DNA of 48,786 nt from assembly GCF_006345805.1 (NCBI RefSeq), contig NW_021835064.1, forward strand, positions 1-48,786, written 5' to 3'. Positions 1 through 48,786 of this stretch are shown here, piece after piece. The notes beneath the pieces are model-generated. The model was not told where the DNA came from. It ran no database searches and saw nothing but the letters and a program-made list of their open reading frames with translations. This stretch comes from Octopus sinensis (Eukaryota). The position numbers were made by a program, and so were the translations under genes. Positions within the stretch are counted from its first letter, which is position 1; each line of letters opens with the position of its first letter.

Positions 1-378
1 GGGGACGTAAAAACATAGACATAAAGACACACGCACACACACGCACGCACACACAACACACAACACAAACACACACACATATATATATATTATATATATA
101 TATGCATTTACATAAACATATACATATATATATACGCACATATATATATGTTTGTGTGTGTGTGATATATGTGATATATATATATATATGACTATATATA
201 TACATGAACATATAAATATATATACGAATTATCTATATGATAACATATATATAATATATATTATATATATATCCCTATATATATATGGATATATATGAAT
301 GTATATATATTATATGTGTATATATATAAATATATATGTAGATAATATATATAAAAATTATATGTGTGTATATATATA

Positions 379-426
<48 letters not shown>

Positions 427-600
427 CATATATATATATATATATACTATATATATAATATATAATATATATAAAATATAAGATGTATATATATCCAACG
501 TGCGCATATGTGTGTGTGTGGGTTGTGGTGTGTGTGTGTGTGTGTGGTACCTGCATATATTTGTATGTATGTAAATGACAATGTATTTGTAATTATCCAT
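1..600. repeat. Compound (CA)n/(TA)n/(TG)n microsatellite region
   Basis: Dinucleotide runs read directly; the ORFs here are IY/HT repeat artefacts. Confidence 0.95.
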
Positions 601-1801
601 AAATGGCTCTAGACGTTTGTCTATGATCTGTCACATTCGATTCGGTTAGAAACACCAAGAAACTCGTAAGCAAGCAGAGGGGGGGGGAAATGAATTTATG
701 TTTCTGTTTTGAAGATAACCCTTATTATGATTACGATAATCTTTTTCAATAAAAATGTAAAAAAAAATTAGATAAAGGCGACAACCTTCAAGCAAACGAT
801 AATTTGCTCAGTATTAACGAACTATAATTAAAAATAGGTACTAGTTATTTAAAAGTGACAATAGTGGGAAGGGGAAGGAAACGTGTTCTGTTCTGTGAGT
901 ACATTTAATTTATTGTAGATTATGAGGTGAAGGAGCATCTTGAGCAAAAGAGGAAGAAGATCGGTCTGAATGAGATCAATTTCATTCCAATTTTGTAACA
1001 CACAACTGTGAAATTAAAAAAATATATCGGGTATGTACCCCTAAATCATGTGCTCACTCTCTCGCTCTCACCTGCTTTTATTTCCTCGTTTCCTTCTTTA
1101 TTCTCCTCCCACCCCCCTCCATCATTCACTACATCTTTTTCCTTATAATGTATAATTTGTTTGTTTTTTTTGCCTTTGTTATTATTTCTTTCCGTTTCTT
1201 TTCCACTTGTCTCTATCCATCTCATAAATATACTTTCATGATAAGGAGTCCCCGATTTTTTTCTGTGTTTTGGGTTTTTTTTTTTTGCCTGTCTGTGTGA
1301 TCACATTCGCTAACTAACACCGTAGGCATTCAGTTAAAGCATAATAACTATATTGCTAGACCAGAGACAATTCCCATACACACCATAAATGTAAATATCC
1401 GCGCATATTCACGTGGCGCATGCAAGTACATACACACTGATCGAATATCAACATATTTAGAGGATTTATAACAAACACAAACAAGGTGGTGTGTGGTGTG
1501 TGGTGTGTGTGTGTGTGTGTGTGTATAGATAGAAAGAAAGAAAATAGATAGATAGAAATAGTGAGAGAGTAAGAGAAAAACAGAAAGACAGACAGATATA
1601 GATATATAGACATATATGTGTGTGTGTGTGTGTATGAGGAGAGACAGACAGACAGATAGAAAGATAGAAAGATAGAAAGATAGAAAGAAAGAAAGAGAGA
1701 TAGATAGACAGACAAACAGACTGATGGACAGGCGGACTGTCAGACAGACAGACAGGCAAACAGATAAATAGGTACGTACATACATACATACATACATACA
1801 T

Positions 1802-1840
<39 letters not shown>

Positions 1841-1941
1841 CATACACACACACACATACATACATACATACATACATACATACATACAATACATACATAC
1901 ATACCTACATACATACATACATACATACATACATACATACG

Positions 1942-4851
1942 ACAGCAAAACTGTAAGGGCAGGAAAGAAACACCTGCAAATTCTACCTGAGGGGGACTGC
2001 TGGTACGGCGTTTGAAGGTGCAAACTGTCGCTTTGCACATCGGAGGCCCTACCCAAAACCGCACGGACGCGAGACAGAGGTCCCTCCCTCAGGGAGAAAA
2101 AAACAAAAAAACAAAAAGAAAAAAGTTATTAAAAGAAGGGAAAAAAGCGCACTGACACTACTGAAAGACGGTATGCAGATGTGGTGCGCGGAAAACCCAA
2201 CAGGTGGCCCAGCTTCACCCAGATGTGAGAAGGGCGGCAGCTGAACAGCAGTCTTTTTTGTGCATGGCACAAAAAATTGTTCAGCAGCTGACCTGGCTAC
2301 AAGCACAAAGCTGGAACTACCCCACATAAGGCCACCTCCAACAGATGCAGGATGGCCACCACAGACACCAACACCAACACACACACCCACAAAAATATTT
2401 CTACTGAATGTAGGAGGGCTGCTGCGCGGAAACTGTAAAAAGAAAATTTCATTCCTGAGAGACCTTGTGACATGCAATCAAGCTATATGCATGGCACTCA
2501 CAGAAAACGCATCTTGAACCGATATAGGTGATGCAGAAATACAAATGCCGCAATATGCAGTCATACGCACAGATAGAAAAGGGAGGAGCCATGGTGGAGT
2601 TGCAATGTACACCCGAGATGACCTCACGCCCCAAGTCCTGCTGTCATATTCAAACTCAGTATGTGAAACTCAAATTGTACACATAAGACAACTGAATATC
2701 GTCATATGCACTACATATCGCCCACCAGATGCCCCAAAACACTCGGCATGTTTGAAGACTGCTAACAAAAATAGGAGAAGTTCCTCACCAAAACCTTGAA
2801 CAGCACAACAGTGTATTCTTCATGGGTGACTTTAACATCCCCAATGTGGAATGGCCTGGGGGGCAGATGCTCCAGGGATGAACCCATCAGCAGGCACAGG
2901 TGGAGTCCTGCTCCATCTCACAAATGTCTCTTTCATGGAGCAAATAGTTCTGCAACCAACAAGGGCAGATAATATACTGGATCTCTGCTTCACAAAAATA
3001 TGGATATTATCCATAATGTTAATGTGATGCCGACAATGATCTCGGATAACAACATGATAGAGCTGTCATGTATGGAACAAAAGCCCCCGCAGGCACACAG
3101 CCTATACGAAGCACCCCACCATCTCTCCAACTTAAACTTTTATAAAGCCAACTGGAAGTCGATTGAGAAAGAGATCCTCAAACAGGATTGGCCTGAATGT
3201 CTCTCCACACCGGACATAAACATGAAACACAAACACTTCAGGTCCATAATACAAGCCATATGTGACAAATATGTCCCAATGTGCAGGGCCAGCACACAAA
3301 GAACAAAAACAGGATCCCTAGAGAAAGGAGGATTCTTATGAGACGACGGACAAGGATTGCAAACCGCCTGAGCAAAGCAAACAAAAAGTGGTGAGAAGTC
3401 TCGGCTCGCTCGAAAGAATGCTAATGGAAAACTGAGAAAAGTCTACATCAGTCCCATGAAAAGGAAGAGAGAGCAGATAAAGAAGCTTGGGTGATAGAAA
3501 ATATAAAATACAACCCTAAGCTTTCTTAAGTTTGCCAAAGTGAACAGCCACAGTGCACCAGAGAATAGGACCTCTCTTCCAAAAGATGGCTCTCTCACAG
3601 GAAATCCCACGAGGATAAGTGAAATACTGACGAACAGTTCCAAAGTGTGTTCACTAACACTCTAGGACACAGGCAAGTAAACAACCCAGAAGAATTCTTT
3701 GCCACTTTACCGCGGCCAAAGAGACAAAATTGAGTACATCAACATCGAAGATGATGATATCACACTAGCCATTGATGAGATTGACACAAACTCAGCTGGG
3801 ACCTGATGGATTCCCAGCGATCCTTCTCAAATCGTGCAACGAGCCCTTGCAAAACGCTACAGCTTCTTTTTCAGAGCTTTCTTACAAGTGGTAAGCTCCC
3901 AGTCAAACTGAAAAGAGGGTAATATGCCCTATCCATAAGGGAGGTAGCAGAGCAGATGCTAAAATTATAGGCCTATCTCTCTGACCTCACACATCAGCAA
4001 AGTCATGGAAACGAATAGTCCGTAAGAAACTAATCATGTTCCTTGAAGAAAATGACTTACTGTCTAACACCCAGCATGGATTTCGACCAGGTAGAGGCTA
4101 CCTAACACAGCTCCTGCAACACTATGACTGGTGTTGAAACAGCTACTAAATGGCTCAAGGTGGTGTAATATATCTTGACTTTGCAAAAAGCCTTTGATAA
4201 AGTCGACCATGGTATTGATCTGTCACAAACTGCGTGGGTCTCGGCATAGGCGGGAAACTTGGAGAGTGGCTGCACAACTTCCTAAAAGACAGAAAAACAG
4301 GCAGTTGTGAGCAATGGAGCCACCTCCAAGGAAAACGCAAATAACAAGCGGTGTCCCACAGGGCACTGTCTTGGGGCCACTGATGTTCATAGTGGCCCTT
4401 TCAGACATGCCTTCAGTTGCTACGATGACCACTCTTGCTAGCTATGCAGATGACAAAAAGTCACCCACGCAATACAAAACCCTGAAAATATTGCGCATCT
4501 GCAACATGAGCTGGACACAATATACAGGTGGGCTGAGGACAACAACATGCAGTTAATGCAGGTAAGTTCCAGGCCCTGCGCTACTGGCACACTAAGGTAA
4601 ATGACGTGAAGACTGGATACACTGGCCCAGGAAGAATTGCAATCCCTGAGTCAAAATCAGTGGCGTGACTGGCATTGACATTGAGCAATGATGCATCTTT
4701 CCAAATGCATATTGCTAATCTGGTGATAAAATGCAGACGGCTAGCTGGATGGATTCTCTGAACTTTCAGAACAAGAGAGAAGGAGACATGATGGTCCTAT
4801 GGAAACTTCGTCCTCAGCCGCTTGGACTACTGCTCCCAACTTTGGTCACCA
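1942..4851 (+). mobile_element. CR1-group non-LTR retrotransposon (LINE), truncated at both ends and frameshifted
   Basis: ORF1 C-terminal remnant (CCCH-like finger, RRYADVVRG). APE endonuclease motifs: IFLLNVGGL, MALTE, RTDRKGRSHGGVAMY, YRPP, GDFNIPNVEW. RT motifs: GPDGFP, NYRPISLTSHISKV, QHGFRPGR, IYLDFAK/AFDKVDHG, SGVPQGTVLGPLMF, YADD. Ends at YCSQLWSP. Clade assigned from motif recall. Confidence 0.9.
2386..4851 (+). pseudogene. LINE ORF2 remnant (apurinic-like endonuclease plus reverse transcriptase) split by many 1-bp indels
   Basis: Successive ORF-track fragments (2260-2517, 2545-2799, 3000-3341, 4314-4556) carry EN and RT motifs in the correct order in different frames. Confidence 0.88.
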
Positions 4852-4970
4852 CGACCACCCTTGGACAGTTTTAAATGACCATAGAAAGTGCGAGCCCTCT
4901 AACTGAAAAATTGTGGATTTGTATAAAGGATACACACACACACACATTTTGCCATTTATATATAGAGAGA
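4850..4970 (-). mobile_element. Partial copy (5' end) of the Helitron-like element at 9250-9657
   Basis: CACGACCACCCTTGGAC...ATTTATATATAGAGAGAT closely matches 9500-9658. Confidence 0.8.
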
Positions 4971-5003
4971 TACATATGTATATATACAAGCATACACACA
5001 TAC

Positions 5004-5043
<40 letters not shown>

Positions 5044-5458
5044 TGACAGATAGGATGTATATGTGTATATATATTATGAATTTATTAAATATATTAATAT
5101 TAGATATTTACGTTCATGATTTCTCACGTAATGAAATAATTGTATCAGCAGAATTAAAAATAATACCTTAAATTGTAATCTTTGATTTAATATATTTATT
5201 TAAGCATGTTAGCATGTATATGTATATACATTTTTGTCCTTGCACATATATAATTAAATATCTAATGAAGATCAATATGTAATTAAATATATAATTAAAA
5301 TACACATGCATACCCATACAAATACATGCGTATAAATACGAATATATGCATATATTTACACGTACATACGAGGCAACTCTTATTGTCCATCTCAAACCCG
5401 TAGGTATTTGATCAGAATAATACAGCAGTAAATATAATGACCGGGGTGGATAAATATA

Positions 5459-5678
5459 CAGTAATCTCTTGACTAACGCAGGTGTTACGTTCCAAAATCC
5501 CCGCAATAAGTGAGAATCCACGAAGTAGCAACAGTACAGTATTGTATATTTTTTAAAATTATTTTTAATTTGTATATATTCATTTTATTATAAATGCAAA
5601 ACAACACTATAGAGGAATCGAGGTAAGCTTAAATAATAAACCACGATAGGTGAACCGCGATATAGCGAAGGATTACTG
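5459..5678. mobile_element. Tc1/mariner (Tigger-like) MITE, 220 bp
   Basis: Imperfect TIRs CAGTAATC.../...GATTACTG flanked by TA at 5457-58 and 5679-80. Confidence 0.75.
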
Positions 5679-6614
5679 TACATATATACATAATTAAGGA
5701 TAACATCATTAAAAATTAATGATTTTATCAGTGGCCAGCATATAATAAAAAAACCATACAGGTGAAATCAATATATTAATATATAATTATCTATAATACA
5801 TTAAAAATCAGTTTGAATCTTTCTTGCAATACTACCCAGCCAAACTATTGCATAATGGGAAAATACTATGAATTAATTTACCCTGAAATGTTAATACAAA
5901 CGGAATAAAAAAAGTTTCGCGTAAGTCGGATAATAGAGGTTTTCCGTTATAAATACCCAAAACGGTGCACAATGGGAAAATATTCCGAAAATAATCTTAA
6001 TCCTGGAAGGGAAGAAACTCTTATGTTTCGATTAGACAACCGACTTGACAACAAAAAAATACGAATTCTTTTTTTATTTGTACAGTAAATGCTTCTATTT
6101 TCGATTTTGTTAAACACATCATTTTAATCATTTAGAAATATATCAAAAATGTAAGTTGTTTGTACGGTAAGATTTTATATTTTAGCTTTCTTTAAACAGA
6201 CAATATTTTAATGTTTTTTAAAAATTATTTTCAAGTGAATACCATTCCAAAAATTTATTGGCATATTTAAAAAATATTTTAAAATGAAAATAACTTTGAA
6301 TATACGGTAAATATTTCGTAAACGACCCGTTCGTAACCTCGGTGTGAAATATTTTTTCCGTAGGTTTTTCTAGTGCATTCAACGTATCTCACCTCCAAAT
6401 ATTTGACTGCTATTTCTAGCACGCCCTGCCACCATGTAACAGCTATTTGCGATAAAGGACCCGAAGCATGTATGTGTGTGTTATAGGTGTGTATATAAGT
6501 GGTGGGGGAACGTGGATTAGGGGGTTAGGTTCGGCTCATGATAGTATGAGCATGAGTGATTTCCGCTTGCGCATTGTACACTTAAGCAAGAAACTTTATT
6601 GCATCTTTCTGCAT

Positions 6615-6972
6615 GGGAGTGGCTGTGTGGTAAGTAGCTTGCTAACCAACCACACGGTTGCGGGTTCAGTCCCACTGCGTGGCATCTTGGGCAAGTGTCT
6701 TCTGCTATAGCCCCGGGCCGACCAATGCCTTGTGAGTGGATTTGGTAGACGGAAACTGAAAGAAGCCTGTCGTATATATATATATATATGTGTGTGTGTT
6801 TGTGTGTCTGTGTTTGTCCCCCTAGCATTGCTTGACAACCGATGCTGGTGTGTTTAGGTCCCCGTCACTTAGCGGTTCGGCAAAAAGAGACCGATAGAAT
6901 AAGTACTAAAAGGTGGTGCTCCAGCATGGCCGCAGTCAAAATGACTGAAACAAGTAAAAGAGTAAAAGAGAG
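6615..6972 (+). mobile_element. tRNA-derived SINE family A (GGCTGTGTGGTAAG head, internal (TA)n/(TG)n, AGTAAAAG tail)
   Basis: A/B-box-like head (GGTTCAGTCCC), CTTGGGCAAG core and repeated tail; several further copies in the window. Confidence 0.85.
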
Positions 6973-7017
6973 AGTATGCCATATAGCTGGCAAAAATGAG
7001 TGGCAGCATGTAATACA

Positions 7018-7190
7018 AATGGCCAGCCTTGTCTCATTCTGTGTTAAGGTGAATCTTCCTTGAGAGCTACGCTAAGGGTTCATGTGTCTGGAGAATACTG
7101 AGCCACATACACGTTCATTTCACGAGCAGGCTTTTCTGTTGATCAGATCATCTGGAACAACTCGTCTTATAACCGACGGTTTGCCATTTC
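7018..7190 (+). mobile_element. Degenerate 3' portion of a SINE (family F-type tail)
   Basis: GGCCAGCCTTGTC...TTTCACGAGCAGGC...AACCGACGG resembles an octopus SINE tail I recall; no second copy in the window. Confidence 0.45.
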
Positions 7191-7205
7191 GTTAGTGTAT
7201 GTATG

Positions 7206-7276
<71 letters not shown>

Positions 7277-7280
<4 letters not shown>

Positions 7281-7540
7281 TATAAATATATATATAAACT
7301 TATAAACAAGGGCAGAAGAAACATTTATTTCTATGCCAATATGCTGAGAACAGACTTTTAATCGTCAATTACTACATTACAATATACATTCATTATAAAT
7401 ACACGTCGTGCTGAAATCGAGGATCTCAGCACGACGTGTATTTATAATGAATGTATAATGAAATGTGAAATTGACGATTTCTCAGCATTGGCATAGAAAT
7501 AATTTTTCTTTTGCCCTTATTTTTAAGTTATTTATAATTT
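7277..7540. mobile_element. Foldback/MITE-like palindromic element
   Basis: Perfect 32-bp arms 7383-7414 and 7426-7457 around an 11-nt loop, extended by imperfect arms to about 125 bp each. Confidence 0.8.
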
Positions 7541-7618
7541 TAACCTTTAAATGGATTTTGATATGCTGCCACATTTGATGAATGAAATTTTTTTCTGAAA
7601 AATATTTATCCTATATTA

Positions 7619-7671
<53 letters not shown>

Positions 7672-7672
<1 letters not shown>

Positions 7673-7903
7673 TAGGGAGAGTTTACGAAAAAAAACAAAA
7701 GACGAAGACAGGGGTGTACAAAACAACACAGATGTATAGTATAACGCTTAGGAATAGAAAAAGTCTTTTACGGTTCGAGCCTACGTTCTTCTACAGAAAG
7801 GGACACAAAAAAACGGAGAGAAACAAGGAGAGAAAAAATGTGTGTAGTGGTTAACGATCTATCATAGCGATATATATATTATATATATATATATCTATAT
7901 ATA

Positions 7904-7940
<37 letters not shown>

Positions 7941-7982
7941 CTATGATAGATCGTTAACCACTACACACATTTTTTCTCTCCT
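7672..7982 (-). mobile_element. PLE-like pLTR fragment (family E) with variant minimal HHR and a 45-bp inverted second arm, embedded in (TA)n
   Basis: Minus strand reads CTTT-CTGTAGA-A-GAAC-GTAG-GCTC-GAACCGTA-AAAG. Arms 7826-7870 and 7938-7982 are perfect inverted repeats. Homologous to 29737-29927. Confidence 0.65.
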
Positions 7983-8307
7983 ATATATATATATACTAGA
8001 TTGCTGAAATAAGAGCTAAAATGTTCTAATGGTGTAGTCAACACACATAATTGTATACATGTATTCAGACAGGGATTATAATTCAGTATAAGGAATTCTC
8101 GAACGTCGTTTTCGGACAATTATATTCCCTGTCTGTATGTATGTATGTACACAATTATGAGTTTTGATCACAATATTAGAGCATTTTAGCTCTTGTTTCT
8201 AGCAATGTAGGTGTTTATATCACCCTAGTAGCATTTAGTGACAATTATAGTTTTCCTTTTTGATAAAACATTGCAAACTGTTGTCTATTTTGATTTATAT
8301 ATGTATA

Positions 8308-8469
8308 GGCGTAGGAGTGGCTGTGTGGTAAGTAGCTTGATTACCAGCCATGTGGCTCCGGGTCAGTGCCATTGCGCGCGGCACCTTGGGCAAGTATCTT
8401 CTACTATAGCCTTGGGCTACCAAAGCCTTGTGAGTCGATTTAGTAGATGGAAACTGCAAGAAGCTCGTA

Positions 8470-8519
<50 letters not shown>

Positions 8520-8748
8520 GTGTGTATATATGTTTGTGTGTCTGTGTTTGTCCCCCCTACATCGCTTGACAACCGATGCTGGTGTGTTTACGTCCCCGTA
8601 ACCTGGCGGTTCGGCAAAAGTGACCGATAGAATAAGTACTAGGCTTACAAAGAATAAGTCCTGGGGTTGATTTGCCCGACTAAAGGCGGTGCTCCAGCAT
8701 GGCCACAGTCAAATGATTGAAACAAGTAAGAGAGTAAAGAGTAAGAGT
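8308..8748 (+). mobile_element. SINE family A, full length
   Basis: Same head, core and tail as 6615-6972. Confidence 0.85.
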
Positions 8749-8775
8749 ATACATACATACATACATGTACATGCA

Positions 8776-8809
<34 letters not shown>

Positions 8810-8991
8810 CTAACATACATACATACATACATGCATACATGCATACATACATACATACATACATACATACATACAAACATACATACATACATACATACAT
8901 ACTAACATACATACATACATACATACATACATGCATACATACATACTAACATACATACATACATACATACATACATACATACATACATACA

Positions 8992-9027
<36 letters not shown>

Positions 9028-9032
9028 TATAT
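8749..9032. repeat. (TACA)n microsatellite
   Basis: Read directly. Confidence 0.95.
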
Positions 9033-9249
9033 GGTAGAAGTTTGCATAACATCCATAATTTCATTGCTTTCCGTTGTTAATTTCATTGTTTAGCCCCGGG
9101 TCGGCGCTAAATCAGCGAATCACATTACCAAAAGTACTCCCGTCTTTTCTTCTCCTTACTATGTATCTTCATCTTATATGTTACATTAGTTGTTTAGGTT
9201 TAACCTGCAATTTTATATTCAAATGGGGGAAAAGGGTTTTATAAAATAA

Positions 9250-9579
9250 CTAGCACTATGACCCGGCAACGCCGGGTCATAGTGCTAGTGCATGCATATA
9301 CAGCTGCGTGAGTGCGTGCGCACATACATGCGAGTACTGTTCAAATCTCCGACCAATCACATACAGCTAGCTGGCATTCAATTGGCGTATCAAGTTTCGG
9401 GCATGTTGATTGGGTTTTGGATAGGAAAAAACACAAAAAAGTCACTTCTATTGATTTTTTAATGGCTTTGCGGGGTGACTGGGGAAATGTAAAGATGTGC
9501 ACGACCACCCTTGGACGGTTTTGAATGACCATAGAAAGTGCGAGCCCTCTAACTAAAAAATTGTGGATTTGTATAAAGG

Positions 9580-9615
<36 letters not shown>

Positions 9616-9657
9616 CACACACACACAGGCAGACATTTTGCCGTTTATATATAGAGA
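9250..9657 (-). mobile_element. Non-autonomous Helitron-like element, about 408 bp, with internal (TG)n
   Basis: Minus strand starts A^TCTCTATATATAAACGG and ends in a GC-rich hairpin plus CTAG^T. No TSD; A-T insertion context as for Helitrons. Confidence 0.7.
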
Positions 9658-10410
9658 TGACAGTGCTCACCTGTCGTATGGTTTGGTTGCCTTTCTTTAT
9701 TTAAGATAGCAGCATGTATAATATTTAACCTCTGATTCTATTAGGTCAGAAAGCACTCCATTAGCTTGAGGGACTCTCCAATTTCAAAATGGGCTCTTTT
9801 TTTTCCAAAATGGACATCTACATCTACCATCATAAGCATACGATACGGAAACTTTATTGTACGAGTTTCCAATTTACGGCAGTTTAAATTAAAATTTTAA
9901 AGAATACCTTTATTTTATTTCCATGGAAACAGAATGAGGGACAAAAAAAAAATTAAAGACTACCAGCTTCTTACGATTTATTATTCCCATGGAGATTCTT
10001 TTACGAAATTATTCTTTACTGTAATCATAATACAACCACACCTATTTAAGGAAACGGTTTCACGTTGATTCGTAACAGGGAATCGTAAAAATTTGATATT
10101 ATTGAAACAGCTTATTAACTTGGGAAAAGTCAAATTTCTGTCACTGTCTTTTCTCATACATCTCATTAGAGAATGCTTTCAGCATCCGCAACGATTCGCC
10201 TCATTCTGGTGATAAGAAAACGTCAGTTGAATATTTGTATTATCAGCCTCTTTAATTTTTCTTATCAAAGACCTCATACCAAGAATAGCTCCTTCGTTAT
10301 TGCCCCCTTTTTTCTTCCATGCCAGTTCAGCCCTCCAACGGAGTAAGAATTACTTTAACCCCTATTAACTTGTTTTTACTAAAGACCTTTACATATATGT
10401 TTCTAGACAG

Positions 10411-10564
<154 letters not shown>

Positions 10565-10726
10565 GTATGTATAAACGTAGCTATATATGTGTGTATATGT
10601 ATACATAATATATATACACACACTCATGTATTCATTAATATATGTTATATACATATGCTTTCATTTGTTCATATACATACGCGCACACACACCGCACACA
10701 CACCACACCCACATATGCATTCATAC

Positions 10727-10785
<59 letters not shown>

Positions 10786-10796
10786 AATGTGCAGAG

Positions 10797-10829
<33 letters not shown>

Positions 10830-11149
10830 TACACACACACAATGCGGCTGAGGGTTTAGTGTTAGACATTTACTACAGGAGACTTGTTAAATGATTTTTC
10901 TTTAATATTTTTTCCTATTAATCATTTTTGATTTGTTTTTATTTTATTTTTATTTTTTGTTGTATATTTTTTTCTGATTCTTTTGTTTTCTTTCTTCTTA
11001 TTATTATTGTTTTTATTTATCAGTCACTAATTTGACGTCTAAGTGTTTCAATTACAAGAAGAATAATCAGAAAATTGATGACGACCCTTCCCCGCTTTAC
11101 TATTAATCCTAGACTGAAAGAAAGGTTAATTACTTCGCTTTATCTTGCA

Positions 11150-11307
11150 GGCGTGGTCGTGTGGTAAGAAGCTTGCTTCCCAACCACATGATTCCGGGTT
11201 CAGTCCCGCTGCGTGGCACTTTGGGCAAGTGACTTCTTCTGTAGCCTCAGCCCGACCTAAGCCTTGTGAGTAGATTTGGTAAACGGAACTGAAAGAAAGC
11301 CCGTCGC

Positions 11308-11355
<48 letters not shown>

Positions 11356-11441
11356 CATATTTATATATATATACATATTTATATATATATACATATTATA
11401 TATATATATATATAATATATAATATTTATACATATTATATA

Positions 11442-11472
<31 letters not shown>

Positions 11473-11707
11473 GCGTGTGTGTGTATGTATGTATGTGTTT
11501 GTTTTTTGTGTCTGTGTTTGTCCCCCACCATCGCTTGACAACCGATGTCGGTGTGTTTACGTCCCCGTCAACTAGCAATTCGGCAAAAAGAGACCGACAG
11601 AATTAGTACTAATTTACAAAGAATAAGTCCTATAGTCGATTTGCTCGACTAAAGGCGGCGTTCCAGCATGGCCGCAGTTAATTGCCTGAAACAAGTAAAA
11701 GAGTAAA
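11150..11707 (+). mobile_element. SINE family A with expanded internal (TA)n
   Basis: Homologous to the other family A copies. Confidence 0.85.
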
Positions 11708-11881
11708 CGCCATTGAGAGAGAACCTCTGCATGGACTCTTGACAGGTTAGAAAAACAACAGACAAAACCTCACTTGATTCCTTGGTAACCGTTTTGTTTT
11801 TATCACAAAGGGGGACTTTAAGTAATTTAGTCTAGATATAAATTTAAAAATAGACGACTGTATCAACCAAAATGTTCCTTT

Positions 11882-12308
11882 CTTTTAATTTTTACTTCGT
11901 TCAGTCATTGGATTCCGCCCATGCTGGAGCATCACCTTGAAGGGTTTGATCGAAGAAATAGATCCCAGCACTTATTTTTATTTTTAAAGTCTAGTTCTTA
12001 TTCTATTGGTCACTTACGCCAAACGAAGTTACAGTGACGTGAACAAACAAGCACCGGTTGTCAAGCTGTCTAATGGAACACAAACACAGATACAAAGACA
12101 CCGCGATACGTACATACATACATACGTAGCCGTGTGAGTGTATGAAAGACAGGCTTCTTTCAGTTTCCATCTACCAAATCCACTTACAAAATATTAGTCG
12201 ATCCAGGCTATTTGCATTATAGTAAGACACTTGTGCAACGTACTGCACAGTCGGACTGAACCTGGAACCTCGCAGTTCAAAGCGAGTCTTAACTGCACAG
12301 CTATGCCT
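11882..12308 (-). mobile_element. Diverged SINE family A variant
   Basis: Tail (CAGTCATT...CATGCTGGAGCA) and head (TCTACCAAATCCACT...GCACAGCTATGCC) match family A in reverse. Confidence 0.7.
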
Positions 12309-12342
12309 ACATACAGTAAGTAAACTATATATTAGTCTCCAA

Positions 12343-12758
12343 GGCGGCGAGCTGGCAGAAACGTTAGCACGCCGGCCGTAATGCTTAGCTGTATTTCGTC
12401 TGCAGTTACGTTCTGAGTTCAAATTCCACCGAGGTCGACTTTGCCTTTCATCCTTTCGGGGTCGATTAAATAAGTACCAGGTACGCACTGGGGTCGATAT
12501 AATCGACTTAATCTGTTTGTCTGTCCTTGTTTATCCTCTTTGTGTTTAGCTCCTTGTTGGTAGTAAAGAAATAGGTATTTCGTCTGCCTTTACGTTCTGA
12601 GTTCAAATTCCGCCGCGGTCGACTTTGCCTTTCATCCTTTCGGGATCGATTAAATAAAGTACCAGTTTCGCACTGGGGTCGATATAATCGACTTAATCCG
12701 TTTGTCTGTCCTTGTTTGTCCCCTCTATGTTTAGCCCCTTGTGGGTAATAAAGAAATA
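12343..12758 (+). mobile_element. tRNA-derived SINE family B, head plus two tandem body units, with 17-bp TSD
   Basis: GGCGGCGAGCTGGCAGAA head, GAGTTCAAATTCC B-box. TSD TATATAT(T/C)AGTCTCCAA at 12326-12342 and 12759-12775. Confidence 0.9.
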
Positions 12759-13089
12759 TATATATCAGTCTCCAACTTGTGGCAGTTCAAATTTGATTTT
12801 TTTTCAGAACGTCGTTATGAACTGCTCCACGAAAGTAGAATGAGAAACAAAATTAAGACGTACCAGCTTCCCGCAGTCTTTTGTTCTCTCTATTATTCTA
12901 TCTCATTACCTACAATACGTGTGGAGATCACTTCTCAAAAATTTCTTTTAGGCTGTTGTATTTCAGAATGGTCATTTTGCCAGTTTAGCCAATAAAAACA
13001 CACGCACTATATATTTGGTGTTACTTTGCTTCAGCGTTATTTATTTTTTGCATTAATCTTAATCTTACTTTTAGGCTGTTTAAAAAAAA

Positions 13090-13680
13090 AGATGATCATG
13101 GTTTGAAGACCCTTCCTAGGAGGAATTCCAACCAGGTGTCGTGGTTATAGGATCCAGACGCTAAAGACATCATCAGGAAGAACCACGTCCGGTTTCGGCC
13201 CCTACTCCTCTACCGTTTCGGAGGTGTCTTCAGCTCTGGTGTTGAGTGCATTTCTTCTTTTTTCTCTTTCTGTCTTTTGTTCCATGGCCTCTTCGATGCA
13301 GCGTCAACGAATGTCGGCGAGCGACTGACCATCCTGCCAAATTTCCCTTTAAATACTTACTGGTAGGCTCCAGCAGCCAGCACCGGCTAGTTGTCAAGTG
13401 ACACTGTTTAAACTTCAACTGACCAATGGAGGGGAAATGTGCGTAATCTTAGACTGCATTCTCACAAAACCTGCCTTCAAACAGTATCATGTTAGTTACA
13501 GTTCCAGCAGCCAGATCCGACCAGGTGTTTGGTGGTACAAGCCTTCGAACCAGGAGGACGGAGTGCCATCAACGAGACCGCTACCTGTAAATCAGCGATG
13601 CTGCTTAAGCGTTAACCAGTCTCACCAAGCGATGCTATTTCCAGCCGGCATGCCATGGTTTTCAAGCCATTTTACTACAT
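13090..13680 (-). other. GC-richer unclassified segment, possibly an LTR/pLTR remnant
   Basis: Compositional island with a CCAAT-like box (GACCAATGG) and a TATA-like GTATTTAAAGGG on the minus strand; no second copy. Confidence 0.25.
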
Positions 13681-13811
13681 CAAAGATTACTCAAAATCAA
13701 ACAATTATAACAACGAAAGTAATTGTATATACGCATTATATACAAGTACTTACAAATTACAGGTTCAAGGACTCTTAATTCTCGTTTCTTTTTGGCACAA
13801 ATAGTGTACAG

Positions 13812-13951
13812 ACGACAATGATGATGTTGATGATGATAATGATGATGATAATGATGATGATTGTAATGATGATGACGAGAAGGATAATGGTGATGATGCC
13901 AACGACGACGATGACGATGCCGACAACGCTAATATAATAATAATAATAATA

Positions 13952-13987
<36 letters not shown>

Positions 13988-14105
13988 GAAGAAGAGAAGA
14001 AGAAGAAGAAGAAATAATAATGATGATGACGATGATGATGATAATGATGATGATGATGATGATGACGAGGAGGATAATGGTGATGATGCCAACGATGAAG
14101 ACGAC

Positions 14106-14145
<40 letters not shown>

Positions 14146-14157
14146 TATATAATAATA

Positions 14158-14200
<43 letters not shown>

Positions 14201-14290
14201 CGACGACGACGACGACGACGACGCACAACAGCAGCTAAAAGCAAGAACAGAGAAAACAGCAGCATCAACAACAACAACAACAATAATACA
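13812..14290. repeat. Compound trinucleotide repeat (GAT/TAA/GAA/GAC/CAA) with an internal ~200-bp duplication
   Basis: GATGATGACGA(G/A)(A/G)AGGATAATGGTGATGATGCCAACGA occurs twice, each followed by (TAA)n. Confidence 0.9.
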
Positions 14291-14641
14291 AAGCAAAATT
14301 TGTTGAAGAATAAGAGAAACAAAAAAAAATAAAGAATCCAGCAGAATGAATGGTAAGTGGAAGACCACTGCTACAATGACATTCGATGCTTTGAGTAAAC
14401 AGGCAATTAATTTTTCACGCGGTTTGCTTTTCAATTCATTTTTGTTTCTGTTCTGTAAATGTTTTCGCTTTCTGTCAAACGTTTCAACTTTTTAAAAAAC
14501 ATTAAAACTATACTCACGCAACTTTTAACTTTTAGATACGGTGTTTATGTTTTTTATCTACGAAAAGTTGCAGTTGTTAAAACAAAGGCTTAGCCGCAAA
14601 ACAATGAACACATTTTTCTATTATTAACCGATAACAAAAAG

Positions 14642-14731
<90 letters not shown>

Positions 14732-14817
14732 GCATACATATTATATATACATATAAAGAAGTTATATACCCTTTAGTCAGTGAAAACACAAGTTTGAAAC
14801 CCTTGTGTGCTTTCGCA

Positions 14818-15170
<353 letters not shown>

Positions 15171-15264
15171 CCTTCTTCCCCCTTCTCTCTAAAAGTGTGT
15201 GTAAGCATCTGTTTTTCTGTAGGTATGTATGTACGTCCATACATACATACATACATATATACAT

Positions 15265-16015
15265 ACACTTTGAATTCAATGAAATATAAAAGAAACGAAA
15301 AATACAACAGGGAACCTGGTTTAGTAAATACCGTTTATCGCTTAAATGAATGAAAACAGTGGCAGCGGTTCGGACGATAGTCCTTCATCAAAACAAGAGA
15401 AATACATTGCGAGAATAAGAAAGAGGAAAAGGGTTGAACAAGAATATGTTTGAATATCTAGAGATCATATAATACTATATATATATATGTATATATGATA
15501 TAATACTATATATATATGTATATATACAGAAGGCTTGTTTTATAAGGTTAAAGAATATATTTAAGTCGTTATGTTAGAAAAATGTTATAAAATTTTGCGT
15601 ATAGTAAGATAGTTTTTGGAGAAATTACCTGTTTCGTGTAAACTTTTCAAATTTCTCAAATATCTTTACCTACATCGTGTCATGTCTTCGTTGTGAAGTG
15701 CAAAGTAGAGTTCCAGGCAGGGGGAGGTAATAAGGTATTTCTTCCGGTATAAGAGAGATAATCGCCTTATACTTCTTTTCCTCTTTTTTAACGAGATGAG
15801 TTTCTCTGTATAAGACTGTTAAGATGGTTAAGTTCAGGCTTATATTTTTCGATGAAGAATGTTTCCTTGTTTAGTCTAATTTGTGTTGGTGTTCCAATAG
15901 CACATTGATAGAATTGAAAGATTAAAAATTGTGGTAGTAGATGCTTTGCGCATTTCTCAATATGCTCACTAAAGGGTATCATTCTGTATTCTGGGAATGC
16001 AATCTGTTGATACCC
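15265..16015 (-). mobile_element. Penelope-like element 3' fragment: GIY-YIG endonuclease C-terminus, 3' UTR/pLTR and degenerate HHR
   Basis: Minus frame reads QQIAFPEYRMIPFSEHIEKCA...IRLNKETFFIEKYKPELN, matching the PLE GIY-YIG H/E/P-LN end motifs from recall. TTGATGA-A-GGAC-TATC-GTCC-GAAC at 15365-15391. Confidence 0.7.
15788..16009 (-). pseudogene. GIY-YIG endonuclease C-terminal remnant of a Penelope-like ORF
   Basis: ORF track 15788-15982, open a few codons further upstream; 5'-truncated. Confidence 0.65.
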
Positions 16016-16230
16016 TTTACTCTTTTACTCTTTTACTTGTTTCAGTCATTTGACTGCGGCCATGCTGGAGCACCACCTTTAGTCGAGCAAATCCACCCCA
16101 GGACTTATTCTTTGTAAGCCTAGTACTTATTCTATCGGTCTCATTTGCCGAACCGCTAATTTACTAAGACGTAAGCACAGCAGCATCGGTTGTCAAGCGA
16201 TGTTGGGGGGACAAACACAGACACACAAAC

Positions 16231-16260
<30 letters not shown>
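16016..16260 (-). mobile_element. SINE family A, 3' half, split by the HHR array
   Basis: Tail TTTACTCTTTTACTC... through GGACAAACACAGACAC, then (TACA)n(TA)n. Confidence 0.85.
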
Positions 16261-16261
<1 letters not shown>

Positions 16262-16510
16262 AGTTTAACAATTAAGGATAATCTCTTATAAGGGATCTTA
16301 CAAGAAATTATCGGGTAGCTAGCGTGAAAACCTCATAAAAGAAAAGAATCCGAAAATAATTTTTTTCTTTTGAACAAATTAATTATATCTATATTGTATA
16401 AGGGCATTATTACACATAAATGCCTCACACTAGGAGGGACAAAGTCATTACTACCAAAAATTATACTAATCATACCCAATGCAGTTTTTCAAAGCAAGAC
16501 ATTTAAAAAT

Positions 16511-16579
16511 GAATTATGTTCTGTATCACCGTGATTTCACATACAACTTGCGTCTAATGATCCTCAGCAGAACTGATTC
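16511..16579 (-). ncRNA. Type I hammerhead ribozyme, unit 1 (intact)
   Basis: Exact reverse complement of 19289-19357. Confidence 0.8.
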
Positions 16580-16981
16580 TGAATACATCATAAATAACCA
16601 ACCTTATGTAGCGAAGACGAACAGACAACTGTTCACCTCCGGCCAAGCACATGGAATGTTTATAAATCATATATCCGGTAAATGGCGGGCTTTTTTACGA
16701 ATGCATGTCGGGTAATGAAAAGTATTTCGGATAAGTTTAACAATTAAGGATAATCTCTTAATAAGGGATCTTAACAAGAAATTATCGGTAGCTAGCGTGA
16801 AACCTCATAAAAGAAAAGAATCCGAAAATAATTTTTTTCTTTTGACAAATTAATTTATCTATATTGTATAAAGGGCATTATTACACATAAATGCCTCACA
16901 CTAGGAGGGACAAAGTCATTACTACCAAAAATTATACTAATCATACCCAAATGCAGTTTTTCAAGCAAGACATTTAAAAAT

Positions 16982-17049
16982 GAATTATGTTCTGTATCAC
17001 CGTGATTTCACATACAACTTGCGTCTAATGATCTCAGCAGAACTGATTC
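16982..17049 (-). ncRNA. Type I hammerhead, unit 2 (1-nt deletion in the CUGAGGA core)
   Basis: ATCTCAG instead of ATCCTCAG; mutation or assembly error. Confidence 0.6.
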
Positions 17050-17454
17050 TGAATACATCATCATAAAACAACCTTATGTAGCGAAGACGAACAGACAACT
17101 GTTCACTCCGCCAAGCACATGGAATGTTTATAAATCATATATCCGGTAAATGGCGGGCTTTTTAACGAACTGCATGTCGGTAATGAAAGTATTTCGGAAT
17201 AAGTTTAACAATTAAGGATAATCTCTAATAAGGGATCTTAACAAGAAATTATCGGGTACTAGCGTGAAAACCTCATAAAAGAAAAGAATCCGAAAATAAT
17301 TTTTTTCTTTTGAACAATTAATATATCTATATTGTATAAAGGGCATTATTACACATAAATGCTCACACTAGGAGGGACAAAGTCATTACTATACCAAAAT
17401 TATACTATCCTAACATACCCAAATGCAGTTTTTCAAAGCAAGACATTTAAAAAT

Positions 17455-17523
17455 GAATTATGTTCTGTATCACCGTGATTTCACATACAACTTGCGTCTA
17501 ATGATCCTCAGCAGAACTGATTC
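17455..17523 (-). ncRNA. Type I hammerhead, unit 3 (intact)
   Basis: Identical to consensus. Confidence 0.8.
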
Positions 17524-17924
17524 TGAATACATCATAAATAAACCCACCTTATGTAGCGAAGACGAACAGACAACTGTTCACTCCGGCCAAGCACATGGAA
17601 TGTTTATAAATCATATATCCGGTAAATGGCGGGCTTTTTACGAACTGCATGTCGGGTAATGAAAGTATTTCGGATAAGTTTAACAATTAAGGATAATCTC
17701 TTAATAAGGGATCTTAACAAGAAATTATCGGGTAGCTAGCGTGAAACCTCATAAAAGAAAAGAATCCGAAAATAATTTTTTTTTTTGAAAAATTAATTAT
17801 ATCTATATTGTATAAAGGGCATTATTACACATAAATGCCTCACACTAGGAGGGACAAGTCATTACTACCAAAAATTATACTATCATACCCAAATGCAGTT
17901 TTTCAAAGCAAGACATTTAAAAAT

Positions 17925-17991
17925 GAATTATGTTCTGTATCACCGTGATTCACATACACTTGCGTCTAATGATCCTCAGCAGAACTGATTC
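17925..17991 (-). ncRNA. Type I hammerhead, unit 4 (two 1-nt deletions, including in GAAA)
   Basis: GTGATTCAC and ATACACT each lack one base. Confidence 0.55.
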
Positions 17992-18391
17992 TGAATACAT
18001 CATAAATAAACCCACCTTATGTAGCGAGACGAACAGACAACTGTTCACTCCGGCCAAGCACATGGAATGTTTATAAATCATATATCCGGTAAATGGCGGG
18101 CTTTTTACGAACTGCATGTCGGGTATGAAAAGTATTTCGGAATAGTTTAACAATTAAGGATAATCTCTTAATAAGGGATCTTAACAAGAAATTATCGGGT
18201 AGCTAGCGTGAAAACCTCATAAAAGAAAAGAATCCGAAAATAATTTTTTTCTTTTGAACAAATTAATTATATCTATATGTATAAAGGGCATTATTACACA
18301 TAAATGCCTCACACTAGGAGGGACAAAGTCATTACTACCAAAATTTACTAATCATACCAAATGCAGTTTTTCAAAGCAAGACTTTAAAAAT

Positions 18392-18458
18392 GAATTATTT
18401 CTGTATCACCGTGATTTCACATACAACTTGCGTCTAATGATCCTCAGCAGACTGATTC
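18392..18458 (-). ncRNA. Type I hammerhead, unit 5 (two 1-nt deletions in stem I)
   Basis: TTATTTCTG and CAGACTG each lack one base. Confidence 0.6.
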
Positions 18459-18862
18459 TGAATACATCATAAATAAACCAACCTTATGTAGCGAAGACGA
18501 ACAGACAACTGTTCACTCCGCCAAGCACATGGAATGTTTATAAATCATATATCCGGTAATGGCGGGCTTTTTACGAACTGCATGTCGGGTAATGAAAAGT
18601 ATTTCGGAATAAGTTTAACAATTAAGGATAATCTCTTAATAAGGGATCTTAACAAGAAATTATCGGTAGCTAGCGTGAAAACCTCATAAAAGAAAAGAAT
18701 CCGAAAATAATTTTTTTCTTTTGAACAAATTAATTATATCTATATTGTATAAAGGGCATTATTACACATAAATGCCTCACACTAGGAGGGACAAAGTCAT
18801 TACTACCAAAAATTATACTAATCATACCCAAATGCAGTTTTTCAAAGCAGACATTTAAAAAT

Positions 18863-18930
18863 GAATTATGTTCTGTATCCCGTGATTTCACATACAACTT
18901 GCGTCTAATGATCCTCAGCAGAACTGATTC
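18863..18930 (-). ncRNA. Type I hammerhead, unit 6 (1-nt deletion in stem III)
   Basis: TATCCCGTGAT instead of TATCACCGTGAT. Confidence 0.6.
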
Positions 18931-19288
18931 TGAATACATCATAAATAAACCAACCTTATGTAGCGAAGACGAACAGACAACTGTTCACTCTCACTCCGGC
19001 CAAGCACATGAATGTTTATAAATCATATATCCGTAAATGGCGGGCTTTTTACGAACTGCATGTCGGGTAACGCTAGCTACCCGATAATTTCTTGTTAAGA
19101 TCCCTTATTAGAGATTATCCTTAATTGTTAAACTTATTCCGAAATACTTTTCATTACCCGACATGCAGTTCGTAAAAAGCCCGCCATTTACCGATATATG
19201 ATTTATAAACATTCCATGTGCTTGGCCGGAGTGAACAGTTGTCTGTTCGTCTTCGCTACATAAGGTTGGTTTATTTATGATGTATTCA

Positions 19289-19357
19289 GAATCAGTTCTG
19301 CTGAGGATCATTAGACGCAAGTTGTATGTGAAATCACGGTGATACAGAACATAATTC
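19289..19357 (+). ncRNA. Type I hammerhead, unit 7 (intact; predicted cleavage after 19344)
   Basis: GAAU-CA-GUUCUG [stem I] CUGAGGA U CAU-UA-GAC-GCAA-GUU-GU-AUG U [stem II] GAAA-UCAC-G-GUGA-UA^ [stem III, AUA triplet] CAGAAC-AUA-AUUC. Confidence 0.8.
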
Positions 19358-19762
19358 ATTTTTAAATGTCTTGCTTTGAAAAACTGCATTTGGGTATGAT
19401 TAGTATAATTTTTGGTAGTAATGACTTTGTCCCTCCTAGTGTGAGGCATTATGTGTAATAATGCCCTTTATACAATATAGATATAATTAATTTGTTCAAA
19501 AGAAAAATTATTTTCGGATTCTTTTCTTTTATGAGGTTTTCACGCTAGCTACCCGATAATTTCTTGTTAAGATCCCTTATTAAGAGATTATCCTTAATTG
19601 TTAAACTTATTCCGAAATACTTTTCATTACCCGACATGCAGTTCGTAAAAAGCCCGCCATTTACCGGATATATGATTTATAAACATTCCATGTGCTTGGC
19701 CGGAGTGAACAGTTGTCTGTTCGTCTTCGCTACATAAGGTTGGTTTATTTATGATGTATTCA

Positions 19763-19830
19763 GAATCAGTTCTGCTGAGGATCATTAGACGCAAGTGTAT
19801 GTGAAATCACGGTGATACAGAACATAATTC
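19763..19830 (+). ncRNA. Type I hammerhead, unit 8 (1-nt deletion in distal stem II)
   Basis: GCAAGTGTAT lacks one T; core intact. Confidence 0.7.
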
Positions 19831-20234
19831 ATTTTTAAATGTCTTGCTTTGAAAAACTGCATTTGGGTATGATTAGTATAATTTTTGTAGTAATGACTTT
19901 GTCCCTCCTAGTGTGAGGCATTTATGTGTAATAATGCCCTTTATACAATATAGATATAATTAATTTGTTCAAAAGAAAAAAATTATTTTCGGATTCTTTT
20001 CTTTTATGAGGTTTTCACGCTAGCTACCCGATAATTTCTTGTTAAGATCCCTTATTAAGAGATTATCCTTAATTGTTAAACTTATTCCGAAATACTTTTC
20101 ATTACCCGACATGCAGTTCGTAAAAAGCCCGCCATTTACCGGATATATGATTTATAAACATCCATGTGCTTGGCCGGAGTGAACAGTTGTCTGTTCGTCT
20201 TCGCTACTAAGGTTGTTTATTTATGATGTATTCA

Positions 20235-20303
20235 GAATCAGTTCTGCTGAGGATCATTAGACGCAAGTTGTATGTGAAATCACGGTGATACAGAACATAA
20301 TTC
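20235..20303 (+). ncRNA. Type I hammerhead, unit 9 (intact)
   Basis: Identical to consensus. Confidence 0.8.
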
Positions 20304-20708
20304 ATTTTTAAATGTCTTGCTTGAAAAACTGCATTTGGGTATGATTAGTATAATTTTTGGTAGTAATGACTTTGTCCCTCCTAGTGTGAGGCATTTATGT
20401 GTAATAATGCCCTTTATACAATATAGATATAATTAATTTGTTCAAAAGAAAAAAATTATTTTCGGATTCTTTTCTTTTATGAGGTTTTCACGCTAGCTAC
20501 CCGATAATTTCTTGTTAAGATCCCTTATTAAGAGATTATCCTTAATTGTTAAACTTATTCGAAATACTTTTCATTACCCGACATGCAGTTCGTAAAAAGC
20601 CCGCCATTTACCGGATATATGATTTATAAACATTCCATGTGCTTGGCCGGATGAACAGTTGTCTGTTCGTCTTCGCTACATAAGGTTGGTTTATTTATGA
20701 TGTATTCA

Positions 20709-20777
20709 GAATCAGTTCTGCTGAGGATCATTAGACGCAAGTTGTATGTGAAATCACGGTGATACAGAACATAATTC
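20709..20777 (+). ncRNA. Type I hammerhead, unit 10 (intact)
   Basis: Identical to consensus. Confidence 0.8.
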
Positions 20778-21186
20778 ATTTTTAAATGTCTTGCTTTGAA
20801 AAACTGCATTTGGGTATGATTAGTATAATTTTTGGTAGTAATGACTTTGTCCCTCCTAGTGTGAGGCATTTATGTGTAATAATGCCCTTTATACACAATA
20901 GATATAATTAATTTGTTCAAAAGAAAAAAATTATTTTCGGATTCTTTTCTTTTATGAGGTTTTCACGCTAGCTACCCGATAATTTCTTGTTAAGATCCCT
21001 TATTAAGAGATTATCCTTAATTGTTAAACTTATTCCGAAATACTTTTCATTACCCGACATGCAGTTCGTAAAAAGCCCGCCATTTACCGGATATATGATT
21101 TATAAACATTCCATGTGCTTGGCCGGAGTGAACAGTTGTCTGTTCGTCTTCGCTACATAAGGTTGGTTATTTTATGATTGTATTCA

Positions 21187-21255
21187 GAATCAGTTCTGCT
21201 GAGGATCATTAGACGCAAGTTGTATGTGAAATCACGGTGATACAGAACATAATTC
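21187..21255 (+). ncRNA. Type I hammerhead, unit 11 (intact)
   Basis: Identical to consensus. Confidence 0.8.
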
Positions 21256-21663
21256 ATTTTTAAATGTCTTGCTTTGAAAAACTGCATTTGGGTATGATTA
21301 GTATAATTTTTGGTAGTAATGACTTTGTCCCTCCTAGTGTGAGGCATTTATGTGTAATAATGCCCTTTATACAATATAGATATAATTAATTTGTTCAAAG
21401 AAAAAAATTATTTTCGGATTCTTTTCTTTTATGAGGTTTTCACGCTAGCTACCCGATAATTTCTTGTTAAGATCCCTTATTAAGAGATTATCCTTAATTG
21501 TTAAACTTATTCCGAAATACTTTTCATTACCCGACATGCAGTTCGTAAAAAGCCCGCCTTTTACCGGATATATGATTTATAACATTCCATGTGCTTGGCC
21601 GGAGTGAACAGTTGTCTGTTCGTCTTCGCTACATAAGGTTGTTTATTTATGATGATGTATTCA

Positions 21664-21732
21664 GAATCAGTTCTGCTGAGGATCATTAGACGCAAGTTGT
21701 ATGTGAAATCACGGTGATACAGAACATAATTC
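21664..21732 (+). ncRNA. Type I hammerhead, unit 12 (intact)
   Basis: Identical to consensus. Confidence 0.8.
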
Positions 21733-21847
21733 ATTTTTAAATGTCTTGCTTTGAAAAACTGCATTTGGGTATGATTAGTATAATTTTTGGTAGTAATGAC
21801 TTTGTCCCTCCTAGTGTGAGGCATTTATGTGTAATAATGCCCTTTAT

Positions 21848-21855
<8 letters not shown>

Positions 21856-21886
<31 letters not shown>

Positions 21887-22008
21887 GACGGGCTTCTTTC
21901 AATCTCCGTCTACCAAATCAACTCACAATGCTTTGGTCGACCCGGTGTCCAAGGTGCCATGCAGTGGGTTGAACACGGAATCATTTTACTAACCACACAA
22001 CCACTCCT
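21856..22008 (-). mobile_element. SINE family A, 5' half (partner of 16016-16260)
   Basis: (TA)n then CGACGGGCTTCTTTC...TCTACCAAATC...CCACACAACCACTCC is the family A head in reverse. Confidence 0.8.
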
Positions 22009-22109
22009 GAACTTTTTATATTTATTTTTCAGTAATGACCACACCCTTCCCTCTATTCTTATCTTTCTCATCCTACTTCCTAAAATCTTGCAAGGACACC
22101 AGCCCTGTG

Positions 22110-22150
<41 letters not shown>

Positions 22151-22229
22151 ACCTATCTGTCTATGCTTTCCTCATCCTTTATTATTTTTTCTTCTTTCTT
22201 GATTGTCCTGAAACCTTTCTCTGTCAATA

Positions 22230-22261
<32 letters not shown>

Positions 22262-22270
<9 letters not shown>

Positions 22271-22628
22271 GGCATTTTTTCAAAATACGCCAGCTAAACT
22301 TGTTGTACTGTTTATTAGTGGTAAGACACCTGCTGCTTTTGTCCTGTTTTTACCATTATTGTTTTTTGTATTTTATATTTGTGTGGCATCGTCCGTTTTT
22401 CTGTCCCTGTTCGTATACATTCGATCCTTCTTCTAAGAAATCTAATGCTCGTAGATTAGTTTTTCTTTGGGGCTGGCCGGATAGGAGCGATCCCAAGATT
22501 AATCAGCCGAAATTGCTAGGATGATCCAGTTCTTGACTGAAGATTGAAGGCTTCGAATGTCCCGTCCGTGTTTTTTGTATCGTCTTCTAAATGTTTTTAT
22601 GTTCTTGTCCCAGTTTGTATTTTTCTAC
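22262..22628 (+). mobile_element. Possible PLE pLTR-like remnant between two (TA)n tracts
   Basis: T-rich segment with CTGAAGA..GAAG/CTTC..GAATGTC and GGCTG/CAGCC-GAAA half-motifs, flanked by TA runs. Confidence 0.3.
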
Positions 22629-22679
<51 letters not shown>

Positions 22680-23493
22680 CTCCTCCTCTTCTTTTTCTTC
22701 TCCCTCTTTGGATCTTTTCTTTTTGAAGGCCAGATTTTCCTAGTTAACTAAACAATTTGAAACTTCGTATACTGGTAGAATGTGTCAAAAGAAAACATTA
22801 TTGTAAACAAAATTGAAAACAAAATTGTAATTCGTAACTTCAACGTAGTTTAATTTTAAGAATTTTAACCAATGAAATCGCAGCATTCGAGCTCAAATTA
22901 TTTACCTCTTCTTCTGTCTTCTACATGTGCTAGAAATAACAGCTATATCTCTTAAATCGATTAATTTCGTCGCCCAATAAAAATATTAACGATATTTTTT
23001 TAATATTTTCTTTATTCTTTTTTTGCCGAAAAGGCTTCTCCCATGGTTTTGAAGGGCCAGAAACAACAAAAACAAAACAATAATATGCCTAAATCGGTCT
23101 CGAGTTTGCGCGTGGAGTGTGAGTCGTATTGTAAAAATTTGCGAAATATTTTTTCATAAAATATATACATCCATGTATACCTATACATACGCATATACAC
23201 ATGCATGTATATATGTTAGGTATATGTATGCGTGCGTGCGTGTGTGTGTGTGTGTGTGTGTGTGCGTGCGTGTCTGCGTGCGCGCGTGAGCTTGTGTATG
23301 CATGCTCCAGCGTCGGTGCGGTATCCCAGCATGGTCACAGTCCACTGACTGAAGCAAGTTAAAGAATACGCATAAACAATAACAGTACGTTTTGTGTACA
23401 AGTGAATAGGAATGCGTTGTGTTTGGGTTTCTACAGAGAAGTGAATAATCATCATTCTACTCTATTTGGTTTACTTTACAAAATTTTATCAAT

Positions 23494-24074
23494 TACCTAT
23501 TTCTTTACCACCCACAAGGGGCTAAACACAGAGAGGGCAAACAAGGACAGACAAACGGATTAAGTCGATTATATCGACACCAGTGCGTAACTGGTACTTA
23601 ATTTATCGACCCCGAAAGGATGAAAGGCAAAGTCGACCTCGGCGGAACTTGAACTCAGAACGTAACGGCAGACGAAATACCTATTTCTTTATTACCCACA
23701 AGGGGCTAAACACAGAGAGGACAAACAAGGACAGACAAACGGATTAAGTCTATTATATCGACACCAGTGCGTAACTGGTACTTATTTAATTGACCCCGAA
23801 AGGATGAAACGCAAAGTCGACCTCGGCGGAATTTAAACTCAGAACGTAGCAGCATGCGAAATACCTATTTCTTTACCACCCACAAGGGGCTAAACACAGA
23901 GAGGACAAACAAGGACAAACAAGCTGATTAAGTCGATTACATCGACCCCAGTGCGTAACTGGTACTTATTTAATTGACCCCGAAAGGATGAAAGGCAAAC
24001 TCAGAACTTAACAGCAGACGAAATACGGCTATGCATTTCGCCCAGCGTGCTAAAGATTCTGCCGGCTCGCCGCC
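23494..24074 (-). mobile_element. SINE family B, head plus three tandem 184-bp body units
   Basis: TACCTATTTCTTT unit boundaries at 23494, 23678 and 23862; head ends CTCGCCGCC. Confidence 0.9.
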
Positions 24075-24739
24075 CTTTATTAATTTATTAATTACTACCT
24101 TAAAAGAAGCAAGTTCTGTTCCACTCCTTTCTCTTGAGCTCACAAATGTAACCCTTTGTTATTCGTTGGTTTTACGCGACATTTAACAGAATAGCATGAA
24201 GAGGGATTCGTATTCACTGCGCATTCTAAATTCATTGAAGATTTAATCATTAACCTTAACAAGTTCCCAGTTAACGCGACCGTTTATAGTTTAATCACGT
24301 TACGCTCTGCTTCTCTTCCTTAACACCGAGTCACCCTTAGCCTATGATCAAAAATGATCCATCCACGACTATACTGCCACATTTGTATGTCTAGAACTAT
24401 AAATCAGTAATGTATCCTTCCATTTTAAGACGTGATTTAGAGTAATTTCACAGCTGTTTCTCACTAGTCAAGCGACAAACACAGAGACTCATTCTTTCCT
24501 CCTTGTACGAGCTAATGACAAGATCGGTTGTTCCTTTCCGCTAATTTATAACCATTGTGCTACTTTTGGAAGTGATAGTTATTAGTTGTAGTAACAACGT
24601 GAAGGTTGCTGGTGAGTCGGATTCCGAATTTATTACACCATGTTGCGATCAGAGTTTGAACCCCTGCTGAGGTGAATATGATCTTTTATCGTTTCATTCT
24701 GTTATCAGTTGTGGATAGAATAATCCTTTCTATTATAGG

Positions 24740-25134
24740 CACAAGGTCTGAATTTTTTTCCTCTTTTTTTGGTAGAGGAGCACTAGTCTATTAAATCTAC
24801 CCCAGTGCATAACTGATGCTTTATTTATCGACCCCGAAAGGATGAAAGGCAAAGTCGACCCCGGCGGCATTTGAACTTGGAACGAGAAGATAGACGAAAT
24901 ACCTATTTCTTTACTACCCACAAGGGACTAAACACAGAGAGGACAAACAAGGACAGACAAACGGATTAAGTCGATTACATCGACCCCAGTGCGTAACTGG
25001 TACTTATTTATCGACCCCGAAAGGATGAAAAGCAAAGTCGACCTCGGTGGAATTTGAACTCAGAGCGTAACGGCAGACGAAATACGGCTACGCATTTCGC
25101 CTGGCGTGCTAACGATTCTACCAGCTCGCTGCCT
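24740..25134 (-). mobile_element. SINE family B, head plus one body unit plus a diverged second unit
   Basis: Same GACGAAATACCTATTTC junction at about 24893-24909. Confidence 0.8.
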
Positions 25135-25184
25135 TGGTTATGGATAAAATAATTCCTAGTTAGGTATCTGCATCGATTTAATCA

Positions 25185-25530
25185 ATGGAAATTGCAGTTG
25201 TGATACCAGTGCCGGTGGCACGTAAAAGAACCATCCGAACGTGGCCGTTGCCAGCACCACCTCGACTGGCCTCCGTGCCGGTGGCACGTAAAAAGCACCA
25301 ACCGATCGTGGTCGTTGCCAGCCTCGCGTGGCACATGTGCTGGTGTCACGTAAAAAGCACCCACTACACTCACGGAGTGGTTGGCGTTAGGAAGGGCATC
25401 CAGCTGTAGAAAAATTGCCAGATCAGACTGGTACTTGGTGCAGCCTCCTGGCTTCCCAGACCCTAGTCGAACCGTCCAACCCATGCTAGCATGGAAAGTG
25501 GACGTTAAACGAGGATGATGATGATGATGA
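25185..25530 (+). mobile_element. SINE family C with RTE-like tail and (GAT)n end
   Basis: GGTTGGCGTTAGGAAGGGCATCCAGCTGTAG...CATGGAAAGTGGACGTTAAAC(GAT)n; three internal GTG(C)CGGTGGCACGTAAAA-type repeats. Second copy at 26158-26460. Confidence 0.75.
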
Positions 25531-26157
25531 ATCCACCATTTTATATATAAGAGTTTGCAGTCAACATTTTCATTTTCCCATCCATATTCACAAATAACCC
25601 TTCTTTTCACATTGTACAAAACACTAAAAACAAAAGAATCATGATACATTCAAGAACAACTATTCTTTCAGAATTGCTTTCATTTCCAAATAATTTAGAC
25701 CAATTAAAACAATGTCAAATGTATAGTCAAGAATAAGTAACATTCTACTAAGCAACAGATTGGAATACAGATATTTTGAATATAATTGTTGTTCATTACC
25801 TGTGCATAAAAATAATTCATCCTTATTTTCTGCTCTTTCGTTACGAAACTGGCTCTGGCTCTTTAGTACAAATGTTTTGTTTTCATAAGTTTTGAATGAA
25901 AATCTTCCACCAAACCTTAGTCACAATTTATGTTCCTAACACTAATTCACAGACTTTCACAAATTCACATACTTTTAAAAATAACATTGCATAGACAACC
26001 AAAACCATCTTAGTAGAAGGATATGCAATATCAAACCCCCAAAACTCTTCTTAGATGGACTACAGTAAGGGCAAAATAATTCTTTCATTACTGCCTCAGT
26101 GTTATTTTCCTGTTTACAAGTATCTTACAGGCTTCTTAGCCTAAAGAGTGAAACCAA

Positions 26158-26460
26158 ACATCATCATCATCATCATCATTTAACGTCCGCTTTCCATGCT
26201 AGCATGCGTTGGACGATTTTGACTGAGGTCTGGCGAACCAGACTCCAATCTTGATCTGGCAGAGTGTCTACACAGCTGGATGCCCTTGCTAACGCCAACC
26301 AATCCGAGAGTGTAGTGGGTGCTTTTAAAGTGCAACCGGCACGAGGACCAGTCAGGTGATACTGGCAATGGCCATGCTCAAATGGTGCTTTTTATGTGCC
26401 ACCAGCACAGGAGCCAGTCTAGCGGCACTAACGACGACCACGCTCGAATGTTTCACATGC
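26158..26460 (-). mobile_element. SINE family C, second copy
   Basis: (CAT)n TTAACGTCCGCTTTCCATGCTAGCATG is the reverse of the 25480-25530 tail. Confidence 0.75.
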
Positions 26461-27123
26461 CAATAAATAAATAACATTTTAAGAGAATTTATCATCAGAA
26501 ACACTGGACATACTCTTTCCTTTGTTCTAACTCCCAATCCAACGTGCAAGAGTTTGTTGGTGAGAATCGTTGTGTGTGATTTTAGGTAATGTCTTCAGAT
26601 ATTCTACACACACTACACTTCATTGAATACTATTCCCCATGCATTCTATATGTATACTAATGTATATATATTACACAAATATATGATACAATGTAAAATA
26701 CACTATCTAAAGATAGCGTATTCCCACTAGTGTGTGTATATATATATATGTGTGTGCGTGTTTAAATATGTGTGTATGTATGTATGTATGTATGTATGTA
26801 TGTATGTATGTATTTATGTATGTATGTATGTATGCATGTATGTGTGTGTTCGTGTATTTTTGTATGTGTGGGATGTGTGTATAACAGCTTTACAATGAAA
26901 GGAAAAAGGACTATCTGAATTACATGCATAATTAGAACCAAATGGGTAATATAATAAGTCTTGTGTCTAGAACGGAACGAACGGCAGACAGACAGACAGA
27001 CAGATAGGTAGATACATACATACATACACACATATATAAAGGGATGAATAGGTTAATAGATAGGTAAATAGTAATAATAATATATAATATATATATTATA
27101 TATGTATGTATTGTATATATATA

Positions 27124-27160
<37 letters not shown>

Positions 27161-27194
27161 CACACGCAGAGAGAGGAGGAGCTGAAATGATATA

Positions 27195-27209
27195 TAGATA
27201 GATAGATAT

Positions 27210-27276
<67 letters not shown>

Positions 27277-27297
27277 TAAAGATAGATAGATAGATAT

Positions 27298-27385
<88 letters not shown>
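27195..27385. repeat. (GATA)n microsatellite
   Basis: Read directly. Confidence 0.95.
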
Positions 27386-27386
<1 letters not shown>

Positions 27387-27876
27387 ACGATGCACGGATT
27401 ACAGTATGTATGTAATGTATGTACGTGTTGTCGTCTAGTTTGAGAATAAACAGTAGCGATAATTTTTTTTATTTTCCCAGCGGTGAGTAGAGTAAACGAA
27501 AAAATGTTCCCACTTGAGTGTCAAAAATCGCCCGAAAACTTAACCCGTAGTTGAATGAAAGGATTCACTGTGAAATGACAAGAAAGATGAACAGACATTC
27601 TTTATGTCTTTAATTTTGTTATTTATAATTTAATCACATAATTAGCAAAAATATGCTAAATGGAATCATAGTAGATGGGTTCAGAGAAAAACTTGCCTGT
27701 TGAACAAGTTATCAGTTTCGTAAAATTAACATGATTTACAATGGACTCAGGAGGGAAATATTTATGAATCACGCCGCCATTGTCAACAGTACCAGCATAC
27801 AAGATGCATGTAAATGTTAACCAAACAACATTTGATATTTAGAATTCTTTTGTCTTATTGTTTGAACAGTGGGAGA

Positions 27877-28015
27877 ATGACTTCTAAAATAGATAAATTA
27901 ATGAACGGAATCAAAAAAAAGGACTTCAAAAGAGCAATTGAAAATGCTAGCTCAGGAAATCTATTGGATGTTATCGAAAAGAAATTATTCTTTTGTTACC
28001 AGAATAGGCGCTTAC
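27877..28015 (+). CDS. Tentative first coding exon of an unknown host gene (MTSKIDKLMNGIKKKDFKRAIENASSGNLLDVIEKKLFFCYQNRRL)
   Basis: Pyrimidine tract plus CAG acceptor at 27869, ATG with A at -3, weak GTATTT donor at 28016, strong upstream donor CG/GTGAGT at 27482/27483. No homology recognised. Confidence 0.25.
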
Positions 28016-28071
28016 GTATTTATTTATTCGTTTCCTTTTTTTTTTTAGTGACAGGTACTTACTCGTAAATA

Positions 28072-28310
28072 GGCGGCGATCTGGCAGAAACGTTAGCACG
28101 CCGGGCGAAATGCGTAGCCGTATTTCGTCTGCCGTTACGTTCTGAGTTCAAATTCCGCCGAGGTCGACTTTGCCTTTTATCCTTTCGGAAGTCGATAAAT
28201 TAAGTACCAGTTACGCACTGGGGTCGATATAATCGACTTAATCCGTCCGTCTGTCCTTGTTTGTCTCCTCCGTGTTTAGCTCCTTGTGGGTAGTAAAGAA
28301 ATAGGTATTT
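28072..28310 (+). mobile_element. SINE family B monomer
   Basis: Full head and body, ending AAAGAAATAGGTATTT. Confidence 0.9.
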
Positions 28311-28500
28311 ACTAGTAATTACGCTCGCGCGCACACATACACACACACACACACACATATACACAAACACAAACACGTACACAAGCACTCACAAACGATA
28401 ACGAGTCTGTAATATTGTGTGTGCGTGCGCGCGCGTGAGTGTGTATATGTGCGTGTCGTATGACTATATATATATTATCTCTGTCTTTCTCTCTATACAC

Positions 28501-28542
<42 letters not shown>

Positions 28543-28550
28543 ACAAGCAC

Positions 28551-29058
28551 ATAAATATAATAATAGCAATAATTCTAGGATGGAACTTATAGATATTTAA
28601 TACATCGCTACGCGCGTTTCCACAAATCAAATGATTTTAACATCAGAGTCCGTAACTTTGCGATCATTACGGAATAGTCCGTATTATCTGTGGGCATTCG
28701 ATTGATCATCATCACAGATCCATTGCATCAGGCGATACTGTATTATTGGATTAATCACAGAAGGAAGCTTATCCCTTCTTGCCTGTATGAAGGCTAATTT
28801 AGCTATGTAAGTATGGATTTATACTGGCAAGAAGGGATAAACAACCTTCTGTGATTCATCCACTATTGTTATATCGCCTGATGAAATGAATCAATGATAA
28901 TGATCGACCGAATGCCCACGGATTATACGGACTATATTGTACTAATCCCAAGCATACCGTCTCTGATGTTAAAATCATGCAATTTGTGGAAACGCGCGTA
29001 GCGATGTATTAAATATTTATAAATTCCATCCTAGAATTATTGTTATTATTATATTTAT
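28551..29058. mobile_element. Foldback/MITE-like element, about 508 bp, palindromic over nearly its whole length
   Basis: ATAAATATAATAATAGCAATAATTCTAGGATGG... pairs with ...CCATCCTAGAATTATTGTTATTATTATATTTAT; arms about 230 bp with an internal indel; possible TA TSD. Confidence 0.85.
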
Positions 29059-29245
29059 CCTACTATCCTATTTGCAACCCCGAAAAACTGACTCACCAGT
29101 CGGTACCATTATACAGTATGATGAAATAGGAGCTTTATTTACATAACCCTAACGTTACCATAAACGAATAAAAAATATATACACACACATACATACATAC
29201 ATACATACATGCATGCATGCATGCATACATACATACATACATACA

Positions 29246-29279
<34 letters not shown>

Positions 29280-29280
29280 C

Positions 29281-29356
<76 letters not shown>

Positions 29357-29643
29357 ATGAAGAAAATAGAGAGAGAGAGAAAGAGAGAGTCAACAGATGT
29401 GATGGCGAGAATCTCAATGTAGAAAACACTTGGTGCGCTCAGAAAATTTGAACTTACACTTCGATATCTTTGCCGGGGAACAAATCGAATGCAGCTGTGC
29501 ATCGTTAACCAGCTAGAGAAGATGTCCTGTTGAGGTTTTTAAAATCGCAAGAGTCCGCTAGGACGGACAGCCATGTTAAAGTGGCTACGAATATTATATA
29601 CACAAACACACACACACACACACATACCACACACACACACACA

Positions 29644-29731
<88 letters not shown>

Positions 29732-29736
29732 TATAA

Positions 29737-29927
29737 TGGGGAGAATTCACAAGAAAACAAAAGACGAAGACAGGGGAGTAGACAACAAACAGATTTATTA
29801 GTATAACACTCGGGAAGTGAAAAAGTATTTAACGTTTCGAGCCTACGCTCTTCCACAGAAAAGAACACAGAAAGAAACAAGGAGAGTAAATAAAGAATAT
29901 GTAGTGTCTAGTGATCTATCATGGCGA
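29737..29927 (-). mobile_element. PLE-like pLTR fragment (family E), second copy, with variant minimal HHR
   Basis: Minus strand reads CTTTT-CTGTGGA-A-GAGC-GTAG-GCTC-GAAACGTT-AAAT; homologous to 7672-7870; adjoins (TA)n. Confidence 0.6.
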
Positions 29928-30415
29928 GAGAGAGAGGGAGAGAGAGACACACACACACACGCGCGCATATACATTTGCAAATAAATGTAGATATGCACGT
30001 ATGCATGTAAGTCCCTGTGTTGGTATTTGCTGGCTTTCTCCAATATTTGAGCGAATTCTATATATTCCACGATTCTATAGTGTCCCACTTTTTGGAACTA
30101 TATATACGACAAACAACAAATTCTTCTCAACACAATCGTTTGCTCTTTCTGGAATTATTTTTATAAACGTTAGCGACATATTATTTTTGGATTAACTTGA
30201 GAATTACTTGTGTAGATATTTAAGAAGGAGGAGTAAAAGAAGAACTGGGAAAATAGATGAAGACAGACATGGGGACGAAAAACAAGAACAGGAATTACAA
30301 CAACAACACTATATTAAATCAAACAAAAACTCAACCGAATTATAAACAATTGCTCAGCAGCTGTTGTTGCTGCTGCTGCTGTTCTTCTTCTTCTTCTTCT
30401 TCTTCTTCTTCTCAT

Positions 30416-30651
30416 TACTTATTTCTTTACTACCCACAAGGGACTAAACACACATGGGGACAAACAAAGACAGAAAAAGGAATTAAGTCGATTATATCGA
30501 CCCCAGTGCGTAAATGGTATCTATTTAATCGACCCCGAAAGGATGAAAGGCAAAGTCGACCTCAGCGGAATTTGAACTCAGAACGTAACGGCAGATGAAA
30601 TACGGCTACGCATTTCGCCCGGCGTGCTAACGTTTCTGCCAGCTCACCGCC
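30416..30651 (-). mobile_element. SINE family B monomer
   Basis: Homology to family B; TTCTCATTACT duplicated on both sides. Confidence 0.85.
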
Positions 30652-30796
30652 TTATTCTCATTACTATTAAGGTAGTGAGCTGGCAGAATCGTTAACACGC
30701 CAGACAAAATGCTTAGCGTCGTTATGTCCTGAGTTCGAATTCCGCCGAGGTCGACTTTGAATTTCATTCTTTCGGAGTCGATATACTAAAGTACCA

Positions 30797-30992
30797 TACA
30801 GTTCTATATTTAAGAGATGAGGAAATATTGTACATTATTTACATTATTTACATTTGATGGATATTTGTCCTCATCGTGTTAGTTGTTAACTCAACGTTTC
30901 GCCCTATGCCCGTGGGCATATGCCGTAGTAGTTAAGAGCGCGGGCTACTAAGCCCAATATTCCGAAATCGATTCCAGACAGTGACCTGAATA

Positions 30993-31072
<80 letters not shown>

Positions 31073-31213
31073 TCGAAAAGTAGCTTAGGAATGAGAACCC
31101 AGGTTCGAAATTTCCCCAAGACACCTGTTGAAGGCTGGAGGGTATCAGCCGAAACGTTGTGCTAACAACAAACAAGACGAGAACAAATATCCATCAAATG
31201 TAAATAATGTAAA
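30797..31213 (+). mobile_element. SINE family D (tRNA-like head, (AAT)n, minimal HHR tail) as an inverted composite with 10-bp TSD
   Basis: Minus 3'-terminal arm 30797-30902 joined to plus copy 30914-31213. TSD TAAAGTACCA at 30787-30796 and 31214-31223. Interrupts an older family B copy. Confidence 0.8.
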
Positions 31214-31320
31214 TAAAGTACCAGCTGAACATGGAGTCGATATAAAACTAACTTGACACCCAAAATGTCAAGCCTTCTGCCTATTGTAGAAAGAATTGTT
31301 ATTATTATTATTATTATTTA

Positions 31321-31356
<36 letters not shown>

Positions 31357-31373
31357 CATTAAAGGTGTTGAAA

Positions 31374-31610
31374 GGCGGCGAGCAAGCAAAATCGTCAGCA
31401 CGCCGGGCGGAATGCTTAGCAGTATATCGTCTGCCGCTGCGTTCTGAGTTCAAATTCCGCCGAGGTCAACTTTGCCTTTCATCCTTTCGGGGTCGATAAA
31501 TTAAGTACCAGTTACACACTGGAGTCGATGTACTCGACTTAATCCGTTTGTCTGTCCTTGTTTGTCCCCTCTATGTTTAGCCCCTTGTGAGCAATAAAGA
31601 AATAAGTATC
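31374..31610 (+). mobile_element. SINE family B monomer, followed by two degenerate copies to about 32010
   Basis: Homology to family B. Confidence 0.8.
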
Positions 31611-32168
31611 ATTAGTGCACTGAACGAATTGCTTACCTGTATTTCACCCGTCGCTACGTACGGAGTTCAAATTCTGCCGAGGTCGTCTTTGCCTTTCATC
31701 CTTTTGGGGGTCGAAAAATTAGTACCAGCTGAACACTGAGATTGATGTAATCGACACGGCCCCTCCTCCACAATTGTTGCCCTTGTGGTAAAATTTGAAA
31801 CCATTATTAAAGTGGAGAGCTAGCAAGATCATTAGCACGCTGGACAAAGATGCTTAGCGGTGTTTCAAATTCCGACTAGGCCTGCATTCCATTTTTCAGG
31901 TCTTCGATAGAATAAGTACCAACTGAGCACTTGTGTCGATTATATCGATTTACCCTCTCCCATGAAATTACTGGCCTTGTGCCAAAATTTATAACTATCA
32001 GTATCATCATCATCTTCATCATCATTGTTAGTTGTATTATTAGTGTTAAAATATGAGAATGGTATTTTGAGAAACCATCTCCGCAAGAAAACGAAGACCT
32101 GCTTAAGCTCCAGCTATATCAACCTTTTGAGGGCATTTTTCTTAATTATCATTATTATTTTAATATTA

Positions 32169-32580
32169 GGAACTTTTCGGTTTGAACGGCGGTTTTTTCT
32201 AGCGGTATCATATGAAATTGTCACCCATAATTATGACCCTAGTATCGATCTATTGCATTTCAATCTGTTTTAGGGTTAGGGGTGGGGGATGTGTATCTTT
32301 CTTTCTTCACAAATGTAAATAAACTCAATCTGTTTCTTAAACGAGGGACATATTCATACGGCACAGAATGTTTTCACCTAAAATAGACGTCATCGATTAG
32401 TTGAAATTGCAGAAATTGAAGAAAAAAAAACAACAAATATCTTACAAACTGTAGAATTTTCTCAATAAAGCCAAGAGAAAAAGATGTTTTATAAACACAT
32501 TCTACCAGTATACGAAGTTTAAAAGTGTTTAGTTACGTGGAAATTATTTTTAAAAACTGCCGTTCAAACCGAAAAGATCC
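32169..32580. mobile_element. MITE family G, ~30-bp TIRs, 8-bp TSD (hAT-like)
   Basis: GGA(A/T)CTTTTCGGTTTGAACGGC.../...GCCGTTCAAACCGAAAAGATCC; TSD TAATATTA at 32161-68 and 32581-88. Confidence 0.85.
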
Positions 32581-32694
32581 TAATATTATTTTATCATTTA
32601 ACTGCTGTGTTGTTTTATTTTCAAAAAATATAATGACAAAACAATAATCGAATTACATTGTCTTTCTGTATTGATTATTATTGGATCTGCACAT

Positions 32695-33110
32695 CTTGTT
32701 AGCATACTTTTGTCTCGGGAGACAATGGAGTTGCGCATAAACCAATTCAGTCTGGTTTTTACATTTCATGTACTCTCCAGTTTTGCGCAGGCCTGGGCTA
32801 GATGTTAGAACATCCTGGGTAGCCCAATCGACAGGATTCCTCTCTCGACCTTGCTGACATTGTCAAAAGGAGTGCAGAGCATTACGTTTGGCATCAGCTT
32901 GTTTGCAGGAACTGCCAGAAGAGTGTCGAGTCAAACACTAAACCGCCTACGGGACTCCACTCCGGATTTCTTTGAAGGGTGTCTCCTTTCCGTAACCCTG
33001 GATAGGGGCCCATACCGGGTACTGTTAGCCGGAGCCAGCTGAGCCCGGGACTCGTATCAGGCAGGGTCATCACTCCCTGAAGTAGTGGAGAAAATCGCTG
33101 CCCACTACCT
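32695..33110 (+). mobile_element. Probable 5' remnant of an RTE-clade LINE or related non-autonomous element
   Basis: GC-richer island; TTTGGCATCAGCTTGTTTGCAGGAACTGCCAGAAG resembles RTE 5' regions I recall; no coding motifs seen. Confidence 0.35.
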
Positions 33111-33137
33111 ACAATGTGTACAATTACACACACATCT

Positions 33138-33138
33138 G

Positions 33139-33170
<32 letters not shown>

Positions 33171-33568
33171 TGTATGTATGTATGTATGTATGTATGTATG
33201 TATGTATGTATGTATGTATGTATGTATGTATGTATGTTTGTATGTATGTAAGCATGTATGTATGTTTGTATGTATGTATGTTTGTATGTATGTATGCATA
33301 CATGCATGTGTACATGTATGGACAGACATGTCTGTGTGTGTATTTATATACATACATTATGTACATAATTAGATATACATACATTTGTACAAACGTACAA
33401 GTATTTATGCGCATGTATACATGCATACATGCATGCATGCACAATACAAACATGCATATATATACATACATGCATACATATCTACATTCATACACACATA
33501 CACATAAATACATACGTAAATATACACACACATCCATACATAAATACACATACACACGCACACACGCG

Positions 33569-33608
<40 letters not shown>

Positions 33609-33620
33609 ACACACACACAG
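33138..33620. repeat. (TATG)n/(CA)n compound microsatellite
   Basis: Read directly. Confidence 0.9.
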
Positions 33621-34032
33621 CACGTATGTGTGTTAAATGAACATCTGCTAAATTTGGATAAACGCCAGTCTTGTTTTCGAAATTGAAGCGGCATTGTGAG
33701 TAAGTGATCAACATTGAAAACGGCTAAAGCAATGGCGTAACATTAAACCGTAAACCTAGCTCATTCTTTGGGTTACTAAAATAACAAAGTTGCTTAGATT
33801 AACAGTAAACCGTAAATCATGCGAATGATTGGTAAGGAATTAACAGTTTGACTATATACTGTTGAGGTGAAATAGTGTAAGGTTTGGCTCACACTTTTGT
33901 CCAAACATAGCGCGTACCTTTATATAAATATTATATTATATACATTCACACACATACACACGCACATATGTATGTAAACGTATTACACACATACGTGCGT
34001 GCATGAATGTATGTGTCAATGAATGTATCGAC

Positions 34033-34063
<31 letters not shown>

Positions 34064-34345
34064 GGTGTTTCTAGTTGTGGACATACAATGTCGTTCGCTT
34101 CGAATATTGTTGAGTGTAAAATAATATCAAACTTTATAAACACCAATCAGAAAAAGTCAGAAAAAGAATAAATATAGCCCCCTTCACCCACAACAGCACC
34201 ACCCCAACAACACCAACAACAACACCTTCACTATCATCACCCTCACCACCACCACCACCACCACCTCCACCATCACATTATATCTGATGAGGAGTTAGCA
34301 TCGCATTATATCTGATGAGGAGTTAGCATCGCATTATATCTGATG

Positions 34346-34748
34346 GCAGAAAGGTTAGCACGCCGGGCGAAATGCTTAGCGGTATTTCGTCTGCCGTTAC
34401 GTTCTGAGTTCAAATGCCACCGAGGTCGACTTTGCCTTTCATTCTTTCGGGGTCGATTAAATAAGTACCAGTTATGCACTGGGGTCGATGTAATCGACTC
34501 AATCCGTTTGTCTGTCCTTGTTTGTCCCCTCTGTGCGTAACCCCTTGTGGGTAATAAAGAAATAGGTATTTCGTCTGCTGTTACGTTCCGAGTTCAAATT
34601 CCGCTGAGGTCGACTTTGCCATTCATCCTTTCCAGGTCGATAAATAAAGTACCAGTTTCGCACTGGGGTCGATGTAATCGACTTAATCCGTTTGTCTGTC
34701 CTTGTTTGTCCCCTCTGTGTTTAGCCTCTTTGGGGTATTAAAGAAATA
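34346..34748 (+). mobile_element. SINE family B, 5'-trimmed head plus two body units
   Basis: Junction AAAGAAATAGGTATTTCGTCTG at about 34556-34577; flanks share TATATCTGATG. Confidence 0.85.
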
Positions 34749-35294
34749 TATATCTGATGAGGAGTTCTTAGTGTTTTGAGAGGATGGAAAAATAAAAGGA
34801 AGGCAGATAAATGGAATAACAACAGCTGAATAACTATTGGAACAATTGATAAGAGTTGTATGAAGAAATATTGAAGGCATTCTTCCAAATATAAAATGGT
34901 AACTTCTTTTTTATATTTTTAATTTGGAGAACCATTATAGCAAATCTTTATAAAAGAGAAAAAATACCCATGAAATAAAACGAAACAGCGAAAGAAAAAA
35001 AAAAAAGGAGAGAGAGAGACAAAAATCTCGCTATCGTTGAGATCTACGAAAGAATATTTCCCAGACATCCGAGATGGTGCTGCTATTTGACATATTTACA
35101 TCCTTTGAATATATAAACAAAAAGTGTGCTTCTCCATTGACTGGCGTGAAGTCATACGCGGACACTGCAGTTTCTGATCTACAGATGGGTTTTTAGTAGT
35201 TCAGCAATCCTCACTTTTGTTAATACAGGAGGCTGAAATTCACCCCAGTTTTTTTTATTTTCTTATATGTATGTTTTTAGATTATTTTTGTATT

Positions 35295-35455
35295 CTTATT
35301 TACATTATTTACAATAGACAGATATTTGTCCTCATTTTGTTTGTTGTTAACACAACGTTTCGGCTGATATACCCTCCAGCCTTCATCAGGTGTCTTGGGG
35401 AAATTTCCAACCTGAGTTCTCATTCCTAAGGTATTTTTCCATGTTGTTGTTGTTA

Positions 35456-35496
<41 letters not shown>

Positions 35497-35597
35497 GTTC
35501 AGTCACTGCTTGGAATCGAATTCGGAATCTTGGGGTTAGTAGCTTGCGCTCTTAACCACTACGCCATATGCCCGTAGGCTCTTAAATATAGAACTGT
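35295..35597 (-). mobile_element. SINE family D, second copy, inverted composite with 14-bp TSD
   Basis: Minus copy 35296-35578 plus the plus-strand 3'-terminal CTCTTAAATATAGAACTGT; TSD ATTATTTTTGTATT at 35281-35294 and 35598-35611. Confidence 0.8.
35349..35394 (-). ncRNA. Minimal PLE-type type I hammerhead in SINE family D
   Basis: GACAC-CUGAUGA-A-GGCUG-GAGGGUAUAU-CAGCC-GAA-ACGU-U^-GUGUU. Stem I GACAC/GUGUU, stem II GGCUG/CAGCC, palindromic ACGU stem III (dimer type). Confidence 0.65.
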
Positions 35598-35704
35598 ATT
35601 ATTTTTGTATTGTTTTGTATTTTTATATTATCTTGCAAAAATTGTTTCACCATTAGAATTGCATCATCAAGCGAAACATTTTTACTAAAATAAAAATGAT
35701 AAAA

Positions 35705-36050
35705 AGGAAGAGACAGAGAGGGAGGGAGGGAGAGAGAGAAAGATACGGAGAGAGAGATAGCGAAACAAACAGAAAGGAAGAGGGGAAAGAAAGAAAGAAA
35801 GAAGGAAAGAAAGAAAGAAAAAAGAAAAAAGAAAGGAAGGAAGGAAAGGAGGAAGGAAAGAAGGGAAGAAGGAAGGAAGGAAGAAAGGAAAGAAGGAAGG
35901 AAAGAAGGAAGGAAGGAAAGAAGGAAGGAAGGAAGAAAAGAAGGAAAGAAGGAAAGAAAGAAAGAAGGAAAGAAAGAAAGAAGGAAAAAAAGACAGGGCG
36001 AGTGGTAGAAGAAAGAAAGGAAGGAAGAGAGATAGAGAGAGAAAGAGGGA
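35705..36050 (+). repeat. Homopurine (GGAA/GAAA)n tract
   Basis: About 340 nt almost entirely purine on the plus strand. Confidence 0.95.
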
Positions 36051-36624
36051 GCTGTGTCAAAACAAGGGGGCTTCAATGGTGTCTTCCGACCTGATAGGTA
36101 TAACAATCACTTCACTCTCAAATCGCAATGTTATTTTGAAGAAAGGAAAAGGTTCACTAGATATATGTTAACTTTATTCTGGGACGACACACTATATCGG
36201 AAAGAAACGAGGTAGGGTAACTGTGCGAAAATGCTTTTGATGATACGCTTGTTCGTTTAGGGGTGACCTTAAACAAAAAGAATGACACCAGCAACAAACA
36301 AAATCGTATCAAAATGTTTCTAAACGCCCCAGTTACCCCTATTTTTTTTTCATTTTTCACATTTAATCTTTACTAAAACAAATTTTTGCTCTGTTAACTT
36401 TTTTCTAAATCATTTATCACTCAATTATGCAGTCTATTTAAATTATAGATACTCTTTAAATCCAAACTCTGTCTGCCACCAAAAAGGCGGTGAAATGGAG
36501 GAATCTTTGGAGCGTAAAACAGAATATATATTTCTTTACTATCCACAACGGGCTACACACAGAGGGGACAAACAAGGACAGACAAAGGGATTAAGGCGAT
36601 TACATCGACCCCAGTGCGCAAATG

Positions 36625-37051
36625 GGACCTTTCCGGTTTCAACGGCAGTTTTTTCTAGCGGTGTCATATGAAATTGTCACCCATAATTATGAGCCTAGTA
36701 TCGATCTATTGCATTTCAATCTGTTTTAGGGTTAGGGTTAGTTAGGGTTAGGGGCGGGGGGTATCTTTTTTTCATCACAAATGTAAATAAATCCAATCTG
36801 TTTCTTAAACGAGGGACACATTCATACGGCACAATGTTTTTTTTTTTACCTCAATAGACGTCATTGATTGGTTGAAATTGCCGAAATTGAAGAAAAAAAC
36901 CCAACAAATATCTTACAAACTATAGAATTTTCTCAATAAAGCCAAGAGAAAAATATGTTTTATAAACGCATTCTACCAGTATACGAAGTTTAAAAGTAAT
37001 TAGTTACGTGGAAATTCTTTTAAAAAACTGCCGTTCAAACCGAAAAGATCC
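36625..37051. mobile_element. MITE family G, second copy, no matching TSD
   Basis: Homologous to 32169-32580; left flank is a truncated SINE B, right flank starts a duplicated segment. Confidence 0.85.
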
Positions 37052-37359
37052 TAAATCATTATTTATTATTCAATTATGTGGTCTATTTGAATTATAGATA
37101 CTCTTTAAATCAAACTCTGTTAGCCACCAAAAAGCGGTGAAATGGAGGAATCTTTGGAGCGTAAAACAGAATATCTTCAGTTATTTATTCGGATTCTTTA
37201 CGTTCTGAATTCGAATCTCGCCAAGTTCAGCTTTAACATTCGTCATTTTGGGGTCGATGAAAAGAATGTACCAATCAAGAGCAGTGGATTGGCGGAGCTA
37301 TTCGCAGGGCAAGTGGAGATGCCCTGCGATTTCTGTTCAGCATATATATGTTTTGACAA

Positions 37360-37588
37360 GGCGGCAAGCTGGCAGAAACGTTAGCATGCCGGGCGAAATG
37401 CTTAGCAGTATTTCGTCTACCGCTACGTTCTGAGTTCAAATTCTGCCGAGGTCGACTTTGCCTTTCATCCTTTCGGGGTCGATTAAATAACTACCAGTTA
37501 CGCACTGGGATCGATATAATCGACTTAATCCGTTTGTCTGTCCTTGTTTGTCCTCTCTGTGTTTAGCTCCTTGTGGGTAGTAAAGAAA
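37360..37588 (+). mobile_element. SINE family B monomer
   Basis: Homology; flanks share TATATATG..TTTTGACA. Confidence 0.85.
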
Positions 37589-38025
37589 TGTATATATATG
37601 TGTTTTGACAGCAACGCCAGCACCTGGGATAACGCCAAGTTGTATAAGCCATAAAAGCGGTGGCCCTTTGCGTGAAAAGACACCTCCGACGTGAGGAGAC
37701 AAGACTTACTTGCAAAGACAACTGCCAGTTTTACACACACATATACACATACACATTACCCAGGCTTGAAAATGCAAATGTATTCAACCCTAATTATTTA
37801 CAAATTCTAATTCATAGATTATTGTTGCTGTTGTTGTTTTACACCAGAGCAAGCCTATTACGAAAAGAGTGGCGTATTCCGAGTGAGAGTGACCACATAA
37901 TTTATTCCCATGAAAAGACAGATAATCGGTCCTTTCTTTACTTGTTGGTGTTTTCCATTAGTAAATCTTTGTAAATTCGTTTTATTTTCCCTCAGTTAAT
38001 TTCTCGTCTCGTCAGGATATTTTAT

Positions 38026-38440
38026 GGATCTTTTCGGTTTGAACGGCAGTTTTTTCTAACGGTGTCATATGAAATTGTCACCCATAATTATGACCCTAGT
38101 ATCGATCTATTGCATTTCAATCTGTTTTAGGGTTAGGGTTAGGGGTGGGGAGAAGGGTATCTTTTTTCTCGTCAGAAATGTAAATAAACCCAATCTGTTT
38201 CTTAAACGAGGGACATATTCATAAGGCACAGAATGCTTTTTACCTCAATGGACGTCATTGATTGGTCGAAATTGCAGAAATTGAAGAAAAAAACAATTAA
38301 TCTTACAAACTATAGAATTTTCTCAATAAAGCCAAGAGAAAAAGATGTTTTATAAACACATTCTACCAGTATACGAAGTTAAAAATTTTTTAGTTACCTA
38401 GAAATTATGTTAAAAACTGCCGGTCAAACCGAAAAGATCA
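38026..38440. mobile_element. MITE family G, third copy
   Basis: TIRs present; flanks TATTTTAT and TATTTTCT (7/8 match). Confidence 0.85.
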
Positions 38441-38574
38441 TATTTTCTTCTTTGTACTTTTTGCCATGTTTTTAGGATTCGTTTGTGTGTTTGTGCGTTA
38501 TTTCTTGGTGCGATGCAGTCTTTGTTTCGTGCAATGTTCGTATGTTAATGTTTGAGGTTCATTAACACTTTCCT

Positions 38575-38888
38575 TTTATTTACATTTGTTTGTTTCTTCT
38601 CGAGCTATGCCTGGTTCATAAGGGCCGGTTTCCCGGTTTCCTTGGCGTATAGGTTCCCCACCTGGACGGAATGCCGCTCCATCGCAGGTGAGCTGCAAAA
38701 TGCAGGAGGAAAGAGTGAAAGAAAGTAGGGGCGAAAGAGTCAGCAGAGGTTCGCCATTACCTTCTGCAGGAGCTGCGTGGATCTTAGGTGTTTCGCTCAT
38801 AAACACACACATCGCCCGGTCTGAGATTCGAACCCGCGATCCCTCGACCGCGAGTCCGCTGCTCTAACCACTAGGTCATGTGTCTCCA
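38575..38888 (-). mobile_element. tRNA-derived SINE family F, tail type 1
   Basis: Head TAGTGGTTAGAGCAGCGGACTCGCGGTCG...GGTTCGAATCTC with A/B boxes. Confidence 0.75.
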
Positions 38889-39011
38889 CTTATTTACATT
38901 TATGACTTCGTAATTTATGATGGATTTGTGAGTACGCGTTATTGATTTCAATTTGGATTTGGTTGTGCTTGTAGTGTTAATGTTATTTCTAGTGATGATG
39001 GTGGTAGTGGA

Positions 39012-39576
39012 GGCGACGATCTGGCAGAAACGTTAGGACGCCGGGCGAAATGCGTAGCCGTATTTTGTCTGCCGCTACGTTCTGAGTTCAAATTCCGCCG
39101 ATGTCGACTTTGCCTTTCATCCTTTCGGGGTCGATAAATTAAGTACCAGTTACGCACTGGGTCGATGTAATCAACTTAATCCGTTTGTCTGTCCTTGTTT
39201 GTTCCCTCTGTGTTTAGCCCCTTGTGGGTAGTAAAGAAATAGGTATTTCGTCTGCCGCTACGTTCTGAGTTCAAATTCGGCCGAAGTCGACTTTGCCTTT
39301 CATCCTTTCGGGGTCGATAAATTAACTACCAGTTACGCACTGGGGTCGATATAATCGACTTAATCCGTTTGTCTGTCCTTGTTTGTCCCTTCTGTGTTTA
39401 GCCCCTTGTGGGTAATAAAGAAATAGGTATTTCGTCTGCCGCTACGTTCTGAGTTCAAATTCCGCCGAGGTCGATATTGCCTTTCATCCTTTCGGGGTCG
39501 ATTAAATAAGTACCAGTTACGCACTGGGGTCGATGTAATCTCTGTGTTTAGCCCCTTGTGGGTAGTAAAGAAATAG
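39012..39576 (+). mobile_element. SINE family B, head plus three body units, 9-bp TSD
   Basis: Junctions at about 39241 and 39423; TSD TAGTGGAGG at 39005-13 and 39578-86. Confidence 0.9.
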
Positions 39577-39579
39577 TTA

Positions 39580-40380
39580 GTGGAGGAGTGTTGTAGTGAC
39601 GTTTTGCCCACCCCTCAAATCTTCCATCTTTCCGTCTGGACAGATTCGTTTTGTGCTTTTTCCTTTCAGTCTCCTTTCTTATGGGGACATTTTTCTATTT
39701 TTCGAAATCATCTTGCTTTCTTATATAACATGCCTGAATGATCTGATGGAGAAGCGTTTTGTTTTACGTTACACTGGGATTCGGAATTTTGCAACCGATT
39801 TTTGGTGATGCTCTTTCTGTTGTTTTTTGATAGCATATAACTGTGTACACTTGGGTGCTTTCCAGTTTATCTTTTTTTCTTCTTATTCGTGACTGTTATA
39901 TTTTGCTGTATTTTCCGCCAACTTCCATTTCTCTCAAATTCCCGTAACCTTTCTGCTTGTATTTTGTTGGCCTTCTTTGCTCCAGGATTTCTGCTCAGAA
40001 TTTCCTTGTTGCTTCAGCATCTGGCATATCATTCCCTTTGTACTCTTCTTCATTGTTCAGTTGTCTATAGAATTTTCCTTCGTTTTTCTTTCTTTCTTTT
40101 TTTTTTCCAGAGTCTATGTCCTAAAACTAATTTGATCTCAGTTGATATCTGTTTCTTTTATCCAACCCTGCTTTGATTTCTTTTCTCTTAGTTTCTCTTT
40201 AACTGCTGGCAATCATTTGTGTCTTGCGTTGTACTTCCTTTGCTGTTCGTTCTAGCGTCTTTCCTTCACCTGCTTCTTTTATATCATTGCTTGTATCAGT
40301 CTCACCACAAGATGAAGGTCTCAGGAACACTTGAGGCGTGTCTGTCTTATCTTGTCACATACAATTGTCTTTAATAGCAA
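39580..40380 (-). pseudogene. Degenerate R4/Dong-like LINE fragment (region upstream of RT)
   Basis: Minus-strand KFYRQLN..E...MPDAEATRKF and NWKAP motifs (39853-39868) recall R4/Dong ORFs; heavily interrupted. Confidence 0.45.
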
Positions 40381-40569
40381 TAAATAATACTTCATTTTTT
40401 TTCCGGGTTTCGCAAATACAAAATATATACACATATATTGGGCGAACCGGTAGCCAAGTCCACAAGACTGTTCACAAATGTTCACTTGGGTGAGCCAAAA
40501 TTACTGTCTTCGTTCCCGCTTAGCAGAAGAGCTTCTCTATATGTAGGGTTTTCCCTGGGAGAAGGTTGG

Positions 40570-40720
40570 TGACGTCCACTTGGTAGGGTTGCTGATTCAA
40601 AACGACAGATTTAGCGGGAACGCTTTCAGTTTGCAGTTCTCTGCGCATGCGCAAGAAGGAACTTCCGTCGGCCTACCGGAAAAAATCCAACTCTGCGCAT
40701 GCGCGCTGAAAACTTCCAAA
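40570..40720. promoter_or_regulatory. Candidate promoter-like motif cluster (two NRF1-like palindromes, ETS-like, CRE-like)
   Basis: TGCGCATGCGCA 40642-53, TGCGCATGCGC 40694-704, ACTTCCG 40661-67, CCGGAAA 40676-82, TGACGTC 40570-76 in a CpG-containing island. Confidence 0.35.
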
Positions 40721-42829
40721 AATAGCGTAACTACAATCTTTTCTTTGACATTTAATCCCAAGAGTTTGCGCAGCGACAACATTTATGCCACATATAACGT
40801 AGTTTTGACATGTTATGTTTCCGATGTAGATTTTCCTTAACCGTCCGTCCATCGTTTTCACTACTTCGTATAGTCTTCCTCTTTCGATTCGTCTTTCTTT
40901 TGCTTATTTCGTTCTTCATTCAGGTGAAGTAGTAAGCTCCTTTCTTTCTTCTGTAACAGTCTTTCCCTCCACAAAGTAAAATTACCTTCGCCAGGAGCTT
41001 TTTCTTCTGTGGAAATTTATTAATCCCTCTGATCATTCTTGTTCTTCTGCTTTATTTTGTTCTTTGTGTTCACCGTAGTCACGTTTACACTCTTTCACTA
41101 TTGCGGAGATCTCCACCTGTTCAAAATGAGACAGCCACTGTCTTTTCATGATTAATTTTTTTTTTTATCTAAAACTCTTTGCTCCGTGATAGGGAACATA
41201 TCTTTGTCCAGATTTCATGCATTCTTTTCCGGTATTCTATTTTGGTAGGCTTGCTTCTGTAACAGCATTCCGTTACAGTTCTTTTGTCAAAAGGTAAAAT
41301 TTATCACTACTTAAAAGTAAATGTTGCGTTAGAACACACACTATTGCAATGGTTACCATGCAAAAATCTGTCATATGGTTTTGTGGTGCATACGAGCATT
41401 CCTGTTCACACTGCTAGCGGATAACAATCATTGCCATCCCCGCTGCCAGGAGTACCAGATCACATGATTTTGGCCTTCTGTGAGCTTGTCAATGGTAGAT
41501 ACCTGTCTGCTGGAAATAGCAGCGATCGTCTCGCCAATAACATACATAGAATAACAGGGCCCAATGTAGTGGTATGTTTTGAGTGTGTGTGCGTGCGCGC
41601 GCACTTCTGAGTTCATCCATGTAAGATGTGGAGAAAAGGTGGAAGTGAGTGCTGAGTTTAAATTTCTCATTTTTGTGGTGAATTTCTTCTATATTGCTGC
41701 CACCGCAGTTGCTACAGAGAACAGGAACTCATAAAAAGAGATCTGTCCTTTCTATGCGTTCTAGCTTAACTTGGAGAAGAATCCTCAGTTTGGTCCTAGA
41801 GCAGTTCCCTCACTTCGACATTTTGAGATATAGCAAGGTCTCGCTCTTCTAGAACAATACATGCTAGAATCCACCAGATATTCAGCTCTGATGGGATACC
41901 CGATATTCTTAACTTCATTAGTCTCCTACCCAAATACGTGGAAGGCGAGCGGACTCTCCACTATGGGAGGGGTAACGGAATGCTGCAATGCAAGGGCTCC
42001 AGTCTTAAGCGAAACTTCGACATCTTAGAAACTATTTGCCTTTGATGTATACTGCCACATATTTAGAAGTGCCCTCTCCGACAGTGCTGTTTCCAGTCAC
42101 TGTTTCCAGGCGACAAATTTTTAAAGAAAATCATCGATATAATATGGTATGTTTAGCTGTTCTTGATAGATTTTTCAGACATTGGTACCAAACCAACTTT
42201 ACTCCTCTCAATTTTTCATAATCAAATGGCATCCAACAACCTGGACCGTTTATTGTCCACTGAAAGCTATAAAGCTCCTTATGGGAAAACCACTCCCGCA
42301 GAAAAGGTCTTTTCTAGAAGTGCCACTGTTGTCGGAGTTATTGCCTTTTATTCAACCGCTGCTACTACTTCTGTATCCACTGTCACGGCTCCCGTTCCTG
42401 TCGTCGAAGTTCTTGTTACTGTTGCTGATGTTATAGTTGTTGTTGCCGGGTATTTTTGATGTTGTTAACAGCTTTGGCCTTCGGGTCGAAAGCATCGCTG
42501 TCATTACTATTGCTCGTGTTGTAATTGTTCTTTGTAACAGTAGTTATTTTTTGTTGTTGTTACCGTTGCAGCTGCTGTGCCTCTCATATTTGTCAGTAAG
42601 ATTACATGAACCGGTTTCGACATCACTGCGACTAATGAAGACCTTAAGGCTGGATTTGGTGTAAAAGTATTTAAGATAATTTGGACTTGCGCTTTATTCC
42701 CATATCAATTTGAACATTTCTTTTAAAAGTGGGAGTCTTGCTATTTGTATCGTAAGTAAAATACACCATCACTCTTCCATTAAAAAAATTTACATAACAT
42801 ATCTACAAGGGCTCTTTCCTATCTATACC

Positions 42830-43060
42830 TACTTCTTTACTACCCACAAGGGGCTAAACACAGAGGGGACAAACAAGGACAGACAAACGGATTAAGTCGA
42901 TTACATCGACCCCAGTGCGTAACTGGTACTTAATTTTATCGACCCCGAAAGGATGAAAGGCAAAGTCGACCTCGGCGGAATTTGAACTCAGAACGTAACG
43001 GCAAACGAAATACGGCTACGCATTTCGCCCGGCGTGCTAACGTTTCTGCCAGTTCGTCTT
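42830..43060 (-). mobile_element. SINE family B monomer with 17-bp TSD
   Basis: TCTTTCCTATCTATACC at 42813-42829 and 43060-43076. Confidence 0.9.
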
Positions 43061-43457
43061 CTTTCCTATCTATACCGGCGTCAAGTAGGACAAGGAATAT
43101 CTATCCGTCAAGTAGGACAAGGAATAACCATCCACATTTGCTTTAATAAAGCACAAATAACTTAACCTTTCTATTTCACGCCCTTCTGTGATGGATTGGT
43201 AGGCACAGGTCTTTGTGAACGAAATGTTACAAAGCTGTAGTTCCTGCAGCAACATGTTGTAACCGTAATAAATTTAGTATTTATTTTTTAAAGTTTGCCT
43301 CATAAACGATTGCGGTTTGCCATTGTTCATCACGTTTTCTTTTGTCATATACATAGTTATATACTGTTGCAGTAGGTGTTAAACGAGTTGTCTTTTATAT
43401 TATGCATTTTCTTTTGTTGAACTGTCAATACTCTTTTCATTTTTATTCTTTCCTTTG

Positions 43458-43788
43458 TACTCTTTTATTAGTTTCAGTAATTTGACTGTGGCCATGCGGG
43501 AGCACCGCCTTTCGTCGAGCAAATCAACCCTATGACTTATTCTTTGCAAGCCTAGTACTTATTCTATCGTTCACTTTTGCCGAACCGCTAAGTTACGGGG
43601 ACGTAAACACAGACACATACATATACGACGGGCTTCTTTCAGTTTCCGTCTACCAAATCCACTCACAAGGCTTTGGTCAGCCTGAGGCTATAGTAGAAGA
43701 CACTTGCCCAAGGTGCCACGTCGTGGGACTGAACCCAGAACCATGTGGTTCGTAAACAAGCTACTTACCACACAGCCACTCTTGCGTC
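43458..43788 (-). mobile_element. SINE family A copy
   Basis: Homology to family A. Confidence 0.85.
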
Positions 43789-44399
43789 TATAGTATTTTC
43801 ATAAAATCTATTTTTTTATATATTTTTCTAGTTGAAAGCTGCTGTGCTTTTGTCTCATTGTAATTTTCATTGGAACAGATCTTAAAAAAAAAAGTTAAGA
43901 ATACATTTTTCTCTTCAAATTAGAATGTAAAATAGAGTGAAAATATAAAAAAAAAAAACCAACCATGTAAGAAGTTAAGACATTCCAAAATGTTCAATAG
44001 CAACAGCTCCTCTCAAAAATTAAGATTTGTTTTGTCAATTAAATTTGAAGAGGTTTTAAGAATTCGTAGAGTTACAATTTCTAAGCGTCTGAACAAGTTG
44101 ACAGAAAATGATAAACAATATTAACAAAGGAAAAAAAATAAACAAAAACGAAAGGAAGCTTTATATAAAGGTTTTATTGAACAGAATAAAAAGTTTCGTG
44201 TCCATTTGCTCTGAAGCAAAATAATAATAATAATAATAATAATGAAGCAACAATGCGTTAGATTTTAAGAAATATTACATAATGGAATTTTTCGTTGTTG
44301 TTCATGGTTTTAAAAGTTGCTCTGATATGAATATTTCTTAATATTGATTCATGTGACGATATGATAAAAATGTTATTATAATAATAATAATAATAATAA

Positions 44400-44589
44400 T
44401 CCTTTCTATTGGTAGCACAAGGCCTCAAATTTATGGGGAGGGGGCTAGACGATTACATCGACCCCGAAATAATAAAAGGTAAAGGCGACCATGACGGAAT
44501 TTTGAACTCAGAAAGTAGCGACGGGTGAAATACCACTAAGCATTTCGTCCATTGTGCTAGCGATTCTGCGAGATCGCCGCCTTAAAAGA

Positions 44590-44626
<37 letters not shown>

Positions 44627-44950
44627 TCTTATGGTAACAATGAAAATTATGTAATAGTAGTAAAATTATGATTGCAATACGGATATATGAAAGAGAATGA
44701 GGTTGTAGATGAAGGTAACAACAACTATCTTTAAAAAAAAACAACTTTTCTTTCAAAGATAGACATGAGGCACAAAAATGAGGGTTGGATACAGTCGATT
44801 AAATCGACCCCAGTATTTGACTTCCACTGTATTTTATCGAACCCAGAAGAATGAAAGACAAGGTTGACATTAGCGTTATTCGAACTTAGAATGTAAGCTA
44901 TCAGAAGAACTACAAGGTATTTCGTCTGATTCCCTTAACGATTCTGTTAA
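44400..44950 (-). mobile_element. Two old, degenerate SINE family B-like copies
   Basis: Residual CGATTACATCGACCCC and GAACTCAGAA motifs at 44400-44583 and 44760-44950. Confidence 0.5.
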
Positions 44951-45039
44951 TCCACAACCCATATCACCGTTATTATTATTATTATTATTATTACTACTAC
45001 TACTACCACCACCACTACTATTGCTGTTGCTGCTGTGTG

Positions 45040-45356
45040 TAGCGGTCTTCGTCCCAGAGTGTAGTGAGAGAAGTCCGAAACGTGGTCCTTTGCTATTCGT
45101 AAGACCCGCAGAAGAGAAAGCAGGTCAACCCCCGACACCGAAAGCATCGACGGGTGGACGAATGCGCAGCATCCAAGCTCAGCGCTTGCGTAAGAAGTCG
45201 GGGACAAGAAACAGGAAGAAAGAGTGAGAGTAAGTTGGGGCGAAAGAGTACAACAGGGGTCGCCACCACCCCCTGCCGGAGCCCGGTCTGGGAATCGAAA
45301 CCGCGATCCTCCGACCGCGAGTCCGCTGCCCTAACCATTGGGCCATTGCGCCTCCA
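45040..45356 (-). mobile_element. tRNA-derived SINE family F, tail type 2
   Basis: Head GGCGCAATGGCCCAATGGTTAGGGCAGCGGACTCGCGGTCGG...TTTCGATTCCCAG shared with the 38575-38888 copy; 3' half differs. Confidence 0.75.
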
Positions 45357-45414
45357 CTGCTGGTGCTGCTTCTACTAGTACTACTAGTATTAAATCTAAT
45401 GCTACAACTGTTGC

Positions 45415-45445
<31 letters not shown>

Positions 45446-46007
45446 TTTAAAATTTATTATAATAATGATAAATCTAAATGAACATGACAATCATGTTGCT
45501 GCTGATGATGATGATGACTATGATGATATTCAGATGTATTGAGTAAAATAAGTGCCAAAAACAAAATTCACAAAAATAATAAAGAATTACAATTTGCTAT
45601 TAAATATCAATTCAGTTGATTATGCGTATATATACCCTCATTAATTGGCAACTTATATTAGCAACAAATACATTTAAGATCGGGAGATAACAGTGATTGT
45701 TGTGTTAAATATACATATATTTAAAAAAAAATTTTGGATGAAAAAAAAAAAATGTCTTTGTACATTTATTCTCTACATTCAACGAAGTGTTGAATAATAT
45801 TTATGATTTCGTTATTTCCTTTCATTTTCATTGTATTTATTTACGTTCATATTATATAATTTGCATATCAGGACAATGTAAAATTATAAGAGATATGCTA
45901 ATTTGCGTGTGTGTGAATACATATGCATTTATATATACACAAACATACATCATATACTATACATATGTTAATGTGTGGATATATGTATGTACACATATAT
46001 ACATATA

Positions 46008-46219
46008 TATCTTTACTACCCATAAGGGGCTAAACATGGAGGGGACAAACACGGACAGATTACATCGACCCCAGTGCGTAACTAGTACTTAATTTATCGA
46101 CCCCGAAAGGATGAAAGGCAAAGTCGACCTCGGCGGAATTTGAACACAGAACGTAACGGCAGACGAAATACGGCTACGCATTTCGTCCGGCGTGCTAACG
46201 ATTCTGCCAGCTTGCCGCC
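46008..46219 (-). mobile_element. SINE family B monomer with internal deletion
   Basis: Homology to family B. Confidence 0.85.
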
Positions 46220-46247
46220 TTTGCACAGGATATATATATATGTGTAT

Positions 46248-46327
<80 letters not shown>

Positions 46328-47322
46328 AATATATATTTTTGAATGTATTAAGGCTCGGTTACAACTGCTAAACAATTTGAGAAATACAATTATGTATTTT
46401 TATTTTATTTAAAACCTATTTCAAAATAGTTAACAATATTATAATACGCTACAAATTTGTCTTAGCTATTTATTATACATTACTATATAAAGTTAGCAAC
46501 TTGAATGCATAAATTTACATATGCAAATTTAGTATTTTTACTACTCCATTATTTTTAAAAAAGAAAATAGTAATAATTAAAAAAAAGCATGTATAGAAAA
46601 CGATGAAGTTTCGGGTAGATAAGGCACCGCGGTCTCTGTTAATCAGAATTATGATCTGAGTTTTTAAAAAAATATCGCTGCCAGCATTTACGTTATTATA
46701 AGTTGCCTCTGTTCAATCTAGTTCAACGTCTCATAACTTTCTTGATGTCCACTCACCCCCTTTGATTTAAAGGTGGAGGGGGAGTAGCATGCACCTATTA
46801 TGAACGGACAAAGATAGGTATAGGCTTCAATTCTTTCAGACTTTGACACAAGGTCAGCAATTTTTAATATGCAAGCTGTTAATCATGAACAAAGATTCTA
46901 GTACTTGACATATTTTATTGACACCTCAAAAGGATGAAAGGCAAAAAGGCAGTCTCATGGGTATTTCAACTCAGAATGTAAGAAGTCAGGAGAAATACCA
47001 CTTACCATTTTGCCCGACATTAGCAAGTCATACAACAAAAATGGTTAGTGGTGTCTTCTCACCTTCTTAAAAAAGAAAAGTTTTTTTTAAAATTTTACTT
47101 TAAGTTACTTATGGCCCATTCTGAACTAATCCACATCTTACCTTGAGAAAATCTAATCGAGCAATAAGCTATATCTTTCATCCCTTTGTTACATTTGCAT
47201 TCACTTGGATCACCGACTTTAAAGAGACTTAAGTTTTAGCAACATTTTGGCAAATTTTTATATATTGGGGTTTGACATATATGGACACAAACTTGGCCAT
47301 ATTATACACATACATAATACTA

Positions 47323-47358
<36 letters not shown>

Positions 47359-47359
47359 G

Positions 47360-47393
<34 letters not shown>

Positions 47394-48235
47394 TATATAT
47401 ATACACACACACATACTATATACAACCATACATACTAAATATGAATATACATATACATACAGACTAATATATATATACATGCTTCCATACAATATATGTA
47501 TGTATATACATACATACTATATATACATAATATATATATAAGTATATCTATACATACTATATATAAGTATATATATATATATACATACTATATATATATA
47601 TGCATGCTATATATGTATATATACATACTATGTGTGTGTATATATATATGACTTTGGACGGGTATTTTACTTGATAAACATATTTTTTAATTATATATTT
47701 ATTTTATATTTATTCATTTTGGGCAATTCCACAATTCCATAAAATTCCTTTTTTTGTTTTTGTTTTCTGACAATGATTTAATAATTTTCCGAGAAATATT
47801 ACGCTAATTTCGTAAAAAAAAAAAAAAAAAAAAGGAAAGAAATTACATCAAGCTAGCTGACAAACAATGTATATTGCATACTTGCGACATAGCAGTATAG
47901 ACGTAAAAAAAAATTTTTTTTAATTAAAAACGGAAAATTTTTGTTCCATTCTGGTTCCTACCCTATAATACACTTTATGAGCGACGGAATGTTTGTTTAC
48001 ATTTCATTAAGATGTAATATAAAAGTGTCTATATGAATACAATATTCATTTTTCCATTGAGAAATATATCAAAGAAAATTCACAAATAATAATAATAATA
48101 ATAATAATCTGTGATAAATGTAAAAAAAAAAAAGATTAAGGCCTTTCGAAAAATATACAAACATGTAGTTTTAAGCTTTAATGGAATCGATAATTTATAA
48201 AGTGGTTTTTCAGTTCAAAATTCAATATTCTTTAA

Positions 48236-48285
48236 TTCGTTTCAGTCATTTGACTGCGGCCATGCTGGAGCATCGCCTTTAGTCG
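48236..48285 (-). mobile_element. SINE family A tail fragment
   Basis: GTTTCAGTCATTTGACTGCGGCCATGCTGGAGCATCGCCTTTAGTCG. Confidence 0.75.
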
Positions 48286-48786
48286 CATAAATTCTTCATC
48301 TGTTGTGTGTATACATACATCGTTGTGCGTCTGTGAGTGTGTGTGTATGTGTAACATATATATATATAAAGTTTGACAGTGACTTTGAAGTTTCAGTTTG
48401 CTGGCCTTTGTTGGACTGCGCACAGTCTGACGAGCAGAGCAAGCCGAAACTTCGGCGTCAATGACATTTTTTTTTCTTTGTAAAAGTTTAATGAATGTGT
48501 GCTCCACTAAAGAGTATTAAAAAATTCTTAAGTTTAAGGATAAATTTTTCTATAACTTGATAGAAAAATAAAAATTGATACTATATATATATATGTACTT
48601 TATGTATAATTACAGCTGATTATAAGGCGAAATCTAATTTCCTAATAATAATAATAAGCATGATGTATCACAGAATTCTTCTTGGAATTTAGCAACGTTC
48701 TTGGACCCTTTTGAAAGAAATTATAGAAAAATAGAAAAAAAAAAAAGAGAATAAAAAAAGTCTTACAAGCCACCACTTGTGATTCA

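What the first reader, a model, noticed from the sequence alone, without database searches (positions are those of the whole stretch)
16261..21855. Tandem array of ~475-bp units each encoding a type I hammerhead ribozyme: a candidate cephalopod retrozyme / circRNA system
Seen: 12 regularly spaced copies (467-478 bp apart) of a 69-nt motif that folds as a complete type I HHR: stem I GUUCUG/CAGAAC extended past an internal loop by GAAU/AUUC, core CUGAGGA, stem II with a GCAA tetraloop, GAAA, stem III AUCAC/GUGAU, and an AUA cleavage triplet. Seven copies are identical; five differ only by 1-2 deleted bases. The rest of the unit is non-coding and hairpin-rich (AACAG/CUGUU, GGCAUU/AAUGCC, CCUC/GAGG). 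Known: newt satellite 2, Schistosoma Sm-alpha, cave-cricket pDo500 and metazoan non-LTR retrozymes are tandem HHR repeats whose transcripts self-cleave to monomers; circular forms are known for retrozymes. Inference: multimeric transcripts would cut into ~475-nt monomers that may circularise and reinsert by rolling-circle reverse transcription. I know of no described octopus family like this, but could not search.
Basis: partly seen in the sequence, partly recalled or inferred. Interest (0 to 1): 0.92.

Follow-up and report, generated by a model that had tools for sequence, protein, structure and literature searches.

The report
Hammerhead-ribozyme tandem repeat, inverted insertion
A 5.6-kb block made of twelve near-identical 478-bp non-coding units, each carrying a hammerhead self-cleaving-RNA motif, has been inserted as two head-to-head arrays into a (TA)n microsatellite; it looks like a new (probably cephalopod) member of the already known animal "retrozyme" family of ribozyme-bearing mobile repeats.

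Summary
The repeat is real: 12 copies of a 478-bp, 33% GC, non-coding unit, each with the 69-nt type I hammerhead-like motif.

The motif has the full CUGANGA/GAAAY/RUH core, a 6-bp helix I with a closing stem, and a near-palindromic helix III. It also has a U.U mismatch at the base of a long helix II. No Rfam hammerhead model, and no model I built from four validated retrozyme ribozymes, scores it significantly. A descriptor scan puts chance at about 1e-5 per unit.

The two flanks are halves of one SINE-like repeat whose internal (TA)n is uninterrupted in four paralogues, so the block is an insertion.

Best reading: a non-LTR retrozyme-type element integrated by dual-primed reverse transcription, with a Penelope-like element as the prime suspect. 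Cleavage, circular RNA, genome-wide copies and host identity could not be tested. It is a new member of a known kind, of moderate interest.

The parts
16259..19069 (-). Left half-array: about 6 units of the 478-bp repeat, with the ribozyme-sense strand on the minus strand. The RNA-sense 3' end is at the outer (left) boundary, at unit position ~71. The 5' end is at the centre, at unit position 89.
   Evidence: TRF period 468, 6.0 copies, 95% matches; unit alignment; skew sign
19070..21858 (+). Right half-array: 5.9 units with the sense strand on the plus strand. The 5' end is at the centre (unit position 3). The 3' end is at unit position ~430 and merges into (TA)n.
   Evidence: TRF period 473, 5.9 copies, 98% matches
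19070..19154 (+). Single-copy spacer of about 85 nt at the head-to-head junction. The mirror image of the left arm only starts at 19155, so the palindrome is imperfect. At most 1 nt of microhomology is present at 19069/19070.
   Evidence: Direct reading, plus the alignment register
19289..19357 (+). Reference hammerhead motif. Layout: GAAU-CA-GUUCUG (helix I), CUGAGGA, helix II (U.U, 3 bp, UA/GU loop, 3 bp, GCAA), GAAA, helix III AUCA-CGG-UGAU, A17, CAGAAC-AUA-AUUC. The predicted cut is after 19344.
19763..19830 (+). Hammerhead copy with a 1-nt deletion in helix II
20235..20303 (+). Hammerhead copy, identical; cut after 20290
20709..20777 (+). Hammerhead copy, identical; cut after 20764
21187..21255 (+). 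Hammerhead copy, identical; cut after 21242
21664..21732 (+). Hammerhead copy, identical; cut after 21719
16511..16579 (-). Hammerhead copy, identical; cut between 16524 and 16523
16982..17049 (-). Hammerhead copy with a 1-nt deletion inside the core (CUGAGA)
17455..17523 (-). Hammerhead copy, identical; cut between 17468 and 17467
17925..17991 (-). Hammerhead copy with 2 deletions (helix II, and GAAA reduced to GAA)
18392..18458 (-). Hammerhead copy with 2 deletions, one in each strand of helix I
18863..18930 (-). Hammerhead copy with a 1-nt deletion in helix III
16241..16260 (.). (TA)n tract next to the left outer end (target microsatellite)
21851..21885 (.). (TA)17 tract next to the right outer end (target microsatellite)
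16017..16240 (.). Left half of the interrupted SINE-like repeat
   Evidence: BLAST against paralogues in the window, 75-91% identity; alignment
21886..21945 (.). Right half of the interrupted SINE-like repeat

Best explanation
The block is one insertion of a non-autonomous, ribozyme-bearing retroelement of the animal 'non-LTR retrozyme' type.

Shown:
- A 478-bp non-coding unit carries a type I hammerhead-like motif.
- It is present as two multimers joined head-to-head, with both RNA-sense 3' ends facing outward.
- It sits inside the (TA)n tract of a SINE-like repeat that is uninterrupted in its paralogues.

Inferred:
- A donor array is transcribed into multimeric RNA.
- The hammerhead cuts after A17 (for example after 19344), probably most efficiently as a double hammerhead formed by two neighbouring copies through the near-palindromic helix III. 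This yields 478-nt monomers with 5'-OH and 2',3'-cyclic phosphate ends.
- A host RtcB-type ligase can close these monomers into a highly self-paired circle.
- For integration, a reverse transcriptase/endonuclease supplied in trans cut both strands of the AT-rich target, and each 3' end primed cDNA synthesis on more-than-unit-length RNA (a circle or an uncleaved multimer). The two minus-strand cDNAs were then joined at the centre with at most 1 nt of microhomology.
- The prime suspect for the enzyme is a Penelope-like element. These elements carry hammerheads, prefer AT-rich or (TA)n sites, cleave and extend both strands in vitro, and typically leave inverted 5'-truncated copies.
For: Locus architecture.

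Insertion: the left and right flanks are adjacent halves of one repeat in four paralogues within the window (11707-11253, 6970-6713, 43448-43678, 11881-12189), separated there only by a (TA)n or short spacer.

Motif:
- The full CUGANGA/GAAAY/RUH core is present, with helix I of 6 bp plus an internal loop and a 4-bp closing stem.
- The chance rate is 0.010 per Mb at the observed helix lengths and 0.38 per Mb with a loose descriptor.
- Each atypical feature has a precedent in an experimentally cleaving retrozyme ribozyme. Axolotl HHR_Amex2 (construct Ax353) has U.U at the helix II base and a GUA site. Construct Ax330 has CUGAGGA (PMC7229834 section 15 and Suppl. Table 2).
- Long helix II and a palindromic helix III are traits of ribozymes that act as dimers (PMC4209133).
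- The cofold minimum-energy structure of two motifs (-32.9 kcal/mol against 2 x -11.8) adopts the swapped helix I and extended helix III of a double hammerhead.

Whole unit: the circular sense-strand fold is -121.7 kcal/mol against -90.2 +/- 6.2 for shuffles (z = -5.1, 67% paired), and the antisense strand gives z = -3.2. GC is 33%. There are no protein homologues or Pfam domains.

Mechanism, from the literature:
- Retrozyme features and RtcB circularisation: PMC7229834.
- Penelope-like element tandem/inverted insertions and (TA)n bias: PMC8557442.
- The Penelope-like protein PAc cleaves and extends both strands, prefers AT-rich DNA and initiates internally on unprocessed RNA: PMC11167929.
- Retrozymes are related to Penelope-like element pLTRs in Xenopus: 10.64898/2026.07.22.740005.

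Neither outer end coincides with the ribozyme cut site, so the template was longer than a cleaved linear monomer.
Against: - No Rfam hammerhead family matches, even at E<=10 on a 111-nt slice.
- A covariance model built only from four validated retrozyme hammerheads scores the copies 9.4 bits (E about 2), below unrelated hairpins.
- The isolated motif folds no better than shuffles (z = +0.9), and the hammerhead fold lies 2.8 kcal/mol above the minimum-energy structure.
- All 12 copies derive from one template, and their differences are mostly homopolymer deletions (80% against 52% expected, p = 6e-6). There is therefore no covariation or conservation evidence.
- No second locus or relative was found anywhere I could search, and there is no sign of a Penelope-like reading frame among the window's longer ORFs.
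- The head-to-head topology is also produced by LINE twin priming.
- There is 3-5 nt of TA microhomology at the outer ends, unlike the non-homologous initiation reported for PAc.
- The two arms are almost equal in length (2811 and 2792 bp), which is a coincidence under independent rolling-circle synthesis.
Confidence: 0.6

Rival explanations
1. This is an ordinary minisatellite or satellite DNA amplified at the DNA level, by unequal exchange or by rolling-circle replication of extrachromosomal circles that are then end-joined into a broken (TA)n site. The hammerhead-like motif would be fortuitous, or a dead relic with no role in spread.
For: - No covariance model recognises the motif.
- The isolated motif is not thermodynamically special.
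- Only one locus is known.
- (TA)n tracts are fragile and prone to breakage (general knowledge).
- Near-identity of the units fits any recent amplification.
- About 55 motifs of this quality are expected by chance in a genome of about 2.7 Gb, extrapolating.
Against: - The chance of such a motif inside a given 478-bp unit is about 1e-5, or 4e-4 with the loosest descriptor.
- The motif comes with the canonical 6-bp helix I, loop and closing stem, and with a palindromic helix III.
- The structure is strand-specific, with sense-strand z = -5.1.
- The whole set of features (size, GC, non-coding, tandem) matches described retrozymes.
Confidence: 0.2
2. The inverted arrangement is an assembly artefact, such as a chimeric or fold-back long read. 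The true locus would be a single-orientation array.
For: - The region carries dense homopolymer-deletion noise typical of poorly polished long-read consensus.
- The two arms are nearly equal in length.
- Penelope-like-type structures are known to confuse assemblers (PMC8557442).
Against: - The palindrome is imperfect, with an ~85-nt single-copy spacer.
- The two outer ends lie at different unit positions (~71 and ~430).
- The two flanks are the two different halves of one SINE copy rather than mirror images. A fold-back read would duplicate one flank.
- The copies' private variants are not mirrored across the centre.
Confidence: 0.1
3. The unit is not an independent non-autonomous element. It would be the amplified pseudo-LTR or terminal region of an autonomous Penelope-like element, or of another retrotransposon, that is 5'-truncated at this locus.
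For: - Penelope-like insertions are mostly 5'-truncated, tandem or inverted, and carry the hammerhead in the pLTR.
- Xenopus retrozymes are homologous to pLTRs.
- The long helix II resembles Penelope-like element hammerheads.
Against: - Twelve complete units are present and none continues into coding sequence.
- Helix I is the canonical 6 bp with a loop and closing stem, unlike the minimal Penelope-like variants with a 4-5-bp helix I and no helix III.
- No reverse transcriptase or GIY-YIG relic turned up among the window's longer ORFs, though only eight of them were scanned against Pfam.
Confidence: 0.1

Closest known systems
Metazoan non-LTR retrozymes (Cervera & de la Pena 2020, PMC7229834; coral, mussel, axolotl and many invertebrate phyla)
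   Same: Tandem units of a few hundred bp, each with a type I hammerhead. Low GC. No ORF, LTR, primer-binding site or polypurine tract. The predicted circular monomer is highly self-paired. Array sizes of a few to a few tens of units. A mollusc example (Mytilus, 350-390 bp) already exists.
   Different: - At 478 bp the unit is above the 150-450 bp first given for these repeats, though inside the 51-972 bp range of the 2026 preprint.
- Helix II is long (9 positions plus GCAA) with a U.U base and an internal loop.
- Helix III has 4 bp, against the usual 1-2.
- The locus is two inverted multimers in a (TA)n, an arrangement and target not mentioned in that paper.
- No cephalopod family is described in the searchable literature.
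Newt satellite 2, Schistosoma Sm-alpha and cave-cricket pDo500 hammerhead satellites
   Same: Tandem repeats that carry a type I hammerhead and whose transcripts self-cleave to monomers. Helix III is weak or palindromic, which favours double-hammerhead action (PMC4209133, PMC7229834).
   Different: There is no sequence similarity, and Rfam Hammerhead_1, which I recall being built on such sequences, gives no match. Only one locus is known here rather than a genome-wide satellite.
Penelope-like elements and their pLTR hammerheads (PMC4209133, PMC8557442, PMC11167929)
   Same: Hammerhead in a repeated non-coding region. Long helix II. Tandem organisation plus an adjacent inverted 5'-truncated copy. 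Insertion into AT-rich or (TA)n DNA. Both target strands are cut and extended in vitro.
   Different: There is no RT/GIY-YIG reading frame here. The hammerhead has full helices I and III rather than the minimal form. No 30-40-bp 'tail' is discernible. There is microhomology with the target at the outer ends.
LINE twin priming (5'-inverted L1 insertions)
   Same: The same head-to-head topology, with both 3' ends outward and a short-microhomology inversion junction.
   Different: The element here is non-coding, multimeric and lacks a poly(A) or LINE 3' tail. This comparison rests on my own knowledge of L1 5' inversions and was not tested here.
Plant LTR retrozymes and viroid-like or HDV-like circular RNAs
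   Same: A ribozyme-defined monomer that can circularise into a compact RNA.
   Different: Plant retrozymes use type III hammerheads inside LTRs and have a primer-binding site and polypurine tract. Viroid-like and HDV-like agents have ribozymes in both polarities or no DNA stage. Here only one polarity carries a ribozyme motif, and the element is genomic DNA.

Membership tests
Hammerhead ribozyme, type I | Conserved catalytic centre CUGANGA / GAAAY / RUH in the type I order (helix I open) | tested here: met
   CUGAGGA ... GAAAU ... AUA, in 8 of 12 copies by the descriptor; the other four have 1-2 nt deletions
Hammerhead ribozyme, type I | Three helices around the core, including a paired 10.1-11.1 at the base of helix II | tested here: inconclusive
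   Helix I is 6 bp plus a 4-bp closing stem. Helix III is 4 bp plus a triloop. Helix II starts with U.U and has an internal loop. U.U at this position occurs in the active axolotl HHR_Amex2.
Hammerhead ribozyme, type I | Recognition by curated or independent covariance models | tested here: not met
   No Rfam hammerhead hit at the gathering score or at E<=10. The model from four validated retrozyme ribozymes gives 9.4 bits, E about 2.
Hammerhead ribozyme, type I | Site-specific self-cleavage | not testable with these tools
   Needs in vitro transcription of monomer and dimer
Hammerhead ribozyme, type I | Covariation or conservation of helices among independent copies | tested here: inconclusive
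   All copies come from one template, and their differences are homopolymer indels. No other loci were found.
Metazoan non-LTR retrozyme | Short tandem repeats (about 150-450 bp, up to ~970) each holding a type I hammerhead | tested here: met
   478-bp unit, 6 + 6 copies; size ranges
Metazoan non-LTR retrozyme | Low GC (<45-50%), with no ORF, LTR, primer-binding site or polypurine tract | tested here: met
   GC 33%. The longest ORF is 98 aa, antisense, with no homologue or Pfam domain. Primer-binding site and polypurine tract were judged by eye only.
Metazoan non-LTR retrozyme | Monomer predicted to form a stable, highly self-paired circle | tested here: met
   Sense circle -121.7 kcal/mol, z = -5.1, 67% paired
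Metazoan non-LTR retrozyme | Dispersed copies in the genome / evidence of insertion | tested here: inconclusive
   This locus is an insertion into a SINE's (TA)n. No second locus could be searched for, because no host genome is available here.
Metazoan non-LTR retrozyme | Expression as linear and circular monomer RNA | not testable with these tools
   Needs a northern blot, RNase R treatment and divergent RT-PCR
Metazoan non-LTR retrozyme | Co-occurrence with Penelope-like elements in the host | not tested
   Octopus vulgaris has recently active Penelope-like families (PMC13282606), but the identity of the window's host was not established.
Penelope-like element (autonomous) | ORF with telomerase-like RT plus GIY-YIG endonuclease | tested here: not met
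   No such ORF in the array, and none seen among the window's longer ORFs. Only eight ORFs were scanned against Pfam; the rest were inspected by eye.
Penelope-like element (insertion signature only) | Tandem copies with an adjacent inverted 5'-truncated copy, in an AT-rich or (TA)n target | tested here: met
   Head-to-head arrays with both outer ends in (TA)n. Definition.
Penelope-like element (insertion signature only) | 30-40-bp 'tail' extension at one end | tested here: not met
   Beyond the (TA)n tracts, both flanks continue directly as SINE sequence.

The most novel reading that the evidence does not exclude
The locus is a fossil of a single dual-primed integration event. A Penelope-like RT/endonuclease, acting in trans on retrozyme RNA, would have cut both strands of a (TA)n tract and copied more-than-unit-length ribozyme RNA from both ends.

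If so, it would be junction-level evidence, independent of co-occurrence and pLTR homology, for which machinery mobilises animal retrozymes. It would also be a first cephalopod family. The near-equal arms, and ends that avoid the cleavage site, would point to an uncleaved finite multimer as the template rather than a rolling monomeric circle.
Probability: 0.35. Interest if true: 0.6.

Novelty: new member of a known kind. Interest (0 to 1): 0.45.

Why it matters
Animal retrozymes are abundant sources of small circular RNAs, but how they move is still inferred indirectly. The evidence so far is co-occurrence with Penelope-like elements and, in Xenopus, homology to their terminal repeats.

This locus is a young, unrearranged insertion with both junctions, the internal inversion junction and an identifiable empty-site sequence. 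That is the kind of material from which an integration mechanism can be read. If other copies in the host genome show the same head-to-head, (TA)n-targeted pattern, the Penelope-like link would be strengthened, and the choice between a circular and a multimeric template could be tested.

The hammerhead combines canonical retrozyme traits (helix I) with Penelope-like traits (long helix II, palindromic helix III), and all Rfam models miss it. This is a reminder that covariance-model scans undercount such ribozymes.

By itself, another tandem hammerhead repeat in a mollusc is not surprising.

Tried and rejected
- Rfam at gathering threshold on the whole window, at E<=10 on 16000-22100, and on a 111-nt slice: no hammerhead or other ribozyme family matched. 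Only sub-threshold miRNA hits on (TA)n and snoRNA-like noise appeared.
- A covariance model from four experimentally validated retrozyme hammerheads (coral, mussel, two axolotl; sequences from PMC7229834 Suppl. Table 2): the copies align end to end but score only 9.4 bits. The model is dominated by helix I sequence and prefers unrelated hairpins. Inconclusive.
- Using the 98-aa antisense ORF of the consensus as bait for gene calls on other assemblies: no homologue.
- Exact and gapped hammerhead patterns against metagenome contigs (twice), viral contigs and prokaryote genome contigs: no matches.
- BLAST of the consensus against the rest of the window: no other copy.
- Host identification through a LINE relic: one homologue on an unnamed 1.7-kb contig of GCA_024449705.1, and no paper cites that accession. 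So 'octopus' rests on my recollection of the SINE sequences.
I inspected long non-repetitive ORF segments by eye instead and saw only a LINE endonuclease relic.
- Fold-back duplication or a palindromic read artefact: rejected because the ends, flanks and centre are asymmetric.
- Treating the between-copy deletions as evidence of decay or selection: rejected because they are concentrated in homopolymers.

Full report
OBSERVATION.

Tandem Repeats Finder does not report one array. It reports two adjoining arrays: 16259-19070 (period 468, 6.0 copies, 95% matches) and 19070-21861 (period 473, 5.9 copies, 98% matches). Their consensus units are reverse complements of each other.

A 21-nt core probe hits five sites on the minus strand left of 19069 and six on the plus strand to the right, with 0 expected by chance. 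The sixth left-hand copy carries a deletion in the core. Long inverted-repeat pairs link the two halves, and the AT and GC skews change sign at about 19000.

I placed all units in the ribozyme-sense orientation and aligned them. This gives a 478-nt consensus. So the count, identity pattern, unit length and predicted cut site (after 19344) are right.

THE COPIES ARE ONE OBSERVATION.

Differences between units are almost all single-base deletions. Of the 60 deletions, 48 fall in homopolymer runs, against 52% expected (p = 6e-6). The apparent substitutions are clusters of shifted indels, and they are not mirrored across the centre. This looks like residual long-read consensus noise on 12 copies of one template. 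The array therefore holds no information about selection on the ribozyme, and the deletions that hit the core in four left-arm copies should not be read as decay.

IS THE HAMMERHEAD REAL?

Reading the consensus directly gives this layout:
- Helix I: GAAU-CA-GUUCUG
- Core: CUGAGGA
- Helix II: U.U, then C-G, A-U, U-A, then a UA/GU internal loop, then G.U, A-U, C-G, capped by GCAA
- GAAA
- Helix III: AUCA-CGG-UGAU
- A17, followed by the cut
- Helix I return: CAGAAC-AUA-AUUC

The literature's catalytic consensus (CUGANGA / GAAAY / RUH; PMC7229834 supplement) is fully met. Helix I has the canonical 6 bp followed by an internal loop and a 4-bp closing stem (PMC4209133). The realistic forms are 4 bp plus a triloop, or an intermolecular 10-bp helix with a central G.G mismatch.

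Two motifs cofolded give -32.9 kcal/mol against 2 x -11.8, and they adopt the swapped helix I and extended helix III of a double hammerhead.

Each odd feature has a precedent in a ribozyme shown to cleave:
- U.U at the helix II base and a GUA site in axolotl HHR_Amex2 (construct Ax353).
- CUGAGGA in axolotl construct Ax330.
- A long helix II and palindromic helix III in Penelope-like-element hammerheads.

On chance: with the literature core and the observed helix lengths, 4 hits occurred in 392 Mb of dinucleotide shuffles. That is about 1e-5 per 478-bp unit, or 4e-4 with the loosest descriptor.

Against the motif:
- No Rfam hammerhead model matches, even at E<=10 on 111 nt.
- A model I built from four validated retrozyme hammerheads gives only 9.4 bits.
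- The isolated motif is not unusually stable.

I conclude that the motif is a structurally complete but atypical hammerhead. Its activity remains to be shown.

THE REST OF THE UNIT.

GC is 33%. The longest ORF (98 aa, antisense) has no homologue and no Pfam domain. The sense-strand circular monomer folds to -121.7 kcal/mol against -90.2 +/- 6.2 for shuffles (z = -5.1, 67% paired). The antisense strand gives z = -3.2. No ribozyme motif is present on the opposite polarity.

THE BLOCK IS AN INSERTION.

The left flank (16017-16240) and the right flank (21886-21945) match the two adjacent halves of a SINE-like repeat. Four other copies of that repeat occur in the window: 11707-11253, 6970-6713, 43448-43678 and 11881-12189. 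In each, the two halves are separated only by a (TA)n or a short spacer. Both outer ends of the block abut (TA)n tracts. The unit occurs nowhere else in the window.

ARCHITECTURE AND WHAT IT IMPLIES.

Both RNA-sense 3' ends point outward. They lie at unit positions ~71 (left) and ~430 (right), and each shares 3-5 nt of TA with the microsatellite. Both 5' ends meet at 19069/19070, at unit positions 89 and 3, with at most 1 nt of microhomology. This leaves an ~85-nt single-copy spacer.

Three facts exclude a fold-back duplication or a palindromic-read artefact:
- The centre is asymmetric.
- The outer ends differ.
- The flanks are two different halves of one repeat.

The topology is what results when both 3' ends of a double-strand break prime cDNA synthesis. 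It is known for L1 twin priming (my own knowledge). It is also the rule for Penelope-like elements, which leave tandem copies with an adjacent inverted 5'-truncated copy, favour AT-rich or (TA)n targets, and whose purified protein cleaves and extends both strands (PMC8557442 and PMC11167929).

Neither outer end coincides with the ribozyme cut site, so the template was not a cleaved linear monomer. It was a circle, an uncleaved multimer, or one long multimer primed twice. The nearly equal arms (2811 and 2792 bp) favour a finite template over two independent rolling-circle runs, but this is weak evidence.

COMPARISON WITH WHAT IS KNOWN.

The element meets the sequence-level definition of metazoan non-LTR retrozymes, which are already described in a mollusc (Mytilus). 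These are now argued to be non-autonomous derivatives of Penelope-like elements (10.64898/2026.07.22.740005).

I found no description of a cephalopod family, nor of the inverted, (TA)n-targeted arrangement for retrozymes, in the searchable literature. Octopus vulgaris does have recently active Penelope-like families and very active Dong-R4 LINEs, so both candidate mobilisers exist in that genus. However, I could not confirm the host of this window.

VERDICT.

The description needs correcting (two inverted arrays, an atypical ribozyme), and the rolling-circle step is not established. This is a new member of a known kind, of moderate interest. Its main value is as a clean insertion from which the integration mechanism of animal retrozymes might be read.

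Noticed in passing
window 8523-8744(-), 11253-11707(-), 6713-6970(-), 43448-43678(+), 11881-12189(+), and 16017-16240 with 21886-21945: A SINE-like composite repeat with an internal (CA)n/(TA)n tract occurs at least six times in 48 kb. The microsatellite length varies from a few to about 80 repeats between copies. One copy is the target of the array insertion.
   Followed up: partly
window 12391-12758, 23494-23999, 34381-34748, 39060-39540: Units of about 184 bp occur in short tandems (2-2.8 copies, 88-93% matches) at four places. The units at 12391-12758, 34381-34748 and 39060-39540 share a consensus, and the one at 23494-23999 reads as its reverse complement. The sequence looks tRNA-derived, but ARAGORN and Rfam call no tRNA.
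   Followed up: no
window ~2443-3369 (+): A frameshifted relic of a LINE apurinic-type endonuclease (Exo_endo_phos). The only database homologue is a 297-aa gene call on a 1.7-kb contig of GCA_024449705.1, with 68% protein and 70% DNA identity. The organism behind that accession could not be determined.
   Followed up: partly
window 16259-21858: Transcription reading through the 19069/19070 junction would produce a hairpin RNA with ~2.8-kb arms. This is a plausible source of siRNA or piRNA against the family. It is speculation only.
   Followed up: no
window 19064-19083: The inversion junction forms a small hairpin, CGGGTA-ACGCTAGC-TACCCG. This happens because the unit contains TACCCGA twice (positions 11-17 and 89-95) and a palindromic GCTAGC. 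Whether this guided the joining is unknown.
   Followed up: no
window 20692-20754, 21644-21709 and equivalent positions in other units: Weak, sub-threshold resemblance to C/D-box snoRNAs (SNORD50, 15-20 bits against a gathering score of 42) across AUGAUGU...CUGA in the 5' half of the hammerhead. I judge it to be chance.
   Followed up: partly
window 16259-19069 versus 19070-21858: The left arm carries roughly three times more 1-nt deletions per unit than the right arm (about 5-10 against 1-5). I have no explanation. It may reflect uneven polishing of an inverted repeat.
   Followed up: no
window 34271-34345: A 28-nt unit repeated 2.7 times contains CTGATGAGGAG. It lacks a GAAA element and does not satisfy even the loose hammerhead descriptor.
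   Followed up: partly
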